From: an uncultured delta proteobacterium
Lineage (GTDB): Bacteria > Desulfobacterota > Binatia > Binatales > Binataceae
Length of the DNA stretch: 64,000 bases
Reading direction: 5' to 3'
Assembly: GCA_963808235.1 (NCBI GenBank)
Contig: CAWEEQ010000004.1
Location: 1,024,001 to 1,088,000 of the forward strand
In this document: positions 1-64,000 of the stretch, one piece after another
How the letters are laid out: every line of letters begins with the position of its first letter
Position numbering within the stretch: the stretch's first letter is position 1
Translations under genes and position numbers: made by a program
Notes under the pieces: generated by a model
The model's input: only the letters and a program-made list of their open reading frames with translations
What the model was told of the DNA's origin: nothing
The model's database searches: none

Positions 1-243
1 GCCTACACATTCGACTCCAACGGAAACGTTCAACTTCCTCACGGAAACGTATTCGCGGTGATCGTCACCGGACCCGGCGGAGCACTGCTTGTCGAAGGTA
101 CCGACTTCACCGTGGACCGAGCCGACGGAATTATCGTGGCAAGAGACGGCAATGCGCTCTTACCGGGCGAAACAGTCCAGATCGCGTACGCATACGCCGA
201 CCAGGCAATAGCAACTACGAATCAAAGTGCGCCGACTAACTAG
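1..243 (+). CDS. 3' end of upstream phage tail-associated protein (5'-truncated by window; possibly tail terminator/Gp37-like)
   Basis: Frame 1 is open from base 1 (AYTFDSNGNVQLPHGNVFAVIVTG...) to TAG at 241-243. It lies directly upstream of the sheath, and its C-terminal domain resembles a domain inside the sheath. Confidence 0.7.
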   Translation, partial: AYTFDSNGNVQLPHGNVFAVIVTGPGGALLVEGTDFTVDRADGIIVARDGNALLPGETVQIAYAYADQAIATTNQSAPTN

Positions 244-275
244 TTCATACGACTCAACTGAGTAATAGGTGATAC

Positions 276-1817
276 ATGCCAGCCAGTTTCTTGCACGGGA
301 TTGAAGTAATCGAAGTACCGAATGGATCGGTCGCAGTAAGCGTCGTGAAGTCAGCGGTGATTGGGCTGGTGGGGAGCGCTCCTTCGTGGGCGGTCACCGC
401 ACCTGCGGTCGCGGTGGCGCCCAATACGCCGACGCTGGTTTCCTCGGCGCTCGATGCGGCGAACTTCGGACCAATTATCCGCGGCTACACGATTCCCTAC
501 GCGCTCGCCGCGATTCAGGCGCAGGGCAGTGGACAGGCCATCGTGGTGAATGTGTTCGACGCGACTCGGCATTTCACTGCGATTGCAGCGACCGCATTCA
601 CCTTCAATGCGAATGGAGCAATCAACCTCGGCCACATGGGAGTATCGAGTGTAGTAGTAACCAGCAACCCGGCGGGCACTACCTACATCGCCGGGACTGA
701 CTATACGCTCGATGCAATCAACGGCGTGATCAGTATAGTGCCGACTGGATCGGGCGGTCACATCACAGCCGGCGCCAGCGTTCTGATTGCGTTCAACTAT
801 GCGGACCCGTCGAAGGTGTCGGACGCCGACGTCGTCGGCGCGGTGACCGGCGGGGTGTTCACCGGCATCCAGGCGTTTCTGACGACTTTCGGAACGATGG
901 GATTCTTTCCGAAGCTACTGATCGCTCCGGGCTACGCGCAGGACGCATCGGTGGCCACGGCGCTGGGAGCGGCGGCGGACAAGATTCGAGCGATGGCGCT
1001 GGTCGACTCGCCGCCGTCGACCTCGGCGGCGGCGGCGATCGCAAACCGCGCGGTGGTGGGCAATGGGTTCGCTTCCACCGACAGCCGCGTCATTCTGTGT
1101 TACCCGCAGGAAACTTTCTTCGACACCGGAATAGTCCCAACCGGTGTGACGCTCAGCACTTCGGGAACTCCGGTAACGACGCAGCTCAACGCAAACGCGG
1201 TGGCGCCTTACTCGCAGTGGGTAGCCGGCGCGATCGCCGCGCGCGATCTCGCCAATGGCTATTGGTGGTCGCCGTCGAACATGCAAGTAAACGGCATCCT
1301 CGGTCCGGACGTTCAGCTCTACGCCTCGATACTGGATCCGTCGTCGGACGTGAACAACCTGAACGCGGCCGGAATCGTAACGGTGTTCAACGCCTTCGGC
1401 AGCGGGCTCCGGGTGTGGGGAAACCGGAGCGCGGCGTATCCGCTGTCGACCACGCCGGCCAATTTCATTTCGGTGCGGCGCACGATGGACGTGATCGAAG
1501 AGTCGGTGGAACTTGCGATGTTGCAGTTCATCGATCAGCCGATCTCGAACGCGCTGATCGACACGATCCTGGCGAGTGCGAATGCATTCATCAGATCGCT
1601 AATCCAGCGCGGGGCGCTGGTGGATGGATCGGCCAGCTTCAACCCGGCCGAGAATCCAAGCGCGCAAATTGCGGCCGGCCAGTTGGTCTTCGATATCGAC
1701 GTGATGCCGCCGCCACCCACGGAAAGGATTACCTTCCAGGCGTTCATCGATGTGAGCCTGCTCGCGGAACTCGGACAGACCAGTCCTATAACCGCCGCGG
1801 CAGGAGCGACCGCCTAG
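276..1817 (+). CDS. Contractile phage tail sheath protein (P2 FI-like)
   Basis: N-terminal FLHGIEVIEV, AVIGLVG, LLIAPG, GYWWSPSN, GLRVWGNRS and FISVRRT motifs; C-terminal PPPPTERITF; SD-like AGGTGA upstream. Confidence 0.95.
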   Translation: MPASFLHGIEVIEVPNGSVAVSVVKSAVIGLVGSAPSWAVTAPAVAVAPNTPTLVSSALDAANFGPIIRGYTIPYALAAIQAQGSGQAIVVNVFDATRHFTAIAATAFTFNANGAINLGHMGVSSVVVTSNPAGTTYIAGTDYTLDAINGVISIVPTGSGGHITAGASVLIAFNYADPSKVSDADVVGAVTGGVFTGIQAFLTTFGTMGFFPKLLIAPGYAQDASVATALGAAADKIRAMALVDSPPSTSAAAAIANRAVVGNGFASTDSRVILCYPQETFFDTGIVPTGVTLSTSGTPVTTQLNANAVAPYSQWVAGAIAARDLANGYWWSPSNMQVNGILGPDVQLYASILDPSSDVNNLNAAGIVTVFNAFGSGLRVWGNRSAAYPLSTTPANFISVRRTMDVIEESVELAMLQFIDQPISNALIDTILASANAFIRSLIQRGALVDGSASFNPAENPSAQIAAGQLVFDIDVMPPPPTERITFQAFIDVSLLAELGQTSPITAAAGATA

Positions 1818-1842
1818 TCGGCCCGGACGCCAGAGGAAAAGA

Positions 1843-2361
1843 ATGAATATCCAGATCAACTCACTGACTAATGCAAATATCTACATCGACGGTGTCGGGC
1901 TGCTGGGGCGAGCCGAAGAAATTGAAATACCGCATCCCAAGCACAAGATGATCGACTACAAGGGACTGGGCATGGCGGGCACCGCTGAGCTGTGGGCGGG
2001 AGTCGAAAAGCTCGAGTCGCGAATCAAGTGGTCGTCGTTCGACGCGGACACGCTTTCGATGTCGACGAGCCCATTCACCACGCATAACTTTCAGGCCCGC
2101 GGAAGTCTGGAGCAATACACAAGCCAGGGGCGCAGTTCCCAACTTCCGGTCGTTTACCTAATGACGGGAGTATTCAAGGACGCGGGGAGCCCCAGCTTCC
2201 GGCAGCATCACATGGTCGAAACGACGTCGCGCGTAAGTGTGTATCACTGCGAACTATACGTCGCTGGGGTGCAAATTTATTTGTACGACGTGTTCGCAAA
2301 TATCTACGTCGTGGGAGGTGTCGATCAACTGAGTAATTTCCGATCGAATATCGGCGGATGA
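1843..2361 (+). CDS. Phage major tail tube protein (P2 FII-like)
   Basis: 172 aa directly after the sheath; LTNANIYIDG..LLGRAEEIEIP, GMAG, GVEKLE and terminal VGGVDQL..R..IGG. Confidence 0.93.
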   Translation: MNIQINSLTNANIYIDGVGLLGRAEEIEIPHPKHKMIDYKGLGMAGTAELWAGVEKLESRIKWSSFDADTLSMSTSPFTTHNFQARGSLEQYTSQGRSSQLPVVYLMTGVFKDAGSPSFRQHHMVETTSRVSVYHCELYVAGVQIYLYDVFANIYVVGGVDQLSNFRSNIGG

Positions 2362-2401
2362 CCGTGCCTGGCCGCGAAATCGCGGCATGGAGCGATGCGC
2401 T

Positions 2402-2767
2402 ATGAAGACCGACGAAGTTACGGTGAACGGAGTGCGAATCGGCGGCGCGGAGGCTCTGGAAGAGCGAGAGACGAAGACGATCGAGCTGCCGTCGGGAGCG
2501 CGGGCAGAAGTTCGCACGGGTGTGGGGCGCGACTTGATGCGAGCGCAACGGGCAGTGGCCGGCGGAGACGCGAGTGCGGTGGTATTCGCGCTGATCGCGG
2601 AACTCGCGCGGATCGATGGTCGCAAGATCGTCTACGAAGACGTGCTGGAGATGGAACTTGGCGATGTGATGGCGTTGCAGGCGGAGGTGATCGGCGAAAA
2701 TTTCGAGCGCCCTCCGCAGCGAGCTTCGCAGGCCTCGTCCAATCCGGATTCTCAGCCGGAGAGCTAG
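2402..2767 (+). CDS. Phage tail assembly chaperone (GpE/Gp41-like)
   Basis: Follows the tube gene; IELPSG, GRDLMRAQR and EDVLEMELGD fit the TAC family. Start may instead be 2387. Confidence 0.8.
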   Translation: MKTDEVTVNGVRIGGAEALEERETKTIELPSGARAEVRTGVGRDLMRAQRAVAGGDASAVVFALIAELARIDGRKIVYEDVLEMELGDVMALQAEVIGENFERPPQRASQASSNPDSQPES

Positions 2768-2862
2768 CCGAGATGGATTTTGCGGAGCTGTCGTACTGGC
2801 TCGATGCGGTCGCGGAATATGAACGGATGCGCATCGAACGCGGCGGAGGGAACGATAGGTGA
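2698..2862 (+). CDS. GpE'/GT extension of tail chaperone reached by -1 frameshift
   Basis: The -1 frame reads KFRAPSAASFAGLVQSGFSAGELAEMDFAELSYWLDAV (GpE-like G.s..el..M...El..W). It begins at slippery heptamer A_AAT_TTC (2698-2704). Confidence 0.75.
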   Translation, partial: KFRAPSAASFAGLVQSGFSAGELAEMDFAELSYWLDAVAEYERMRIERGGGNDR

Positions 2863-2926
2863 GTAGTAATTCGATTGACTATTGCGAAATGCGTGAACCA
2901 ATGAGTCACGCGAACACGGTGAAGCG

Positions 2927-3211
2927 ATGGGTGTGAGACTATTCGTAGGTAATTTGAGTTTTTCGCTGGGCGACAACGATCTGCGCGCGGCATTCGCGGA
3001 CGTGGGTAGTGTGGAACGCGCCGAGATTGTGCGCGATCGCTACGACGGGCGCTCGCGCGGTTTTGGATTCGTCGAGATGCGCAACGAAGACGACGCGGCG
3101 GTGGCTTTGCGTTCGATGAACGGAAAGGAACTCGCGGGACGATTGCTACGCGTTGAAGCGGCAACCTCGCAGCGCCGGCCCTTCGAGCGCAATACGGCGC
3201 GGCCTGGTTAG
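2927..3211 (+). CDS. RNA recognition motif (RRM) RNA-binding protein
   Basis: RNP2 LFVGNL and RNP1 RGFGFVEM, plus NGKELAGRLLRVEAA; 94 aa. Confidence 0.95.
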   Translation: MGVRLFVGNLSFSLGDNDLRAAFADVGSVERAEIVRDRYDGRSRGFGFVEMRNEDDAAVALRSMNGKELAGRLLRVEAATSQRRPFERNTARPG

Positions 3212-3243
3212 CGCCGAGCGAAGTCGCGGTATCGAGATGGATT

Positions 3244-4278
3244 ATGAAAAAGACGGAGCGATCCAAGGCGGACATCATGAAGCGCGGCCCTGGTGAATCG
3301 GCGTTGGCGGGAGGGCACGACGCACTTAGCCAGGTGGCCGGCTTCGTACGCGCAAGTATCGAGGTCGCTCGGGCGACCGATCGGCTGGCAAAGATCGCGC
3401 GACAGCAAATTCCCCTTGCCGCGTACGGACTGGTTACGAGAACCGCGACGCCCGCCGAGATGGAGTCGATGCGAGGTGGCTCTCAGAGCCATCTGGAAGA
3501 TCCGGCGTGGCCAAGTGAAGGTGGGAGCGCGTTTCAAGCTGCGGATGCGATGGTGGCGCTTCAGAGGTTTGCATCGAACCTCAAGGCACTCGACGCGGCA
3601 CGAGTCGGAGAGGGCAGGCGCTTTCTGCGCGGATCGGAAAGCTTAAGCGTGAGAGCGACCGGCGAGATGTCGGAGATCGGCGGGCCGGAAATGGATTCTA
3701 CAGTCGATGCTCGCGGCAGATTTTTCCGGGCCGTTCAGCAGTCGGCCTCTCGCATACAAGCGCTGAGGGGGATCGGAAGCAGAGAACGTCTGGAGGGTCC
3801 GGATGGCAAGCGAAGTTCGAACGTCACGCTCTCATGGGGTGACCTTGCGGGGCGGGCAGATCGCGCGCTTGGCCTTGTCGGCCGACTCTCAACGGAAGGC
3901 GAAGAATCATCACGCGGGCCTGGTCCGCGCTTCGAGCGGAGTCGTGCCTCGTTCAATGTCGACCGAATACTAACTTCGACTGAAAAGTATATGTCGGGGT
4001 CGAGAGGGCGCGGATGGAACGGGGCGAGAGGCACGATAGTTGCGCCGGCGAGTCTTTCGCGGCCGGAATTTGCGGAGCCCATGCGCGGCGTATATGGGCA
4101 GGAGTCGAGGAGCACGCCTGGGGCGATAACGATCAACTCGACTCCGACAGTGGTTATCAATGCGGGCGAGCCCGGCGATGTTGAGCGTCAAGTAGCCGGC
4201 GCGCTGAGACTGCATCGCGAGGAATTGTTCGATCAATTGAAACGAGAGTCGGTGCGGCGCGAACGCGCGCAGTTTTAA
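3244..4278 (+). CDS. Atypical short tape-measure-like protein
   Basis: Occupies the tape-measure position before gpU. The C-terminus ITINSTPTVVINAG...LRLHREELFDQLKRESVRRERAQF resembles P2/Mu tape-measure C-termini; the rest is low-complexity and R/G/S-rich. Confidence 0.6.
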   Translation: MKKTERSKADIMKRGPGESALAGGHDALSQVAGFVRASIEVARATDRLAKIARQQIPLAAYGLVTRTATPAEMESMRGGSQSHLEDPAWPSEGGSAFQAADAMVALQRFASNLKALDAARVGEGRRFLRGSESLSVRATGEMSEIGGPEMDSTVDARGRFFRAVQQSASRIQALRGIGSRERLEGPDGKRSSNVTLSWGDLAGRADRALGLVGRLSTEGEESSRGPGPRFERSRASFNVDRILTSTEKYMSGSRGRGWNGARGTIVAPASLSRPEFAEPMRGVYGQESRSTPGAITINSTPTVVINAGEPGDVERQVAGALRLHREELFDQLKRESVRRERAQF

Positions 4279-4294
4279 GTGAGAGGCAGCACCA

Positions 4295-4873
4295 TTGTTC
4301 GCAACGTTGGGTGAAATTCCGTTCGAAGTAGTCGGCTCGCCTGAGGGCTACGAATCGAGCCGGGCATACGATTTCGCCGAGCATCGAGTGGTCGAGAGCA
4401 AGCCGCGGCTGCAATGGGTAGGCAACGATCTCGAGCGCCTGAAATTTGAATTGCGGCTGCATTCATCGTTCACCGACCCGGCCGCGAAGCTGGCGCTGCT
4501 GCGCGCGACGGCGGCGGCGCATCTCGCGTTGCCGCTGGTTTTTGGCGACGGCGGTTTTCGAGGGTTTTTCGTAATCGAATCCATATCAATGAGATCGCAG
4601 CAACTTTCGGCACACGGTGCTCCGATCGCGATTACAGCCGCGCTCGCGCTCAAGGAATGGGCGGTGGAATCCGAGTTGTTCGCAGGGTCATCGCCGATCC
4701 CGGATTTTGTGCCGCTGGGAATCATGCCGGCGGCGAGTTCGAGCGGCGGCTCGGCGCCGATCCCGGGGATATCGGCATTACTTAGTGTATCTCCTGCGAC
4801 GGGCACGACTGGACCGAACCTCGAGGCAAACGACGTACCAGTCTCGGTGATAGTAAGGAGCGCCGCACCATGA
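4295..4873 (+). CDS. Phage tail protein GpU-like
   Basis: MFATLGEIPF, FAEHRVVESKPRLQWVG, LPLVFGDG.F.GFFVI and LKEW; TTG start; Pro/Ser/Gly-rich C-terminal extension. Confidence 0.9.
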   Translation: MFATLGEIPFEVVGSPEGYESSRAYDFAEHRVVESKPRLQWVGNDLERLKFELRLHSSFTDPAAKLALLRATAAAHLALPLVFGDGGFRGFFVIESISMRSQQLSAHGAPIAITAALALKEWAVESELFAGSSPIPDFVPLGIMPAASSSGGSAPIPGISALLSVSPATGTTGPNLEANDVPVSVIVRSAAP

Positions 4874-5112
4874 CGCAGGGGACGCAATACATACTTCATA
4901 TCACCAAAGCGGGTGAGCGGTGGGATTTGCTTGCGTGGCGATACTACGGCGATCCGACTGACTATAGCCCGATCATAATGGCTAATCCGGATGTTGCGAT
5001 CGAACCGGTATTTGACGCGGGAATAGCTATCGCGGTGCCTATCGTCCAGAAGAGCACGGTGGTGAGCGCAGATTTACCGCCGTGGAAAATGCCGCGGCCG
5101 GTGGGCGTGTAG
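4870..5112 (+). CDS. Phage tail protein X (LysM-like, GpX)
   Basis: HITKAGERWDLLAWRYYGD...ANP...LPPWK; ATGA overlap with gpU. Confidence 0.92.
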   Translation: MTQGTQYILHITKAGERWDLLAWRYYGDPTDYSPIIMANPDVAIEPVFDAGIAIAVPIVQKSTVVSADLPPWKMPRPVGV

Positions 5113-6126
5113 ATGGCTGCCGCAGTATTGCATTCCGTTCGCGCGCCGCAGTGGGTGCTTACCTACGAGGGTGTGAACATCACTACGGATATATCGCACA
5201 TGGTACTTGCGATTAGCTATGTGGACCGGCTTGGTGAGGCGTCGGGCGAGTTTGAGGTAGAGCTGGAAGATCACGCGAAAAAGTGGCAAGGGCCATGGTA
5301 TCCGGGACTGGGAAACATACTCAGTCTGCAGATTGGCTACTCCGGCGAAGCACTACTGGATTGCGGGTCCTTCCAGGTCGACGAACTGGAGTTCGACGGG
5401 CCACCGGATGTGATGCGACTCAGATGCCTGAGCGCGTACATCACACCAGCGATGCGCACGCCAAATACGATGGCCTACGAGGGTCAGAGCATCGTGGATA
5501 TCGCCGGGCAAATCGCGTCCAAGTATGGACTCAGCCTGGTGACGGCGCCCTCGGCCATCGAGAGCGACGTAGTGTTTGCGCGCGTAACCCAACGCCGCGA
5601 AACGGATCTCGGATTTCTGAAGCGCCTTGCAATCGAGCACGGTTTTGACTTCACGGTGCGCGGCGCGCAGATGGTCTTTTACGCGCGGACGGCTCTGGAA
5701 GCGGTAATCCCGCTGGTCGTGATCACACGGCCGGACACGACAGGGTTCTCGTTTCGCAACCGGACGCGGCGAATTTACAGCGGCGCGGAAGTGGCTTACT
5801 TCGATCCTGACACCAAGCAGTTGATCACTCAGACCGTGACAGCGATTCCGCTGGTCCCGACGACGGACACGCTCAAGATCGTAACGCGTTCGGAAAACGC
5901 ACAGCAGGCCCTGGTGAAGGCCCAAGCGGCGCTTCATCTGCACAACATGGTGTTCGTCGATGCGTCGATCGAGGGTCCGGGGAACGTGATGCTGGTGGCG
6001 GGAAACCAAGTGGAGATATCCGGATGGGGCGCGCTTGACGGAGCGTATCTGATTGAAACGGCGCGGCATCGGGTCGCGCGTGCGAGCGGATACACGACTG
6101 CGATCGAGGCGCGCCGGGTTGATTAA
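5113..6126 (+). CDS. Phage late control D / baseplate hub protein (GpD-like)
   Basis: ISYVDR, LQIGYSG, GSFQVDELEFDGPPD, TQRRETDLGFLKRLA and G.YLIETARH. Confidence 0.92.
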   Translation: MAAAVLHSVRAPQWVLTYEGVNITTDISHMVLAISYVDRLGEASGEFEVELEDHAKKWQGPWYPGLGNILSLQIGYSGEALLDCGSFQVDELEFDGPPDVMRLRCLSAYITPAMRTPNTMAYEGQSIVDIAGQIASKYGLSLVTAPSAIESDVVFARVTQRRETDLGFLKRLAIEHGFDFTVRGAQMVFYARTALEAVIPLVVITRPDTTGFSFRNRTRRIYSGAEVAYFDPDTKQLITQTVTAIPLVPTTDTLKIVTRSENAQQALVKAQAALHLHNMVFVDASIEGPGNVMLVAGNQVEISGWGALDGAYLIETARHRVARASGYTTAIEARRVD

Positions 6127-6271
6127 AGTGTCGCAGCGCAAAAGAAAGACCGCTACGCGCGGGGCGGCAGGGGTGACCCCTGCACCCAGTGTCCATTCCA
6201 TTCAATCGCAAAATCCCGCGGACGGTATTTTGCTCCGGTCTGATGGCGAAGATAGGTGAAGGGAACGAATC

Positions 6272-6964
6272 ATGAATCAGCTCATTGAATATCGCGAAAG
6301 ATTTTTCGCGCAGAATCCGGCGTTTCGGGTTGGGATCGTGCAGCAGCAGGATGCCGCGCACGCGAAGGTCCGCGTGGTGTTTCCGGATTACGACGAAGTG
6401 ATCAGTTGGTGGCTGCCGGTGGTTTTCGCGAAGACGCAGAACGACAAAGCTTACTGGATTCCGGACGTCGGAGAGCAAGTCGTTTGTCTGATGGATTTGC
6501 GGGACGAAGCAGGCGCGGTGCTGGGCGCGATTTATTCAGACGCGGACTTGACGCCGGTGAACAGCGCCGACAAGTTTCATCTCGGGTTCCAGGATGGCAC
6601 CAGCATCGACTACGATCGCGCGGCACACGTTCTCGATCTCCTTTTCCAGGACACCACGGAACTCAAGTACGACGCTCATGTCCATCTGCTCGATCTGAAG
6701 TTTCAGGACCAGGGCGAGATCAAATACGACGGCACCGAGCACATTCTGACCGTGAGCCTTCCGCAGGGTGCGGCGTTCAACGTTACCGCGAACGGTGCGC
6801 AGATGCAGATCGATTCTAACGGCGACGTCATCATCAGGGCTGCCGGACAGGTGAGGCTTGGAACCGGTCAACTGGCAGGAGTCGCGCGGTTGGGCGACAC
6901 GGTTCAGGTTGGCAATCAGACGGGAACGATCGTGACGGCGAGCGCCGACGTGTTGGCAGGGTAA
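6272..6964 (+). CDS. Baseplate assembly protein V (spike)
   Basis: OB-fold KVRVVFPD..ISWWLPV, YWIPDVGEQVVCL and GAVLGAIYS; three 19-aa repeats; PAAR-like C-terminus. Confidence 0.92.
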   Translation: MNQLIEYRERFFAQNPAFRVGIVQQQDAAHAKVRVVFPDYDEVISWWLPVVFAKTQNDKAYWIPDVGEQVVCLMDLRDEAGAVLGAIYSDADLTPVNSADKFHLGFQDGTSIDYDRAAHVLDLLFQDTTELKYDAHVHLLDLKFQDQGEIKYDGTEHILTVSLPQGAAFNVTANGAQMQIDSNGDVIIRAAGQVRLGTGQLAGVARLGDTVQVGNQTGTIVTASADVLAG

Positions 6965-6967
6965 GCG

Positions 6968-7384
6968 ATGCCGGCAGGAGCAATAACGCTCGCGGACATC
7001 ACGTCGGCGGACTGGTCGCTGGAGCTCGGCACGATTGGCGGGGTGGTACAGGGGATTGCGGACGTCGAGCAGTGTCTGGGGATCATCGTGACGACGCCGC
7101 GCGGTAGCGATCCACTTCGGCCGACGTTTGGCTCGGACATCTGGCGATATATCGATTTTCCGATCGACGAAGCGCTGCCGGCGATCGTGCGTGAGCTGAC
7201 CTCGGCAATCACCACGTGGGAGCCGCGGGTGAATCTGATTTCGGTAACGGCGCAACCGGTGAACGATGGGAGCACGCAGTCGGGGGCGCATCTTGATGTG
7301 ACGCTCACGTGGCAACTGAAGCTCGGCGGCGCACCATCGCCAGCGCAAATCACGATCGTGACAATCCCGGGAGCGGCGGCCTGA
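6968..7384 (+). CDS. Baseplate wedge GpW/gp25 family
   Basis: IIVTTPRGSDPLRPTFGS and AITTWEPRV. Confidence 0.93.
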   Translation: MPAGAITLADITSADWSLELGTIGGVVQGIADVEQCLGIIVTTPRGSDPLRPTFGSDIWRYIDFPIDEALPAIVRELTSAITTWEPRVNLISVTAQPVNDGSTQSGAHLDVTLTWQLKLGGAPSPAQITIVTIPGAAA

Positions 7385-7421
7385 CGCTGGGCCGCGCCGA
7401 TGGCGATGAAAGGATGAGTTG

Positions 7422-8591
7422 ATGGGCGCAGGAATTCCGTCGCTGCCACCGCCGATATTCGTGAACGATGCCGACGGCCTGGATCCGAACAAGATCCTGG
7501 CCGACATGATCGCCGAGTTCGAGGCGGCATCGGGGCGCACGCTTGCGCCGGCGCAAGTCGAGCGCCTGCTGATCAATCTCTATGCTTATCGCGAGTCGCT
7601 GGTGCGAAACGCGATTCAGTATGCGGGGGAGCAGAATCTGCTGGCGTTCGCGTCGTTTCCGATGCTTGACTATCTCGGTCAACTGCTCGGCGTGAGCCGG
7701 CTCGCGTCGCAGCCCGCGTCGACTACGATCCAATTCACACTGACGAACGCGCTCTCGGTGCCGTTTACGATTGCGGCGGGAACCCTGGTTGGGACCAACG
7801 ATGGGAACTTTGCATTTGCGACGGGCGCCGCAATCACGATCGCGGCGGGCGCGACGACCGCGAGTGTCGCAGCCCTGGCGACCGCTCCAGGAGCCGCCGC
7901 GAACGGCTACTTGGCCGGACAGGTGAGCGTACAGCTGAATCCGAGCGCGCTAATCGCGAGCGCTAGCAATACGACGACGACTGCAGGTGGATCGGCTCCT
8001 GAGACCGACGATCATCTGCGGACACGAATCCAGGCGGCGCCCAATCAATTCAGCGTCGCAGGACCGGTCGGCGCGTACCGGTTTTTCGCGATCGGCGCCG
8101 ATCCGTCGATCATCGACGCGCAGATCATGAGTCCGGCGCCGGGAATAGTGAACGCATACGTGCTGACCGGACCGATCAGTGTGCAGCCCGCGGCGGCGCC
8201 GAACAGCGCCGGGGTAGCGAGCGGATTGCTGCTCGCAAAAGTTGCGGCGGCGCTGAACGCAGACATCGTGCGGCCGCTTACCGACACGGTGAACGCGCTC
8301 GCGGTGACTGAAATCGACTACCAGATAAGCGCGACGGTAACACTTTATGCCGACGCCGATCCGACCGCGACGATAGCGGCGGCGAGTGCGGCGGCGCAGG
8401 AGCTCGCGCTCGAGCTGGCGGCGAAGATACAGCGCGACATCGTGCCGAGCCAGGTTATCGCGGCGCTTTCGGTAGCGGGGGTGTACGGTGTGACGCTCTC
8501 GTCGCCGGCGCTGACGACGCTCGGCGTGGGGCAGTGGGCGAACTGTACTGCGATTACGCTGACGACCGCGTTCAGCACGGAGCATAGCTGA
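7422..8591 (+). CDS. Baseplate J/gp47 family protein
   Basis: GRTLAPAQVERLLI, QNLLAFA, GG...ETDDHLRTRI, FSVAGP..AYRF and VRPLTDTV. Confidence 0.93.
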   Translation: MGAGIPSLPPPIFVNDADGLDPNKILADMIAEFEAASGRTLAPAQVERLLINLYAYRESLVRNAIQYAGEQNLLAFASFPMLDYLGQLLGVSRLASQPASTTIQFTLTNALSVPFTIAAGTLVGTNDGNFAFATGAAITIAAGATTASVAALATAPGAAANGYLAGQVSVQLNPSALIASASNTTTTAGGSAPETDDHLRTRIQAAPNQFSVAGPVGAYRFFAIGADPSIIDAQIMSPAPGIVNAYVLTGPISVQPAAAPNSAGVASGLLLAKVAAALNADIVRPLTDTVNALAVTEIDYQISATVTLYADADPTATIAAASAAAQELALELAAKIQRDIVPSQVIAALSVAGVYGVTLSSPALTTLGVGQWANCTAITLTTAFSTEHS

Positions 8592-8592
8592 T

Positions 8593-9456
8593 ATGCCTGA
8601 GCTTTCCGCGGCGCCCTCGATAAACGATACGCGCACGCAGGCGTTGCTGGAATTGATCGCGCGGCTGGCTGCGCTCGATCTGACGCAGATCCTGGTTTAT
8701 CGGATCGACTCGGTGCCGGAGGGCGCATTGCCATTTCTCGCGTGGCAGTTCGACATCCTGTCGCCGCTGTGGCAGTTGGTTGCGCCGGTGTCGCTTGGAG
8801 TCGATGCGCTTTCCGATATCGATCTGTTGATCGACATCGACAACCTGATCGAGACCGGCGGAATTGTGTCGGGCGAGAGTCTTACCGAGGCGGCGCAGCG
8901 CGTAATGCTCAAGAGCGCCGTGCCGTTGCATCGCTTCCGCGGAACCCCGTTTGCGGTGAAGCAGGCGCTAGCGTCGCTCGGATGGACGCAGGTCAATCTG
9001 CTTGAAGGGCAATCGAGATGGGGCGGAGCGAGCTATCCTTCGAGCCAGGGTTGGGCGGTTTTTCGGGTGATGATCGACTTGGTGGACGGGCAGAGCGTGG
9101 CGAGCGGGGTGGTATCGACGGCGGCCGCGGCGGTGAATTTTTTCAAGCCTGCGCGCGCATGGCTGGATTCGATTTGGTTTGTGACGCCGCCGGTGTCTGA
9201 TGTGGGGCCGACGCCCTCAGACGAATTCACGCTTGGAGGAATCGTTCAATACCAGATCGACGCGGCTCGAGTACCTGGCGACGGCGGACTGGCTATAGCC
9301 ATTGTGTCCGCGGCAATTGTGGATGCGTACGGTCCGATCATGCCCATTTACGATAGTCACTATCGGCATAGCGGAATCACCTATGGCGTCAACGAGCCCG
9401 AAGTGGCGGATTGCGCCCTGTTGATGAACGGCGCGGCCGTCTTGGACGGAGGTTAA
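8593..9456 (+). CDS. Phage tail protein I (GpI-like)
   Basis: LVYRIDSV..ALPFLAWQF, LHRFRGTPFAVKQAL, WAVFRV and FFKPARAWL. Confidence 0.88.
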   Translation: MPELSAAPSINDTRTQALLELIARLAALDLTQILVYRIDSVPEGALPFLAWQFDILSPLWQLVAPVSLGVDALSDIDLLIDIDNLIETGGIVSGESLTEAAQRVMLKSAVPLHRFRGTPFAVKQALASLGWTQVNLLEGQSRWGGASYPSSQGWAVFRVMIDLVDGQSVASGVVSTAAAAVNFFKPARAWLDSIWFVTPPVSDVGPTPSDEFTLGGIVQYQIDAARVPGDGGLAIAIVSAAIVDAYGPIMPIYDSHYRHSGITYGVNEPEVADCALLMNGAAVLDGG

Positions 9457-9457
9457 G

Positions 9458-9922
9458 ATGAAAAGTCCGGCGGGAATTGTGCGGATCCGACTGCTGAAGC
9501 GAGGTCGCGTCGCGTGGACCTACGAGGGGCGCAATCTTTTCGTGAATGCGGGAAGACCGGCGCTCGCGGCGCTCCTCGGAGGCGATACCGCCGGCGAATT
9601 TGCGGCGGCAGTCGGGTTCGGATCGGGCTCGTTGGCTCCCACAGTGAACGACACGGCGCTGACGGCGCCCGGATACTACAAGGCGCTCGACAGCCACAGC
9701 GAAGACGGCAGTGGGAGCGTGACGTTCAACTGGTCCCTGACCGGGGCTGACACGGGAGCGCTGGGAATAACAATTCAGGAATTGGCGCTGTTCGCGAATC
9801 ACGCGAGCGCGGGCTTGCCGGGTACAACCGCGCCGACTCCGATGCTCGCGCGCAAGACGATCGCGCCGATAGTCTTCGGGACGGGAATGAGTATCAGCGG
9901 CACGTGGACCCTTACTTTCTGA
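9458..9922 (+). CDS. Tail-fibre baseplate-anchor-like protein
   Basis: NLFVNAG..ALA.LLGG, GFGSG..APT..DTAL, IQELALF and LARKT...GTWTLTF resemble fibre N-terminal anchor domains encoded as a stand-alone gene. Confidence 0.65.
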   Translation: MKSPAGIVRIRLLKRGRVAWTYEGRNLFVNAGRPALAALLGGDTAGEFAAAVGFGSGSLAPTVNDTALTAPGYYKALDSHSEDGSGSVTFNWSLTGADTGALGITIQELALFANHASAGLPGTTAPTPMLARKTIAPIVFGTGMSISGTWTLTF

Positions 9923-9930
9923 GGTAGTCA

Positions 9931-10494
9931 ATGGCTACACTAATCGACGCAGCGGAGTTTACCTCGAATGAGGTTTACCAAATTCAAGCGACCGACCCGG
10001 TCGAGGGCGCGGCGAGTGGCGCGACCTTCAACGGCACCGGCATTTCCAACCAGCCGCATCAGCAACTTGCAAATCGAACCGCGTTCCTGAAGCAGCGCCA
10101 GGATGTGAACATCGGGAATATCGGCGTCCTGCAGGCATTCATGGGCGCGTTCGCGGGTTCGATCTCGGGAAATGGATATCTGACAATTCCGATCGCGGAT
10201 GTGAATCGCGGATCGATCGTTGCGATTTTGGAGTGGGGCGCGATGTTTCCGGGTGGGGGTCTGGATGACGATACGAACTACGCGGTGACCTGGCCGACGG
10301 CATTTCCCAACGCGTGCATCTGGGCGATGGCGACGCTCGCGAATCCGCGTGGGAGAGCGCATATCGCAAAGTTGGTAATAGATGTCGTCAGTTACACCAG
10401 GACGATAGGTACGTTTCGATCGGCCTTCATCGCCGGCTCGGACAGCACCCAGGCTCCGAACGACGGCTTTTACTGGATGGCGATCGGATTCTGA
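9931..10494 (+). CDS. Short tail fibre protein (gp53-like C-terminal domain)
   Basis: VYQI..TDPVEG..SN.PHQQLANRTAFLK fibre N-terminal motif; NGYL.IP..LEWG..WPTAFPNAC...YWMAIGF tip domain. Confidence 0.75.
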   Translation: MATLIDAAEFTSNEVYQIQATDPVEGAASGATFNGTGISNQPHQQLANRTAFLKQRQDVNIGNIGVLQAFMGAFAGSISGNGYLTIPIADVNRGSIVAILEWGAMFPGGGLDDDTNYAVTWPTAFPNACIWAMATLANPRGRAHIAKLVIDVVSYTRTIGTFRSAFIAGSDSTQAPNDGFYWMAIGF

Positions 10495-10501
10495 ACGCGA
10501 G

Positions 10502-11944
10502 TCAGGCGAGAGCGGCGATGATTCGTTCCATCGCGATTCCGCGGGAGCCTTTGACCAGCAGGACGTCGCCGGCGCGGACCAATCCGGCGACGAGATCGGC
10601 GGCGGCGGCGGAATCGGGCGCGACGAGAACATCAGAGGGAAGGCTCGAGCCCGCGACCGTCGCGAGCCCGGCGCTCATTTCGGGGCCGACGGCGACGAAC
10701 GCGGCGGGCCGTTCGCGCATGATGTCGCGGATGGCGTCATGGTGCGCGGCCGCACTCATCGCACCCAACTCGAGCATATCGCCCATCGCAATCACGAGGC
10801 GCGCGCCGAGGCCATGCGCGACCTCGCGCGCCGCGCTGAGTGCAACGCGAATCGAGCGCGGGTTCGAGTTATAGGTGTCGTCGATCACGATAACGCCGCC
10901 AATGGTGGAGCTCGACAAGCGCCCGGCGACTGGCTTTGCACTGGCGAGCGCAGCGGCGATTGCGGCTAATTCGGGAGCGTTGAAAGGCTTGGGGCGTATC
11001 GCGGCGAGAGCTGCAATCGCGGCGGCACAATTAAGCGCGGCAGTTTCACCCAGGAGAGCGATTTCGGTTTCGACAAACGGTTCGACGCCGGTGGAGACGA
11101 ACGAGCGGGCAATTTCGATTTTGATCTGCGATCGAGCGCCTACGATCCTGCCACGAAGCCGCACGGTCGCATCGGGCGATTTGCCAAACGTGATTAGCTT
11201 CAGATGTTTCGGTATGCGTGCGAGGACGAGCGGTTCTTCGGCTGAGGCGACCGCATAACGTCTGGCGGTTGAGAACAGCGCCGCTTCCTCATCGGCGATC
11301 TCGTCGAGAGTGCCGAGGCCCTCGCTATGTTCGAGATCGACGTTGAGGACAATCGCGGCGTCCGGCTCCACGATGCGTGCGAGCTTTGGAATTTCTCCGC
11401 GGGTGTTGGTGCCGCATTCGAGCACGACGGCGTTGTGCCGGTCGGTGAGCGTGAAGATCGTCATCGGCACGCCGATGAGATTGTTGAAATTAGCGGTGGT
11501 CGATAAAGCGGTTCCGAAGAGCGCGCGAGTGATGGCGGCAGTCAGCTCCTTGGTCGTGGTTTTGCCGGCGGCGCCTCCGATTGCGAGCACCGGGAGCGGA
11601 CGTTTGGCGCGAATCCTCGCGAGATGGCTATGCGCGAGATTGCCGAGCGCGGCGAGCGTGTCGGCAACCTCGATGCAGGCTAGTGCGGAAGTTTGTCTTC
11701 CGGTCTCGACGACTGCGGCCCTCGCGCCGCGCTCGCGGGCTTGCGCGAGATAGTCGTGGCCGTCGGATCCGACGCCGCGAAGCGCGACGAACAGATTGCC
11801 CGGCACGAGCGAGCGAGTATCGATGCTGACGCCTTTGATCGCGCCGTCGCCAATCTCGGTCGAAGAGTGGAGCCGGCCGCCGCACGCCTCGACCACTTCG
11901 GCGAGAGTGAACTCACATTGATTGCTGGGAATCGGCGTCGTCAT
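10502..11944 (-). CDS. murF: UDP-N-acetylmuramoyl-tripeptide--D-Ala-D-Ala ligase
   Basis: SIDTRSL..GNLFVALRG..DGHDY, GKTTTKE, NFNNLIGVP, IDDTYNSNP, GDMLELG and LVKGSRG. Confidence 0.96.
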   Translation of the reverse strand: MTTPIPSNQCEFTLAEVVEACGGRLHSSTEIGDGAIKGVSIDTRSLVPGNLFVALRGVGSDGHDYLAQARERGARAAVVETGRQTSALACIEVADTLAALGNLAHSHLARIRAKRPLPVLAIGGAAGKTTTKELTAAITRALFGTALSTTANFNNLIGVPMTIFTLTDRHNAVVLECGTNTRGEIPKLARIVEPDAAIVLNVDLEHSEGLGTLDEIADEEAALFSTARRYAVASAEEPLVLARIPKHLKLITFGKSPDATVRLRGRIVGARSQIKIEIARSFVSTGVEPFVETEIALLGETAALNCAAAIAALAAIRPKPFNAPELAAIAAALASAKPVAGRLSSSTIGGVIVIDDTYNSNPRSIRVALSAAREVAHGLGARLVIAMGDMLELGAMSAAAHHDAIRDIMRERPAAFVAVGPEMSAGLATVAGSSLPSDVLVAPDSAAAADLVAGLVRAGDVLLVKGSRGIAMERIIAALA

Positions 11945-12098
11945 TTTAGATAAACTGCCGGGTCCATTGTGCCGAATTATCGCCAGCGGTTATACCGCCA
12001 CGTTCTTGACATGACGCCGAGAGCGAATCAGCCTTCAGATTCGACTTTTCGACGGGCATTCGATGAAGAGGCGAACAGCTTCGGGGAGGCAGGAATCG

Positions 12099-12587
12099 AT
12101 GGCAGAGGCGCCGATGGTTGGCGTGATAATGGGCAGCAAGAGCGACTGGGAGTACATGTCGGCGGCGGCCGAAGTCATGGAAGAACTTAAAGTGCCGCAT
12201 GAAGTTCGGATTTTATCGGCGCATCGTACTCCTGACGAGACGCTCGAATATTCCGCGGGAGCAGCGGGGCGCGGTCTGCGGGTGATAATCGCGGGCGCGG
12301 GCGGCGCGGCGCATCTGGCGGGAGTGGTCGCGGCAAAGACGATCCTTCCGGTGATCGGGGTGCCGATGCCGACCACGTCGCTCAATGGAATCGATTCGCT
12401 GCTGTCGATCGTGCAGATGCCCAAGGGAGTGCCGGTGGCGACGATGGCGATTGGAAAGCCGGGCGCGGCGAATGCGGGTCTGTACGCGGTGCAAATTATC
12501 GCGCTTGGCGACGCCAAGCTCGGCGCGAGGCTCAGGAAATGGCGATTGGCGCGGGCGCAGGAATTGTTGCAGCAGAAAATTCCCTAG
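12099..12587 (+). CDS. purE: N5-CAIR mutase
   Basis: VGVIMGSKSD, SAHRTP, IAGAGGAAHLAG and SIVQMPKGVPVAT. Confidence 0.97.
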   Translation: MAEAPMVGVIMGSKSDWEYMSAAAEVMEELKVPHEVRILSAHRTPDETLEYSAGAAGRGLRVIIAGAGGAAHLAGVVAAKTILPVIGVPMPTTSLNGIDSLLSIVQMPKGVPVATMAIGKPGAANAGLYAVQIIALGDAKLGARLRKWRLARAQELLQQKIP

Positions 12588-12619
12588 CCGGCGAGTGCTC
12601 GCCGCGCGAGGTTTATTGG

Positions 12620-13681
12620 ATGAAAAAGAGCGAAGTCGATACGCCCGCGCTGATCCTGGATCTCGACATCGCGGAGGAAAATATTCGCGCGATGGGGGCG
12701 TACTTTGCGGCGCGCTCGCAGAAGCTGCGGCCACATTTCAAAACGCCGAAGACACCCGAGATAGCGCGTCGCCAGCTCGCGGCGGGTGCGATCGGGATCA
12801 CCGCATCGAAGCTCGGCGAGGTCGAGGTGCTGGCGCGCGCGGGACTCGGACCGGTGTTGCTCGCGAACCAGATCGCGGGGGCGCAGAAGATCGATCGCTT
12901 TTTTGCGTCGGCGGCGCGAATCGAATTGATCGGGACGGTCGAAAGCGCATTCAACGCGCGCGAGTTCGAAGCGGGCGCCGCACGGGCGGGACGCACAGCC
13001 GACGTGATAATCGAAGTGGACACGGGGATGCATCGATGCGGCACCGAGTCGCCGGAAGAGACGATCGAACTGGCGCGCTTGATCAAAAGCAGCGGGCTCA
13101 ACTATCGCGGCGTGATGGGTTATGAGGGGCACGCGGTTTTGATTCCCGACGCGGAGAAACGAGTGGCGCTTGCGCGCAAGGCGTTGACGCGGCTCGGCCA
13201 ACACGTCGAGGCGCTGCAGAGCGCCGGACTTGCGCCCGAGATCGTGAGCGCAGGAGGGACAGGAACTTTCGACATCGCAGGGAACTGGCCCGAAGTGACG
13301 GAAGTGCAGGCGGGCTCCTATGTGTTCATGGATGGCGCGTATCGTAACGTGCGCCCCGACCTCGGACGGCCCGCACTCACGCTGCTCGCGACAGTGATCT
13401 CGCGACGCGGCGACCGCGCGATAATCGATGCGGGCATGAAATCTCTCACCAATGAATTCGGGGCGCCGGTCGGCAAAACGATTGCGGTCAAGATCGTGGG
13501 GCTCTCCGAGGAGCATGGACATCTTGGTGCCGGTGAGAGCAGTCTCGAAGCGGGATCGAAAATCGAGCTGATTCCGAGCCACAACGACACGACGATCAAT
13601 CTGCACAGCGAATACTACGTGGTGCGCGGTGACGAAGTGATCGCGACATGGCCGATAGAAGCGGCGCGGGCGTACCGATGA
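12620..13681 (+). CDS. DSD1-family PLP-dependent enzyme (D-threonine aldolase/D-serine dehydratase-like)
   Basis: DTPALILD, LRPHFKTPK (PLP lysine), EVDTGMHRCG, YEGH, GGTGT, QAGSYVFMD and LSEEHG. Confidence 0.88.
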   Translation: MKKSEVDTPALILDLDIAEENIRAMGAYFAARSQKLRPHFKTPKTPEIARRQLAAGAIGITASKLGEVEVLARAGLGPVLLANQIAGAQKIDRFFASAARIELIGTVESAFNAREFEAGAARAGRTADVIIEVDTGMHRCGTESPEETIELARLIKSSGLNYRGVMGYEGHAVLIPDAEKRVALARKALTRLGQHVEALQSAGLAPEIVSAGGTGTFDIAGNWPEVTEVQAGSYVFMDGAYRNVRPDLGRPALTLLATVISRRGDRAIIDAGMKSLTNEFGAPVGKTIAVKIVGLSEEHGHLGAGESSLEAGSKIELIPSHNDTTINLHSEYYVVRGDEVIATWPIEAARAYR

Positions 13682-14343
13682 AGAATGCGGGCGCGAAAAC
13701 TATTCGAGGCGCGGTCGCGATGCTCGCGGCGATAGCGGCAGTCGCGGGAACTGCGCGCGCGACCGACGTCAAGATGTCCGGAAAGCTCAGGCTGCCGCCG
13801 GACGCCAACGTCGTCGCGATATGCACCGATCCGGTGGTGCAGAAAATACTCAATGACGACTTGCGCGCGGCGCGGCGCGGGAGCGGGCCGGACGAGCGCA
13901 TGGTGACGCTGACGGTTACGGTCAGTCAGCAGATGCTCAAACCCGGGGTCTCGTTGAATCAAATGTTTCCCGGCGATCCTTCGATGGTCGAGTTGCTGAA
14001 GGAGGCGGGCGCGGACGCGCCGGCGCTTGGCGACACCGGCAGTCAGCCGATAGATCCGTATGCGAATGAGGCGCGCCGCAATGCGCTCACTCCCGACGAT
14101 CCGGTGACGGCGCAGTTCAGGGCCTACCAGGCGAGGCAGCAGGTGATGCGCGGTACGAATGCACCGACGCCCTACGACAAGATTCCGGAAAACGAAATTT
14201 ACTCCACCGTGATTGTCGCGCGCGCGTCGCTCGAGGGCGCTTTCGATCAGATGAAAGTCGTGGCCGTGGTGAATTCAGGCGACGACACTCGGCGGGCCAA
14301 GGAACTGGTGGCCGAAGAGATCGCCAACGCGATATTGCATTAG
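13678..14343 (+). CDS. Hypothetical exported protein
   Basis: Signal peptide ending TARA; ATGA overlap with the upstream stop. Confidence 0.75.
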   Translation: MKNAGAKTIRGAVAMLAAIAAVAGTARATDVKMSGKLRLPPDANVVAICTDPVVQKILNDDLRAARRGSGPDERMVTLTVTVSQQMLKPGVSLNQMFPGDPSMVELLKEAGADAPALGDTGSQPIDPYANEARRNALTPDDPVTAQFRAYQARQQVMRGTNAPTPYDKIPENEIYSTVIVARASLEGAFDQMKVVAVVNSGDDTRRAKELVAEEIANAILH

Positions 14344-14349
14344 CGGGTG

Positions 14350-15057
14350 CTAGTCGTCAGTCGCGGGAGCGGGAATCGGACGAGGCGCCCGCTGCGCGGG
14401 ACGCGGCGCTTGCGGCACGACGGCTTGCGGCGGCGTTACCCTGTTAAGAGTCGGTGGAGCGGGCGGAATCGCGGCGGGCGCGGAAGGTTCTGCTGCGGGC
14501 TCGGGATTGGTGACTATGGTTGCCGGCGGCAAGCTCTCGGGCGCAATCGCGGCGGGCGACGCAACCGGCGCAGGGTTCTCGGCGTGTCGATCGAAGAATC
14601 GGCGATAAGCGAAATCCGCAAGCAGAACGAGCACCGCGACAACCAGCGCGAAGATCGCGACTTGGCCCGCCCGGCCGGTCCGCTTGGTGACCACCGTGAT
14701 TTCTTGCGAGATTCGCACCACGTTGGCCTCGGCGTGTTGAACGTCGCGGACGAAGCGCGACGCGACGTCCTCGGCGTCGAGACCGAGAAAGCTTGCGTAG
14801 CGGCGCAGAAATGGCACCAGGTAAAGCTGATCGGAAATCAGGCCGTAGCTGTCGGTCTCGATCATCTTGACGTAGTGGGCGGGAAGATGGGCCTCGACGA
14901 CAACCTGCTCGCGGGTGAGGCCTTTGCGTTCGCGAGCCTCAGTCACTATCTGGCCGAGCGAAATTTCCGGTTCGGCAGCCGAGGTTCCGGAATCGGTATC
15001 CCGCGATTTGCCTTTGGATTTTTTGTCAGCCACCTGTGATTCAGTCTCTCCCGGCAA
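14350..15057 (-). CDS. RodZ-like HTH membrane protein
   Basis: LGQIVTEARERKGLT, YLVPFLRRYASFLGLD, one TM helix and a Pro-rich tail; start uncertain. Confidence 0.8.
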   Translation of the reverse strand: MPGETESQVADKKSKGKSRDTDSGTSAAEPEISLGQIVTEARERKGLTREQVVVEAHLPAHYVKMIETDSYGLISDQLYLVPFLRRYASFLGLDAEDVASRFVRDVQHAEANVVRISQEITVVTKRTGRAGQVAIFALVVAVLVLLADFAYRRFFDRHAENPAPVASPAAIAPESLPPATIVTNPEPAAEPSAPAAIPPAPPTLNRVTPPQAVVPQAPRPAQRAPRPIPAPATDD

Positions 15058-15139
15058 ATCGCCTGAGGCGAATGCGAAATTCCACTTAGGAGAAAGCTAC
15101 CGTCGGATGAGGACGAATCCAAGTACCCCAATTTCGGCG

Positions 15140-16849
15140 TCATCGCGTCTGAGACGATTCGGCGGACGGCGCGGCATGAGGGCTATTGTAGAGCGCAAAT
15201 TTCTTACCTTCGAATCCCAATATCACCGGCGGCGGCTTTAGCGAGTTTCGTAGCGCCGGCAAATCCCGGTCGTTTGCGATCAGAATCATGCATCCGCTGG
15301 ACGACCAAATCTCATTCAGGCGCGTGTCGGAACCGATTATGAATGGTGACTTGAGGGCGGTAGGTGGAGCGACCTCCGAGAGTTCGCCCCAGTACAAAAC
15401 CCGGGTCTCGCGGCGGCCGGTGTAAAACGGAATCGACTGTATGTAGTGGCGATACGAGGCGATTGCGCAGTCGCTCGCGAGGTAGGGCTGCACGATGTGG
15501 GCGAGGTTGCGATAGGTGGAGAACGAGCTTGCGTCCTCGCGCGCGCTGCTGGTCAGTGGAATCGCCGCGAGCATCGCAAGTGCGATCGCGCCGATCGCAT
15601 AAGGCACGCGTGATGCGTCGCGTCCGAGTGCGTACATCAGGACAGCGCCGCCGGCGACGATAAGAGAGAGAAATAGTCCATCGAGCGCGAGCGAGGGATT
15701 TGTGCTGCCCGCTACGGTTTTGAAAAAGACGATACCGGTCAGCGCAAAAACGACGCTGGTGATCACTACTGCGGCGAGAGTGCGGCGGCGCAAATTTGCC
15801 GCGATCGAGCTCAGTCGAAAGAGACCGTATCCGGCGACGATCGCGAGCGGCGGGAGCGCGGGCAGAATGTAGGTGCCGAGTTTGGAGCGGGGGATCGAGA
15901 AGAAAACGAAGATGACCAGGAACCAGATGGCGAGAAAGCTCGCGGCGGCGCGGCGCTGACCTCCGCTCTCGGAGCGGTCGTCGCCGGTGCGCATCGCGGA
16001 CCATCCGATCGGCGTGAAGAAAATCCATGGCCAGGTTCCACCAGCAACTATTGGAATAAAGAACCACGGACCCCATCCGTGCTCGTTCGAACTGACGTAG
16101 CGCTGGAGATGTTCATGGATGAAAAAGAACTTCAGGAAACCGGGATTTCGCGTTTCCATCAAGACGAACCATGGCATGACAATCGCGCAGTAAACGACAG
16201 CACACCAGGCGAGCGGCATTCGGAGGATCGCGGCGAGCCGCCGCTCCGATGCGAGCCATATGGAAACGATCGCGACGCCAAGAAACAGCGCGACAGGTCC
16301 TTTGGCAAGAGTGCCGAGCGCCAGCATCGCAGAGGAAGCGATCAGCCATCGGCGCGAGGGCGGCGCTGCGAACGAGTCATGGCGCGCGGCGGCATAAAAC
16401 GCGGCGAGCGCCGCGGTCAGAAAAAATGCGAGTGCGGGATCGAGCGTTGCGAATCGCGCGAGGCCGAAGAACAGCGGGCTCAGCGCGAGCGCGAGTGCGG
16501 CGAGGAACCCGGCCGTCGCGCCGAGCATCGCCTCGGCCAACGCGGCGGTGACCACAACCTCGCCGACGCTGAAGAGGGCGGCTGGCAATCGCACCGCGAA
16601 CTCGCTTGCGCCGAAGGTTTGAATTGCGGCGGCCTCGGCCCAATAAACTAACGGTGGCTTTTCGAAGTAGAGTTCGAAGTCGTCGCGTGGCGTTACGTAG
16701 TCGCCCGATACGACCATCTCGCGAGCGATTTCGGCGTAACGACCTTCGTCTGGTTCCCAGAGCGCTGGATGGCCGAGGCCGGGAATGTAGAGAATCGCGG
16801 CCAGGATGGCGTAGATACTGAGGCGAAGAGATCGGTTGGACGCTAGCAT
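15140..16849 (-). CDS. arnT: ArnT-like GT39 (4-amino-4-deoxy-L-arabinose transferase family)
   Basis: PDEGRYAEIAREM, YFEKPPLVYW, LAKGPVA, SKLGTYILP and many TM helices. Confidence 0.85.
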   Translation of the reverse strand: MLASNRSLRLSIYAILAAILYIPGLGHPALWEPDEGRYAEIAREMVVSGDYVTPRDDFELYFEKPPLVYWAEAAAIQTFGASEFAVRLPAALFSVGEVVVTAALAEAMLGATAGFLAALALALSPLFFGLARFATLDPALAFFLTAALAAFYAAARHDSFAAPPSRRWLIASSAMLALGTLAKGPVALFLGVAIVSIWLASERRLAAILRMPLAWCAVVYCAIVMPWFVLMETRNPGFLKFFFIHEHLQRYVSSNEHGWGPWFFIPIVAGGTWPWIFFTPIGWSAMRTGDDRSESGGQRRAAASFLAIWFLVIFVFFSIPRSKLGTYILPALPPLAIVAGYGLFRLSSIAANLRRRTLAAVVITSVVFALTGIVFFKTVAGSTNPSLALDGLFLSLIVAGGAVLMYALGRDASRVPYAIGAIALAMLAAIPLTSSAREDASSFSTYRNLAHIVQPYLASDCAIASYRHYIQSIPFYTGRRETRVLYWGELSEVAPPTALKSPFIIGSDTRLNEIWSSSGCMILIANDRDLPALRNSLKPPPVILGFEGKKFALYNSPHAAPSAESSQTR

Positions 16850-16952
16850 CGTCGGAACAGCAGTCTCGCGAGGTGATCGGGCGCGGTCAACCTGTAGGCG
16901 CGCGCTATCTTTAATTCCCCGAGGCTGTCTGCAAGAATCAACTCACGCGACT

Positions 16953-18068
16953 GTGATCGATGACCCTTCAGGTCGCGCACATTTCTTGAGCTTCCCCGAC
17001 AAAATATCACCGATTCGGAACACTTCTACCTTTTCGCGCACGACCGGCGAACTGGTCACGATCGTGGTGCCGGTGTTCAACGAATCGGCGAACCTGGCGT
17101 CGCTCTGGTCGCGCCTCAAGCCGGTGCTCGACGGTCTGGACCGTCCGTGGGAGACCGTTTTTATCGATGACGGATCCCGTGATGATTCTCTATCGATACT
17201 TTGCGAAATTGCGGCGGGCGAAGAGGGCCGCGTGCAAGTGGTCGAGCTGGCGCGCAACTTCGGACAGCATTCCGCGATTCTCGCAGGATTCAGGCAGGCA
17301 CGCGGCGAGATAGTGGTCACGCTCGACGCAGACCTGCAAAATCCGCCGGAAGAAATTCCGCGCCTGATCGCGGCGATCGACGAGGGCAACGACGTGGTGG
17401 GCGGATGGCGCGAGGAGCGTCACGACCAGATGTACAGGAAGTACGCGTCGCGGCTGCACAACCGGTTGACGTCGATGATTGTCGGCGTGCCGATGCATGA
17501 CTACGGATGCATGCTGCGCGCCTATCGGCGGCATATCGTCGAGACGGTAGTCGATTGCGACGAGAAGGCGGCGTTCGTGCCGGCGCTCGCCAACACCTTT
17601 GCCAAGCGCGTCGCCGAAATTCCTGTCGGCCACGACGATCGCGCCAGCGGCGAATCGAAGTACAACCTGTTCGGATTGGCGAAGCTGAGTCTCAATCTGA
17701 TTACCGGATTTTCGCTCATCCCGATTCAGATGCTGAGCATGACCGGGATCGGAATCTCGATGCTGGCCGTAATGATGGCGGTCGTACTGCTCGCCCATCG
17801 GTTGATTTACGGCCCGCAAGAAGAGGGCGCGCTGTGGACGTTGTTCGCGGTGCTGTTCTTTTTCATCGGGATGATATTTCTCGCGCTCGGGCTGATCGGC
17901 GAATACGCCGGACGTATCTATATAGAAGTGCGGGGTCGCCCTACCTATATCATCCGAAAGATCCACTCGCCTGATCGCAAATTGGGCGATTCGAAATCCG
18001 ATAAAGCGCGAGATGCGAATGGAGCCGAGCGCAAGGCGGACGATTCGGAAGCCAACAAACGCGACTGA
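16953..18068 (+). CDS. arnC: ArnC-like undecaprenyl-phosphate glycosyltransferase (GT2)
   Basis: IVVPVFNE, IDDGSRD, RNFGQHSA, LDADLQNPPEEIP, DYGCMLRAY and two C-terminal TM helices; start uncertain. Confidence 0.85.
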   Translation: MIDDPSGRAHFLSFPDKISPIRNTSTFSRTTGELVTIVVPVFNESANLASLWSRLKPVLDGLDRPWETVFIDDGSRDDSLSILCEIAAGEEGRVQVVELARNFGQHSAILAGFRQARGEIVVTLDADLQNPPEEIPRLIAAIDEGNDVVGGWREERHDQMYRKYASRLHNRLTSMIVGVPMHDYGCMLRAYRRHIVETVVDCDEKAAFVPALANTFAKRVAEIPVGHDDRASGESKYNLFGLAKLSLNLITGFSLIPIQMLSMTGIGISMLAVMMAVVLLAHRLIYGPQEEGALWTLFAVLFFFIGMIFLALGLIGEYAGRIYIEVRGRPTYIIRKIHSPDRKLGDSKSDKARDANGAERKADDSEANKRD

Positions 18069-18092
18069 CTAACTATCTCGAGAGCTTCGACC

Positions 18093-19076
18093 GTGGAGTC
18101 CAACGTTTCGAGTGTCGCATCCGGCGCGACTGTGAAAGTGAAATCCACGCCGTGCGTGCTGTTCGCGTATCATGAGATGGGTTACGCGTGCATGGAGGCG
18201 CTGATAAAAATGGGTGCGCCGATTGCGGCGCTGGTGACGCATCGGGACGACCCGCACGAGGAAATCTGGTGGCGATCGTGCGCGCAGCTGGCCGCGCGTC
18301 ACGGTATACCGGTGCATACTCCGGATAGCGCTGATGCGGAGTTGGCGGCGATCGTCGGCGCGGCAAAGCCCGCCATAATGTATTCCATGTCATACCGGCA
18401 CCTGATTCCCGAGAGCGTGCTCGGATTGGCGCGGCTCGGCGCTTTCAACCTGCATCCGTCGATCCTGCCGGCATATCGCGGCCGCGCCCCGGTTAACTGG
18501 ATGCTGGTCAATGGGGAACACGAAGCAGGGGTCACGTTGCATCGGATGGTCGCGCGCGCCGACGCGGGAGACATTGTGGGCCAGCGCGCGGTTGCGATCG
18601 ACGACCGCGACAACGCGCTCACGCTCTATCGCAAGCTGGTGCCGCTGGGCGTCGAGCTGATAACTGAAATGCATCCGCGAATCGTCGCCGGCAATGCACC
18701 GCGGCGAAAGATGGATATCGCGAAGGGAAGTTACTTCGGGCGCAGGAAGCCGGAGGACGGACGAATCGACTGGCGATGGCCGGCGCGCAGGATATTCAAC
18801 CTGGTGCGAGCGGTCACGCATCCGTATCCGGGCGCGTTCTGTTTCACTGGCGGACGAAAGCTGCTGGTATGGGAAGCGAGCGTCGGCGCGGAAGCAGGGC
18901 ATCGCGGAGCGCCGGGTGAGATAGTTGGAAAAACAGCGGATGGCGCGCTCGAAATTGCCGCGGGAGAGGGCAGCGTGATCGTGAGACGCGCGCAGTTTGA
19001 GAATTGCGTGGAAAGCGATGCGAGCGAAGTACTGGCCGGCGTCTCGCGCGGCGAAGAGACGATACTGTTCGAATAG
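18093..19076 (+). CDS. Formyltransferase (ArnA N-terminal-domain-like)
   Basis: FAYHEMG, FNLHPSILPAYRGRAPVNW, GVTLHRMVARADAGDI, SYFGRRKPEDGRIDW and RAVTHPYPGAF. Confidence 0.88.
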   Translation: MESNVSSVASGATVKVKSTPCVLFAYHEMGYACMEALIKMGAPIAALVTHRDDPHEEIWWRSCAQLAARHGIPVHTPDSADAELAAIVGAAKPAIMYSMSYRHLIPESVLGLARLGAFNLHPSILPAYRGRAPVNWMLVNGEHEAGVTLHRMVARADAGDIVGQRAVAIDDRDNALTLYRKLVPLGVELITEMHPRIVAGNAPRRKMDIAKGSYFGRRKPEDGRIDWRWPARRIFNLVRAVTHPYPGAFCFTGGRKLLVWEASVGAEAGHRGAPGEIVGKTADGALEIAAGEGSVIVRRAQFENCVESDASEVLAGVSRGEETILFE

Positions 19077-19088
19077 TTCGGAGGTCAC

Positions 19089-20055
19089 ATGCGGGTTCTG
19101 ATAACCGGCGGCGCGGGATTTCTCGGGTCGCATCTTTCTGACGCGTTCATCGCGCGCGGCGACGAAGTCTTTGTGCTCGACACCGGCTCGATCGCCAAGG
19201 TGCGGCATCTGCTGAACAACCCGCTCTTCCACTACGTGCATGACTCGGTGTTCAACGTCGAGCTGATCGACAGTCTCGTGTCGAAGGTCGATCTCATCTA
19301 CCATCTCGCGGCCGTCGTGGGGGTGGAGCACTACGTCGCCGATCCGTACGAGACGCTCAACGTGAACGTGAACGGGACGCAGAACGTTCTGAAGGCGGCC
19401 TATAAGCACAACAAGCGCGTGGTTTTCAGCTCAACGTCGGAGGTATACGGACGCAATCCGAAAGTGCCATGGCGCGAAGACGACGATCGCGTGCTCGGCG
19501 CGACCAGCATCGACCGATGGTGCTACTCGACTTCGAAGGCAGTCGGCGAGCATTTTTGTTTCGCGTATCACAAGCTCGGCCTGCCGGTTACGATCGTGCG
19601 CTACTTCAACGCGTACGGTCCGCGCCTCGACAAGGTTGACGTCGGGCGCCTGTTCACGATCTTCATGGGGCAGTTGCTGCGCGGCGCGGACTTGACCGTG
19701 GTTGGCGACGGCTTGCAGACGCGATGCTTCACCTATGTGACCGACGCGATCGATGCGACCGTGCAGGCGGGAGTGAATCCCAAGGCCGACGGACAAGCGA
19801 TTAACATCGGCGTCGAACGTCGAGACGACAGTGCTCGAATTCGCAAAGCTGATGATCGAACTGTTTGGCCAGACGAAATCGAAGATCAAGTTCGTGACCC
19901 AGGAAGAAGTTTACGGAAACAGTTACGAGGATATCCCACGGCGGGTGCCGGACAATACGAAAATGCGCACGCTGCTCGGAGTCACGCCGAAGGTGAATAT
20001 GCGCGAAGGCGTGAAAATTTCGATGGACTGGTTTCGCAAAGAGATGGCTTCCTAG
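19089..20055 (+). CDS. NAD-dependent epimerase/decarboxylase (ArnA C-terminal-like), with apparent +1 frameshift at ~19816
   Basis: GGAGFLG, FSSTSEVYG and RWCYSTSK. Removing one A at 19816-17 joins ORF 19089 to ORF 19831..20055 (GVDVETTVLEFAK), giving about 321 aa. Confidence 0.85.
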
Positions 20056-20088
20056 GCGCGGCGCATCCGCGCAGTCATCCTGCTTCGC

Positions 20089-21003
20089 GTGGAAGTCGCA
20101 CTAAAAATCAACGTCGATACCCATCAGGGTCTCGAGCATGGAGTGCCACGGCTCGCGGCGATGCTCGAGCGCGAGGCTATCGCCGCGAGTTTCTATATCG
20201 CGATGGGCCCGGACAATTCGGGGCGCGCAATCCTGCGCGTATTTCGAAATCGCGGATTCATCTCAAAAATGTTCCGTACCAAGGCGGCCTCGATGTACGG
20301 GGCGCGCACGATTTTATCGGGAACGATAATGCCGTCGCGGCCGATCGCGCTGTCGTTTCCCGAAATACTTCGACAACTCAGAGGGCGTGGTTTTGAGGTA
20401 GGCGTTCATGGCTATTGCCATGTGCGATGGCAGGATCAGCTGGACAAAATCGGCGACCGCGGGGTTCGCGACGAACTCGAAGATGCGTTCGAGGCGTATC
20501 GCGCAATTTTCGGCGCGGCGTCGAAGAGCTTCGCCGCGCCCGGATGGCGCACCAATGACGCGGCGCTGCTTGCGCTCGATGCGATGGGCCTCGACTATCG
20601 CAGCGATACGCGCGGGCGTTCGCCGTATCGATGCGTGGTCAGCGGCAAAGTGCTCGCAACTCCCGAGATACCGACCACGCTGCCTACTCTCGACGAAGTC
20701 ATGGGCCGTCGCGATTTGTCGGATGCCGCGTCGATCACGAATTTCTATCTCGGGCTGTGCAAGGCCGACGCGCTCAATGTGCATACGATTCACGCCGAGA
20801 CTGAAGGGATGGGGCAGCTGGAGAGTTTCACCGCGTTGGTTCGTGCGCTGAAAGATCGAGGAGCAGAGTTCGTGCAGCTTCGCGAAGTCGCGGCACGGCT
20901 CGATCGCGCGGAACTTCCAGTCTGCGAAGTCGTTCGCTCGACGCTGCCCGGGCGCGCGGGATGGGTCTCGGTGCAGGGACCGGTGCGAACCGGCTCCGAA
21001 TGA
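20089..21003 (+). CDS. arnD: ArnD-like deformylase / polysaccharide deacetylase
   Basis: LKINVDT..G...GVPRL, MGPDNSGR, HGYCHVRWQD, AAPGW, PTTLPTLDE and HTIHAETEG. Confidence 0.8.
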   Translation: MEVALKINVDTHQGLEHGVPRLAAMLEREAIAASFYIAMGPDNSGRAILRVFRNRGFISKMFRTKAASMYGARTILSGTIMPSRPIALSFPEILRQLRGRGFEVGVHGYCHVRWQDQLDKIGDRGVRDELEDAFEAYRAIFGAASKSFAAPGWRTNDAALLALDAMGLDYRSDTRGRSPYRCVVSGKVLATPEIPTTLPTLDEVMGRRDLSDAASITNFYLGLCKADALNVHTIHAETEGMGQLESFTALVRALKDRGAEFVQLREVAARLDRAELPVCEVVRSTLPGRAGWVSVQGPVRTGSE

Positions 21004-21064
21004 CGAATCGCCGGTGGTGTGTTATATCCCGAGGACGCAAATCTAATCGCAGGGAGAACTTGCA

Positions 21065-22255
21065 ATGCCCGCGCAAAGTCATTTTGCAGAGAGTCCGCGC
21101 GAAGTGGGTCTCGACCCGGATAAAGTGGAGGCGCTGTTCAAGCGAGCCGAGCGCGAAGTCAACGAAGGATTGCTGCCGTCGACGCAGATCGCGATTGCGC
21201 GCAACGGAAAGATCGGCGCGATGCGCACCGTCGGACATGCCCGTCAGGGTGGACAGGACAAGCCCGCCACCAACGAGACGCTCTACACGATTTTTTCCTG
21301 CACCAAGGCGATCATGTCGGCGGCATCGTGGATCCTGATGGGCGAAGGCAAACTGAATCCGAGCGAGCGGGTGGCGGAGATCGTCCCGGAGTTCGGCACC
21401 AACGGCAAGGAGAAAATCACGGTCGAGCAGGTACTGCTCCACGTTTCGGGATTTCCCAACGCGCCATATCCGCAGGACGAGTGGCCCGATAAGCGCAAGC
21501 GCCTGGAGCGGTTTGCGAAATGGCGGCTCGAATGGCCCGTCGGCAGCAAGTTTGAATATCATCCGACCTCGGGCTTCTGGGTAATCGCGGAAATAATTGA
21601 GCGCCGCACCGGCAAGGACTTTCGGGAATTTGTATACGAGCGAATTTCGACCCCGCTCGGATTGCCGGAGCTTCGCGTCGGCCTGCCGCGCGAATTTCAT
21701 GCTCGGATCGCGGAACTGTGTCACGTCAGCGAACCGCTGACCGACGAAGAGCGCAAGAAATTCGGGTTGCCGGCGATGCCTGAAACGGAAGTTACCGAAG
21801 AAGCGATCATGGGCTTCAACCGGCCGCAGGTCAGGGAATCGGGAGTGCCGGGCGGCGGCGGAATCATGACCGCCGGAGATCTCGCGCTGTTCTATCAGGG
21901 ACTTCTGCACAATCGCGGCACCAACGGCGCGCCAATCGTCAAGCCGGAGGCGCTCAAGGAAGGGCTGCGCGTGCGCTCGGGCGATTACAAGGATCCGATT
22001 TTCGGCGTCAAAGTTAATCGAGCGCTTGGTGTGGTCGTGGCGGGCGGCGATGGGCTAGCGAACTACCGCGGCTTCGGCAAGACGAACACCGCGCTCGCAT
22101 TCGGACACGGCGGCGCGGGCGGACAGATCGGATGGGCGGATCCGGGCACAGGAATTTCTATCGGATATTGCACCAATGGATTCGATCGCAACGACATGAG
22201 ACAGGGCCGTCGAGGAGTGGCGTTGTCGAGCCTCGCCGCGGTGTGCGCAGGGTAG
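21065..22255 (+). CDS. Serine hydrolase (beta-lactamase class C/esterase family)
   Basis: FSCTK (SxxK), LLHVSG, EYHP and FGHGGAGG...WADP. Confidence 0.9.
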   Translation: MPAQSHFAESPREVGLDPDKVEALFKRAEREVNEGLLPSTQIAIARNGKIGAMRTVGHARQGGQDKPATNETLYTIFSCTKAIMSAASWILMGEGKLNPSERVAEIVPEFGTNGKEKITVEQVLLHVSGFPNAPYPQDEWPDKRKRLERFAKWRLEWPVGSKFEYHPTSGFWVIAEIIERRTGKDFREFVYERISTPLGLPELRVGLPREFHARIAELCHVSEPLTDEERKKFGLPAMPETEVTEEAIMGFNRPQVRESGVPGGGGIMTAGDLALFYQGLLHNRGTNGAPIVKPEALKEGLRVRSGDYKDPIFGVKVNRALGVVVAGGDGLANYRGFGKTNTALAFGHGGAGGQIGWADPGTGISIGYCTNGFDRNDMRQGRRGVALSSLAAVCAG

Positions 22256-22301
22256 GGGGCACGAGGATTGGTCATCAGATTGCGTGTGCTAGAGTGAAAT
22301 G

Positions 22302-22517
22302 ATGAAGTTTCTCGTGACCTTGGAACGTGACGAAGACGGCTTTGTCGTCGTGGAATGCCCGGCACTACCGGGATGTCTCTCCCAGGGGCGGACCGAAGCT
22401 GAAGCTCTCGCGAATATCCGCGAGGCGATAGAAGCGAGCTTGGAAACCCGGCGAGAGTACGGAATCTCGACGCAAGTCGAGGTTGCCGAGGTCGAAATCA
22501 AAACTTCGCCGGATTAA
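22302..22517 (+). CDS. hicB: HicB-family antitoxin
   Basis: EDGFVVVECPALPGCLSQGRTEAEALANIREAI. Confidence 0.9.
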   Translation: MKFLVTLERDEDGFVVVECPALPGCLSQGRTEAEALANIREAIEASLETRREYGISTQVEVAEVEIKTSPD

Positions 22518-22523
22518 TTTGCG

Positions 22524-22751
22524 ATGGCCACACTGCCGGTCTGCTCGGGTGCCGACGCAATCCGGGTTTTTGAATGCGCAGGCTGGTCACAAGCGTCGCA
22601 GAAAGGCAGCCATACGACGCTGGTAAAATCGGGGGCAGTGGTCGTCCTCACAGTCCCAGTACATAAAGAGCTTGGCCGTGGCCTTCTTCGCAGCTTGATT
22701 CGAAAAGCGGGAATGACGGTCGAGGAATTCGTCGATTTGCTCAACCGCTAG
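22524..22751 (+). CDS. hicA: HicA-family toxin
   Basis: GW....QKGSH, VPVHKEL and GLLRSLIRKAG. Confidence 0.9.
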   Translation: MATLPVCSGADAIRVFECAGWSQASQKGSHTTLVKSGAVVVLTVPVHKELGRGLLRSLIRKAGMTVEEFVDLLNR

Positions 22752-22758
22752 CGGCGAC

Positions 22759-24054
22759 TCAGTCGGCGAAGGGGTTTTGTACGACGATGGTGGCCTCGCG
22801 TTCCTTGCCGACGCCGATCATCGCGATCGGCACGCCGGCGAGCTCGCCGATTCGATCGACATAGCGGCGCACGCTCGACGGTAACTGTTCCAGCGTGCGC
22901 GCATCCGCCGGGCTCTCGCTCCATCCCGGCATCTCCTCGAAAATCGGCTTCGCGTTGATGAGCATCCGCTGCGACGGCGGCATATCGTCGTAGCGTTTTC
23001 CCTTTACGGTGTAACCGACGCAAATTTTGACCGGGTCGATTCCGGTCAGCACGTCGAGCTTGGTCAGCGCCAGCGCCCACATCCCGTTGACGCGAGCCGC
23101 GTAGCGCGCGAGCACTGCGTCGAACCATCCGATACGCCGCGGTCGCCCGGTCGCGCTGCCGAACTCGTTGCCCTCTTCGCGCAGAGAGTCCGCAAGGTAG
23201 CCGGTGAACTCGCTCGGAAACGGTCCCGCGCCGACCCGCGTCGTGTAGCCCTTGCTGATTCCTAGTACGGCGTCGAGGCTGTCCGGCCCAACTCCGGTGC
23301 CGCTAAACACGTTGCTGGCAACGCAGTTTGACGAAGTCACATACGGATAGGTGCCGTGATCGATATCGAGCATCGTGCCGTGCGCGCCTTCGAAAAGAAC
23401 GCGCTGGCCGGATTTGATCGCCGCGCTGACGAGCGCGCCGGTGTCGCACAGATAAGGAAGCAGGCGGCGGCGCGCTTTCTTCATGGCCGCGATCGTCTCG
23501 TCCGCTTTGATCGGTTTCTGTTTCAGTATCACCTTCAGATAGAGATTTTTTTCGGTGATGTTGCGGCGTAGCTTTTCGGTGAAGAATTTGAAATCGAGCA
23601 GGTCCTCGAATCTGAGCCCGACTCTCGACATCTTGTCTTCGTATGCCGGGCCGATTCCAAATCCCGTGGTTCCAATCGCGCGTTTCCCCAGCCGCGCCTC
23701 GCGCGCACGATCGATCGCAAGATGATACGGCATCACCAGGTGCGCGTCGTAACTGATTTTAAAAAGATCATCGTCAGCGAGATGGCCGCCGAGCTTAAGA
23801 TCGGAGATTTCCGCCAACAGCGCCAGCGGATTGACGACCAACCCGTTCCCGATCACGCAAACCTTGCCGGGATGGAGCGCGCCGGCCGGGACCAGCCGCA
23901 GGACGAATTTTTTTCCGCCGACGACCAGCGTGTGCGCCGCGTTGTTTCCACCCTGGAATCGCACGACGACATCGGCGTCGGCGGCGAGCATGTCGACGAT
24001 TTTGCCCTTACCCTCATCTCCCCACTGCGTGCCGACCACCGCAACTGTCTTCAT
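22759..24054 (-). CDS. purA: Adenylosuccinate synthetase
   Basis: GTQWGDEGKGK, IGTTGFGIGPAY, DHGTYPYVTSS and TGRPRRIGWFD. Confidence 0.98.
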   Translation of the reverse strand: MKTVAVVGTQWGDEGKGKIVDMLAADADVVVRFQGGNNAAHTLVVGGKKFVLRLVPAGALHPGKVCVIGNGLVVNPLALLAEISDLKLGGHLADDDLFKISYDAHLVMPYHLAIDRAREARLGKRAIGTTGFGIGPAYEDKMSRVGLRFEDLLDFKFFTEKLRRNITEKNLYLKVILKQKPIKADETIAAMKKARRRLLPYLCDTGALVSAAIKSGQRVLFEGAHGTMLDIDHGTYPYVTSSNCVASNVFSGTGVGPDSLDAVLGISKGYTTRVGAGPFPSEFTGYLADSLREEGNEFGSATGRPRRIGWFDAVLARYAARVNGMWALALTKLDVLTGIDPVKICVGYTVKGKRYDDMPPSQRMLINAKPIFEEMPGWSESPADARTLEQLPSSVRRYVDRIGELAGVPIAMIGVGKEREATIVVQNPFAD

Positions 24055-24157
24055 TTCTCTCCCCTCGGCGTGCGTCGAGTTTTCCGCACGCAACTCTCCG
24101 CACGCATTCGTGCGCGCACTCCGACCCAAGCGCCGGTGCGCGAGTATCAGTCTGAAT

Positions 24158-25753
24158 TCAGAGCTTCAGTAGTGATGCCGCCGTAATTGCCGGCAGAGTT
24201 TTCAGTTTGTCGAGTACCGCATTCGGCACAGGCTCATCGACTTCGAAAATGCTGAGCGCGGTTCCGCCCACCCGATCGCGGCCAAGTTCCAGGCCGCCAA
24301 TATTTATTCCCGCCTGCCCGAGCATCGAGCCGACCGCGCCGACCACTCCGGGCACGTCGCGATTATGCAGCATCAGGAAGTAGCCGTCGGGCACCGCCTC
24401 GACGTGGTATCCGTCGATCCGAGTCAACCGCAACGCGCGATTTCCCAACACGGCGCCGGCCACTTCATGCTCTCCCGCTCCGGTGCGGACGGTGAGGGTG
24501 AGGGTATTTACATAGTCAGTGACTTCGCGGGAGCGTTTTTCGGTGATGCTGATTCCACGTTCGCGGGCGATGAACGGCGCGTTGACGTAATTCAGATCCT
24601 CATCGAGGAAGCCGCTCATCAGGCCCTTCAAGACGGCCGCAGTGATTGCGTCGGGTTTCAGATTGGCCGCCTCGCCGCCGAATGCCAGCGTCAGTTCCTT
24701 CGGTGGATCTGTTATCAACTGCGCTGCGAGGCGCCCCAACTTCTCGCCGAGAGTAAGATGCGGTCCCAGGACCTCGAGCTCCTTGGTCGACAAGGCAGGA
24801 ATGTTTACCGCCTGTCGAATGGTGCCATCGATCAGGAACTCGGCTACTTGATGCGCGATGTCGACCGAGACCTGGACCTGCGCTTCGTCGGTAGCAGCGC
24901 CGAGATGAGGCGTCGCGATCACGCTTTCGAACTTGAGCAGCGGATGGTCGGCGGGCGGTGGCTCCTGGACGAAGACATCGAGCGCGGCGCCGGCGACCTT
25001 TCCCGACTTGAGCGCGTCGGCGAGCGCATTCTCATCGACGATTCCGCCGCGTGCGCAGTTGATGATGCGCACGCCCTTCTTCATCTTCGCGAATGCGGCG
25101 GCGCCAACCAGCCCGCGCGTATCGTCAGTGAGCGGAGTGTGAACGGTAATGAAGTCGGCGCGGGCGAAGAGCTGATCGAGGCTCACCAGCTCGACGCCGA
25201 CGCGTCCGGCGGCCTCCGCGGTGAGAATCGGATCGTATCCAATAACTTTCATCTTCAGGCCGAGCGCGCGGTCGGCGACGATCCGCCCGATGTTGCCCAA
25301 GCCGACGACGCCGAGGGTTTTGTTGCAAATTTCGGCGCCGGTGAATTTTGTTCGATCCCACTTGCCCGCGCGCAACGCCGCGTTGGCAGCGGGAATATGC
25401 CGCGCCATCGCCATCATCATTGTAATTGCGTGCTCGGCGGTGGTGACGCTGTTGCCGGTCGGGCTGTTCATCACGACGATTCCGCGCCGTGTGGCCGCTT
25501 CGATATCGACGTTGTCCACGCCGACGCCTGCGCGTCCGATCACCTTCAGCGCGGTTGCGGCATCGATCACCTCGCGCGTGACTTTGGTGCCGCTGCGGAT
25601 GAGCAGCGCGTCGTAGGGCGCGATTATTTGCGCCAGCTCTTCGGGCTTGAGCCCGGTCTTGACGTCGAACTTGAGCTGCGGAAAGCGCTTCAGGACTTCG
25701 ATACCCTGGGGCGCAAGCGAGTCGCTTAGTAGAACGCGGAAGGTTTCCGCCAT
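24158..25753 (-). CDS. serA: D-3-phosphoglycerate dehydrogenase (long form with ACT domain)
   Basis: IGRAGVGVDNVD, GLGNIG, INCARGG, TPHLGAAT and NRDVPGVVG. Confidence 0.96.
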   Translation of the reverse strand: MAETFRVLLSDSLAPQGIEVLKRFPQLKFDVKTGLKPEELAQIIAPYDALLIRSGTKVTREVIDAATALKVIGRAGVGVDNVDIEAATRRGIVVMNSPTGNSVTTAEHAITMMMAMARHIPAANAALRAGKWDRTKFTGAEICNKTLGVVGLGNIGRIVADRALGLKMKVIGYDPILTAEAAGRVGVELVSLDQLFARADFITVHTPLTDDTRGLVGAAAFAKMKKGVRIINCARGGIVDENALADALKSGKVAGAALDVFVQEPPPADHPLLKFESVIATPHLGAATDEAQVQVSVDIAHQVAEFLIDGTIRQAVNIPALSTKELEVLGPHLTLGEKLGRLAAQLITDPPKELTLAFGGEAANLKPDAITAAVLKGLMSGFLDEDLNYVNAPFIARERGISITEKRSREVTDYVNTLTLTVRTGAGEHEVAGAVLGNRALRLTRIDGYHVEAVPDGYFLMLHNRDVPGVVGAVGSMLGQAGINIGGLELGRDRVGGTALSIFEVDEPVPNAVLDKLKTLPAITAASLLKL

Positions 25754-25760
25754 GTTGATT

Positions 25761-26903
25761 TCAAACGCTCCGCGCAAGCCGTTTCTGAACGGCGGCGACG
25801 CCGGCGCCAAGCTCGAACTTCGCGCCGATCTTTTGTAGGCCCATCTCGAGTGCGCCGACCGCAATCAGCGTATCGAACGGGCTCAGATAGCCCATGTGCC
25901 CGATGCGCACCAGTTTTCCCTTCATCTGATCCTGGCCGCCCTGCACCGAGACGCCCAAACTATCGCGCAGGTACTTTACCAGTTTGCCGCCATCGAGACC
26001 CTCGGGCACCAAAATTCCGGTGACGCCAGGCGCGGGATTGTCCGGCGACAGCAGCTTCAATCCGAGCGCGAGCGCGGCCTCGCGAGTCGCCTCCGCCATC
26101 GTGGCGTGCCGCGCGTAGACATTCGGCAAAGTCTCGGCATGGATCATTTCGAGCGACTTGTTAAGACCGAAGATCAGCGACACCGCCGCCGTCCATGCGG
26201 TCGTATGTTCATCGCGCTGCGCCTTCAGCTCTTTCAAAAGATCGAAATAGAATCGCGGCGTCTTGCTGGTTTTAGCAGCCTCTAGAGCGCGTGCGGAAAG
26301 CGCGACCATGCCGAGTCCGGGCGGCAGCATGAGTGCTTTCTGACTGCCCGTCACGAACGCGTCGACGCCCCATTCGTCCATCTTCTGCTCGAACACGCCG
26401 ACCGAAGTGATCCCGTCGACGATCAGCATCGCGCCCCGCCTGCGCGTGACCTCGCCGATCGATGCGATCGGATGTATCGCGCAGGTGGAAGTCTCGCTGG
26501 CCTGTACGAGCACTGCGCGTGAATCAGGATAGGCCTTCAGCGCATCGTCGATTTGCTCGGGACGCACCGCACGGCCCCATTCGACTCGCACCTCGTGACC
26601 CGCGATGCCGAACGCCGCGAGCAGCTTGCCCCATCGCTCGCCGAATTTGCCGCCATTGACGAAAATCGCATGCTCACCCGGCTGCAACAGATTGATCACC
26701 GCGGCTTCCATCGCGCCTGTGCCGGTGGACGAAAGCAGGATCACCTCGCTGGCAGTGCCGTAGAGCGGCTTCATCCGTTCGCGAGCTGAATCGAGCGCCG
26801 CGCTGAACTCCGGCGTTCGATGATGAATGATCGGCCGCGCCATCTCGAGTAATACTTCGGGAGGTACCGGCGCTGGACCGGGTGTGAACAAATATTTTTT
26901 CAT
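25761..26903 (-). CDS. Class V aminotransferase (serine-pyruvate/phosphoserine aminotransferase-like)
   Basis: LFTPGP, HHRTPEF, TGTGAME, ETST, GSQKALMLPPG and RIGHMG; upstream of serA. Confidence 0.9.
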   Translation of the reverse strand: MKKYLFTPGPAPVPPEVLLEMARPIIHHRTPEFSAALDSARERMKPLYGTASEVILLSSTGTGAMEAAVINLLQPGEHAIFVNGGKFGERWGKLLAAFGIAGHEVRVEWGRAVRPEQIDDALKAYPDSRAVLVQASETSTCAIHPIASIGEVTRRRGAMLIVDGITSVGVFEQKMDEWGVDAFVTGSQKALMLPPGLGMVALSARALEAAKTSKTPRFYFDLLKELKAQRDEHTTAWTAAVSLIFGLNKSLEMIHAETLPNVYARHATMAEATREAALALGLKLLSPDNPAPGVTGILVPEGLDGGKLVKYLRDSLGVSVQGGQDQMKGKLVRIGHMGYLSPFDTLIAVGALEMGLQKIGAKFELGAGVAAVQKRLARSV

Positions 26904-26960
26904 TTGCGGCACTTGCGATGTTCCGAGCGACGTTGGAGTTTCGGCAGGACAGCCCAAGAG

Positions 26961-27078
26961 CCAGCCAAAAAAAAGGCTGGTGCCCGCGGATGCGGATCGC
27001 CAGTCCCCGATTCGTCCCGGATTTTACCGGGCCCCCGTCCTCACCCCTTGGGATAACGGAGCCGATAAGCAGAGTCAA
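26961..27078 (-). promoter_or_regulatory. Putative promoter and structured leader with intrinsic terminator upstream of aminotransferase-serA-purA
   Basis: Minus strand TTGACT-N17-TATCCC (27078-27050), hairpin CCCGG-TAAAAT-CCGGG, then a long imperfect hairpin followed by T8 (26974-26967). Confidence 0.5.
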
Positions 27079-27162
27079 GGTGACAGCCGCGCGGCGCGAA
27101 TTCGGCTCGGCGTTGTAATGACGCGCGGGCAATTGTTAAAGGTGATCCCGTGATCAACCCCA

Positions 27163-28197
27163 ATGCCGATTGAGTGCGAAATCCGCGACGGTTCCCTGGT
27201 CTGGATCAAGAGCCCGATCAGCGGGGTGATTTCTTACGTCGTCGACGTGCGCGGCAAGAGCTTCGCGTTCACACTCGGCGGTCGCGAGAGTGCCGACTCG
27301 GACGCTCCTCGCCTCGATCCCGAGTCGATTCGGCTCGCGACTTCGACCTGTCCTTTCTGTCCGGGCAACGAAGAGCTGGCGACACGAGAGCTCTTTCGAC
27401 TCACTACTCACGATGTTCCGGAATGGACCGGCAGGAAGAATTCCGATGACGCGCCGTGGGTGGTGCGCGTCTTCAACAACCTGTTCCCGCGTATCCCTGC
27501 CGAGCTGACCGGCAATCGCAACGAGTCGTATATTGTCATCGAGGATCCGCGCCACTTCGTTGAGGCGCCGCGCTCGCACAGTGATCTGATCTTCACCGGC
27601 GCGCTAGGCGAGGGCCATTTCTTTCACCTGATGCAGGCCGACGCGCGCGTGATGGGGCTCGCACTGGAGAATCCCGACGTGTGCTCGGTCGTGATTCGCA
27701 AGAACCAGGGGCGCGAGTCGGGCGCCTCGCAGCCGCATCTGCATCAGCAGATCATTGGCTCGCCGGAACCGTTCCCGGCGATCCTGGCGGAGTCGCGAGC
27801 TGAGCGTGAGAATCCGCATCTATGGCACGAGATTGTTTCGCTGATGGATCGCCTCGGGCTGGTGATCGATCGCGACGACGCGGTAGTCAGCTACGCCAGT
27901 CCGTTCGGTGGATTCCCGCGCAGCTACGACGTGGTGATGCCTGAATATCGGGGACTGCTGTCGGAGTTGACGGCCATCCAGATGCGCGAGTTTGCAAACG
28001 CGCTCTACCGCATCCTCACCGTCCTCGGGCCATTGCCGCTCGACTATGAAGTCCATCAGGGCGAAGGACTCCCGCTGCACGCGCACATCAATGCGCGGCT
28101 CTATCCTTACTCGAACGTGGCCGGAACTTTGAATCTGCCGAGCACGCTGCTGCAAAGTGCCGCCGCGATCCGCAACGCGATGCGCCGGCATTCGTAA
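27163..28197 (+). CDS. GalT/HIT-superfamily nucleotidyltransferase-like protein
   Basis: CPFCPGNE, VRVFNNLFP and GASQPHLHQQI (HxH). Confidence 0.75.
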   Translation: MPIECEIRDGSLVWIKSPISGVISYVVDVRGKSFAFTLGGRESADSDAPRLDPESIRLATSTCPFCPGNEELATRELFRLTTHDVPEWTGRKNSDDAPWVVRVFNNLFPRIPAELTGNRNESYIVIEDPRHFVEAPRSHSDLIFTGALGEGHFFHLMQADARVMGLALENPDVCSVVIRKNQGRESGASQPHLHQQIIGSPEPFPAILAESRAERENPHLWHEIVSLMDRLGLVIDRDDAVVSYASPFGGFPRSYDVVMPEYRGLLSELTAIQMREFANALYRILTVLGPLPLDYEVHQGEGLPLHAHINARLYPYSNVAGTLNLPSTLLQSAAAIRNAMRRHS

Positions 28198-28206
28198 AGC
28201 TGCGTT

Positions 28207-28977
28207 CTACTGCGCCTTCCAGACGGGCTTGCGCTTCTCGAGAAACGCGCGCACGCCTTCTTTGGCATCACTGCTCTCGCGCACTGTGCGAGCCATCTTC
28301 AGCATGTCGTCATGCCACGCGTCGAAGGTCTCGCTCATGCATCGGCGCACGGTCGCCTTCATCGCGCGCAGCGAGAGGGGAGCGTTAGCGGCAATTTTCT
28401 CGGCCAGCGCCGTGGTTGCCTCGACGAGTTTCGAGTCGGGGACGACCTCGTGCACGATATTCATGTGAAGGCCGCGCTCCGCATCGAGCAAATCGGCGGT
28501 GTAAAGAATCCATGCGGTGTTGGCCGAGCCGCAGACCTCGATCAATTTGCGAGTGAAGTCGTACGGCACCATCAGGCCGACGCGTCCAAGCGTCATACCG
28601 AGCCGAGCGTTGTCGGAAGCGATTCGAAGATCGCAGTGCAGTGCCAGTTCGAGCCCGCCAGCGAGCGCCGCGCCCTGCACGGCCGCGATAGTCGGCACCG
28701 GGAAACGTTCGAGGCGCCCGAACACCGATTCCAGCGAAGTCGGGTTGTGGCCGGACTCCGCCTCGTCCACTTCCTTCAGATCGATCCCGGCGCAGAAACT
28801 CGAGCCCTCACCGCGCAGGAGCAGCGCGCGGATCTCTTTGTCGTTTTCGAACTTCAGGAGCGCGTCGTTGAGCGCCTCGATCACCGGTTGGTTCAGCGCG
28901 TTACGCTTTTCCGGGCGGTTCAGAGTCAGCACGGCGTAATTCGGATGACGCGTGACTTTGAGGACTTCGTCAGCCAT
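28207..28977 (-). CDS. Enoyl-CoA hydratase/isomerase
   Basis: LNRPEKRNAL, FCAGIDL, ALAGGLELALHCDLR and EGVRAFLEKRKP. Confidence 0.93.
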   Translation of the reverse strand: MADEVLKVTRHPNYAVLTLNRPEKRNALNQPVIEALNDALLKFENDKEIRALLLRGEGSSFCAGIDLKEVDEAESGHNPTSLESVFGRLERFPVPTIAAVQGAALAGGLELALHCDLRIASDNARLGMTLGRVGLMVPYDFTRKLIEVCGSANTAWILYTADLLDAERGLHMNIVHEVVPDSKLVEATTALAEKIAANAPLSLRAMKATVRRCMSETFDAWHDDMLKMARTVRESSDAKEGVRAFLEKRKPVWKAQ

Positions 28978-29064
28978 GTCGTTTGCTCCTTGCGGCAAGC
29001 GCGGAATTTAGCGATTCGCGCCCGCGACGGGGAGCATCGCACGGCACGCTCACGCCCTTCAAGA

Positions 29065-31501
29065 TCAGGCTACGATGCTTAGCATCTTGTTTGGGATGTA
29101 GATTATTTTATGCGGCGTTTTGCCGTCGAGGTGGCGGATAACGGATTCGCTCTTGAGCGCGAGGTCGCGAACGTCCGCTTCCGGAGCGCCTGCCGCAACT
29201 TCAAGGCGATCGCGGACTTTGCCGTTTACTTGCACTACGACGGTTACGGTTTCATCGCGAGCGAGGTTCGCGTCGAACCTTGGCCACTGCTCGAGGTGAA
29301 TGGAATTCTTGTGTCCCAGAGCTTGCCACATTTCTTCGGTGACGTAGGGGGCCATCGGCGCGAGCAGCAGGACCATCGACTCGGCAGCGAAACGTCCCAT
29401 CTCGGCGGGCGTCAGCTTGGCGAGATAGTTCAGATGATCCATCAGCTTCGCAAGGCCGGTGTTGAAGCGCAGCCGTTCGATATGGTCGGTGACGGCTTCG
29501 ATAGTTTTGTGCGTGCGTTTGAGCGTTTCCTGGTTCTGGATTTCCTTCGGGGCATCCGGCTTCGACGTAGCGGCGTATCATAGACCAGACGCGGGTGATG
29601 AAGCGTAAAGTGCCGGGGATGCCGCCCTCGTTCCAGTTCGTTGCCTCGTCGAAGGGGCTCATGTACAGCTCCCAGAGCCGTAGAGCGTCGGCGCCGTACT
29701 TTTCGATCATCGCGTCGGGTGTGACGACATTGCCCTTGCTCTTGGACATCCGCTGGCCGTCGGATGCCCACACCACGCCCTGATTGCGCAGCGCGGGAAA
29801 TGGCTCGTCGAAACTGATGAGCTCCGCGTCGCTCATCACCTTGGTCCACATCCGCGCGTACAGCAGATGCATCACGGCATGCTCTGCGCCACCGACGTAG
29901 AGATCTACCGGCAGCCAGTAGTCAGCAGCGCGACGATCGAAAGGGCGCGCATTTTCGTGCGTCGAAGCGAAGCGCAGGAAATACCACGACGAGCATGCGA
30001 ACCCGTCGAGCGTGTCGGTCTCGCGCTCGGCCGGGCCGTCACATTTCGGACAAGTGGTGTTGACGAACTCGGGCACGTTAGCGAGCGGAGAACGCCCGGT
30101 GCCCGAGGGCAGATAGTCTTTCATCGGCGGAAGCATCACGGGCAGTTGATCTTCCGGCACCGGTACGATTCCGTCGGTCTTGCAGTAAACGATCGGGATG
30201 GGGCATCCCCAATAGCGCTGGCGGGAGATCAGCCAGTCGCGCATCCGGTAGCTAATCGAAGCGCGGCCGATCTTTTTCTGTTCTGCGTGTTTCGCTACCG
30301 CGGCGATCGCCTCAACCGTCGTCATCCCGTTCAGAAAGCCGGAATTGATTGCGACGCCATGCTCTGTGTACGCACGATCAGCCGAGGGAGTGCTGCCGTC
30401 AGGCGGTGCAGTGACGCGAGGAATCTCGAGACCGTACTTGGTTGCGAATTCGAAATCGCGTTGATCTTCGCCAGGCGCCGCCATGATCGCGCCGGTGCCA
30501 TAGCCCATAAGGACGTAGTCGGCGATCCAGATCGGGATGTCCTTCCCGGTGAAGACGTTGTGCGCGTATGCGCCGGTGAAGACGCCGGATTTTTCCTTCA
30601 CTGTCGACATGCGCTCGATCTCGGTCTGGCGGCGCGCGTCGGCGACGTAGGCCTCGACGCTGGCGCGCGCATCGGGTGTGGCGATTTCCGCGACCAGCGG
30701 ATGCTCGGGTGCCAGCACCATGAACGATACACCGAACACGGTGTCGGGACGGGTGGTGAAGAAGCGGACTTCCTTGCCAGCGTGGCCGACGACCGGGAAG
30801 CCAAGTTCCGCGCCTTCGCTGCGGCCGATCCAGTTACGTTGCATCAACTTGATCGGCTCGGGCCAGTCGATTCCGTCCAGGTCGGCGAGCAGTCGATCCG
30901 CGTATTCAGTGATCTTGATGTACCACTGCTCGAGGTCTTTCTTGCTGACCGGATTGTCGGGATGCCGCCAGCAGCATCCGTTGATGACCTGCTCGTTGGC
31001 GAGAATCGTCTGGCATTTGTCGCACCACCACTGCGCGCCGGTAGCGCGGTAGGCGAGCCCGCGCTTGAAGAGCATCAGGAAGAACCACTGGGTCCAACGG
31101 TAGTACTCCGGCGACGACGAATTGATCTCGCGCGACCAGTCGTAAGCGCATCCGGAAATTGTGAGCTGGCGTTTGAAGTTGGCCGCATAGCGCGGAACGG
31201 TTTCGGTGGGATGCGATTCTTTGAGAATCGCTTCGTTCTCGGCCGGCAGTCCGAACGCATCCCAGCCCATCGGATGCAGTACGTTGAATCCCATCATCCG
31301 TTTGTAGCGGCCGACGACGTCGCACGGCACGTAATTGTGCAGATGGCCGACGCTGAGTCCCGCGCCGGACGGATACGGAAACATCTCGAGGATGTAAAAT
31401 TTGGGGCGGCCGGGATCCTCGCGGGTGAGGTAGAGGTTGGCGCGATCCCATTCCGCCTGCCACGCGGGCTCGATTTTCTTCGGGTCGTAGCGTTCGTCCA
31501 T
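29065..31501 (-). CDS. leuS: Leucine--tRNA ligase, with apparent +1 frameshift at ~29534
   Basis: MFPYPSG, SVGH (HIGH variant), GWDAFGLPAEN, TTRPDT, GTGAIM and RMSKS. Removing one base joins the C-terminal ORF (VQVNGKVRD), giving about 811 aa. Confidence 0.95.
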
Positions 31502-31611
31502 CGTCGTCAGACGAGTCTAGCGTGAGGAAAGCGTCGCTCCAACTGCGATGCCAACATCGTGGCCGTCGGCGGATCGCGTCGCCCTCAAGTACGGATCGCT
31601 ATCCGGCGCAG

Positions 31612-31986
31612 CTATTCGACGATCTCTTTCTTGAGACTCTGGACAAACGCGACCACATCGCGTTGTTCCTCCTCGGGCACCCGGAACTTCGCCAACGTCG
31701 CGGCCGCATGACCGAGGAACGCATTCCAATCGCTCTCGCTAATGCGCATACCTCGATGGGTGAGCACCATGTCTCTGCCACGATAGTAGGTGGGTCCGCC
31801 CGCGCTCGCGGAGAGGAAATCGATCAGTAGCTGCTTCTCGCGCATGACGCCGTCCTCCCCGCGATGTGCCCAGAAGCGGCCAAGCTGCGGATCGGTCCGG
31901 AGCCGTGGAAGCAGATCATTCGCCACTGCCGTGATCGCGTCGTACCCGCCAAGGCGCTCGTAAAGGGTCTTCTCGTCTGTGCTCAT
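31612..31986 (-). CDS. Group I truncated hemoglobin
   Basis: TLYERLGG, GGP..Y.GRDM..TH.GM.I (proximal His). Confidence 0.9.
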   Translation of the reverse strand: MSTDEKTLYERLGGYDAITAVANDLLPRLRTDPQLGRFWAHRGEDGVMREKQLLIDFLSASAGGPTYYRGRDMVLTHRGMRISESDWNAFLGHAAATLAKFRVPEEEQRDVVAFVQSLKKEIVE

Positions 31987-32024
31987 GATGTCCTCCATGA
32001 GTCCGGAGACGGCATCACCTGTCA

Positions 32025-32687
32025 TTATTTTTTGCGCACGATCGTGAGGCCGTCGGCGATTCCGAGCATCACCGCTTCGACCCGGGTGTCCTTCGCGACG
32101 AAGTCGTTGACCGCGCGCAGCGCGAGAGTGTTTTCGTCCTTTTTGGATTCATCGATGATCGCGCCGCTCCACAACACGTTGTCCAACAAGATGAGCCCGT
32201 CCGGACGCATGCGTCTCAGTATTTCCTCGTAATAGACCAGGTAGTTCGATTTGTCGGCGTCGATGAATGCGAAGTCGAAGGTGTGCGACGCGGGCAGCGC
32301 CTTCAGGGTGTCGGCGGCGGGCGCGAGCTTGAGCGTGATCTTGTTCGCGACTCCGGCGCGTTCCCAGTAGCGGCGTGCGACGCTGGTCCATTCTTCGTTC
32401 ACGTCGCAGCAGAGCATCCGGCCGTCCGCGGGGATCGCGCGCGCCACGCAGAGCGCGCTGTAGCCGGTGAAGGTGCCGACCTCGACCGCCGAGCGTGCGC
32501 CGATCGCGGCCGCCAGGATCGCCATGAAGGTTCCCTGCTCGGCGGCAATTTGCATCCCGGCGATTGCTCCGAGTTTCGCCGTTTCGATTGCGAGTTCCGC
32601 GCGGATCGGATCGCCATTATGGCCGTGCGCGACGGCGTATTCGTAGAGTTTCGGCGTTAACGCGACAAATTTCAGGTGTTCTGCCAT
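32025..32687 (-). CDS. SAM-dependent O-methyltransferase (CCoAOMT-like)
   Basis: MQIAAEQG, EVGTFTGYS, FIDADK, DNVLWSG and DGLT. Confidence 0.92.
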   Translation of the reverse strand: MAEHLKFVALTPKLYEYAVAHGHNGDPIRAELAIETAKLGAIAGMQIAAEQGTFMAILAAAIGARSAVEVGTFTGYSALCVARAIPADGRMLCCDVNEEWTSVARRYWERAGVANKITLKLAPAADTLKALPASHTFDFAFIDADKSNYLVYYEEILRRMRPDGLILLDNVLWSGAIIDESKKDENTLALRAVNDFVAKDTRVEAVMLGIADGLTIVRKK

Positions 32688-32726
32688 GCGGCTAACATGG
32701 CAGGAAGGAAGGTTTCAGAAAAGTGC

Positions 32727-34001
32727 TTAGCGGCCGCCCAGGTACGCGAAGTCGCCGTGCTGGTTCACGGTCAGCGTGCCGGTGAAGATCGAGTGATGCT
32801 TCGACGGAGCCAGCGCGATTCGATAGATCAGTTCGGGCTCGCCCACTTCGAAGAACGCGTCGTCGCCGGACAGGACGAAGAGTTTTTCGTGATCGTCGGA
32901 ATCGGTCGCGCCGACGAACATCGCGCCTGACCCGGTGAGGACTGGGTCCCCTAGCGACTCGAGTTCAGTGCCGAAAGGTGTGAGCTGGCCGCGCTGAATC
33001 CGCAGATCGAGGCGCTGGCTCCTCAGCCGGAAGATCGCCGGCGTGTGAGCGCATCCCGCGAGCACCGCGGTTGTTCCATCAGCCATCAGGCCCGGTCGTC
33101 CCGGTGACAGATATGTTACCGGACCGAGCGAAGTCAGAGTGCCGGTCGGCAGTACTCGAGCCATCGAACCGCCGCTATAAACGAACAGCGCGGCGCCGCT
33201 TGGCGATTTTGCCGTGAACGCGACCAACGTACCGAGTGGTGAAGGCAGTGCGGCCGGCAATCCGAACGGCCGCTGGTAGAGCGTATGATTCGGTCCGTAT
33301 TCTCCCTCGACCGCAAGCTCGCTAACGCCGTGGGCCGGAGTGGCCATCAGAAGGGCCTGCCGATGCCCGGCAGTTGATCCCTTCGACTCACCGAGAAACG
33401 CGTTGAACACGACCTGGCCACCGTCGCCCATTTGCGGGCTGCCGAAGCTGAGGACGGCCATCTCGTGTCCTTCGTTGGTCTCGGTGCCGGCCTTCGCCAG
33501 GCAATTGAGGACGCCGTGTGAGTAGAAGAACAATGCGTCGCGGCCATGCGGAACCGTCGACATGAAGGCAATATTTCCGTCCATGTCGGCGACTGGGTAC
33601 GGATCGCCTTTGAACGCCGGTATGCAATCGCCGACGAAGGATTTGGGATTGAGCGCGGTGATTACGCGATGGCTCGGAACGGCGTCGGCATTGCCGATGA
33701 AGATGTTCCAGCGCGGTTTCAGGTTCGGTTCTTTCGGCTGAGTCTCGGCGCCGAAGATCACGCGCCCGTCAGGCATCATCGCGGGCACGCCGACCTCGGT
33801 TACCATGGCGCCGTCGCGCATACGCATCCCGATTTCTGTGATCAGCGTCGGAACGCCATTGCTATCGCTGGCGTAGACCGCTTGCGTGGCGTCCATCTGC
33901 AGGTTGGCGCTGGTTCCATTGAGACTCAGCGAGACTGCGTGCGCACTCAGCGGCGCGGCGAACACAATGGCGAATGCAGAAGCAAATGCCTTGAACTTCA
34001 T
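32727..34001 (-). CDS. Hypothetical secreted repeat (beta-propeller-like) protein
   Basis: Signal peptide ending AHA; recurring P....G.V.F and ALF blades; ends VNQHGDFAY. Confidence 0.7.
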   Translation of the reverse strand: MKFKAFASAFAIVFAAPLSAHAVSLSLNGTSANLQMDATQAVYASDSNGVPTLITEIGMRMRDGAMVTEVGVPAMMPDGRVIFGAETQPKEPNLKPRWNIFIGNADAVPSHRVITALNPKSFVGDCIPAFKGDPYPVADMDGNIAFMSTVPHGRDALFFYSHGVLNCLAKAGTETNEGHEMAVLSFGSPQMGDGGQVVFNAFLGESKGSTAGHRQALLMATPAHGVSELAVEGEYGPNHTLYQRPFGLPAALPSPLGTLVAFTAKSPSGAALFVYSGGSMARVLPTGTLTSLGPVTYLSPGRPGLMADGTTAVLAGCAHTPAIFRLRSQRLDLRIQRGQLTPFGTELESLGDPVLTGSGAMFVGATDSDDHEKLFVLSGDDAFFEVGEPELIYRIALAPSKHHSIFTGTLTVNQHGDFAYLGGR

Positions 34002-34120
34002 CATTTTCCCCCCGCCCTTATCAGCAACTCGAATGCAAAGCCTCCGAAATTCTTATAGTCGCACGGGCCCGGGTGATGCAATGCAATAAAAACGCCAGGT
34101 TCATGGCTTGAGCCGGGAAC

Positions 34121-34576
34121 CTATATGCGAATTGAATCGAGCATCGCGCGCATCCGGACCGGATGCGTCTCGAGCCAGTAGATTCGGCCGCAGCCGTCGC
34201 ACTCGGCGAAGCGATCGTGACTCGCGAAGACATAAGGAGGTACCCGCCGGGCGATTAACTCGCGCGCGACCGGTAACAGAGGACGATTGCATCGCGAGCA
34301 TCGCGTCAGCGCGACCGTGCGCGCGTCGAGGCCGAGCCGCGCGACGACTTCGCGCAGTTGATCGCGAATCGCGTTGCTCCCGAGGAAAATCACGTCGCAT
34401 GCGGTGCGCAGCCGCTTGTCGCGCGTGATCAGGATTCTGTGCTCGGTGCGTGCAACTCTCAGCAGTTCGGCGCCGCTCATTGAGGAATCGGTGACCACGT
34501 CGGCGCCGAGCAATCGGAGCCATCGCGCGAGCCGCGCGAGCATTCGGTCGGTGGCGAGTTTGGGAGTTTCATCCAT
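34121..34576 (-). CDS. Mut7-C RNase (PIN-like, DUF82) domain protein
   Basis: DRMLARLARWLRLLG, RILITRD, RCSRCN and CDGCGRIYW. Confidence 0.9.
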   Translation of the reverse strand: MDETPKLATDRMLARLARWLRLLGADVVTDSSMSGAELLRVARTEHRILITRDKRLRTACDVIFLGSNAIRDQLREVVARLGLDARTVALTRCSRCNRPLLPVARELIARRVPPYVFASHDRFAECDGCGRIYWLETHPVRMRAMLDSIRI

Positions 34577-34664
34577 CGCGATGGACTGTAGTATATCAGC
34601 GAATTAACAAAAACCGTGTTTCGGATAATATAAAGTGACAGTTTAAGTTTTGAGGGAAAGCGCG

Positions 34665-35291
34665 ATGGATGAAAAGCAGGTCAAGTTTCGATCCGGCGAT
34701 CTGACTTTGGAAGGCCTGCTCGCGACTCGCGAGGGCGACGCGCCCGGGGCGGTCGTGTGTCATCCGCATCCGATGTACGGCGGTTCGATGTTCAACAACG
34801 TCGTCGACGCGATCCTGGCAGCGATGTGGCAATCGGGGTACGCGACCTTGCGCTTCAATTTTCGCGGCGTCGGCGCGAGTGAAGGGGAGCACGACGGAGA
34901 CGGCGGCGAAGTCGACGATGCGCGCGCCGCGATGGCCTTCATCCTCATGCAGCCGGGCGTGCGCAAGGACGCCGCGGTGATGGCGGGGTACTCATTCGGC
35001 GCGATGGTCGCGGTGCGCGCCGGCTACAACGACGCGCAAACGTCGCGGATCGTCGCAGTAGCGCTGCCGCTCGGGATGACGCAGACGCAGGTGCCCGCGG
35101 ACGCATCGAAGCCGATCCTGCTGGTTTCGGGAGATCGCGATACTTACTCGCCGGTTGCGCCGCTGACGACACTACAAACCAGGATCGGAAAGTCTGCGCG
35201 GCTGGAGATCATCAAGGGTGCCGATCATTTTTTTGGCGCGTTTGAAGCCGAACTATCTCGAACGATCGCCTCCGCGCTGCGACCTCAATGA
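34665..35291 (+). CDS. Alpha/beta hydrolase
   Basis: CHPHPMYGGSM, RFNFRGVG, GYSFG, GDRD and GADHFF. Confidence 0.92.
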   Translation: MDEKQVKFRSGDLTLEGLLATREGDAPGAVVCHPHPMYGGSMFNNVVDAILAAMWQSGYATLRFNFRGVGASEGEHDGDGGEVDDARAAMAFILMQPGVRKDAAVMAGYSFGAMVAVRAGYNDAQTSRIVAVALPLGMTQTQVPADASKPILLVSGDRDTYSPVAPLTTLQTRIGKSARLEIIKGADHFFGAFEAELSRTIASALRPQ

Positions 35292-36394
35292 CTCGCAGGT
35301 GCGGGCGCGTTCTGGACTACCTGCCAGATCGCATAGAACGGAAAGTCGGGATGCGCCTTGGCGATTGAGATTATCTGCTCGATCGTCGCGCGCAGATCGC
35401 CATGATTCATCCGGTCGAGTGCGGCGAGATTATCGGTATCGTGGAAATAGATAAGGTAGTTCACCAGCACAGCGTTATTCAGCGGCTCCTTGTCGAGATC
35501 GAACCGCTCCAGACCCGACAGTGAGGGTTCGAGTGCCGCGTAGTCTTTCTGGATTGCTGCAAAGGCGGCCTCGCGGCGCTTGCGCTTCTCAGCTTTCGAA
35601 AGATCGCTCACGTAGATATCGAGCAGGCGCGCCTGCTCCTGCAAAAGGAAGCGTGCGAACTTGAGATCGCTATCGAGAACCTCGCGCGCGGCAATCGTAT
35701 CGGGCGCGGAATTGCCCTCCGTCGCCGCGAAGAATGCTACCGCGCCCGCGCTGCCGACATAGGTCGCCGCCGATTCGTTGAACATCGCGTCGCTCGGCAG
35801 ATAGTAGGTGCGATGAAACAGCTCGTGGATGAGCACGCCGGCGAGCTCGACGCGGCTCAGCTTGAGCAAATTAGTAAGCACCGGATCGCTGAAGAAGCCG
35901 AGACTCGAGAACGCGACCGCAGGCCGGATCATCGTGTCGAGTCCGTTAGCCTCCAGCGCCTGAGCTTCCGCGCTCGCTTCAGTCGCGTCGAAGTAGCCGC
36001 GATAAGGCACCCGGCCGACGATCGGGAACCACCATGTGTACGGCTCGAGTGAATCGCGCGGCGCCGCCATCACGACGTGGATCACAGCGCGTTGATCGAC
36101 CGGTGCGAAGCTCCGATAAGCTCCACCGACATTGAGGTCGAGTTGTTCGGCTGCAAACTTGCGCACCGCAAGCACGGTCTCGAGCTTGGCGCGAACGTCT
36201 TCGGACAGATCCTTTCGCGCGAGCGCGTCGTCAATCGGCTTACGCTGCCATAGAATGCGGCCTTCCTCGTACGCAGCACGCGCGAGGTACCCGACGTAGC
36301 ATCCGCTGAGCGCAATCGGCGCGAGCAAAATCCCGAGCGCTATTGCGAACAGTCGAGCCTGCGCCGAAGCGCGTCGGCGCATCATGCGCTCCAC
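35285..36394 (-). CDS. Putative zinc aminopeptidase (lipoprotein)
   Basis: LSGC lipobox, WWFPIVGRVPYRGYF, IHELFH, FNESAA and LNNA. Confidence 0.85.
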   Translation of the reverse strand: MERMMRRRASAQARLFAIALGILLAPIALSGCYVGYLARAAYEEGRILWQRKPIDDALARKDLSEDVRAKLETVLAVRKFAAEQLDLNVGGAYRSFAPVDQRAVIHVVMAAPRDSLEPYTWWFPIVGRVPYRGYFDATEASAEAQALEANGLDTMIRPAVAFSSLGFFSDPVLTNLLKLSRVELAGVLIHELFHRTYYLPSDAMFNESAATYVGSAGAVAFFAATEGNSAPDTIAAREVLDSDLKFARFLLQEQARLLDIYVSDLSKAEKRKRREAAFAAIQKDYAALEPSLSGLERFDLDKEPLNNAVLVNYLIYFHDTDNLAALDRMNHGDLRATIEQIISIAKAHPDFPFYAIWQVVQNAPAPASH

Positions 36395-36405
36395 GACTTC
36401 CCGAG

Positions 36406-38247
36406 TCAGCCCGCCACGAGGCGGTCGTTGTTAGCCATCGCGGCGTACTGCAATTCAAACAGCCGGTAGTAGAGTCCGCGCTGCGCGAGGAGTTCGTCGT
36501 GAGTGCCGCTTTCGCGAAGTATGCCGCCGCCCAGCACCATGATGCGATCGGCGCGCTCGATGGTGGAGAGGCGATGCGCGATGACTACCGCCGTCCGGTC
36601 GGCCAGCAATTCGTTCAAGGCAAGCTGAATCAGGCGCTCGGTCTCGCTGTCCACGCTCGAGGTTGCCTCGTCCATCACGAGAATTCGCGGGTCGTAAGCG
36701 AGCGCCCGGGCAAACGAGAGGAGCTGCCGCTGACCCGCGGAAAGATTAGCGCCGCGCTCGCTGATCTCCTCGGCCAGTCCGTGCGGGAGCCTCTTCACGA
36801 ATCTGAGCGCTTGCGCACGGGTCAACGCGCTGGTCACTTCGCGCTCACCGAGCTCGGTCCGTGACAGCCGGATATTTTCCATCACGTCGCCTGCGAACAG
36901 AAATACGTCCTGCTGCACGTAGCCGATCTCGCGCCTCAATGCGGCCAGATCCCATTCGCGCACGTCGATTCCGTCGACCAGGATTCGCCCGCTGGTAACG
37001 TCGTACGAGCGATTCAGCAGCTTGATGATCGTGGTTTTTCCCGAGCCGGTGGCGCCGACGATTGCGATCTTCATCCCGGGGTCAACGGTGAAGCTCAAAT
37101 CGCGCAGCACCGGCTCGCCGCGTCTATATTCGAAAGTCACGTGGTCGAAAACAATCGCGCCCCGCGACTTGGCCGGTATCCTGGCAATAGCGGGAAGAGA
37201 GAGCGGCTTCTCAGACTGCATCAGCGCGTTGATTCTCTCGATCGAAGCCAGCCCGGATTGGAGTGCGGCGTACTTGGTCGAGATTTCGCGCAGCGGCATG
37301 AAGAATTGCTGTGCGTACTGAATGAAGGCAATCAGGGTGCCCAGCGTGACCGCCCGGCGTATCACGCTGCCGCCGCCAACCCAGAGAATAACCGCGATCG
37401 TGATCGAGCTGACCGCCTCGACCGAAGAGAACTGGGCGGCCTCATAGACGTTACCCATCATCTGCGCGTCGCGGGCACGGATGTTGAGCGCATCGAACTC
37501 CCGGCGGCTTTCGCGTTCGCGGGTAAAAAGCTGCACGACGATCATGCCCGCCAGCGATTCCGACAGATACGCGTTGAGGGCCGCCAGACGGTCGCGAATC
37601 TGCCCGTAGATGATCCGCGACTGGGCGGCCAGATAGTAAATAATCAGGGTGAGCGGCGGAATCGCGCACAGCGCCCACAGCGCGAGCCGGGGACTTTGCG
37701 TGAACATGATGGTCACGATTCCCGCCAGTTGCAGTCCGTCCATGAACAAGGTCAGCGAACCGGCCGCGAACATGTCGTTGATCGCATCGATGTCGGTGGT
37801 CATGCGGCTCACCAGCCGGCCGACCGGCGTGCGGTCGAAAAACGACATCGGTAGGCGCTCGACCTTGCCGAATAGTGCGAGGCGCAAGTCGGAGAGGCTG
37901 TATTGCGCGACCATCATCATCAGGTAGAACTGGCCATAGAAAAATCCGAACTCCCCAATCACCAACAGCAGATACAAAAGGCCCATCACGAACAGGCCGT
38001 GTCCGCCTGACGCTTTGAAGAGTACCGCGAGCCACGCCGGCGGCGTCGCGCCGTGCTTGCCGGAAAGGAATTCGTCGACTGTCAGCTTGATGATGTAAGG
38101 CTGTGCGAGCAGGAAACATATATCCAGCGGCATCATCACCACCGAGGCCCAGAACAGCCGCCGGTACGGACGCACGAATTGCCACACCCATCGCAGCAAT
38201 GCGGTGTCGTAGATTTTGACCAGCGCTTGTTCTTCGGCGACCTGCAT
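36406..38247 (-). CDS. ABC exporter ATP-binding/permease (MdlB-like)
   Basis: GATGSGKT, LSAGQRQ, MDEATS and IAHRLST. Confidence 0.93.
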   Translation of the reverse strand: MQVAEEQALVKIYDTALLRWVWQFVRPYRRLFWASVVMMPLDICFLLAQPYIIKLTVDEFLSGKHGATPPAWLAVLFKASGGHGLFVMGLLYLLLVIGEFGFFYGQFYLMMMVAQYSLSDLRLALFGKVERLPMSFFDRTPVGRLVSRMTTDIDAINDMFAAGSLTLFMDGLQLAGIVTIMFTQSPRLALWALCAIPPLTLIIYYLAAQSRIIYGQIRDRLAALNAYLSESLAGMIVVQLFTRERESRREFDALNIRARDAQMMGNVYEAAQFSSVEAVSSITIAVILWVGGGSVIRRAVTLGTLIAFIQYAQQFFMPLREISTKYAALQSGLASIERINALMQSEKPLSLPAIARIPAKSRGAIVFDHVTFEYRRGEPVLRDLSFTVDPGMKIAIVGATGSGKTTIIKLLNRSYDVTSGRILVDGIDVREWDLAALRREIGYVQQDVFLFAGDVMENIRLSRTELGEREVTSALTRAQALRFVKRLPHGLAEEISERGANLSAGQRQLLSFARALAYDPRILVMDEATSSVDSETERLIQLALNELLADRTAVVIAHRLSTIERADRIMVLGGGILRESGTHDELLAQRGLYYRLFELQYAAMANNDRLVAG

Positions 38248-38249
38248 CG

Positions 38250-40004
38250 TCAGTACCGGGTCAATTCCTCTTCGAGCAACTGGCGGCGGAACAACTCAGC
38301 GTAGATTCCGTGCCGGCCCATCAGCTCCTCATGGGTGCCGCGCTCCGCAATCTCTCCGTCTTCGAGCACGACTATCTGATCGGAATCGCGCACCGTGGAC
38401 GCGCGATGCGCCACCACGATGGTCGTGCGCCCCTGCACACTTTGCTCCAGGCTCTCCAGCACCGCCTTCTCGGTTTCGGTATCGACGCTCGAAAGCGCGT
38501 CGTCCAGCACCACGATTGCGGGGTTGTAGGCGAGCAGTCTCGCGATAGTCACGCGTTGCTTCTGTCCGCCGGAGAGCGACATTCCGCGTTCGCCGACAAT
38601 CGTGTCGTAGCCGTGCGCCAGCGTCGCGATGTCCGGTTCAAGGCCTGCGATCTGTGCCGCCTGCTGAATGTCGCTCGGTTCGGCGTCAACTTTGCCGAAC
38701 GCGATGTTGCGCGCGAGCGTATCGGAAAAAAGCGTAGGCTCCTGCGGGACCATCCCGACCGTCCGCCGCAACGCGCCCAGCGGCAACTCGTGAACGTCGC
38801 GGCCGTCGAGCATCACGCGTCCCTCAGTCGGTTGGAGCAGACGGACGAGCAGCTTCACCATCGTGGATTTTCCCGATCCGGTGCGGCCCACGATCGCCAA
38901 CTTCTCGCCTGCGCCCACCTTCACGTTGATGTTCTTGAGCGCGTAGGGAATTTTGCCATTGCTTCCATCGCCGTCGCCCGCGAAATAGCTGAACGAAACG
39001 TTTTTCCATTCGATCGCGCCGTTCACCACCAGCTTAAGGTCGCTTCCCGCGATGCTGTCTGCGCCGCGCGCGTCGAAGATCTCGTCGAGCCGTTTCATCG
39101 ACGCTTTGCCGCGCTGATATATGGAGAGCATCCAGCCGAGCGAAATCGTCGGCCACGCGAGTTGTCCTAGGTAGCTTAGAAACGCAACCAGCGAGCCGAG
39201 CGACAAGCGCCCATTGATCACCAATGACCCGCCGTATATCAGCACGATCATGGTCGCGCATGCCGACGCGCCGCGGATCATCGGCATCATCGCGCCGCGC
39301 GTCCGCGCCAGCGCCAGCCCCGATTCGTTGTAGGTGTCGTTGATCTTGCGGAACAGTCCCGCCTCGTGCTCTTCGAGCGTGTAGGCTTTTACGACGTGGA
39401 TGCCCGCCAGGCTCTCCTGGACTTTCGCGCCAATCGCGGCGAGGCCTTCCTGGACCTTCAGACTGCGCACCATCATCGCGCGCATCAAAAAAAAGCGGAT
39501 ACCGACAAAGAGCACCAGGTACGGAATGATCGCGAAGAAGGTAAGGCGCCCGTTGAGCGAAGTCATGAATATGAGCGCGAGACCATATATCAGAGGCGTG
39601 TTCGCGATCGTCAACACGAACATCCCGACCATCATTCGCACCGCCGCCAGGTCGTTGATCATCCGCGACATCAGGTCGCCGGTCTTGAAGCGCTGGTAGA
39701 AATCGGCGTTGAGGGTGGTCAGATGCTCGAACAGATCGTTGCGTAGATCGTATTCGATGTCGCGCCCGATATTGAAAATGACGAATCGCGAGAACCATCG
39801 CACGATTCCCAAAACGACCGCGAAGGCGATCATCAGTTCGCTGTAGTACACGACGCGGTCCATACGGTCGGCGCTCATCGCATTGATCGCGTTGCGCAGA
39901 AAGAGCGGGATGACCATAGCGAGCGTCCCGGTTGCGAACGTGCACCCGATTCCGAACGCGTAACGCAGCCAGTAGCGGCGCATGTAGGACAGCAGTCGTT
40001 TCAT
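38250..40004 (-). CDS. ABC exporter ATP-binding/permease (MdlA-like)
   Basis: TGDLMSR, GRTGSGKS, LSGGQKQR and LDDALS; heterodimer partner of the adjacent gene. Confidence 0.93.
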   Translation of the reverse strand: MKRLLSYMRRYWLRYAFGIGCTFATGTLAMVIPLFLRNAINAMSADRMDRVVYYSELMIAFAVVLGIVRWFSRFVIFNIGRDIEYDLRNDLFEHLTTLNADFYQRFKTGDLMSRMINDLAAVRMMVGMFVLTIANTPLIYGLALIFMTSLNGRLTFFAIIPYLVLFVGIRFFLMRAMMVRSLKVQEGLAAIGAKVQESLAGIHVVKAYTLEEHEAGLFRKINDTYNESGLALARTRGAMMPMIRGASACATMIVLIYGGSLVINGRLSLGSLVAFLSYLGQLAWPTISLGWMLSIYQRGKASMKRLDEIFDARGADSIAGSDLKLVVNGAIEWKNVSFSYFAGDGDGSNGKIPYALKNINVKVGAGEKLAIVGRTGSGKSTMVKLLVRLLQPTEGRVMLDGRDVHELPLGALRRTVGMVPQEPTLFSDTLARNIAFGKVDAEPSDIQQAAQIAGLEPDIATLAHGYDTIVGERGMSLSGGQKQRVTIARLLAYNPAIVVLDDALSSVDTETEKAVLESLEQSVQGRTTIVVAHRASTVRDSDQIVVLEDGEIAERGTHEELMGRHGIYAELFRRQLLEEELTRY

Positions 40005-40051
40005 GGGCAGTGCACTAAACTATCAGGTCTGACGCGCGAGAAAAGACTGGC

Positions 40052-40813
40052 TCAAAGCGCATCGCGCGATTTCAGCCGGCGTTCGTAGAGCTTCGCGTAT
40101 TTCAAAAATACATAGAACGCCGCCGCCATCGAAGCGTACAAACCGCGGCCGCCGTCGCGAAAGCCGCCGCGAATAAAATAAAAATTGAAAAAGCGCCAGC
40201 ACGGATTTGCGAACATCTTGAACGCGGTCATCGCCGTCGGCTCCTGCTCCAATGCGGCGCGCGAGCTGAAGCGGTTCATCGTAGCGACGTGATCTGAGAT
40301 GTCTCGATAGCTGAAGTGCAGGATCGGATGATCGAGACGCTCGACGCGTCCTTCGACCACCACCTTGTCGTGAGGATCGCGGCCGCCGATATGCCCACGA
40401 TCGCGCCGGAACAATCGCACCGGCGTGTCGGGATAAATGTTGTGCGCGTAGTAGTGGCCGAGGTGATAAAGGATGCGCCGAATCCGGTAGCCGTCGGCCG
40501 GCGCCGGCGACGATACCGCGCGAATGATTTCCTCGCCCAGATCGTGCGTCGCCTGCTCGTCGGCATCCATCAGCAGCACCCAGTCGCCGGTTGCGCGATC
40601 GAGCGCCATCTGCTTCTGCATCACATAGTTGGTGAACTCGTGCTGAATGACGTTGGCGCCGAGGTCGCGCACGATGTCGACGGTCTTATCGGTCGAAAAC
40701 GAATCGATCACGATCTTCTCGTCGCAGAACCACGCGCTCTTCAAGCACTGGCCGATCAGCGCTTCTTCATCGCGAGTGATCGTGATCAGCGAAATCTTTG
40801 GACGGTCGGGCAT
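40052..40813 (-). CDS. Glycosyltransferase family 2 (LPS beta-1,4-glucosyltransferase-like)
   Basis: IDSFSTDKT, MDADE, RLFRR, HFSY and GFRDG. Confidence 0.88.
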   Translation of the reverse strand: MPDRPKISLITITRDEEALIGQCLKSAWFCDEKIVIDSFSTDKTVDIVRDLGANVIQHEFTNYVMQKQMALDRATGDWVLLMDADEQATHDLGEEIIRAVSSPAPADGYRIRRILYHLGHYYAHNIYPDTPVRLFRRDRGHIGGRDPHDKVVVEGRVERLDHPILHFSYRDISDHVATMNRFSSRAALEQEPTAMTAFKMFANPCWRFFNFYFIRGGFRDGGRGLYASMAAAFYVFLKYAKLYERRLKSRDAL

Positions 40814-40817
40814 CGGC

Positions 40818-41904
40818 TCAAACGCGCGTTGCTCCTTCGGGCGAGACGGTTTGCTTCGGACGATCCAGCTCCTCGATGACCTTCGCCGCGATCGACTGGA
40901 ATACGATGCTCACCGGATGCGTTGGGTTCGCCGCAACGATCGGACTCGCCTCATCGCCGCCCTCGCGAAGTTCGCGCACCAGTGGCAGCTCGCCCAGAAA
41001 CGGAACCCCGAGCGACTGCGCAAGCCGCTCGCCGCCGCCGTGCGCGAAAATTTCGTGGCGATGATTGCACTTGCGGCACTGGTAATAGCTCATGTTCTCG
41101 ACCACGCCGAGCACCGGCACGTGAACTTCCTCGAACATCGCAACTCCGCGCTTAACGTCGAGTAGCGCAATTTCCTGCGGCGTCGTTACGATCACTCCAC
41201 CGGCCAGCGACACCCGCTGCGTGATCGTCAACTGCGCGTCGCCGGTCCCCGGTGGCAGGTCGAGCACCAGGCAATCCAGCTCGCCCCATTCGACGTTGAA
41301 CAGGAACTCGGTCTCAAGCTTTGTGACCATCGGCCCGCGCCAGATGATCGCCGTCTCATCGTTGACGAACAGCGCCATCGAGATGTACCTGATGCCGAAA
41401 CGCTCGAGTGGAATGATCCGGCGCTCGGGCGTGAGCGTGACCGCCTTCTCGACGCCCGACCATCATCGCGACGCTCGGGCCGTAGACGTCTGCGTCCATC
41501 AAGCCGATCCGCCATCCGAGCGCACGCATCGCAAGCGCGAGATTCACCGCAACCGTCGACTTGCCGACTCCGCCCTTGCCGCTGGCGACTGCGACTATAT
41601 GCTTGACGCCGGCAATCGCTCGAGGTCCCGACATCGCGCCGGCCGCTTTGGGAGCCGTTTGCGAAGCCTGCTCGATCGCGACGTTGACCGCCGGCACGTT
41701 CGCCATCGCGCTCACTACCTGCTTGACCTCGGCAACGATTTTCTCGACGACATCCGGCTTCGCAGACGCAATCGTGAGCGTGACCGTGACGCTCGCATAG
41801 GCAACTTCGATATCTTTCACGATACCGAACGACACGATGTCGCGGGTGAAGCCCGGATACTTTACTTTCTTGAGCTCGGCGAGAATTTCATTGGGACTCG
41901 GCAT
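40818..41904 (-). CDS. mrp: Mrp/ApbC Fe-S carrier ATPase, with apparent +1 frameshift at ~41455
   Basis: [41 protein letters not shown] and CxxC. Removing one G joins the two ORFs (VGVEKAVT), giving about 361 aa. Confidence 0.92.
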
Positions 41905-42037
41905 CGTGCGGATTGGACCTGGCGTCTTTCGGTTTGGATGTGGCCGCGTTATGAAAGCCTGCGGCTCATGTTATCATTCCGGAACCTCCGGAAAAACGAC
42001 GCTCGGAGTCGTCGGGAAATCTATATCGAGTGAGAAA

Positions 42038-43924
42038 GTGAGAAAAGCCGGCACCAGCGCACGCGCGTACCCGCGAATCCGCTTCAGCAATCGCGATGGT
42101 GAAGTAGCGAATCTCTGTGCTCGCGACCTGACCAGCGGACTTGCCGCGATGCTTGGACGCTCGATCGAGGCATCCGCCGAGGCGTCGCTGGATCGTACGG
42201 AAATCGTGATCGATCTGGGCGACGGCGCCGAATCGGCGCATCCGGAACGTCACGCACTCGAAGGCGACAGCTACGAAGTCTCGCGGCAGGGCGGCGAGTC
42301 CGGATCGATCGCGATCAGATCGGGCACAGAGCGAGGACTTATTCGCGCCGGCACTGATTTGCTCGAAAAGCTCGGCGCCCGATTCGCTCCAGGTGTCGAT
42401 CCGGTGTATCGGCATATCGAAGCTCGGCAGTTCGCCGCCATCGAACCCTTTCGCGTCACGCCCGCGTTCAAGCGCCGCGCCTTCGTGTCCGACATCATGA
42501 CCTGGAACTACAATTTCCCCGACCGCCTCGAATTGCATCTTCGCCACGATCGCGAATTCATCCCCTGGATGGCCCGCCGCGGCATCAACGCCTTCTCCTA
42601 CATCCGCCACGCTCACGACACCCGCCTCAAGATTGACGAGCTCGCGCCCCTGTTCCGCGAGCGCGGAATCAGCGCCGAGTACGGCGGCCACGTCCTCCAA
42701 CTCCTTCTTCCGCGCGATCGCTTCGACACGAATCCCGATTTTTTCCCCGCCGACGAGAACGGCGCGCGTATGCCCCAGGGAAATCTGTGCGTATCAAATC
42801 GTGAGGCACTCGCGATTGTCTGCGAGGGTTCGCTCGCCTACGTGCGCGAGCATCCCGAAAATGAGCTGCTCCACGTCTGGGGTGCCGACGTCCGCAAAGG
42901 CGCGTGGTGCCGATGCGCTCAGTGCCGCGAACTCGCGCCGCAGATCCAATATATGGATGTCGTCAATGCGATCGCCGCGAAACTCGCCGACGCCGACGCG
43001 CCGCCGGTCGCGTACCTCGCCTATCACGACACCATCGATCCGCACCCCGGCTTGAAGCCGCTTCCGAACGTATCGGTCGAATGGGCCCCGCGCGAGCGAT
43101 GCTACAGCCACGCGATTGACGACTCCTCGTGTGAGGTCAACCCGCGCTACCTCGAGTCGCTGAAGCGTTACATCGAAACCTTCGACGGCCGCGCTCACGT
43201 CTTCGAGTACTACGCCGACGCGATCCTGTTCGGCGGCCTCAGCTTCGCAACGCCAGCGGTCGTCGTGCGCGATCTTCGCGCATATCGCGCGCTCGGCATC
43301 ACCAGCATTTCGTGCCTCACCTTCGGCGCCTACAGCGTGATGGCCTATCCCGTGAACCTCGAGGCATTCGTGCGCGCGTCGATCAATCCCAACTTCGAGC
43401 CCGACGCTGCTTCGACCGAGACTGCCGCGGGACGCCATCCGCGATGCTCTCCTGAAATGACCACGGCGTACCGCGCAGTCGAGCGCGCGTCGAAGCTATG
43501 CCTCGACTATGCCGATGTGATGGCGTTCGTGATGCCGCCCGACAAGGCGGCGCGCAAGCGCGACGAGCTCCGCGAGGCGGCTCTGACATTCAACGAGGCT
43601 ATTGCGGCGGCCGATCAGATCGCGCCGAATCTCGACACTCCGCTCGCCGACGCTGAGAAAGAGCTCTGGCGCTACAGCAGTGACGTGCTCTCAGGCCTCT
43701 CCGAATATCTGGCCGCGCGCGAAGACCACACGGACAGGCGTGTCGCGCGCGGCGAGGCCGCGATCGCAAAAGTCAACGCCGCAATCGACCACATCCGCAA
43801 AATCGATCTCGAAATTAAGGGAACCTGGGGCGCGTACGATCTCGAATGGATCCGCGAGATGTGGCTCAACGCGCTCCGACGCGGCCTCGATGGCGCGGCA
43901 AAACCTGCGGAGGCACTATTCTGA
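42038..43924 (+). CDS. DUF4838-like (GH20-like fold) protein
   Basis: P.FKRRA, GGH, PDFFP...G.R...NLCVSN, WCRCAQC, LAYHDT and FEYY; start uncertain. Confidence 0.65.
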   Translation: MRKAGTSARAYPRIRFSNRDGEVANLCARDLTSGLAAMLGRSIEASAEASLDRTEIVIDLGDGAESAHPERHALEGDSYEVSRQGGESGSIAIRSGTERGLIRAGTDLLEKLGARFAPGVDPVYRHIEARQFAAIEPFRVTPAFKRRAFVSDIMTWNYNFPDRLELHLRHDREFIPWMARRGINAFSYIRHAHDTRLKIDELAPLFRERGISAEYGGHVLQLLLPRDRFDTNPDFFPADENGARMPQGNLCVSNREALAIVCEGSLAYVREHPENELLHVWGADVRKGAWCRCAQCRELAPQIQYMDVVNAIAAKLADADAPPVAYLAYHDTIDPHPGLKPLPNVSVEWAPRERCYSHAIDDSSCEVNPRYLESLKRYIETFDGRAHVFEYYADAILFGGLSFATPAVVVRDLRAYRALGITSISCLTFGAYSVMAYPVNLEAFVRASINPNFEPDAASTETAAGRHPRCSPEMTTAYRAVERASKLCLDYADVMAFVMPPDKAARKRDELREAALTFNEAIAAADQIAPNLDTPLADAEKELWRYSSDVLSGLSEYLAAREDHTDRRVARGEAAIAKVNAAIDHIRKIDLEIKGTWGAYDLEWIREMWLNALRRGLDGAAKPAEALF

Positions 43925-45081
43925 TGGACACCGGATTCGTATTGTCGCCGGAGCTCGCCGCGCTGCGCGATCAGGTCGGAAAAATAATCCGCGAGGAAAT
44001 TATTCCGATCGAAGCGCGCATCGATCCCGACGCCCCCGAAATCCCCGAGAACGAATACTGGGCGATCGCCCGCAAGATGCAGGCCGCCGGGATGTGGTGC
44101 ATGGGTGCGCCGCGCGAGTACGGCGGCGGCGGCCTCGGCACCTTCGACATGTGCGTCCTCACCGAAGAAATGGCGCAGCATCGGATGGGCCTCTACAACC
44201 CCGGATGCGGCGTTTTCGGGCGCACGCCGCCGCCGGTGATTTACGCCGGCACCGACGAGCAGAAGCGCACTTATGCCGGCGGGACGATCAAAAATGCGTG
44301 GCACACGTTCTTTGCGATCACCGAGCCGTCGGGCGGCTCCGATCCCGCCGGCGCGATCCAGTGTCGCGCCGTCCGCCAGGGCGATACCTACGTCCTGAAC
44401 GGGACCAAGATTTTTATCTCGCACGCGCACGAAGCAGAGTGGGGCGTCGTTTTCACCCGCACCGATCCCAAGGCCGGCCGCAAAGGCATCACCTGCTTCA
44501 TCATCAAGAAGGGCGCCGCTGGATTTACCCCGCGTCCAATTCGCACGCTCAGGACTTCGGCCGTTCCCAACGAAGTACAGTTCGAAGATTGCATCGTTCC
44601 GATTGAGCAACGTCTCGGTCCCGAGGGCGAAGGCTTGAATCTATGCCTCGATCTCCTGACCCGCCTCCGTTTCCCATATTCAGCATGCAATGTCGGCGTC
44701 GGTGTCGCCGCGCTCAAGATGGCGATCGATCACTCCAAACAGCGCAGTACTTTTGGCGAGTTGCTCTCGAAGCGGCAGGCTATCCAGTGGATGCTCGCCG
44801 ACTCGGAAGTCGAGCTCCGTGCCGCGCGATGGCTCACGTGGGAGGGTGCGTGGAAGGCCGATCGCGGCGATGATTTCCGCACCGAGGCGTCGATCGCAAA
44901 GCTCTACTCGAGCGAGGTGCTGGGCCGGGTCATCGATCGCGCGGTGCAGATTCACGGCGGCTACGGCGTCAGCAAAGAGTTCCCGCTCGAGCGATGGTAT
45001 CGCGAGGCGCGCATCCGTCGAATCGGCGAAGGCCCCAGCGAAGTCCATCGCATGGTAATCGCCCGCTCGATCCTCAGATGA
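43924..45081 (+). CDS. Acyl-CoA dehydrogenase
   Basis: FAITEPSGGSD, LNGTKIFIS, RSTFG, QIHGGYG and IGEGPSEVHR. Confidence 0.95.
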   Translation: MDTGFVLSPELAALRDQVGKIIREEIIPIEARIDPDAPEIPENEYWAIARKMQAAGMWCMGAPREYGGGGLGTFDMCVLTEEMAQHRMGLYNPGCGVFGRTPPPVIYAGTDEQKRTYAGGTIKNAWHTFFAITEPSGGSDPAGAIQCRAVRQGDTYVLNGTKIFISHAHEAEWGVVFTRTDPKAGRKGITCFIIKKGAAGFTPRPIRTLRTSAVPNEVQFEDCIVPIEQRLGPEGEGLNLCLDLLTRLRFPYSACNVGVGVAALKMAIDHSKQRSTFGELLSKRQAIQWMLADSEVELRAARWLTWEGAWKADRGDDFRTEASIAKLYSSEVLGRVIDRAVQIHGGYGVSKEFPLERWYREARIRRIGEGPSEVHRMVIARSILR

Positions 45082-45121
45082 GCTCGTATATAAGGATGAT
45101 GGTCTTAGCAGGAGGCGCTCG

Positions 45122-46306
45122 ATGACTCTGCCGCTCGATAACATCCGCGTGATCGATCTCGGCCAGGTCTACGCGGCGCCGTACTGCACCCTGCAACTCG
45201 CCGCGATGGGCGCTGACATCATCAAGATCGAACCGCCGATCACCGGCGAAGTCCTCCGTCGCCCCGAGCTGCCGCCGGGCGGCGCCGGTTATTCGTTCCT
45301 GATGCTCAACGCCAACAAGCGCTCGGTAACGATCAATCTCAAAGACCGGCGCGGACAGGAAATCGTCCTCAAGCTGCTCGAGGACGCGGACGTCCTGGTC
45401 GAGAACTATCTCGACGGCGTGATGGAATCCTTCGGACTCGGCTACGACCAGATCGCCTCGCGATTTCCCCGGCTCATCTACGCGTCAGGCAAGGGCTACG
45501 GATCGAACAGCCGCTACGCGAAGCTCGGCTCGATGGACAATACGATCCAGGCCTCGTCGGGTTTTATCAGCGTCACCGGATTTCCTGATCAACCGGTGAA
45601 AACCTCGGCGACCTTTATCGATATGGGCACCGGCAGTCATCTGACCAGCGGAATTCTGGCGGCGCTGATTCATCGCGGCAAAACCGGGCGCGGACAGCAT
45701 GTAGAAGTCGCGATGCTCGACGTTGCGATCTCCGCACTCACCAGCGCGGTGGCGCCGGCCCTGCAAGGGATGAAGTTCAAGCGGCTCGGCAATCGTCACT
45801 GGGGCGCATGCCCGACCAACATCTATCCGGCGAGCGACGGCGAGATTTTGATCTTCTGCCTGACCGAGGCGCATTGGCGCACGCTCGCTAAACTGATGGG
45901 CCGCGAAGGGCTGATCGCCGACCCACGATGCAAGAATCACGGCGCGCGGCTTAAGATCGCCGACGAACTCGACGCGATCGTCGCCGACTGGACGCGTCCG
46001 CAGCCGCGCGACGCGATCGTCGACGGACTCATGGTGGCGGGAATTCCTTGCGCGCCGGTTCGCAGCGTCGAGGAAGTGATCGCAGATCCCGAAGTTGTGC
46101 AGCGCCGGATGCTCATCGACAGCGACTATCCGACGCGTGGCGCAATCAAGGTTTCCGGCACCCCGATCAAGCTTTCCGACGCGCGCGACTCGAGCCGCCC
46201 GCTCAAACGCCCGCCCGCGCTCGGCGAGCACACCGCCGAAGTGCTCGCATCGATCGGAATCGGCGCCGACGAACTCGAAAGCCTCAAACGCGACGGAGTC
46301 ATCTAA
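45122..46306 (+). CDS. CaiB/BaiF family III CoA transferase
   Basis: GADIIKIE, NANKRS, DVLVEN and PALGEHT. Confidence 0.93.
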   Translation: MTLPLDNIRVIDLGQVYAAPYCTLQLAAMGADIIKIEPPITGEVLRRPELPPGGAGYSFLMLNANKRSVTINLKDRRGQEIVLKLLEDADVLVENYLDGVMESFGLGYDQIASRFPRLIYASGKGYGSNSRYAKLGSMDNTIQASSGFISVTGFPDQPVKTSATFIDMGTGSHLTSGILAALIHRGKTGRGQHVEVAMLDVAISALTSAVAPALQGMKFKRLGNRHWGACPTNIYPASDGEILIFCLTEAHWRTLAKLMGREGLIADPRCKNHGARLKIADELDAIVADWTRPQPRDAIVDGLMVAGIPCAPVRSVEEVIADPEVVQRRMLIDSDYPTRGAIKVSGTPIKLSDARDSSRPLKRPPALGEHTAEVLASIGIGADELESLKRDGVI

Positions 46307-46405
46307 GAGTCTGTGAAAGCGTGAAAAAATTAGAAATTGCGCGGCGGTTCGCGATTGGTGATTGGCCTCGCATGATGTCTTCTTCTTGTGCTTTTCCCGT
46401 TTTCT

Positions 46406-46713
46406 GTCGTCCTGAGCGGAGTCTGCGGAGTCTAACGACCGGAGCCTGCCCTGAGTATTCTCGAAGGGCGAAGCGATTCTCTTTCTTTTCTTCTTTGTGT
46501 CATCCCGAGCGTAGCCGAGGGACCCCGGATCTTTTTCAATGCGCGCAACACCACACCTTGCCCGCACCTCCGACCCGCTCGCCCCGATGGAATCCTGATG
46601 CGCTTCCTCTCTCCGCCATCCACGCGCTCTTTTTGGTCATCCTGAGCGGAGTCTGCGGAGTCGAAGGACCGGAGCCTGCCCTGAGTATTCTCGAAGGGCG
46701 AAGCGATTCTCTT
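46406..46713. repeat. REP-like direct repeats: two 78-bp copies (46406-46483, 46636-46713) plus a shorter related unit (46499-46532)
   Basis: GTC(G/A)TCCTGAGCGGAGTCTGCGGAGTC...GCCTGCCCTGAGTATTCTCGAAGGGCGAAGCGATTCTCTT; 3 mismatches between the two copies by eye. Confidence 0.85.
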
Positions 46714-46740
46714 CTGAGCACAACTCTAAACGCGAGTCGG

Positions 46741-47406
46741 ATGCGACGCGCGCGGCTCAATTTCATCGCGCCGATGGCGCTCGCGATCTCGATCGCACTA
46801 TCGGCATGCGGCACCGTCGAACAAACGACGACCTACTATCCACTGAACAATCAAACCGTTCCGACCGGGAAGAACGCGCTCGACGTATCGCCCGCGAAAT
46901 TCACCGCCGACCTGGTCACGCCCGCGGGATTCAAGGTCAATACCAACGGCCAATACAAAACCGCGGAACAGCGGATCGCGGCGGCCGCTGCGATCGATCG
47001 CTACTGGAGCGAAGTCAGCAAGTGCGCGACCGGCGTCGTCGACGCACCGGGCGCCGACAATGCCGCGCAACTCATCTCCGAATTCCCAACTCATCTGTCG
47101 ATCGAAATCGCCAACACCTGGACGATGGTCGAAGGCCCGGCCACTCACCGCCGCATGCAGGCCTTCCCGTCGCTCGCCCGACCCGGCACCTGGTCCACAG
47201 CACGTCGCGAAGAAGACGAACTCTACATCCTGGTGGTCCCGGAACTGAACGGACTAGCCCCGCAGATGGCCGGCGAACTAAACCTCTGGCTCCGCAACCA
47301 AATCACCCTGATGAACAACCTGGCAACCACCTGCTCCTCAGTCCCCTGCATAAAATTCAGCTACAACAACACCCCAAGCCAAGCCTTCAACGAATGCGTC
47401 CAGTAG
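46741..47406 (+). CDS. Hypothetical lipoprotein
   Basis: MRRARLNFIAPMALAISIALSAC (lipobox); several Cys residues. Confidence 0.8.
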   Translation: MRRARLNFIAPMALAISIALSACGTVEQTTTYYPLNNQTVPTGKNALDVSPAKFTADLVTPAGFKVNTNGQYKTAEQRIAAAAAIDRYWSEVSKCATGVVDAPGADNAAQLISEFPTHLSIEIANTWTMVEGPATHRRMQAFPSLARPGTWSTARREEDELYILVVPELNGLAPQMAGELNLWLRNQITLMNNLATTCSSVPCIKFSYNNTPSQAFNECVQ

Positions 47407-47414
47407 AATTCCTA

Positions 47415-47556
47415 CCTCGCCCGTTACTCTACGGGAGAGGAGGCAGGCCGCCTCGCGGCCGGTAGGTGAGGGTTCTGCCGATCCGAAGCACTTGAGCGCC
47501 TCACACACACACTACGACGGTTCCCCTTCCCTCAAGGGAAGGGGTTAGGGGTTAGG
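47415..47556. repeat. REP-like palindromes of CCCTCTCCC/GGGAGAGGG type
   Basis: CCTCGCCCGT..ACGGGAGAGG...GGTGAGGG and CCCCTTCCCT-CA-AGGGAAGGGG followed by TTAGGGGTTAGG. Confidence 0.65.
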
Positions 47557-47592
47557 TTAGCCGGTACAAGTGCGACATGTATGAAGCCGGCC

Positions 47593-47633
47593 ACTTGCCG
47601 ATCGCAAGTATTCAAATGTATCCTCTTTGAATA
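47593..47633 (+). promoter_or_regulatory. TA operon promoter/operator
   Basis: TTGCCG-N18-TATCCT. Inverted repeats TATTCAAA-N9-TTTGAATA (47609-47633) and ACTTGC-N5-GCAAGT overlap it. Confidence 0.55.
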
Positions 47634-47893
47634 TGCCCACCGAAAAAACCACCACCGTCCGCATGGAAAGCCGCACCCTCAAACGCGTCGATGGTCTCGC
47701 CAATGCGATGAGCCGCTCGCGGGCATGGGTGATTAATCAGGCCGTCGAACGCTACCTCGACTATGAGGAATGGTTCGTCAGCGAGGTCAAGCAGGCGCTG
47801 AAGGAGGCCGAGCGCGGCCGCCTCCTGGATCACGAGACCGTGGCAAAACGATGGGAGCGCAAGCGTGCGGCTAAAGTGGACGCGCGCCGCTAA
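47633..47893 (+). CDS. CopG/RHH antitoxin
   Basis: TTTVRM...RVDGLA....RSRAWVINQAVERYL..EEWF. Confidence 0.9.
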   Translation: MPTEKTTTVRMESRTLKRVDGLANAMSRSRAWVINQAVERYLDYEEWFVSEVKQALKEAERGRLLDHETVAKRWERKRAAKVDARR

Positions 47894-48149
47894 CCGCGAC
47901 CTCGATTCGGTCGAGGAATATATCAGCGCCGACAACCCCCGCGCCGCCATCGACACAGTGCTCGAGATCATCCGCCACGTCGGGATGCTCGCCAATCATC
48001 CAGGCATCGGACGCCCCGGCCGCGTCGACGGCACCCGCGAGCTGATAATCGCCGGACTTCCGTACGTGGTCGCATACCTTCATCGCGGCGACACCGTCAC
48101 AGTGCTGCGAGTCCTGCACGCCGCGATGAAATGGCCGAAGCGGTTCTGA
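47865..48149 (+). CDS. RelE/ParE family toxin
   Basis: LKWTRAANRDL..YI..DNP.AA, GRPGRVDGTREL and VLRVLH. Confidence 0.92.
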   Translation: MRLKWTRAANRDLDSVEEYISADNPRAAIDTVLEIIRHVGMLANHPGIGRPGRVDGTRELIIAGLPYVVAYLHRGDTVTVLRVLHAAMKWPKRF

Positions 48150-48188
48150 CCCTTGCGCCGAGCCTCTAAGTCCGCGCCTTGAGTCATA

Positions 48189-48230
48189 TTGAAGTAGCGA
48201 AAGTACCCGTTGAAGTAGCGAAAGTACCCG
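48189..48230. repeat. Perfect 21-bp tandem duplication TTGAAGTAGCGAAAGTACCCG
   Basis: Copies at 48189-48209 and 48210-48230. Confidence 0.95.
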
Positions 48231-48448
48231 GCATCGAAACTCGGCTGCGATCTCCTTCTAGCCGTGCCAGGACGATATGACCTTGCTTGCCCTAAGGATG
48301 ACATTGTGTTAGCAGCGATTGCGGCATCGACATGTAGTCGGCAGTTATTTCACTGCCGGAGTTCAAAGGAGCAACTCTCCGCGCGGCGGCTCAGCACCGC
48401 GCGAAAGTGATTGAGCGTCGAACTCTGTTCGTATCAAGGGAGGGGCAA

Positions 48449-49768
48449 ATGGACAGGCGAAAGGACAGGCGAACATTCGGTTCTTTCCTAAGCGCTTGCA
48501 GAGAATGGTTCGTGAACGTCTTCAATACCTTTGGCGTCGCTATCCTGACCTGGGCCGTAGTCGGCGTCGCACTATATTTTGGTTCGTACCACAGCAGCGA
48601 TGATAACGCGATTCGTCTTTTCCCGATTACGTACCATACGGCGATCTGGGTCATAGCCTGTCTGTTTCCCCTGACCAGTACCCTCTATCTTATTTTCGAT
48701 TTGCGGCTGCGGCGAAACCAAATCCAGGACGCCGCGGAGCGAGTCCAGCTCCAGTATGTTTATTTTCCGAGCAGCGATTCTGCCGCCGAGGATTTTTCGC
48801 GCTTTCTGCACCTGCGATTTCGAGAGTCCTGCCAGCCATGGGAGTTGGCCATTTTTTCTCTTGTCGCGGCGGGAATCGCTTTTGTAGGCGCCTACCTCGT
48901 TTACTGCGCCACATTCAAATTCCCCAACCTCAAGGATCCCAACGAAGTAAAGGTTCAGAGCGAGGGCGCGATGATCATGTTCGCTGCGTTCTCCGGGTCT
49001 CTTGCTGGCGCATGCATTTTTATCTTCAACAAGTTCCGCACCTTCGACCTCTACCCGTCGACCTACCTGCAAGCCAGCATCGGCTTTGTGTCAGGCACTT
49101 TGGCAGGTACCTTTGTCGGCAGCCTGTATCCTTCCGATAAGTTAAGATTTCTTGCCTTCGCTATCGGATTTCTAACTTCTACAAATGTGAGCTTTCTAGG
49201 CACTCTATTGCGCCGCCAGGTGGCGCAGCTCACCGGAACGACCTTGCCTGAGGATAAGACGGGTGACCTCGATGCGATCATCTCCAACGCGGCGGCCATA
49301 GAGTCTTTGCATAACATCTCCATCTATTCCGTCGCCGACTTGGTCAAGGCAGAACCCTTGATTATTTATCTGAATCTGCCGGCGCATATCGCGGTTATCA
49401 ATGGCTGGATCGACGAAGGACTCGTCTTATATTACTTCGGCCCGGAAACCGTTGCCTTGTTAGCGAAATTCGCGGTCAGACGCTTCACCCAATTACTTGA
49501 GATGGCGGTTGAAACGTGGCCTGCACAAAGCCATCCTGCCAGCGAGATTGTCTGGAGTGATCGCATACCACTGTTGGCCGATTCCGGGATCGAAAACATA
49601 GTAATGACCGAAATGCGCTGCATAGTAGAATCCGGATCACACAATCGCCTGCTCGGAATCTTATCCGATCGATATAGGCTGACGTTCTACCCTGCGGACC
49701 TGCGTGTGGGACATCCGGTCGCAGCCCCAACCGCAACGCGGTTGCAAGCCGTAGGCAGCGAAATGTGA
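48449..49768 (+). CDS. Hypothetical multi-pass membrane protein with C-terminal HhH-like region (islet cargo)
   Basis: About 6 hydrophobic segments followed by LHNISIYSVADL..AEP...GWIDEG; SD GGAGG before ATG 48449 (alternative start 48407). Confidence 0.75.
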   Translation: MDRRKDRRTFGSFLSACREWFVNVFNTFGVAILTWAVVGVALYFGSYHSSDDNAIRLFPITYHTAIWVIACLFPLTSTLYLIFDLRLRRNQIQDAAERVQLQYVYFPSSDSAAEDFSRFLHLRFRESCQPWELAIFSLVAAGIAFVGAYLVYCATFKFPNLKDPNEVKVQSEGAMIMFAAFSGSLAGACIFIFNKFRTFDLYPSTYLQASIGFVSGTLAGTFVGSLYPSDKLRFLAFAIGFLTSTNVSFLGTLLRRQVAQLTGTTLPEDKTGDLDAIISNAAAIESLHNISIYSVADLVKAEPLIIYLNLPAHIAVINGWIDEGLVLYYFGPETVALLAKFAVRRFTQLLEMAVETWPAQSHPASEIVWSDRIPLLADSGIENIVMTEMRCIVESGSHNRLLGILSDRYRLTFYPADLRVGHPVAAPTATRLQAVGSEM

Positions 49769-49809
49769 TCGGTCGACCGCCGGAAAGCACCGTCGTCTCA
49801 TTCAACAAG

Positions 49810-49890
49810 GTCGCATACCTTCATCGTGGCGACACCGTAACCGTGCTCCGAGTCCTCCACCGCGCGATGAAATGGCCGAAGCCGTCTTGA
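49810..49890 (+). pseudogene. 3' fragment of ParE toxin
   Basis: Reads VAYLHRGDTVTVLRVLHRAMKWPKPS*, compared with VAYLHRGDTVTVLRVLHAAMKWPKRF* in the intact toxin. Confidence 0.85.
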
Positions 49891-50065
49891 CCCTTGCGTT
49901 GAGCGTCCCGCTCCGCCCCTGGCGCCAGCCGCGCAGGCGAGACTACGATTCCTAGCTCTTTTCCCAACGCTATATCTGGATCGTTTGTTCCGCAGATAAC
50001 ATTTGCTCACTTCTAGTCGCACCAATATGACTTCCTGTGGCTGAATTCCTGATACAATTGACGCG

Positions 50066-52402
50066 ATGGTGTCTGCGAATGAAGTCGGCCGGAAAAACTC
50101 GGCCGCTCGCCGACTCTTCGAACTCGATCCCCTCCCTCCCGAACGATTGAAATTGGAAACCGCGCCGCGGGTCGACACCGTCGCGAGCTTCGTCCTGACC
50201 CGCGCCGCGGAGCACTCATGGCAAGTCCTCAATCAGCATCTCAGTCAGCCCCAAGGTGCGGTCTTCTGGATCGGCGGCCCAGCGGGATGCGGCAAAACCC
50301 ATTTCCTCGACTACGTCATCGCGCTGCAGAGTCAGGCCGGGGCACTCGAGGCCGAAAATGCGCGCCGTCTCATCTGCGGACTGGAGGTTGCCGAGCGAGC
50401 GCATCCCGAGCAACTTGAGCCACATCTGTTGCGCGTGATGGCCGAGCAAATCGGCGCAGATTATCGGTCCGGCAACTTATGGCAAGGCGTGCGCGGAGCG
50501 CCCGGATTGAAAATTGCCCTTGAAAACGCGCGGCGGATCGGCGTCCGCGCGGTCACGGTGGCAATCGATTTCGGACTTTCCGACTGCGAGACCGCGGCCG
50601 ATTTCTTCGCGGTGCTCGCGGAAGTCGCGGCGAAATTCAACCAGGTCAAGTTCACGGTAATCGCGGCGGGACGATCTGCCGCGCCGGCTATGACGCGTCA
50701 TCTCGAGGTGGCGCCGCGCGACTCGAGCGAGGAAATGATCGTCGCGCTCAAGCGCGCCCGCCGACTGACGGCAGATGCGGTACGCGCCGCCGATACTGCC
50801 TATGCCGGAGTCGACATAGCGGGATTCACCCCCGATGCGATCTTCCCATTCCATCCGGTGGCAATATCCGCGCTGAGATCGATTGCGGCTCCTACTCCCG
50901 CTACCATCGCGGCGCTGTCGCGGTTGGCGCGCGAGGCTCTCGCGACTCCGCCTGACGTTGAACATTCGCTCGACCCTCTGGTCTATCCGCCGGATCTCAC
51001 GATGAACCCGGCCATTTCGAAGCTGCTCGAGGTTCGCCTGGCTGAGCCGGCGCGAGCCGCGCTGAAAATTGCCCGCGATGCGCTCGCGCGATCGTTTGAG
51101 GACAATCACGCGGAGCTGGCACGTGAAATAATCGATACGCTGGTGCTCGAGCATGTATGCGGTGGAGCGAAGCCGCTTGCAATCGAAGAGTTGGGCTCGC
51201 GAATTCCAATGCTCGCGCGAAGCGGTCCCGCAGACGCATCGCCGACGGTCCGCTCTGTGCTTTGCCTTCTGGAAGCGCAGACTGGTGGCGTGATCCGGTT
51301 CGATGCGGACGCGGCCAGGTTCGACCCCGAGGCGGCAGGAGCGCCCGAGCTTGCGTCCTTCAACGCGTCGATTGCGCTGGTCCGACACTTCGATCCCATG
51401 CTCACACCCGCGCGTGAAAAGGACGGGCTTGCGAGTCGGCTTGAGCGACTCGAACGCGCACTGGCGCAAGCACTTGAGTCCGCGAATCGCACCCGCGAGA
51501 TGATTTCGGCGGCGCTTGGCGAATCGAATCTGCAGATGCCGGCGGCTCATCGCAATGCGATCGCGCAATATATCGAGCTTGCCGAATCAGGCACGGCCGC
51601 GATGCTCGAGACGATTGCGGATCCCTCTCGCCGTGATACCGCCCTACAGGTGATTGCGAACTACGATGCGCTGGCGGATACCGCCGCCGCAATTCCGCGG
51701 ATGCGTGCGATGCGCGAGTACCTGGCCGCGACCGGTTTGTACGCGTGGTCAGAGGTGGGTCGTCCGAGCGAGTCCGCCGTTGCCGCGCTGGAAACCGAAT
51801 GCGAGCTGCTCGCGGTCGAACTGGGTCCGAGAGTGCTGACCCGCGCGCCGCGAAGTCTCGACGCGCTCGAGGCGCGCTTTCAGCGCTTCAAGTGGACCTA
51901 CGTGCAGTGTTACCTAAGCGCTCACGAAAAGTGGCGAGCGAAGATGGAGCGCCTTGCGCTGCTGGCCGCCGACGCCTCGCGCTATCGCGACGCACTCGGC
52001 CGTCTCAACAAAATCGTCGCGCTCGGTCCGCCCGAAGGCGATGGGCTGTCCGCGCGGGTGACAGAGCTGACCGCGAGCGTGGTCCGATGCGAGCTGGCCG
52101 GTTCACTCGCGCCCGAGACCACGCCGCGATGTTCGAGTTGCGGCTTCATCCTCGGCGCGGCAGGCAAGGGCGCGGAGCTCGACGACGTGATGGAACTGCT
52201 CAAGCGTGGATTGGCGGTCAAGCTCGGCGCGCTATCGCAGAGCATGATCGCGCGGCTGATTCGGGAACATGATCGCGACAACCGGCTCGAAGGATTTCTC
52301 AGGATAACGCAAGCTTCGCAGACCGATGCGCTCGTGCGGGTGCTCGACGAAAACCTCGCCCGCTACCTGGCGCAGGTCCTCGACGACAATCTTAAACGAT
52401 GA
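50066..52402 (+). CDS. Divergent BrxC/DUF6079-like P-loop protein
   Basis: WIGGPAGCGKTHFL Walker A, IFPFHP, FKWTYVQCY..AH and C-terminal C...PRCSSCGF. Confidence 0.6.
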   Translation: MVSANEVGRKNSAARRLFELDPLPPERLKLETAPRVDTVASFVLTRAAEHSWQVLNQHLSQPQGAVFWIGGPAGCGKTHFLDYVIALQSQAGALEAENARRLICGLEVAERAHPEQLEPHLLRVMAEQIGADYRSGNLWQGVRGAPGLKIALENARRIGVRAVTVAIDFGLSDCETAADFFAVLAEVAAKFNQVKFTVIAAGRSAAPAMTRHLEVAPRDSSEEMIVALKRARRLTADAVRAADTAYAGVDIAGFTPDAIFPFHPVAISALRSIAAPTPATIAALSRLAREALATPPDVEHSLDPLVYPPDLTMNPAISKLLEVRLAEPARAALKIARDALARSFEDNHAELAREIIDTLVLEHVCGGAKPLAIEELGSRIPMLARSGPADASPTVRSVLCLLEAQTGGVIRFDADAARFDPEAAGAPELASFNASIALVRHFDPMLTPAREKDGLASRLERLERALAQALESANRTREMISAALGESNLQMPAAHRNAIAQYIELAESGTAAMLETIADPSRRDTALQVIANYDALADTAAAIPRMRAMREYLAATGLYAWSEVGRPSESAVAALETECELLAVELGPRVLTRAPRSLDALEARFQRFKWTYVQCYLSAHEKWRAKMERLALLAADASRYRDALGRLNKIVALGPPEGDGLSARVTELTASVVRCELAGSLAPETTPRCSSCGFILGAAGKGAELDDVMELLKRGLAVKLGALSQSMIARLIREHDRDNRLEGFLRITQASQTDALVRVLDENLARYLAQVLDDNLKR

Positions 52403-52412
52403 GCCTGAGAAA

Positions 52413-52655
52413 CTAGGCGGCGGGCGTGCGCTTGCGAGGCCGGCCCGGAGGAAACGCGCTCGCACGTTTGTGGCGCGGCCGCACGTTGAAGCGATCGAGG
52501 ACGCGGAAGTATGCATCGCGGACAATTTCGAGACCCCACAGAAGCGTCAGGCCAAGTGTCCGGCCGACTCCGCCTGCGACTTCCATGAACAACTCGCGAC
52601 CGCGCAGGGACGCCGCTTGAACTTGCACCGGTGCTTTTTCTTCGCGCGTTTCCAT
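52413..52655 (-). CDS. Small hypothetical protein
   Basis: About 80-aa ORF filling the gap, with an amphipathic segment and basic tail. Confidence 0.55.
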   Translation of the reverse strand: METREEKAPVQVQAASLRGRELFMEVAGGVGRTLGLTLLWGLEIVRDAYFRVLDRFNVRPRHKRASAFPPGRPRKRTPAA

Positions 52656-52740
52656 TACCATCTACAGTAAGTGGCGAAACGCCCGCATGCAACGGGCGCT
52701 TCGCTACTCTTCAGATCGATCCAGGTCGCTGGTTAATTTC

Positions 52741-53538
52741 TCACGGCGATGGTGATGCGGCCGGCGATGCGCTCGCTCCGCCTTCGCTGGAACCGCCCAT
52801 CGGCAAGGTGATCGTCAGGTTGTCGAAACGGGCTTGCGAATCGTCGCTCGCCCACAGTCCGATCCTGCCTTTGGCGATCTTGTTGTCGTCGAAATCAAAT
52901 ATCATCTTGCCGTCGTCGTAACACATGAAGTGTCCGCCCTGCGCGGTGACCTTCAGCTTGTACCAGATGTCTTTGTCGGTCGGGACAACCATTTGCTTCA
53001 GTGTATCGAGTTTGCCATTCGACATCCGCGACAGCGCGAAGTAGTCAGTCGGACATCCCGCCGCTAGTACATAAAAATTCTTGTCGTCGACGTAGCGGAA
53101 AATCAGACCGCCCGAACAATCGAATCGGCCGCCCGCGGACATGAACGAGGCTTCAAGCGTGAAATCTGAATACTCAGTCGGTTCCGTCATCACCGCCATC
53201 GGATAGTACGCGAGCAAGTTGGTGAGCGACTTTATCCAGCTGCCGGTCCCGGTGGTTCCAAAAGTGTTGGGCTTGCTCGGCGCGGTAGGTTCGGGAATCA
53301 CCTGCCAATCGCCTTCGACCGCTTTCCATCCCGCGGGCACTGAGCCGGCTTTGTCGTCATCGAAATTCCAGACGTGAACTTCAGGCGTCGGCGTGGCCGT
53401 CGGCGTCAGCGTGGCAGTCGGCTCGACTGCTTTTCTTTTTGGCTTGGATTGAGCCGGCGGACTGACCACTAGCACGATCACCAATGCACCCGCTCCGACC
53501 ACTGCGGCGCTGCGCAGCCAAGAATTTCCCGTCATCAT
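52741..53538 (-). CDS. Secreted DUF1080/concanavalin-like domain protein
   Basis: Signal peptide, PT linker, WNFDD, GGLIFRYVD..NFY and GRIGLW....ARFDN. Confidence 0.8.
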   Translation of the reverse strand: MMTGNSWLRSAAVVGAGALVIVLVVSPPAQSKPKRKAVEPTATLTPTATPTPEVHVWNFDDDKAGSVPAGWKAVEGDWQVIPEPTAPSKPNTFGTTGTGSWIKSLTNLLAYYPMAVMTEPTEYSDFTLEASFMSAGGRFDCSGGLIFRYVDDKNFYVLAAGCPTDYFALSRMSNGKLDTLKQMVVPTDKDIWYKLKVTAQGGHFMCYDDGKMIFDFDDNKIAKGRIGLWASDDSQARFDNLTITLPMGGSSEGGASASPAASPSP

Positions 53539-53773
53539 CTATTCTCGCTCCGACCTTTCTTGCTCAAGACGTTAGGTGCTGGATTCAGACCAGAGAATCG
53601 GCGCGAGTTTCGCCAATGAATGCGGTCCCTGTCAAGCTACGGTTCCCGATGCATCTCATATTTCTGCTGCGACCGCTGCGCCGAACTCGCCATTAGCTAG
53701 TTTCGCTTTTTATTCGTCTTACTGGCTATTGCGCTCAATACTCAGTTTATTATCACGCGATGACTCAATTTAC

Positions 53774-53825
53774 TTGACTAGAGTGGGACAGAGTGGGATG
53801 TTGTGGGGAATCGGGGAGGAGTGGG
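53774..53825 (+). promoter_or_regulatory. dcw promoter with MraZ-binding GTGGG repeats
   Basis: TTGACT at 53774; GTGGG at 53783, 53793 and 53803 (10-bp period) and again at 53821, matching known MraZ boxes. Confidence 0.85.
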
Positions 53826-53827
53826 GA

Positions 53828-54277
53828 GTGTTCACTGGTCGTTTCGACCATTCGATCGATGAAAAAGGACGGGTGAGTATCCCGGCCCGCTTTCGCGACG
53901 TTCTCCAACGCGAGAATCACGATCGTCTATATATCACAGGTTTTCCGAACGACGGGCAACGTTACCTGGCGCTCTATCCGCCGAGCCAGTGGGACGTGCT
54001 CAACGCCAGTCTCAGAAACAAGCCGCGCTTCGATCCGGCGGTGCAAAGGTTCGAGACCGTGGTTATCGGCGGCGCGCACGAGGTGCCGGTGGACCGGCAG
54101 GGGCGGATCCTCCTTCCGCCGAAGCTTCGATTGTTTGCGGGGCTCGATCGCGAAGTAACTTTTTCGGCGCGGCAGGATCATTTTCAACTTTGGGACAAGA
54201 ATCTCCTCGAGAAAGTTTTGAAAGCGACCGAGGAGAAGATGATGGAACCGGATTTTTACGCGAAGCTGGGTCTCTGA
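53828..54277 (+). CDS. mraZ: Transcriptional regulator MraZ
   Basis: FTGRFDHSIDEKGRVSIPARFR and DRQGRILLP. Confidence 0.96.
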   Translation: MFTGRFDHSIDEKGRVSIPARFRDVLQRENHDRLYITGFPNDGQRYLALYPPSQWDVLNASLRNKPRFDPAVQRFETVVIGGAHEVPVDRQGRILLPPKLRLFAGLDREVTFSARQDHFQLWDKNLLEKVLKATEEKMMEPDFYAKLGL

Positions 54278-54282
54278 CGAGG

Positions 54283-55203
54283 ATGAGTCTCGCGGCGATA
54301 AACGAAGACGACGCGGCGGACCGGATGCATGTGCCGGTGATGGTGGAGGAGGTGTGCGGGCTGCTGTCCGCACACGGTCCGCTCGCGTTCGTCGACGTGA
54401 CGGTTGGCACTGGAGGGCATGCGGCGGCGATGCTGCGCGCGACCTCGGCACGGATGCTGGGAATCGATCGCGATGCTGCCGCGCTGCAAGCTGCGCGCGA
54501 GCGGCTCGCGGAATTCGGCGATCGCGTCATATTGCAGCGCGCCGACTTCAGCGAAATCTCCGCGGTGATGAAGCAGTCGGGCTTTGACGGCGCCGACGCA
54601 ATACTCGCGGACCTCGGGATGAGCAGCTATGCGCTCGACGATCCGCAACGTGGATTTTCTTTCCGGCTCGACGGGCCGCTCGACATGCGGATGGACGATC
54701 GGCAGACGGTGCGGGCTTACGACATCGTGAACGAAGAGAGCGCCGAGGAACTCGCGCGCATCATCTATACGTACGGCGAGGAGCGTGCGTCGCGGCGGAT
54801 CGCGAAACTGGTTGCCGACGCCCGGCGCAAGCATCCGATCGAGACCACCGGCGAATTGCGCGCAATCGTCGAGCGCGCCCTGGGAGCGCGACGGCGGGGC
54901 GGAGCGCATCCCGCGACCCGCACCTTCCAGGCGCTCCGAATCGCCGTCAATCGCGAGATGGAGAGTCTCGCCGCGCTGCTGCGCGACGGTCCCGCGATGC
55001 TTAATCCGGGCGGCCGGATGCTGTTTATCTCTTACCATTCGCTCGAGGACCGTCCGGTCAAAGAGCGCTTTCGCGAGTTGGTCCGCGCCGGCGGATACAC
55101 CGCGATCGCACGCAAAGTTATAAAGCCTTCCGCGGCGGAAACCGCGCGCAACCCGCGCGCGCGCAGCGCACGGGTCCGATGTATCGAACGGAGCGCATCA
55201 TGA
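54283..55203 (+). CDS. rsmH: 16S rRNA C1402 N4-methyltransferase
   Basis: HVPVM, GGH, DLGMSS, RGFSF..DGPLDMRMD, SYHSLEDR and NPRARSA. Confidence 0.96.
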   Translation: MSLAAINEDDAADRMHVPVMVEEVCGLLSAHGPLAFVDVTVGTGGHAAAMLRATSARMLGIDRDAAALQAARERLAEFGDRVILQRADFSEISAVMKQSGFDGADAILADLGMSSYALDDPQRGFSFRLDGPLDMRMDDRQTVRAYDIVNEESAEELARIIYTYGEERASRRIAKLVADARRKHPIETTGELRAIVERALGARRRGGAHPATRTFQALRIAVNREMESLAALLRDGPAMLNPGGRMLFISYHSLEDRPVKERFRELVRAGGYTAIARKVIKPSAAETARNPRARSARVRCIERSAS

Positions 55204-55487
55204 AAGTGCGGCCCAAACCGACCCGCCGTCCTTCGAAGCTCGTCCCGGCTGTGCTGGGCATGCTGATCGCGGCCGTCGGCTTCACGACCCTGATGGTTCG
55301 CCTCGAATTGACGCGCGAAGGCTACCGGCTTTCAGCGCTGCACGAAGAGATCGCCAGGTTGCAGGACACCAATCGCGGGCTCAGGCTCGAGGCTGCGCAG
55401 CTGAGCTCGCAGGGACGATTGCGCGCACTCGCGCCGAGATATCATCTCGCGCCGCCGGGCCGCGGTCAGGTGGTGATGCTCCCATGA
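55200..55487 (+). CDS. ftsL: Cell division protein FtsL
   Basis: Small TM plus coiled-coil protein between rsmH and ftsI. Confidence 0.8.
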   Translation: MKVRPKPTRRPSKLVPAVLGMLIAAVGFTTLMVRLELTREGYRLSALHEEIARLQDTNRGLRLEAAQLSSQGRLRALAPRYHLAPPGRGQVVMLP

Positions 55488-57532
55488 ACACATCGTTCAA
55501 GCAGCGGCGCGGGCGAATCGGAGCGCTTACGCTCGTGCTCGCGGGTCTGTTCGCATTCGCGATGATTCGCCTGGTCGTGCTGGTGGCATTCGACGGCGCG
55601 CGACTCAACTCGCTCGCGGTTAACGAGCATAGCGGCGAGACCAGGCTGGCCGCGGTGCGCGGACCGATTGTCGATCGCAACGGCGAGCCGCTGGCGCTCT
55701 CTGCGGAAACGCGATCGGTGTACGCGCGCCCGCATCGAGTGCTCGAGATGAGCACGCCCGAGGAGCGCGCCCGACTCGCGAAGATTCTCGGTCTCAGGCT
55801 GATCGAGCTCAATGAGAAACTGAATACCAATGCGCCATTCGTATGGCTCGAACGGCGGATTGCTCCCGAGCAGGCGCAGGCGGCGGAAGCGCTCGGGATC
55901 GACGGAATCGGCTCGCTTAGCGAATACAAACGGTTTTACCCGGGGAGCAACCTGGCCGCGTCGGTGGTGGGGTTGTCGGGGATGGACGGCCAGGGGCTCT
56001 CCGGCTTGGAGTTGCAATACGATCGGTTGGCGCGCGGCGAGGCTGTCGAGCTGAGCTTCTATCATGATGCCCTGGGGCATCCGATTTTCGACAGCCCGCT
56101 TGCGCTCAAAGCGCCCGAACCTGGCGCGCAGCTCGAACTGACAATCGACTCGTCGATTCAGTCGCTGGCGGAGACCGAGTTGGCGGCTGAAGTTCAGCAG
56201 AGCGGCGCCAAGCGCGGCAGCGCGATCGTGCTCGATCCATTCACCGGCGAGGTGATGGCGATGGCGAACGTCGGCGCCGGTCCCGACAGCGTTCACGATC
56301 GTCTTCACAATCCCGCGGTGCAGGACGCGTTCGAGCCGGGCTCCACGATGAAGGGAATTCTTGGCTCGATCGCGCTCGCGGATCACGCGATCACACTCGA
56401 CAAGCAGATTTTTTGCGAGAATGGCCGCTTCACGATCGATCGGCGCACCATCCATGATCACAGCTCGCATGGATGGCTGAATCTCGGCGGAATTATCGAG
56501 GTGTCGTCGAATATCGGCGCGGCAAAAATCGCGCTGACGCTCGGCTCCGAGCGCTACTACGAAGGGCTGCGCGCATTCGGAATCGGATCGAGGACCGGGA
56601 TCGACCTGCCCGGTGAAGCGGCCGGACTGCTGAACAAACCGGCCGGATGGAAAGAAATAGATCTCGCCAATCATGGATTCGGTCAGGGTGTTGCGGTGAC
56701 GCCGATCCAGCTCGCGGTCGCATACGCGGCAATCGCCAACGGCGGAAATATCGTGCGGCCATATGTCGTGCGGGGCGCCTACGACGCGGAGGGCCGCGCA
56801 CTGTTGACCCATACGCCGCAGGTGATCAATCGCGCGATCGCGCCTGACACGGCTCATCAGATGAACCTGCTGCTGCGCAACGTCGTGATGTCCGACGGCG
56901 GCACCGCCGCGAAGGCCCGCGTCGACGGCTTTATCGTGGCCGGCAAGACCGGCACCGCGCAGATGGTAAATCCGGAAAACGGCACCTATTTTCAGAATCG
57001 GCATGTGTCGTCGTTCGTGGGATTTCTGCCCGCGGACGATCCGCGCCTGCTGATCCTGGTGGTTTTGTACGATGTTGGCCACGAGCATTTCGGCGGCCTG
57101 GTCGCGGCGCCCGTCTTCAGCGAAATCGCTCAAGGTGCGGTTCGCGACCTGAACATTACCGCGCCCGCGCAACCGTACGACGTGGCGAGCGTCATTCCAT
57201 TAGCGGAGTCCAGCGTGAATGCGACGGGCAACATCGTGACACAGCCTTCGACCGAGGTCGACGACTATCTGCCCGTGCTGACCGGATCGAAACTGACTCG
57301 CGCCACTCCGAACTTTTCCGGCCTGAGCTTGCGCAGCGCGATCGATCTCGCGCGCGTCTCGCGGGTCAATGTCGATGTGCACGGCGCCGGTTACGTCGTC
57401 GCGCAAGAACCGGAGGCGGGCAGCGCGCTAAATCACTCGACGATAAAGTTGACACTCGCGACGTCGGCCGAATCGGAAATCGTCAGAGCTTCGTACGCAA
57501 GCAACGGCATCGGCCCGGCCGGGAGAAAGTGA
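55484..57532 (+). CDS. ftsI: Penicillin-binding protein 3 with PASTA domain
   Basis: RGPIVDRNG, EPGSTMK (SxxK), SSN and KTGTAQ. Confidence 0.95.
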   Translation: MNTSFKQRRGRIGALTLVLAGLFAFAMIRLVVLVAFDGARLNSLAVNEHSGETRLAAVRGPIVDRNGEPLALSAETRSVYARPHRVLEMSTPEERARLAKILGLRLIELNEKLNTNAPFVWLERRIAPEQAQAAEALGIDGIGSLSEYKRFYPGSNLAASVVGLSGMDGQGLSGLELQYDRLARGEAVELSFYHDALGHPIFDSPLALKAPEPGAQLELTIDSSIQSLAETELAAEVQQSGAKRGSAIVLDPFTGEVMAMANVGAGPDSVHDRLHNPAVQDAFEPGSTMKGILGSIALADHAITLDKQIFCENGRFTIDRRTIHDHSSHGWLNLGGIIEVSSNIGAAKIALTLGSERYYEGLRAFGIGSRTGIDLPGEAAGLLNKPAGWKEIDLANHGFGQGVAVTPIQLAVAYAAIANGGNIVRPYVVRGAYDAEGRALLTHTPQVINRAIAPDTAHQMNLLLRNVVMSDGGTAAKARVDGFIVAGKTGTAQMVNPENGTYFQNRHVSSFVGFLPADDPRLLILVVLYDVGHEHFGGLVAAPVFSEIAQGAVRDLNITAPAQPYDVASVIPLAESSVNATGNIVTQPSTEVDDYLPVLTGSKLTRATPNFSGLSLRSAIDLARVSRVNVDVHGAGYVVAQEPEAGSALNHSTIKLTLATSAESEIVRASYASNGIGPAGRK

Positions 57533-59085
57533 AACTTGGTGAATTATTGGCGAGTCTCGACGTCCGTACGGACGGAGACTTAGACGTGGAGATCACGGGC
57601 CTCAGCTACGATTCGCGACAGAGCAGGCCCGGTCATCTGTACTTCTCGATGGCCCGCGATGCGGAGAGGAATCGGGCCAACATTGACGATGCATTAAATC
57701 GCGGAGCGCGCGCAGTGGTGGTGCGAGGTGGAGATGGTGGTGGGCTGGCGCGCCCCGCGGTGACCTTGGTAACGAGCGAGCGGCCGCGCCTGCTGATGGG
57801 CGCGGTCGCGTCGCGTTTTTTCGGCGCGCCGAGCGAACGCGTCGATCTGATCGGGATCACCGGCACTGCCGGCAAGACCACGACCTCATATATTCTCGCG
57901 TCGATCTTCGAAGCGGCGGGGATGCCGGCCGGGATCATCGGCACCATCGGCATTTTCCTCTCGGGAAAGAAAATCTACAGCGGGCTTACGACGCCCGAGT
58001 CGATCGACTTCGAGTCGGCGCTCGCGCGTATGGAAAGCGAGGGCGTGCAACACGTCGCGGCGGAAGTCTCGTCGATTGGAATCGCGGAAGGACGCGTCGA
58101 CGCGCTGCGCTTGCGCGCCTGCATGTTCACCAACCTGGGCCGCGACCATCTCGACTATCACGGCACGATGGAGAATTACTTCGCCGCCAAGTTGCGGCTC
58201 TTCACGGAGATACTTCCACGCGGTCGCGCGAACTCAGTTGCGATAGTTCGCGGCGACGATCCGTATGGCCGGCGCGTGCTCGACGCGGTCAAGACTTCAA
58301 AGCTGAGTTTCGGATTGGATCGGTCGCTCGACGTTCATCCGGAGAATTTCTCGACGGACATGAATGGAATTCACGCGACGCTTTCCGTGCTCGGAAAAAA
58401 AATAGAGATCGATTCGCCGCTGATCGGCGAAATCAACCTGCTCAATATCCTCGGCGCGTCGGCTCTGTCGGCGGCCCTGGGTATCGAATCGGAGGCGGTG
58501 GCGGATGGTGTGCGGCGATGCCCAGGGGCCCCCGGCAGACTCGAAGCGGTTCACGCAAAGCCGGGGGTAACCGTGTTGGTCGACTATGCGCACAAGCCCG
58601 ACTCGCTCGAGGCGGTGCTGGCGACGCTGGTGAAGTTGCGGACCGGCAAGGTCATCTGCGTATTCGGATGCGGCGGCGATCGCGATCGCGGCAAGCGGCC
58701 GATAATGGGCGAAATCGCGGGACGGATTGCCGACCTGCCGGTTCTTACTTCCGACAATCCTCGCAGCGAAGATCCACTTGCGATAATTGCGGAAGTGGAA
58801 GAGGGATTGATCGCGGCAGGCCGCGAACGAATCGACTACCGTGATGCGTCGGCTGAAAAGTTTGCCGAAAAATTCCACCGCTCAGCGGGACGCGGATATA
58901 TCGTGGAGCCGGATCGGCGCAGCGCGATTGCCGCGGCGCTCAGAATCGCGAATCGTGGCGATGCGGTGCTGGTCGCGGGCAAAGGACACGAGGACTACCA
59001 ACTGGTGGGCGGGCGGGTACTCAAATTCGACGACCGGGTAGTGGTCCGCGAGATTGCGGCAGAACTCGGCGGCGGGCAGAGTTGA
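57529..59085 (+). CDS. murE: UDP-MurNAc-tripeptide synthetase (meso-DAP type)
   Basis: GITGTAGKTT, TTPE, RDHLDYH, VDYAH, GCGGDRD, DNPR and GKGHE. Confidence 0.96.
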   Translation: MKLGELLASLDVRTDGDLDVEITGLSYDSRQSRPGHLYFSMARDAERNRANIDDALNRGARAVVVRGGDGGGLARPAVTLVTSERPRLLMGAVASRFFGAPSERVDLIGITGTAGKTTTSYILASIFEAAGMPAGIIGTIGIFLSGKKIYSGLTTPESIDFESALARMESEGVQHVAAEVSSIGIAEGRVDALRLRACMFTNLGRDHLDYHGTMENYFAAKLRLFTEILPRGRANSVAIVRGDDPYGRRVLDAVKTSKLSFGLDRSLDVHPENFSTDMNGIHATLSVLGKKIEIDSPLIGEINLLNILGASALSAALGIESEAVADGVRRCPGAPGRLEAVHAKPGVTVLVDYAHKPDSLEAVLATLVKLRTGKVICVFGCGGDRDRGKRPIMGEIAGRIADLPVLTSDNPRSEDPLAIIAEVEEGLIAAGRERIDYRDASAEKFAEKFHRSAGRGYIVEPDRRSAIAAALRIANRGDAVLVAGKGHEDYQLVGGRVLKFDDRVVVREIAAELGGGQS

Positions 59086-59106
59086 GAGACTCGGGGGCCG
59101 CGCGCG

Positions 59107-60186
59107 ATGCTCTACCTGCTGCTCTACCCACTGCACAAATATTATTCCGGCTTCAACGCACTTCGATACGAGACGCTCCGTTCGGTGTTGGCCGGCTTGG
59201 CGGCGCTGGCGCTGTCGTTGGCTCTGGGACCGGTCCTGATCGAACGGTTCCGCACGCTGCATATCGGCCAGACGATTCGCGAAGTCGTTCCGCAGGCGCA
59301 TCAGAAGAAAGCCGGCACGCCGACGATGGGCGGTTTGCTGATCGTGGCGTCGATGCTGGCGGCGACCTTTCTGCTCGCCAACATTTTAAATCCGTACGTC
59401 TGGATCGCGATTTTCGTGACGCTGACCTTCGGCGCGATCGGCTTCAGCGACGACTACTTCAAGCTCGCGCGCGGCAAGGGACTCGGGCTGAGCGGCCCGG
59501 CAAAGCTGGTGTGGTCGTTCTCGTGCGCGTTCGTCGCGGCGGCTTGGCTGTTTCTGTATCTCGGCTTCGACACACATCTGACGGTGCCGTTCCTGAAGAA
59601 CGTGCATCCCGATCTGCACACGTGGCTGTATATTCCGTTCGCGATGCTGGTGATCGTGGGATGCTCGCATGCGGTGAATCTGACCGACGGGCTCGACGGT
59701 CTGGCGATTGGGCCGGTGATGACGGTGGCGGCAACCTACTGGGTGTTCACGTGGCTCGCCGGTAACATCAGGCTCGCGGGCTATCTGCAAATCCCATACA
59801 TCGCGAATGTCGGCGAGGTCGCGATTTTCTGTATGTCGATGATCGCAGCATCGCTCGGCTTCCTGTGGTTCAACGCGTACCCGGCTTCGATGATGATGGG
59901 CGACGTCGGCGCGCTCTCACTGGGCGCTGCGATCGGTACGGTCGCGGTGCTCGCGAAGCAGGAGTTGGCGTTGATCTTCGCCGGAGGAGTTTTCGTCGCG
60001 GAGGCGGCGTCAACGATCATTCAGCGCTACTATTTCAAAGCAACGGGTAAACGGTTTTTCCTGATGGCGCCGCTGCACCATCATTTTGAACTCAAGGGCA
60101 TCCCCGAAACCGTGGTCGTGATCAGATTCTGGATCGTATCGATCATCTGCGCGCTGGTCGCGCTGAGTACGCTGAAGCTGCGTTGA
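59107..60186 (+). CDS. mraY: Phospho-MurNAc-pentapeptide transferase
   Basis: GTPTMGG, NLTDGLDGL, MGDVG and APLHHHFE. Confidence 0.97.
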   Translation: MLYLLLYPLHKYYSGFNALRYETLRSVLAGLAALALSLALGPVLIERFRTLHIGQTIREVVPQAHQKKAGTPTMGGLLIVASMLAATFLLANILNPYVWIAIFVTLTFGAIGFSDDYFKLARGKGLGLSGPAKLVWSFSCAFVAAAWLFLYLGFDTHLTVPFLKNVHPDLHTWLYIPFAMLVIVGCSHAVNLTDGLDGLAIGPVMTVAATYWVFTWLAGNIRLAGYLQIPYIANVGEVAIFCMSMIAASLGFLWFNAYPASMMMGDVGALSLGAAIGTVAVLAKQELALIFAGGVFVAEAASTIIQRYYFKATGKRFFLMAPLHHHFELKGIPETVVVIRFWIVSIICALVALSTLKLR

Positions 60187-61508
60187 TGGAACTTGGGGGA
60201 AAGCGCGTGATGGTAATCGGGCTCGGCGTCACTGGCGCCGCCGCCGCACGCTTTCTCGCGGCGCGTGGCGCGATCGTATCGATGACCGACCGTCGGACCG
60301 ACGTCGATCGGAGCAAGCTTCCGGCCGGCGTGATGCATCTAGGTCCCGAAGATCGCGCGTGGCTCGGAGGAATCAACCTGGTCGTGACGAGTCCGGGAGT
60401 CCCGCGCGAATCGGTGTTGATCCGCGCTGCGGCAGAGCGCGGAATTCCGGTGATCGGCGAGATCGAACTGGCGAGCCGGTTCATCTCTGCGCCGATCGTC
60501 GCGGTGACCGGCACCAACGGCAAGAGCACGGTCGTGGTGCTGCTCGGCGAGATTCTGAAGGCGGCGGGGATGCGCACATTCGTGGGCGGAAATCTCGGCA
60601 CGCCGCTGGTCGAGGCGGTCGGCGGCGAGTATGACGTGGCAGTCGTCGAGGTGTCGAGCTTCCAGTTGGAATCGATCGAAAAATTTCGCGCGCACGTCGG
60701 TGTGCACCTGAATCTGAGCGACGATCACTTCGATCGTTATCGCGATCTCGAAGACTATGGGCGCGCGAAGGCGCGCATATTCGAAAATCAGGATGCGGGC
60801 GATTACGCGATTCTGAATCGCGACGATCCCAACGTCTGGAAGCTGGCGAGCAGTATGCGTGGGCGAGTGATCAGCTTCGGACTCGCGCGAGTCGATGAGA
60901 CCGATTCGCTCTGGCCCGACGGCAACTCAATCCGCTTCGACCTCGGCACCCGGCGCGGGCGCATCAGCCTCGAGACGTTTCGTCTGAGCGGCCGGCACAA
61001 TATCTCCAACGCGATGGCGGCGTCGGCGGCGGCATTGGCGCTTGAGGTTCAGCCGGAAAATATCGAACACGCACTCGCGTCGTTTCGCGGCCTGGCCCAT
61101 CGGATTGAATTCGTCTCCGCGAAAGGTGGCGTCACTTATATCGACGATTCGAAGGGGACCAACGTCGGCGCGGTGGTCGAGGCGATCGACGCGTTGCCGG
61201 CGCCGATAATTCTGATCGCCGGCGGCCTCGACAAGGGCGGGGATTACGCGCCGCTGAGGCGCCCGCTCAAGGAAAAAGTCAGGCTCGCGATTTTGAACGG
61301 TGCGGCCGGTGCCAAAATGCGCGACGCGCTCGACGGTGCGACCGCGCTCGAGCTGGTGGGGACGTTGAAGGAGGCGGTTGATCGTGCGGCGCGCGCGGCC
61401 CGACGGGGCGATACGGTGCTCCTCTCGCCGGCGTGCTCGAGCTTCGATCAATTCAAGGACTATGCGGAACGTGGGAACGTATATAAAGAGCTGGTTCGGG
61501 CGCTTTGA
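60186..61508 (+). CDS. murD: UDP-MurNAc-L-Ala--D-Glu ligase
   Basis: TGTNGKST, EVSSFQL, DDSKGTN and SPACSSFDQF. Confidence 0.97.
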   Translation: MELGGKRVMVIGLGVTGAAAARFLAARGAIVSMTDRRTDVDRSKLPAGVMHLGPEDRAWLGGINLVVTSPGVPRESVLIRAAAERGIPVIGEIELASRFISAPIVAVTGTNGKSTVVVLLGEILKAAGMRTFVGGNLGTPLVEAVGGEYDVAVVEVSSFQLESIEKFRAHVGVHLNLSDDHFDRYRDLEDYGRAKARIFENQDAGDYAILNRDDPNVWKLASSMRGRVISFGLARVDETDSLWPDGNSIRFDLGTRRGRISLETFRLSGRHNISNAMAASAAALALEVQPENIEHALASFRGLAHRIEFVSAKGGVTYIDDSKGTNVGAVVEAIDALPAPIILIAGGLDKGGDYAPLRRPLKEKVRLAILNGAAGAKMRDALDGATALELVGTLKEAVDRAARAARRGDTVLLSPACSSFDQFKDYAERGNVYKELVRAL

Positions 61509-62610
61509 CGCGGTAGGCTACCGGCGCCCCGACCCGTGGCTGTGGCTGCCGGCGGCGGTGCTGCTGTTGCTGGGGCTGCTGATGGTGCTCAACACGACCT
61601 ACTTTCTCGGCATCGAGAAAAAGGGCGACGCGTTCCATTTCTTCAAGCTTCATCTCGCGCATATCGCCGTAGGATTCATGTTCCTGATCCTGCTCTCGCA
61701 GTTTTCACTGGCCGGCTTGCGGCGAATGGCGATGCCGGTGTTTATCGCCTCGGTCGTGATGCTCGTGCTCCTGTACGTCCCCGGGCTCGGCTTGATGAAG
61801 GGCGGCGCGCGGCGATGGCTTAGACTCGGGCCGATCGTCGCTGAGCCTTCCGAGCTGGTGAAATTCGCACTGGTATTCTTTCTCGCCGAGTTCCTGAGCA
61901 AGCGCCAGGCGCGAATCCGCGAGTTCAAGCACGGACCGCTCGCCGTCTTCCTGATCGTTGGACCGATCACGTTGATGATTCTGAAGCAGCCGGACTTCGG
62001 CAGCACAGTGATGATCGCGCTGATCCTGTTTGCGATGCTTTATGCGGCGGGCGCGCGCTGGACTCATCTTGCGGCCGCGGGCAGTGGTGCGGTCGGACTG
62101 TTAGTGCTGCAGGCGGTCGCGAAATCGTATCGGGTGAAGCGGCTGACGACATTTCTCGATCCATGGTCGGTCGCGCGCGGCGCGGGCTTCCAACTGGTGC
62201 AATCGTTCATCGCGCTGGGCGAGGGCGGCAAATGGGGCGTCGGTCTCGGCGCAGGACGCCAGAAAATGTTCTACCTGCCCGAGGCGCACACGGATTTCGT
62301 GTTTGCGGTCGTGGGCGAGGAGTTCGGCCTGGTCGGCGCCGCAGTCGTGGTGGCGCTGTTCCTGGTGATCCTGTTCCGCGGGATGCGGATCGCGCATGAC
62401 GAGCCCGATCCATTCGCGAGCCTGCTCGCAGTGGGCCTGACCGCGCTGCTTTCGATCCAGGCGTTGATAAATTTGTCGGTGGTGATCGGTTTAATTCCGA
62501 CCAAGGGGCTGCCGCTCCCGTTTCTGAGCTACGGCGGAACTTCGATCATCATCGCGATGTGTGCGCTGGGCGCGCTGCTGGCGCTCGGACGACGACCGGC
62601 GGTGCGATGA
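61462..62610 (+). CDS. ftsW: SEDS peptidoglycan polymerase FtsW
   Basis: GARRWL, PSELVK, QPDFG, LPEAHTDF and PTKGLPLPFLSYGG; start uncertain. Confidence 0.95.
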   Translation: MRNVGTYIKSWFGRFDAVGYRRPDPWLWLPAAVLLLLGLLMVLNTTYFLGIEKKGDAFHFFKLHLAHIAVGFMFLILLSQFSLAGLRRMAMPVFIASVVMLVLLYVPGLGLMKGGARRWLRLGPIVAEPSELVKFALVFFLAEFLSKRQARIREFKHGPLAVFLIVGPITLMILKQPDFGSTVMIALILFAMLYAAGARWTHLAAAGSGAVGLLVLQAVAKSYRVKRLTTFLDPWSVARGAGFQLVQSFIALGEGGKWGVGLGAGRQKMFYLPEAHTDFVFAVVGEEFGLVGAAVVVALFLVILFRGMRIAHDEPDPFASLLAVGLTALLSIQALINLSVVIGLIPTKGLPLPFLSYGGTSIIIAMCALGALLALGRRPAVR

Positions 62611-63692
62611 AGGTGATAATCGCAGGCGGCGGCACAGGTGGGCATCTTTTTCCGGCGGTTGCGCTGGGCGAGGAAATGATTCGCGAGCGGCCCGGAATCG
62701 AGTTGCTGTTCGTCGGCACGAGTGCCGGGATGGAGGCGAAGTGGCTGCCCACGAGTGGGCTTCGGTACGAACTATTCGAGATGCATGGTATTCGCGGGCA
62801 TAGTGCGATGGAGAGAGCGCGCGCGTCGCTGGAGTTCCTTCGCGGGATCGCGCTGGCGCTGGCGCTGGTCCGGCGGCTTCGACCAAGTCTGGTCGTGAGC
62901 GCGGGAGGTTACGCGTCCGCCTCGATGGGCGCCGCAGCGATTATTACCCGCACGCCTCTGGTGTTGATGGAACAGAACACGCGACCGGGTCTCGCGAACC
63001 GGATGTTATGGCGATTCGCCAAAAAGATATGTGTTGGCTTCAGCGACAGCGCCGGTTACTTCAAGTCATCAAAAGTTGAAGTGACGGGGAATCCGACCCG
63101 GCTTCGATATCAGCCTGACCGATCGCGTCGGGAAGGTGCGCCATTACAAATCCTTGTTTTAGGAGGGTCGTCCGGAGCGCACCGTCTGAATTTAGGCGTC
63201 GTAGGGGCTTTCAAAATCTACGGAAAAAGTGTTATAAATTTGCACCTCGTGCACCAGACCGGGGAGGCGGATGTGGGGTTGGTGAGGCAGGCATACAGCG
63301 AAATGCAGTTCAGCGCGGAGGTCGTCCCGTTTATCGACGACGTGCCCGCCGCGATGCATCGCGCCGATCTAATTATATCGCGTTCTGGCGCGATGACGGT
63401 CACAGATATTGTTCTTGCCGCGCGTCCTGCTGTTTTGGTCCCTTATCCGTTCCACAAAGACATGCAGCAACTCCACAACGCGCGCGTGATTGAAAAGCGC
63501 GGCGGGGCGATAATCGTGTCCGACGATGACGCGCTTGCCGCCAATCTCGCGCGAGAGCTCGACGCGCTGCTCCGCAATCCGGCGCGGCTCATCGAGATGG
63601 GCGAGCGAGCGCATCTCGAGGCGCATCCTGACGCCGCGCGCGACGTCGCGCGAATCTGCTTCGAGGTCGCGGGCGTGGAGAATGCCGCGTGA
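62607..63692 (+). CDS. murG: Lipid II GlcNAc transferase
   Basis: GGGTGGH, EQN..PG..N, GGSSGA and SRSGA. Confidence 0.96.
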   Translation: MKVIIAGGGTGGHLFPAVALGEEMIRERPGIELLFVGTSAGMEAKWLPTSGLRYELFEMHGIRGHSAMERARASLEFLRGIALALALVRRLRPSLVVSAGGYASASMGAAAIITRTPLVLMEQNTRPGLANRMLWRFAKKICVGFSDSAGYFKSSKVEVTGNPTRLRYQPDRSRREGAPLQILVLGGSSGAHRLNLGVVGAFKIYGKSVINLHLVHQTGEADVGLVRQAYSEMQFSAEVVPFIDDVPAAMHRADLIISRSGAMTVTDIVLAARPAVLVPYPFHKDMQQLHNARVIEKRGGAIIVSDDDALAANLARELDALLRNPARLIEMGERAHLEAHPDAARDVARICFEVAGVENAA

Positions 63693-64000
63693 GTGAACTG
63701 AACGCAAATGGTCTGCTGACGCGGCAACGCCGGCTTCACTTCGTCGGAATCGGCGGCGCGGGCATGAGCGGAATCGCGGAGCTGTGCCTCAAGCTCGGCA
63801 TGCGGGTCAGTGGATGCGATCTGAAACCGTCGGCGACCACGAGCCGGCTCGCATCTCTCGGCGCGGAAATCAGCCAGGGCCATCACCCGGCGCATCTGAA
63901 GGAAGAGACGGGCATCGACGCGGTGGTCATTTCGTCGGCGATAAAATTTTCGAATCCCGAGGTCGCGCGTGCGCGCGAGATGAACATCCCGGTGATCGCG
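63689..64000 (+). CDS. murC: UDP-MurNAc--L-Ala ligase (3'-truncated by window)
   Basis: GTG start overlapping the murG stop; reads HFVGIGGAGMSGIAE...VSGCD...SSAI...NPE. Confidence 0.93.
   Translation, partial: MSELNANGLLTRQRRLHFVGIGGAGMSGIAELCLKLGMRVSGCDLKPSATTSRLASLGAEISQGHHPAHLKEETGIDAVVISSAIKFSNPEVARAREMNIPVIA

Follow-up and report, generated by a model that had tools for sequence, protein, structure and literature searches.

We observed that the genome of an uncultured bacterium of the Binataceae, a family from soil, encodes a full gene set for a phage particle with head and contractile tail. Judged from its genes, this element is likely to be an anciently domesticated, immobile Mu/BcepMu-like prophage of the family, a complete particle maker resembling a gene transfer agent (GTA) or PBSX. 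We regard it as a probable host-owned maker of particles, neither a headless tailocin nor a recent prophage. The element spans ~38.6 kb (G000:C4:995868-1034494, where G000 is the source genome, 93% complete, and C4 its contig). Window positions refer to the whole 64,000-nt stretch that was analysed, and positions 1-10494 of the window are the right half of the element, encoding its tail. All genomes compared are MAGs of uncultured bacteria.

The tail half holds 15 ORFs, all on the plus strand and none with an internal stop in the ORF list (Table 1). Twelve of them score over the curated Pfam cut-off, which bears out the claim of the sequence-only reading that this is a complete, stop-free tail module of the P2/Mu type. 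Its claim that base composition is like that of the flanks also held, with a GC content of 0.58-0.645 within the tail region and 0.58-0.64 outside. The sheath shares 42.5% identity with BcepMu gp39 and was present in all species sampled from the genus, Ca. Binatus (24/24); the conserved 154-aa protein is 81-88% identical within the genus. The chaperone gene carries a canonical -1 slippery heptamer, AAATTTC, read from the sequence at 2698-2704, beyond which the shifted frame is open to 2862; an overlapping -1 frame ORF (2395-2862) is in the ORF list, and Pfam TAC families matched only below cut-off. The C-terminal ~75 aa of the Gp37-family protein resemble sheath residues 101-179. No Rfam family was found in window positions 1-12200, and promoter and terminator predictions in the tail region showed no excess over shuffles.

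Table 1 Genes of the tail half of the element and its right-hand host boundary, in window positions.
Feature	Position	Strand	Evidence
Gp37-family gene, 3' end, tail terminator-like	1..243	+	Full ORF G000:C4:1023422-1024243; Pfam Gp37 E 1.3e-31 on full ORF
Tail sheath, 513 aa	276..1817	+	Pfam Phage_sheath_1 and Phage_sheath_1C; dN/dS 0.096
Tail tube, 172 aa	1843..2361	+	Pfam Phage_tube E 5.6e-41; dN/dS 0.038
Tail assembly chaperone, 126 aa and frameshift extension	2387..2862 (126-aa ORF 2387-2767)	+	phrog_21320 E 4e-24
RRM-type RNA-binding protein, 94 aa	2927..3211	+	Pfam RRM_1 E 1.3e-21; dN/dS 0.051
Putative tape measure protein, 344 aa	3244..4278	+	Slot between chaperone and gpU
gpU-like tail protein	4295..4873	+	Pfam Phage_P2_GpU E 1.9e-26
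gpX-like tail protein, 80 aa	4870..5112	+	Pfam Phage_tail_X E 7.5e-13
gpD-like baseplate hub protein	5113..6126	+	Pfam Phage_GPD 30.3 bits vs cut-off 30.1
gpV-like spike	6272..6964	+	Pfam Phage_base_V
gpW/gp25 baseplate wedge	6968..7384	+	Pfam GPW_gp25 E 3.2e-13
gpJ baseplate wedge	7419..8591	+	Pfam Baseplate_J E 3.8e-47
gpI-like baseplate or fibre-attachment protein	8593..9456	+	Pfam Tail_P2_I; phrog_5726 and phrog_48 (both tail)
Conserved 154-aa protein	9458..9922	+	phrog_5417 (function unknown) E 9e-20; no Pfam family; dN/dS 0.109
Short tail fibre, 187 aa	9931..10494	+	Pfam Gp53-like_C; fibre PHROGs at both ends; dN/dS 0.40
murF, host gene, right boundary	10502..11944	-	NCBIfam TIGR01143 297.8 bits vs cut-off 288.6

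Directly upstream of the window, in the same genome, lie Mu-type head, packaging, lysis and regulatory genes, of which the head and packaging set is co-oriented with the tail. The Pfam matches comprise the capsid (Mu-like_gpT, E 1.7e-92), the gpI protease (Mu-like_Pro), Gp37, the portal (Portal_Mu), the small terminase subunit TerS (Phage_Mu_Gp27), the head-tail adaptor (Phage_Mu_Gp36), the activator Mor, a GH108 lysin (Glyco_hydro_108) and a LexA-like S24/HTH repressor (Peptidase_S24 and HTH_3), with Gp27, portal, gpI, gpT and Gp36 all over cut-off. The large subunit, TerL, is backed by a PHROG terminase large subunit match, and the element also encodes a further head structural protein. Repressor, Mor, lysin, TerS, TerL, portal, protease, capsid, adaptor and tail together make up the full gene set for a particle consisting of head and contractile tail. 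The portal directly adjoins the protease in compact versions of the element, and many lineages carry a lineage-specific cargo of 4-23 kb between the two. In this genus, TerS is divided between two ORFs, the minor head protein MuF (Phage_Mu_F, PF04233) was not found in the source genome by Pfam search and no MuG was found in the element; head function could therefore be impaired.

The sequence-only reading had asked for the upstream 20-40 kb to be read, and terminase, portal, capsid and lysis genes are present there; an integrase was not found. Its remark that no lysin lies on the right side of the tail is correct as far as it goes, yet a lysin, head genes and a repressor are found on the other side, outside the window. 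The tailocin-like tail machine that it proposed was not borne out, as capsid, protease, portal, both terminase subunits, adaptor, lysin, Mor and S24 repressor all lie upstream and are co-conserved with the tail.

The layout closely follows that of BcepMu and other Mu-like myoviruses. As in BcepMu, the late genes run from lysis through TerS (Gp27), TerL, portal, protease, capsid, Gp36 and Gp37 and on through sheath, tube, frameshifting chaperone, tape measure, U, X, D, V, W, J, I and fibre; besides the sheath identity, the Pfam families of the element are Mu-specific. In contrast to BcepMu, the element has no rve transposase or MuF by Pfam search and appears to lack MuB, GemA and other early-arm genes as well as MuG, and it has an additional RRM gene, the portal-protease cargo of many lineages and a fixed chromosomal locus. 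BcepMu and Ralstonia phage RS138 are the closest isolated phages, at ~42% identity, and none in the collection reaches 45% or more.

At its right end, the fibre stop (10494) and the convergent murF stop (10502-10504) leave a gap of 7 bp, as the sequence-only reading had noted, and the ligase passes the NCBIfam murF cut-off. In 12 other genomes, from 3 genera, the element is likewise followed by this gene. G017, G008, G015 and G012 have in common the left host flank, the element genes in unchanged order throughout, and murF; in G004 and G006 this arrangement is shared in part. In G006, the fibre-murF interval holds extra ORFs of 894 aa (which may be spurious) and 452 aa, with no Pfam family for either. 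One genome-wide Pfam scan, for the rve family only, gave no match anywhere in the source genome (93% complete); its five tyrosine recombinases all lie >900 kb from the element, no integrase was found within 900 kb, and there is no tRNA at either end. In G168, a related copy adjoins a 756-aa rve ORF, so the family does include transposable relatives.

Next, we looked at how widely the element occurs. Capsid genes were detected in 121/165 family genomes, which represent 22/30 genera and include all 46/46 species genomes of Ca. Binatus; for the portal, the count is 116/165 family genomes. Beyond the family, the capsid gene turned up in 1/214 genomes from the rest of the class, at 38% identity. 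Of the capsid matches, 107/121 are full-length and stop-free, and 14/121 are partial, split or contain stops. No capsid match was obtained in 44/165 family genomes, including whole genera (g18, 0/5; g32, 0/6), and the element is therefore dispensable. The protease-to-fibre gene order is kept in 80 related loci; together with the RRM gene in 54/72 and the murF neighbour in 12 other genomes, this agrees with the arrangement whose conservation in relatives was to be checked. The two halves of the element are 1.25 Mb apart in G006, both intact, and also lie apart in G075, G134 and G174. In G017, ~5.4 kb from mid-tube to mid-J have been lost and the head genes kept.

The element has largely diverged together with its hosts. 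Among 22 hand-chosen genomes, element and RpoB distances were strongly correlated (Mantel r=0.81; 0/9999 permutations reached this value), and the maximum-likelihood trees of element and RpoB have their main clades in common and are largely congruent; G009 is discordant. In five genomes the capsid identities, 55-66%, are far under the RpoB prediction. Synonymous divergence of element genes (dS 0.5-1.1) compares with 0.58 for murF and 0.39 for RpoB. By the NG86 method, with dS partly saturated, dN/dS was 0.04-0.2 in 16/17 scored element genes (capsid, 0.055; baseplate genes, 0.10-0.20; tube, sheath and RRM in Table 1), with the fibre as the exception, compared to 0.168 for murF and 0.059 for RpoB. 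The shared locus, the host-like tree and the Mantel test support the earlier claim of vertical keeping, and the dN/dS values point to purifying selection on head, tail and RRM genes like that on murF and RpoB.

The putative tape measure matches no Pfam, PHROG or NCBIfam family. In an alignment of 8 homologues its N-terminal ~270 aa are variable and its C-terminal ~60 aa conserved, and a low-confidence AlphaFold model from this 8-sequence alignment (pLDDT 48) has long helices with a confident C-terminal helix at 313-343. It was described as short and aberrant: short it is, at 344 aa against 846 aa in BcepMu, but its length is normal for the element family, whose tape measures range from 327-419 aa across 8 genomes from 7 genera. 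The gene is absent from four genomes of four lineages, and a search elsewhere in these genomes with the G161 protein as query did not find it. The V-W insert of G069 was considered as a tape measure and rejected, as it holds three signal-peptide ORFs. The fibre, with an N-terminal anchor (1-58) and a Gp53-like C-terminal domain, is indeed minimal (187 aa, compared to 785 aa in BcepMu). It is the fastest-evolving gene of the element, and its identities within the genus fall in classes of 52-58, 70-77 and 86-96%, whereas the adjacent genes remain at 80-91%.

We propose that an ancestor of the Binataceae acquired the element, which would since have been inherited vertically under purifying selection. 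DNA damage would lead to self-cleavage of the LexA-like repressor, Mor would then switch on the late genes, and particles would assemble on a short tail, of about 50 nm if each tape-measure residue accounts for ~0.15 nm of tail length. Without transposition or excision, heads could be filled only from the chromosome in situ, so that the terminase would produce particles with host DNA. The lysin would free these particles and the fast-changing fibre may target kin cells; with these properties, the element would behave like a gene transfer agent or lateral transducer. A more specific version is fairly unlikely: a family-wide GTA of independent Mu-like myovirus origin, with locus-biased lateral transduction of host genes nearby (e.g. 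murF), RRM control and, in one clade, a tail without tape measure. Here a headful terminase, the transposase having been lost, would use the element as its starting point for packaging the chromosome in situ. The element has kept an S24 repressor and Mor of its own, a mode of control closer to that of a phage than to integration with the host, and this counts against domestication.

The same element could also be a PBSX-like killer particle, selected since its contractile tail kills competitors, with host DNA in the heads as an undelivered by-product. Control by the S24 repressor, of the SOS type, would resemble that of bacteriocin-like elements, the fast evolution of the fibre and its allele classes among close species are as expected for target specificity in antagonism, and MuF, annotated as DNA pilot in BcepMu, was not found. 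We nevertheless consider this unlikely: the capsid, portal and terminase genes are conserved as tightly as the tail genes or more, which is unexpected for heads that are a by-product, G017 lost tail genes and kept head genes, and the tape measure is missing in a clade. A headless R-type tailocin-like machine, whose tail module alone works and has been retained, is barely credible. That module is indeed complete and without stops, and it has been inherited vertically, but the full Mu-type head and packaging set upstream is co-oriented, occurs in the same genomes and is under equal or stronger purifying selection.

Two further readings concern the state of the element. An ordinary temperate or transposable prophage, still mobile and re-entering the same site repeatedly, would account for the prophage-like combination of repressor, Mor, lysis, head and tail genes, and IMG/VR lists as viral contigs sequences with 69-84% TerL identity. 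It is highly improbable, given that neither rve transposase nor nearby integrase was found and no tRNA lies at the ends, that the flanks do not change from species to species, the tree of the element mirrors that of the host and its dS values resemble those of neighbouring host genes, and that the cargo is lineage-specific and the halves lie apart in several genomes. A full integration module upstream with patchy presence, which would have indicated such a prophage, was not what we found: head genes are there, rve and integrase were not found, and the capsid is present throughout the genus. A slowly decaying, functionless remnant, conserved through a low mutation rate or hitch-hiking, would fit the losses in 8/30 genera, the G017 deletion and the broken copies in some genomes. 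Neutral decay would leave stops, however, and the 107 intact capsid genes persist although the RpoB core of the family has diverged to 77-81%; with dN/dS of 0.04-0.2 in 16/17 genes at dS 0.5-1.1, this makes decay quite improbable.

Compared to known systems, the domesticated particle maker that we favour resembles GTAs, defined in the accessible part of PMC8987985 as a domesticated defective phage gene set with vertical inheritance and purifying selection. As in GTAs of the RcGTA type and others, there are head, tail and lysis genes, vertical inheritance, purifying selection and split loci in some genomes, and the phage-derived genes come without mobility genes (searched: rve, tyrosine recombinases). 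It differs in its independent ancestry from a Mu-like contractile-tail myovirus, in its phylum, Binatota, and in keeping a phage-type repressor and activator. GTA particles have a reduced head capacity, package more or less random host DNA and are unable to pass on their own full gene set, and their production is under host regulators; for the element such packaging is a prediction, and the regulators observed are its own S24 repressor and Mor. PBSX of Bacillus subtilis is a chromosomally fixed, inducible defective prophage with head and contractile tail, which the element would resemble in these respects; the two differ in gene families, host phylum and repressor type, that of PBSX being Xre. 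R-type tailocins (pyocin R2 type) share the P2-type sheath, tube and baseplate and a nearby LexA-like S24 repressor, but have no capsid or packaging genes, whereas the element has both, conserved. The eCIS (Afp/PVC) share the contractile sheath, tube and baseplate core and differ in that head genes are present in the element; as the sequence-only reading had stated, their marks, an AAA+ ATPase and DUF4255, are not among the Pfam matches of the 15 tail ORFs.

To our knowledge, few independent whole-particle phage domestications are known (the RcGTA, BaGTA, VSH-1, Dd1, VTA and PBSX types), all of them found in cultured organisms. If our reading is true, the element adds a further independent particle domestication, with a transposable (Mu-like) phage as its source and, as its host, a candidate phylum for which metagenomes are the only record. 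More than 100 species show stages of its history, from the compact ancestral order through accretion of portal-protease cargo and two-locus split to local loss of tape measure or tail, making it a natural data set on the path from transposable phage to organ of the host. Our reading further predicts Binataceae chromosomal DNA in the particle fractions of soil viromes. A literature search of main texts turned up no report of phage-derived elements for Binatia, Binatota or Binatus; the accessible part of PMC12142844 is about other bacteria, and that of PMC13626063 does not mention Binatia.

Finally, the gene in front of the tape measure encodes a true RRM_1 domain, with the motifs LFVGNL (RNP2) and RGFGFVEM (RNP1); the protein scores 88 bits against NCBIfam Rbp_regulator, under the cut-off, and matches no PHROG family. 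A full-text literature search found no paper linking an RRM to a tail operon, so that a conserved RRM gene at this place is unusual. The conserved 64-nt spacer before the gene has no conserved secondary structure (RNAalifold -0.99 kcal/mol, 0 covarying pairs, 14 sequences). Most likely, if speculatively, the protein regulates at the post-transcriptional level and is expressed together with the tail genes. The gene sits in the same slot in 54/72 related loci, and the tail-operon RRM proteins form one clade, separate from 4 host paralogues. This identifies it as a long-standing member of the module, which was probably captured once from a host-type paralogue family.

We observed that the contractile tail in the window is one half of a Mu/BcepMu-like set of head, tail and lysis genes that covers roughly 38.6 kb (~C4:995868-1034494, on contig C4 of the source genome, G000; the window itself is C4:1024001-1088000). 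The sequence-only reading had proposed a domesticated, tailocin-like tail system; a headless machine is rejected, since genes for the Mu capsid, portal, large and small terminase subunits (TerL and TerS) and protease lie directly upstream. Of the genes that it had suggested seeking there, those for terminase, portal, capsid and lysis are present, and an integrase was not found. The late genes follow the order of BcepMu gene for gene, whereas its whole early arm is missing from the element. No rve-type transposase was matched anywhere in G000 (a 93%-complete genome), no tyrosine recombinase was found within 900 kb of the element, and MuF was not found in G000. Left of the repressor, host-type genes follow (GST, carboxyltransferase).

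Features of the element in G000; upstream genes are read leftwards from the window along contig C4, and tail features are in window positions
Feature	Position	Strand	Support or remark
Mu Gp36 head-tail adaptor	upstream of window, first leftwards
45-aa ORF	between Gp36 and gpT genes
Mu gpT major capsid	left of 45-aa ORF		E 1.7e-92
160-aa head structural protein	left of gpT		phrog_1731
Mu gpI protease	left of 160-aa protein
Cargo, about 13.5 kb	G000:C4:1006487-1019744 (L002:2487-15744)		between gpI protease and portal; non-phage-like look
Mu portal	left of cargo		E 3.7e-105
TerL, 513 aa	left of portal
Tandem repeat, 283 bp x 2.7	G000:C4:1002088-1002836 (L003:18088-18836)		between TerL and TerS
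Mu Gp27 TerS	G000:C4:1001125-1002062 (L003:17125-18062)		two overlapping ORFs, 104 + 208 aa
Lipoprotein	left of TerS
GH108/PG_binding_3 lysin	left of lipoprotein
Mor-family activator	left of lysin
HTH + S24 (LexA-like) repressor	left of Mor	opposite	divergent
Gp37 (3' end)	1-243	+	Pfam
Sheath	276-1817	+	Pfam
Tube	1843-2361	+	Pfam
Chaperone	2387-2767	+	weak Pfam matches; PHROG family
Slippery site AAATTTC	2698-2704		canonical -1 site; shifted frame open to 2862
Spacer before RRM, 64 nt	2863-2926
RRM_1	2927-3211	+	Pfam
GpU	4295-4873	+	Pfam
Tail X	4870-5112	+	Pfam
GpD	5113-6126	+	Pfam
V spike	6272-6964	+	Pfam
gp25/W	6968-7384	+	Pfam
J	7419-8591	+	Pfam
P2_I	8593-9456	+	Pfam
Fibre, Gp53-like C-terminus	9931-10494	+	Pfam

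The units of the 283-bp repeat match at 98% and duplicate the 3' end of TerS together with a palindromic MITE-like sequence; the repeat accounts for three small G000-specific ORFs. The two TerS ORFs of G000 overlap by 4 nt and correspond to a single 275-aa gene in the related genome G099, and TerS gives two HSPs in different frames in several genomes of the genus as well.

The tail module is intact, as had been read from the sequence. It comprises 15 co-directional ORFs at window 1-10494 with no internal stops, 12 of which were assigned to P2/Mu tail families by Pfam above the curated cut-off; neither the ORF of 344 aa in the tape-measure slot nor another of 154 aa belongs to a Pfam family. 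The fibre gene stops 7 bp from the stop of the convergent murF, which passes its NCBIfam cut-off, and the GC content equals that of the flanks. The operon region yielded neither a tRNA nor an Rfam family, and promoter and terminator motifs were not in excess there. The chaperone gene carries a slippery site. Over its C-terminal ~75 aa (window 1-243), the Gp37-family protein resembles an inserted sheath domain (residues ~101-179, window 576-812; 32-44% identity), both in G000 and in most of the congeneric genomes sampled; this stretch of the sheath matches the NCBIfam 'tail_tube_6XGR' model below its cut-off.

We found the sheath in 24/24 sampled species genomes of the same genus, and in 15 genomes of other families it was absent but for one weak match. 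The capsid gene is present in 46/46 genomes of the genus, 121/165 of the family, 22/30 genera and 77/96 high-quality genomes, and the portal gene in 41/46, 116/165, 21/30 and 71/96; the RpoB core piece, our control for gaps in the metagenome-assembled genomes, was recovered in 37/46, 142/165, 30/30 and 91/96. These tallies include seven unpublished genomes (G018, G023, G117, G173, G178-G180), without which the capsid count is 114/158; none of the trees or dN/dS values rests on them. Capsid matches are full-length and stop-free in 107 of 121 cases and partial, split or broken in 14, and eight of the 30 genera have no capsid match. Among genomes drawn from across the class, 32/36 Binataceae carried the capsid gene, as did 1/214 from 19 other families, with 38% identity.

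The locus is shared as well. We compared the 60 kb surrounding the sheath in six Ca. Binatus genomes; for G004, with a contig that stops inside the element, the stretch was 41 kb. G017, G008, G015 and G012 have in common the host genes on the left, the complete element in unchanged gene order, murF at its right end and also the cargo genes. The left arm of G006 is not within the 60 kb around its sheath gene. Conservation of gene order and of the murF neighbour, which the sequence-only reading had suggested checking, extends to relatives: the protease-to-fibre order is kept across 80 related loci, murF lies downstream in 12 other genomes of 3 genera, and the left arm (repressor, lysin, lipoprotein, TerS, TerL, portal) is kept in eight further genera. 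The 100%-complete genome G017 has a deletion of ~5.4 kb from mid-tube to mid-J that removes the chaperone, RRM, tape measure, U, X, D, V and W genes and leaves the head genes intact.

Combined distances of capsid, sheath and J track those of the RpoB core protein (Mantel r=0.81, 231 pairs, 0/9999 permutations as high), which agrees with the vertical keeping supposed earlier. The sample held 22 genomes from 15 genera. A full RpoB piece was available for 26 genomes, of which G017, G069, G155 and G134 were left out for J coverage <0.85; G008 had no full piece. Quick ML trees have their main clades in common (genera g29+g31 with g43+g33; g30+g26; the Binatus core with G016), and G009 is discordant with weak support. 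The copies in G068, G118, G127, G155 and G156, at 55-66% identity, may be separate acquisitions. Nei-Gojobori dN/dS ratios among eight Binatus species, which are rough because dS is partly saturated (element genes 0.5-1.1, murF 0.58, RpoB 0.39), were 0.038 for the tube, 0.051 for the RRM, 0.055 for the capsid, 0.096 for the sheath, 0.10 for W, 0.11 for J, X, the 154-aa ORF and the 160-aa protein, 0.12 for D, 0.15 for Gp37, 0.16 for V, 0.17 for the protease, 0.19 for I, 0.20 for U and the chaperone, and 0.40 for the fibre, with host murF at 0.168 and host RpoB at 0.059. The nearest isolated phages, BcepMu (sheath) and Ralstonia phage RS138 (capsid), reach only ~42% identity. G168 holds a second, non-syntenic copy (G168:C22:7835-25123; capsid 71% and portal 61% identical to G000). 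An rve-domain ORF of 756 aa lies ~10 kb from this copy, which is a candidate for a transposable phage still active in Binataceae. Transposable relatives therefore exist in the family, and the missing transposase of the conserved element is meaningful.

Three departures from a normal tail operon had been claimed, namely the RRM gene in front of the tape measure, a short, aberrant tape measure and a minimal fibre; the RRM gene and the fibre stand, and the tape measure is short (344 aa) without being aberrant, at 327-419 aa in eight genomes of seven genera. The RRM is a true one that has both the RNP1 and the RNP2 motif. Across 20 genomes, the element RRMs group apart from the four other RRM genes of G000 (SH-aLRT 92) and branch as the element tree does, which points to one old capture. 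Of 72 loci that cover the slot between the chaperone and tape-measure genes, 54 have an RRM gene in it when searched with the G000 protein; g26, g40, g38 and some others lack the gene, which has thus been lost several times. The spacer before it holds the blocks TGACTAT, TAATCA and ACGGTGAG, invariant in 14 genomes of the genus, and no conserved RNA fold was found there; the spacer after it is not conserved. The RRM has no PHROG family, and a full-text literature search gave nothing relevant on RRM genes within phage tail operons.

Conservation of the tape measure is confined to its last ~60 residues, and its AlphaFold model is mostly helical at low confidence. No ORF lies between the RRM gene and gpU in one genome each of four lineages (G174, L121; G069, L132; G075, L119; G009, L117), and a search with the G161 protein found no homologue elsewhere in these genomes. 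This state occurs in 11 of 80 loci; for the remaining head and tail genes there, dN/dS is still 0.09-0.32, with a single stop. G009 also has its chaperone gene relocated, to a place between those for capsid and Gp37. In G069 (L132:7861-9781), three ORFs of 122, 340 and 214 aa with signal-peptide-like N-termini are inserted between the V spike and W wedge genes. The fibre consists of an N-terminal anchor fused directly to the Gp53-like tip. Its identities among close species fall into classes of 52-58, 70-77 and 86-96%, against 80-91% for the genes beside it, a pattern suggestive of exchanged alleles or of diversifying selection for target recognition.

A recent prophage is made very unlikely by the failure to find rve or a nearby tyrosine recombinase, by the shared locus and by co-divergence with the host. 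By its gene content and descent, the element appears to be an old, immobile, vertically inherited derivative of a Mu/BcepMu-type prophage, with a full particle gene set evidently kept by selection. In the most likely view, drawn from the gene families, SOS-triggered self-cleavage of the S24 repressor would lead to Mor-dependent late expression. Heads would then be assembled on short contractile tails and, since nothing is able to transpose or excise, be filled in situ from the chromosome; after lysis via the GH108 enzyme, delivery would be to kin cells picked by the variable fibre. Such a cycle would amount to GTA-like behaviour, in the sense of the part of PMC8987985 used here for the definition. 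A PBSX-like killing role is conceivable. Given how strongly the genes for capsid, portal and terminase are conserved, a role for filled heads is favoured. The eight genera without a capsid match, the G017 deletion, the 14/121 partial, split or broken capsid matches and the clade without a tape measure argue that the function is not universal. Full-text literature searches turned up no such element described in Binatia. It would be a case in which bacteria of a candidate phylum independently domesticated a whole phage particle, that of a transposable myovirus.

Among the cargo genes, one encodes a DUF7948 protein of 1261 aa and another a protein of 983 aa with NHL repeats and a choice-of-anchor D domain; a methyltransferase gene, a Flp-pilin-like ORF and ORFs of 164 and 317 aa are also present. 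It is partly common to the genus and absent from genera with compact gene order; in g29, g31, g33, g43 and g46, the portal lies 1.4-2.4 kb from the protease-capsid genes, the canonical order. At this one junction, other genera have accumulated 4-23 kb of cargo that is specific to the lineage. The halves of the element are 1.25 Mb apart in G006, where the left half keeps the G000-type left flank and the right half adjoins murF, and they are likewise separate in G075, G134 and G174. G006 also has ~4 kb between fibre and murF that is absent in G000 (L019:6136-10153), with two ORFs that lack a Pfam family, one of 452 aa and a possible one of 894 aa that runs in the direction of the tail genes. The fibre-murF interval measures 4-6 kb in several other genomes of the genus as well.

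Follow-up and report, generated by a model that had tools for sequence, protein, structure and literature searches.

Binataceae, a family of abundant, uncultured soil bacteria, carry in their genomes a vertically inherited, phage-derived particle system whose contractile-tail operon contains a gene for a single-RRM protein. Both family match and fold identify this protein as an RRM; its gene is held in one slot of the operon under strong purifying selection, has been kept for long and as tightly as those for capsid and tail tube, and persists independently of the chaperone and tape-measure genes that adjoin it. Since the RRM is kept so carefully, even where the tape measure is missing, it probably has a job in the particle-making system, and we tentatively interpret it as an RNA-binding accessory protein expressed along with the tail genes. 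Little is understood about RRM proteins in bacteria, and the one described here offers a defined, testable case for their function. Two puzzles emerge as well: what is probably a new, domesticated Mu-like element, and contractile-tail modules that are under selection without a recognisable tape-measure gene. The features surrounding the RRM gene in the window, i.e. the whole 64,000-nt stretch of DNA that was analysed, are listed in Table 1.

Table 1. Positions of the RRM gene and its neighbors in the window, with the basis of each assignment.
Feature	Position	Strand	Basis
Contractile tail sheath	276..1817	+	Pfam Phage_sheath_1 (8.1e-19) and Phage_sheath_1C; phrog_23 (2.7e-93)
Tail tube, P2 FII type	1843..2361	+	Pfam Phage_tube (5.6e-41)
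gpE-like tail assembly chaperone, zero-frame product, 126 aa	2387..2767	+	sub-threshold Phage_TAC_15/Phage_TAC_7; phrog_21320 (4.1e-24); position; 62-sequence alignment
In-phase slippery heptamer A_AAT_TTC for –1 frameshift	2698..2704	+	read from sequence; orthologue conservation
–1 frame extension of chaperone (E'-like), stop TGA at 2860-2862	2701..2862	+	–1 frame ORF 2395-2862
64-nt spacer with TTGACT, inverted repeat and GGTGA ribosome-binding site before the ATG	2863..2926	+	sequence and genus alignment
Single-RRM RNA-binding protein gene, 94 aa	2927..3211	+	ATG ORF; Pfam RRM_1 (E 1.3e-21); RNP1/RNP2; dN/dS 0.057; fold model
Arginine-rich 344-aa ORF in tape-measure position	3244..4278	+	position; conserved C-terminus; weak Atlas leads
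P2 gpU-like tail protein	4295..4873	+	Pfam Phage_P2_GpU (1.9e-26)
Other tail/baseplate genes: gpX, gpD, gpV, gpW, gpJ, gpI, phrog_5417 protein, tail fibre	4870..10494	+	Pfam and PHROG
murF, host gene, right border of element	10502..11944	–	ORF; homologues 7-11 kb past the RRM in other species

The initial annotation, made from the letters of the window, had described a canonical single RRM with the RNP2 motif LFVGNL and the RNP1 motif RGFGFVEM. This was confirmed by the translation of the ORF, by Pfam and by a fold model. RRM_1 (PF00076) matches residues 5-74 with 76.7 bits compared to a cut-off of 20.7, and the AlphaFold2 model (mean pLDDT 83.9) shows the order β-α-β-β-α-β (E3-8, H16-24, E29-36, E43-51, H54-64, and E75-78). 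Its top fold matches in the PDB are RNA-bound RRMs, namely TIA-1 RRM2, GR-RBP1, and hnRNP A18, with TM values of ∼0.8. An alignment of 69 orthologues revealed that R44, G45, and F48 of RNP1 as well as G8 and N9 of RNP2 are invariant and that conservation is at least 90% at F46, G47, V49, L5, and L10. The ORF therefore looks like a real single-RRM protein that is capable of RNA binding, and its invariant RNP1/RNP2 aromatic surface suggests, by analogy to the RRM family, that the ligand is single-stranded RNA. The C-terminal tail reads TSQRRPFERNTARPG; a Gly run is present in four of four host paralogues, but in none of the element copies. The GC contents at the three codon positions of the gene (0.69/0.49/0.66) are similar to those of the neighboring genes. 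A tape measure is a long and mostly helical protein encoded between chaperone and hub genes; the RRM, with 94 residues and a mixed α/β fold, has only the position in common with it.

The chaperone gene was named by its position and its in-phase slippery heptamer, as the Pfam TAC models score below threshold (19.6 and 18.6 bits). Of the 62 chaperone orthologues, 57 contain an in-phase heptamer of the form A_AAT_TTY, and the –1 extension is conserved at 72-94% in relatives. The label "tape measure" likewise follows from the position of the ORF, its conserved C-terminus (34-63% over the last 80 residues in relatives), and weak leads to tape-measure families in the Atlas; neither Pfam nor PHROG matched the ORF at 3244-4278, and Pfam matched none of the eight related proteins scanned. 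The RRM gene starts 64 nt past the –1 extension of the chaperone, and the tape-measure-like ORF begins 32 nt past the RRM. The proposed co-oriented position of the RRM between a tail chaperone and a tape measure hence stands with respect to slot and order, with both neighbors named mainly by position. A single structure prediction of the complex between the RRM and the gpE-like chaperone scored 0.00 and gave no answer, which is evidence neither way.

The spacer upstream of the RRM contains the hexamer TTGACT (2875-2880), an inverted repeat with the arms GCGTGA (2891-2896) and TCACGC (2906-2911) separated by 9 nt, and the ribosome-binding site GGTGA, which is conserved. Within the genus, two blocks are conserved, GTGACTATAG and ACGGTGAG, the former being a 10-nt block kept in at least 90% of the genus members. 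The letters and positions initially given for the spacer (length, hexamer, and repeat) are correct, but the meaning attached to them as hairpin and promoter was not supported. RNAalifold predicted zero pairs on 59 spacers, and counting the pairs of the inverted repeat gave 72.1% paired cells compared to 72.0% in shuffled sequences, i.e. no covariation support; the hairpin GCGTGA-N9-TCACGC was therefore rejected as a conserved structure. A consensus scan, which covers only σ70-type sites and may not fit this phylum, called no promoter or terminator near the RRM; over 11 kb it returned two promoter-like sites, both located away from the RRM, with 3.1 expected. An Rfam search of window positions 1-12000 gave just a chance snoRNA-like match (E 0.19), and neither Rfam families, nor conserved structures, nor a target RNA were found in the operon. 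The spacer motifs are present in the window, but not above chance or lineage noise.

The tail tube gene, used as a marker of the element, was found in 117 of 165 Binataceae genomes. The initial annotation had suggested a search for RRM genes next to tail chaperone or gpU genes across genomes, and such genes were indeed found: 80 of the 108 readable element copies in Binataceae genomes harbor the RRM in the same slot, as do 35 of 35 viral contigs and ten of ten more found with a divergent orthologue (45/45 altogether). The slot is also occupied at all 39 genome loci carrying tail genes. Every one of the 63 genome matches at strict threshold lies on the strand of the tube gene and 56-835 nt past it, none lies away from the element, and 17 further, divergent copies occupy the same slot. 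Genera lacking the element showed no such RRM. At least about five losses of the RRM from elements that were themselves retained (genera g10, g24, and g22 as well as single genomes) indicate that it is dispensable in some lineages. In genome G049, it was deleted together with tail genes, and one further copy is decaying in place, to which Pfam gives one chance-level match.

A phylogenetic tree was constructed from 60 element RRMs, the four RRM paralogues of the host, and 15 RRMs from other phyla. All 60 element proteins form one clade (support 98/89) that is separate from the host paralogues, a test suggested in the initial annotation, as well as from the RRMs of other phyla, and this topology points to a single origin by one capture. 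Identity between the element RRM and the paralogues is just 38-46%. With the RRM present in the orthologous clusters and clearly distinct from the housekeeping copies, instead of absent from the former and nearly identical to one of the latter, the core of the initial claim is supported. Within the genus, dN/dS of the RRM is 0.057 at a dS of 0.88, compared to 0.038 for the tube, 0.058 for the capsid, and 0.10-0.18 for other tail genes; the constraint on the RRM is like that on capsid and tail tube. In a genus without tape measure, the value is 0.083.

The surrounding element encodes Mu-like head and packaging proteins, a contractile tail of the P2/Mu type, a CI/LexA-like repressor, and an endolysin; its head module is interrupted by unrelated cargo of ∼13.7 kb. 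Among the ORFs of C4:995868-1034494, several of which are small and without any Pfam or PHROG match, these two collections revealed no integrase, transposase, or replication genes. Homologues of murF are located 7-11 kb beyond the RRM in five of five other species, and a repressor homologue is found 23-37 kb away on the side opposite to murF in four of the five. In the same genome pairs, dS is 0.8-1.4 for the element and 0.6-1.3 for the flanking host genes. The structural genes have dN/dS values of 0.04-0.18, in agreement with purifying selection, and the identity of the tube drops genus by genus. The element was not found in 297 sampled genomes outside the Binataceae. Based on the lack of integrase and transposase genes, the fixed site at murF, and the host-equal dS, we regard the whole cluster as a vertically inherited, domesticated prophage and not as an ordinary one.

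We take this element to be comparable to PBSX-type defective prophages and gene transfer agents. It shares with them the genes for head, packaging, tail, lysis, and repressor without integration or replication genes among the scanned ORFs, and likewise the fixed site across species, the purifying selection, and the host-equal dS. It differs from them by its Mu-like head genes and its large cargo. Systems of this type make particles that package host DNA or kill neighboring cells, which for the present element is a putative capacity. We know of none that contains an RRM gene or has lost its tape measure, and none was found in the literature consulted.

Absence of the tape measure does occur among the RRM-bearing elements. 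In 14 genomes, the gene order is chaperone-RRM-gpU without a tape-measure ORF and with a gap of 70-110 nt between RRM and gpU, and two loci (L117 of genome G012 and L082) show the order tube-RRM-gpU with neither chaperone nor tape measure, so that the tape-measure-like ORF is absent from 16 RRM-bearing loci overall. In the 14 genomes, the slippery site of the chaperone gene is intact, and a dN/dS of 0.16 indicates purifying selection on this gene. A search of five of these genomes with the ORF of the window, performed without a positive control, detected no tape measure elsewhere. Elements without RRM occur with a tape measure in g10 and g24 and without either gene in g3 and at locus L107, demonstrating that the loss of the tape measure does not require an RRM; they retain the same slippery heptamer. 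The tape-measure-like ORFs comprise ∼190-430 aa in RRM-bearing and ∼155-507 aa in RRM-less elements according to a crude ORF rule under which many loci escaped detection. As no clear link to length was apparent, we dropped the idea that the RRM replaces an N-terminal portion of the tape measure. By the same crude rule, arginine accounts for 13.5% of the residues in the tape-measure ORFs of RRM-bearing and 9.2% in those of RRM-less elements, a difference on which we do not rely because the genomes are related.

Our preferred reading is that the captured RRM became an accessory gene of the domesticated element, which has diverged along with the Binataceae genomes. Because it lies inside the tail operon with a ribosome-binding site of its own and no promoter or terminator called around it, the RRM is most likely produced along with the tail proteins, which would happen once the element is switched on. 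Judging from the RNP surface of its family, it would then bind single-stranded RNA and act in trans, either chaperoning RNA or influencing its stability or translation, with the long late transcript or other RNAs of the producing cell as putative targets. We consider such an in-trans role most likely; one in controlling the chaperone frameshift or the synthesis of the tape measure is less likely. For a factor acting on the entire transcript, the mid-operon position is odd. Should the RRM indeed be a late-mRNA factor, it would add a new class to the post-transcriptional regulators of phages.

The RRM could instead serve the host as a moron, i.e. as an RNA chaperone of the stress type with a promoter of its own, active in normal cells and without any part in particle production, but this is rather unlikely. 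Known single-RRM proteins of bacteria, such as cyanobacterial Rbp1-3 and Bacteroides RRM-1, are described as stand-alone post-transcriptional regulators or stress factors (PMC9333190, PMC12232666, and PMC13370968). A role for the host would also agree with the retention of the RRM where the adjoining chaperone and tape measure were lost and with the fixation of the element in the chromosome, since any cargo of such a fixed feature can serve the host. In addition, the 10-nt block upstream of the gene could be an internal promoter element, which would favor a moron. The initial annotation had raised this idea of a moron with its own promoter, but neither the promoter scan, nor composition, nor distribution supported it. 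Like phage morons, the RRM is an extra, non-structural gene in a late operon and has the same orientation as its neighbors. Morons, however, have their own promoter and terminator, a deviant composition, and a patchy, recent presence, whereas for the RRM the σ70-type consensus scan called no flanking signals, GC3 resembles that of the neighboring genes, and the distribution is not sporadic but reflects one origin and one fixed slot over a dS of ∼1. Moreover, the RRM lacks the glycine-rich tail of all four host paralogues, went missing along with tail genes in G049, was never relocated off the element at strict threshold, and has no counterpart in genera without the element.

The RRM, with or without RNA or single-stranded DNA, might also be associated with the particle, either as a tail component or assembly factor or as a protein that accompanies the packaged nucleic acid on delivery. 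This possibility, to which we assign a small chance, would make it the partner of an unusually short tape measure or the occupant of the lumen where the tape measure is gone. It agrees with the location of every copy exactly in the slot between chaperone and tape measure, with the strict confinement to the neighborhood of the tube (63/63), and with a constraint equal to that on capsid and tube. It is also in line with the 14 genomes in which a selected chaperone and the RRM directly precede gpU and with the unsuccessful search for a tape measure elsewhere in five of them. On the other hand, the RNP surface does not differ from that of common RNA-binding RRMs, RRM-less elements exist both with and without a tape measure, and the tail of the RRM does not, by eye, resemble the C-terminus of a tape measure. 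Nor is there a recurrent fusion of RRM and tape measure: among 115 longer relatives, a single protein was of the element type and thus a candidate for such a Rosetta-stone fusion. This protein of 281 aa, with 70% identity, corresponds to locus L079, where the reading frame runs on; a similar case was seen at locus L044, in an assembly with many split genes, and both run-ons are probably assembly indels. If the RRM acted in tail assembly or traveled in the particle, the textbook parts list of phage-type tails would change.

It is improbable that the RRM and its bound RNA help to build the contractile tail as a ribonucleoprotein partner of the tape measure, which is shrunken and rich in arginine, and, as part of the same proposal, that the RRM fills the tube lumen or primes tube growth in the tape-measure-less lineages. 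If true, this would amount to a nucleic-acid-assisted starting or measuring of a phage-type tail. In a second form of the proposal, the particles of the element may bring the RRM-RNA complex into recipient cells.

Very little weight can be given to the RRM as a regulator of the programmed frameshift of the chaperone or of tape-measure translation, one of the functions considered in the initial annotation. Its location directly past the stop of the frameshift product and shortly before the tape-measure start would suit such a function, and there is a phage precedent: T4 RegA, a small RNA-binding protein with an RRM-type fold, is thought to act as a post-transcriptional regulator and translational repressor of phage mRNAs (PMC7824862). 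The element RRM resembles RegA in being a small, phage-derived protein with this fold, but RegA regulates early genes of a lytic phage and belongs to another sequence family, whereas the element RRM matches only RRM_1 in Pfam; a target or operator as for RegA was not found in its case. The persistence of the RRM under purifying selection without the tape measure in 14 genomes, and without the chaperone as well at two loci, argues against a role specific for frameshift or tape measure. The unchanged slippery heptamer of the RRM-less elements and the lack of covariation support for the upstream hairpin also stand against it.

The possibilities that a housekeeping RRM was recently copied into this site as a single event, or that the ORF arose by chance, can be dismissed in light of the low identity to the host paralogues, the same-slot orthologues in 80 genomes and 45 viral contigs, and the low dN/dS at a dS close to one.

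A comparison of the RRM and its operon to described systems revealed both similarities and differences. Proteins of the cyanobacterial Rbp2/Rbp3 type and Bacteroides RRM-1 likewise consist of one RRM_1 domain of ∼80 residues with canonical RNP2 and RNP1 motifs and a short tail; they are encoded by stand-alone host genes, whereas the element RRMs form a separate clade that is restricted to the tail operon. Glycine-rich stress RRMs (Rbp1/GR-RBP/CIRBP type), which come from stand-alone genes induced by cold or stress, carry a C-terminal Gly-rich or RGG region that is missing from the element RRM, and the gene of the latter does not stand alone. The tails of P2 and Mu (P2 gpT, Mu gp42, gpE/E') show the same order of tube, frameshifted chaperone, tape measure, and gpU. 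The operon described here differs from them by the interposed RRM and by a tape-measure-like ORF that is short, matches no family model, and is missing from 16 loci. The part of the literature consulted contained no account of phage tails that lack a tape measure, of prophages in Binatota, or of tail operons with an RRM gene, and within the same limits neither the literature, nor a phage genome collection, nor a viral fold library yielded an RRM described in a phage tail module. A tblastn search against 50,697 phage records returned three RRM matches, all of them distant (36-44% identity): one in a Microcystis phage record and two in records labeled as Acinetobacter phage.

The 94-aa ORF of the window is a member of the RRM_1 family: it scores 76.7 bits against the Pfam model (cut-off 20.7; E 1.3e-21) and contains the motifs LFVGNL and RGFGFVEM. 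The four other RRM genes of the same genome, which share 38-46% identity with it, all encode glycine-rich tails, whereas the 94-aa protein does not; the glycine-rich stress type is excluded. An AlphaFold2 model based on 69 orthologues (pLDDT 83.9) adopts the beta-alpha-beta-beta-alpha-beta fold with a disordered tail (residues 82-94) and superposes on RNA-bound RRMs (TIA-1 RRM2, GR-RBP1, hnRNP A18) with a TM of ~0.8. R44, G45 and F48 of RNP1 and G8 and N9 of RNP2 are invariant in these orthologues; a further five positions (F46, G47, V49, L5 and L10) are conserved in 90% or more.

The window starts within a phage-type structural cluster. Two of its genes are named less securely than the others. 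For the chaperone, all Pfam TAC scores are sub-threshold, but 57 of 62 orthologues retain the slippery heptamer A_AAT_TTY in phase. The tape-measure-like ORF does not match any Pfam or PHROG family and is named by its position, a conserved C-terminus and weak Atlas leads.

Features of the RRM-bearing element and of related loci (window positions unless another locus is named)
Feature	Position	Strand	Remark
CI/LexA-like HTH-S24 repressor; GH108 endolysin; small and large terminase subunits; Mu-type portal	upstream of window, in this order		
Unrelated cargo, ~13.7 kb	L007:2005-15744 (G000:C4:1006005-1019744)		splits head module between portal and protease
Mu I protease; virion protein; Mu gpT capsid protein; gp36; gp37	upstream of window, after cargo		
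Sheath	276-1817	+	
Tube	1843-2361	+	
gpE-like chaperone, 126 aa	2387-2767	+	-1 frame ORF continues to 2862
Spacer, 64 nt	between chaperone -1 frame ORF and RRM ORF	+	
94-aa RRM ORF	2927-3211	+	Pfam RRM_1
Tape-measure-like ORF, 344 aa	3244-4278	+	32 nt past RRM ORF
gpU, gpX, gpD, gpV, gpW, gpJ, gpI, phrog_5417 protein, fibre gene	3' of 344-aa ORF	+	
murF	at 10502	-	strand opposite to tail genes
Loci without tape measure	L113, L159-L167 (g28); L114, L158 (g9); L156 (g6); L115 (g4)		g, genera of Binataceae

The whole element spans ~38.6 kb (G000:C4:995868-1034494, that is, window 1-10494 plus the loci L098 and L007). Its cargo includes genes for two giant proteins, one of 983 aa with NHL repeats and one of 1261 aa with DUF7948, as well as for a methyltransferase, a Kelch-repeat protein and a Flp-pilin-like ORF. 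The element ORFs scanned, several small ones of which gave no match, include neither an integrase nor a transposase or replication gene. In all five other species compared, murF lies 7-11 kb past the RRM gene, and in four of them a repressor homologue is located 23-37 kb away on its other side; because this distance differs among species, the cargo block probably varies. In the same five genome pairs, dS is 0.8-1.4 for element genes and 0.6-1.3 for the host genes alongside (murF and three others), and the element proteins are more conserved than MurF (67-72% identical). Of the 165 family genomes, 117 carry the element, nearly always as a single copy; tube identity drops stepwise from genus to genus, and among 301 sampled genomes of the phylum the tube gene was found only in the four belonging to Binataceae. 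The fixed murF site, the host-like dS, the stepwise tube identity and the restriction to one family together point to an element that has been passed on vertically for a long time while under purifying selection. The cluster looks like a domesticated Mu-like element and not an ordinary prophage. Such inheritance resembles that of PBSX-type defective prophages and gene transfer agents.

Among IMG/VR contigs, 35 loci code for proteins with 82-90% identity to the 94-aa protein, all with the same neighbours as far as the contigs reach, and a rescan with a divergent orthologue added 10 loci, each with the order tube-chaperone-RRM-tape measure-gpU. Species-representative genomes contain 54 RRM loci: the 39 at 64-90% identity harbor the full cluster, in records mostly titled Candidatus Binatus, Binataceae or 'uncultured delta proteobacterium', and the 15 of other phyla (42-54% identity) show no tail gene nearby. 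Within the family, 117 of 165 genomes (30 genera) carry the tube gene and 63 of these a strict RRM match (E<=1e-25), including the window's genome, 44 of 46 other genomes of its genus and 11 of 11 of g28; in all 63, the match has the orientation of the tube gene and follows it at a distance of 56-835 nt. We also fetched the slot following the chaperone from 51 genomes across genera, mostly without a strict match, and found more divergent RRMs there in g13, g15, g17, g18 and g27, which share 46-56% identity with that of the window. Overall, the RRM is present in 80 of the 117 genomes and absent from 28, while nine fall outside this tally because the contig ends, the assembly is fragmented or the genome is flagged and was left unfetched. 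The absences comprise 12 genomes of g24, six of g10, three of g25, two of g17, and one each of g3, g21 and g22; the other two are a g15 genome in which a decayed remnant persists and a genome of g1, the window's genus, that carries a tube-to-gpJ deletion. In the latter (G049, L118; completeness 100), the broken tube gene is fused to the middle of gpJ, which takes out chaperone, RRM, tape measure, gpU, X, D, V and W. The tallies include genomes flagged as unpublished (G022, G023 and G162 of the 63; G106 and G167-169 of the 117), as are loci L077 and L082; no conclusion depends on flagged items alone.

The RRM genes of these elements have a single origin. In a maximum-likelihood tree of 79 RRMs, built from only 94 columns, all 60 element copies (55 close and 5 divergent) form one clade (98/89), apart from the four host paralogues and the 15 RRMs of other phyla. 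When RRM presence is mapped onto a tree of the tube proteins from 61 elements, six changes are needed, with RRM-less g10 and g3 nested among RRM-bearing g9, g1 and g28, and with g24 and g22 beside g18. Both trees are consistent with a single gain followed by about five losses. The decayed g15 copy (G096; L101:1958-2239) looks like a loss in progress: this 94-aa ORF is only 31% identical to the RRM of its genus, has lost RNP2 and gives no Pfam RRM match. Where present, the gene is constrained, with a median dN/dS within the window's genus of 0.057 at dS 0.88, compared to 0.038 for the tube, 0.058 for the capsid and 0.10-0.18 for other tail genes.

In 14 genomes (10 of 10 examined in g28, 2 of 2 in g9, one each in g6 and g4), the tape-measure ORF is missing and gpU follows the RRM gene after ~70-110 nt. 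All retain the chaperone and its slippery site, and in g28 the module is still under purifying selection: the dN/dS values of chaperone, RRM, gpU, gpX and gpD are all 0.08-0.16 at dS ~0.88. The window's tape-measure ORF found nothing elsewhere in five such genomes, in a weak search run without a positive control. In G012 (L117) and the flagged L082, chaperone and tape measure are both missing (tube-RRM-gpU). The RRM-less g3 element also reads tube-gpU, hence tape-measure loss is independent of the RRM. These gene orders show that the RRM functions independently of the chaperone frameshift and of the tape measure, and they are compatible with a role within the tail itself. To our knowledge, no tail of the phage type is known to persist in the absence of a tape measure.

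Within the genus, the spacer upstream of the RRM gene conserves a stop cluster TGAGTAGTAA, a block GTGACTATAG and a ribosome-binding region ACGGTGAG-N3-ATG. The non-coding 10-nt block (TTGACTATTG in the window, 2874-2883; columns 18-28 of alignment A1) is shared by 90% or more of the 59 sequences from the genus, though it is not conserved in other genera; a promoter element within the operon is one candidate function, a site bound by protein or RNA another. All sequence letters quoted in the initial annotation were found in place, but the inverted repeat it had noted does not behave as a conserved structure: its six proposed pairs occur in 72.1% of cells versus 72.0% in shuffles, and RNAalifold predicts zero pairs on the spacers. 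An Rfam search returned nothing.

Our preferred, still tentative explanation is an RNA-binding accessory protein that would be made together with the tail genes, presumably by co-transcription, and would bind RNA in the producing cell in trans, either as a chaperone of late transcripts or as a factor that affects stability or translation. Rather unlikely, in our view, is a particle-associated or tape-measure-substituting role. The gene orders without tape measure agree with a place in the tail, but the g3 element argues against substitution, and recurrent RRM-tape-measure fusions are not observed (the only case among 115 longer relatives is probably due to misassembly). The RRM frame does continue into the tape-measure region in L044:6001-7020 (339 aa) and L079:6001-6846 (281 aa); both assemblies are rich in split genes, so we regard these frames as probable indel errors and not as fusions of natural origin. 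We likewise doubt that the gene is a moron serving the host. The consensus scan, which may not suit this phylum, detected neither the separate promoter proposed initially nor a terminator near it. Regulation of the frameshift or the tape measure, also suggested initially, is very improbable because the RRM persists where the tape measure (14 genomes) or both it and the chaperone (G012, L082) are gone. A one-off insertion is practically dismissed by the shared slot in 45 viral loci and 80 of 117 genomes and by the low identity to the host paralogues. The remaining probability belongs to other roles, e.g., counter-defence.

The nearest functional analogies to the 94-aa protein are bacterial single-RRM regulators and T4 RegA (PMC7824862). 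Known phage genomes gave only three distant RRM matches, a viral fold library (E<=1e-3) only giant-virus RRMs (11 matches), and literature searches nothing on RRM genes in tail operons, Binatota prophages or phage tails without tape measure; on this evidence, the arrangement is undescribed. Finally, in g10 elements without RRM (L099:1710-2420, L100:1826-2167), the slot behind the chaperone is ~350-700 nt long. The small ORF that these elements share in it (motif QMSLVGGMS) has an odd composition and no family match; it may represent a replacement gene or else the beginning of a tape measure of greater length.
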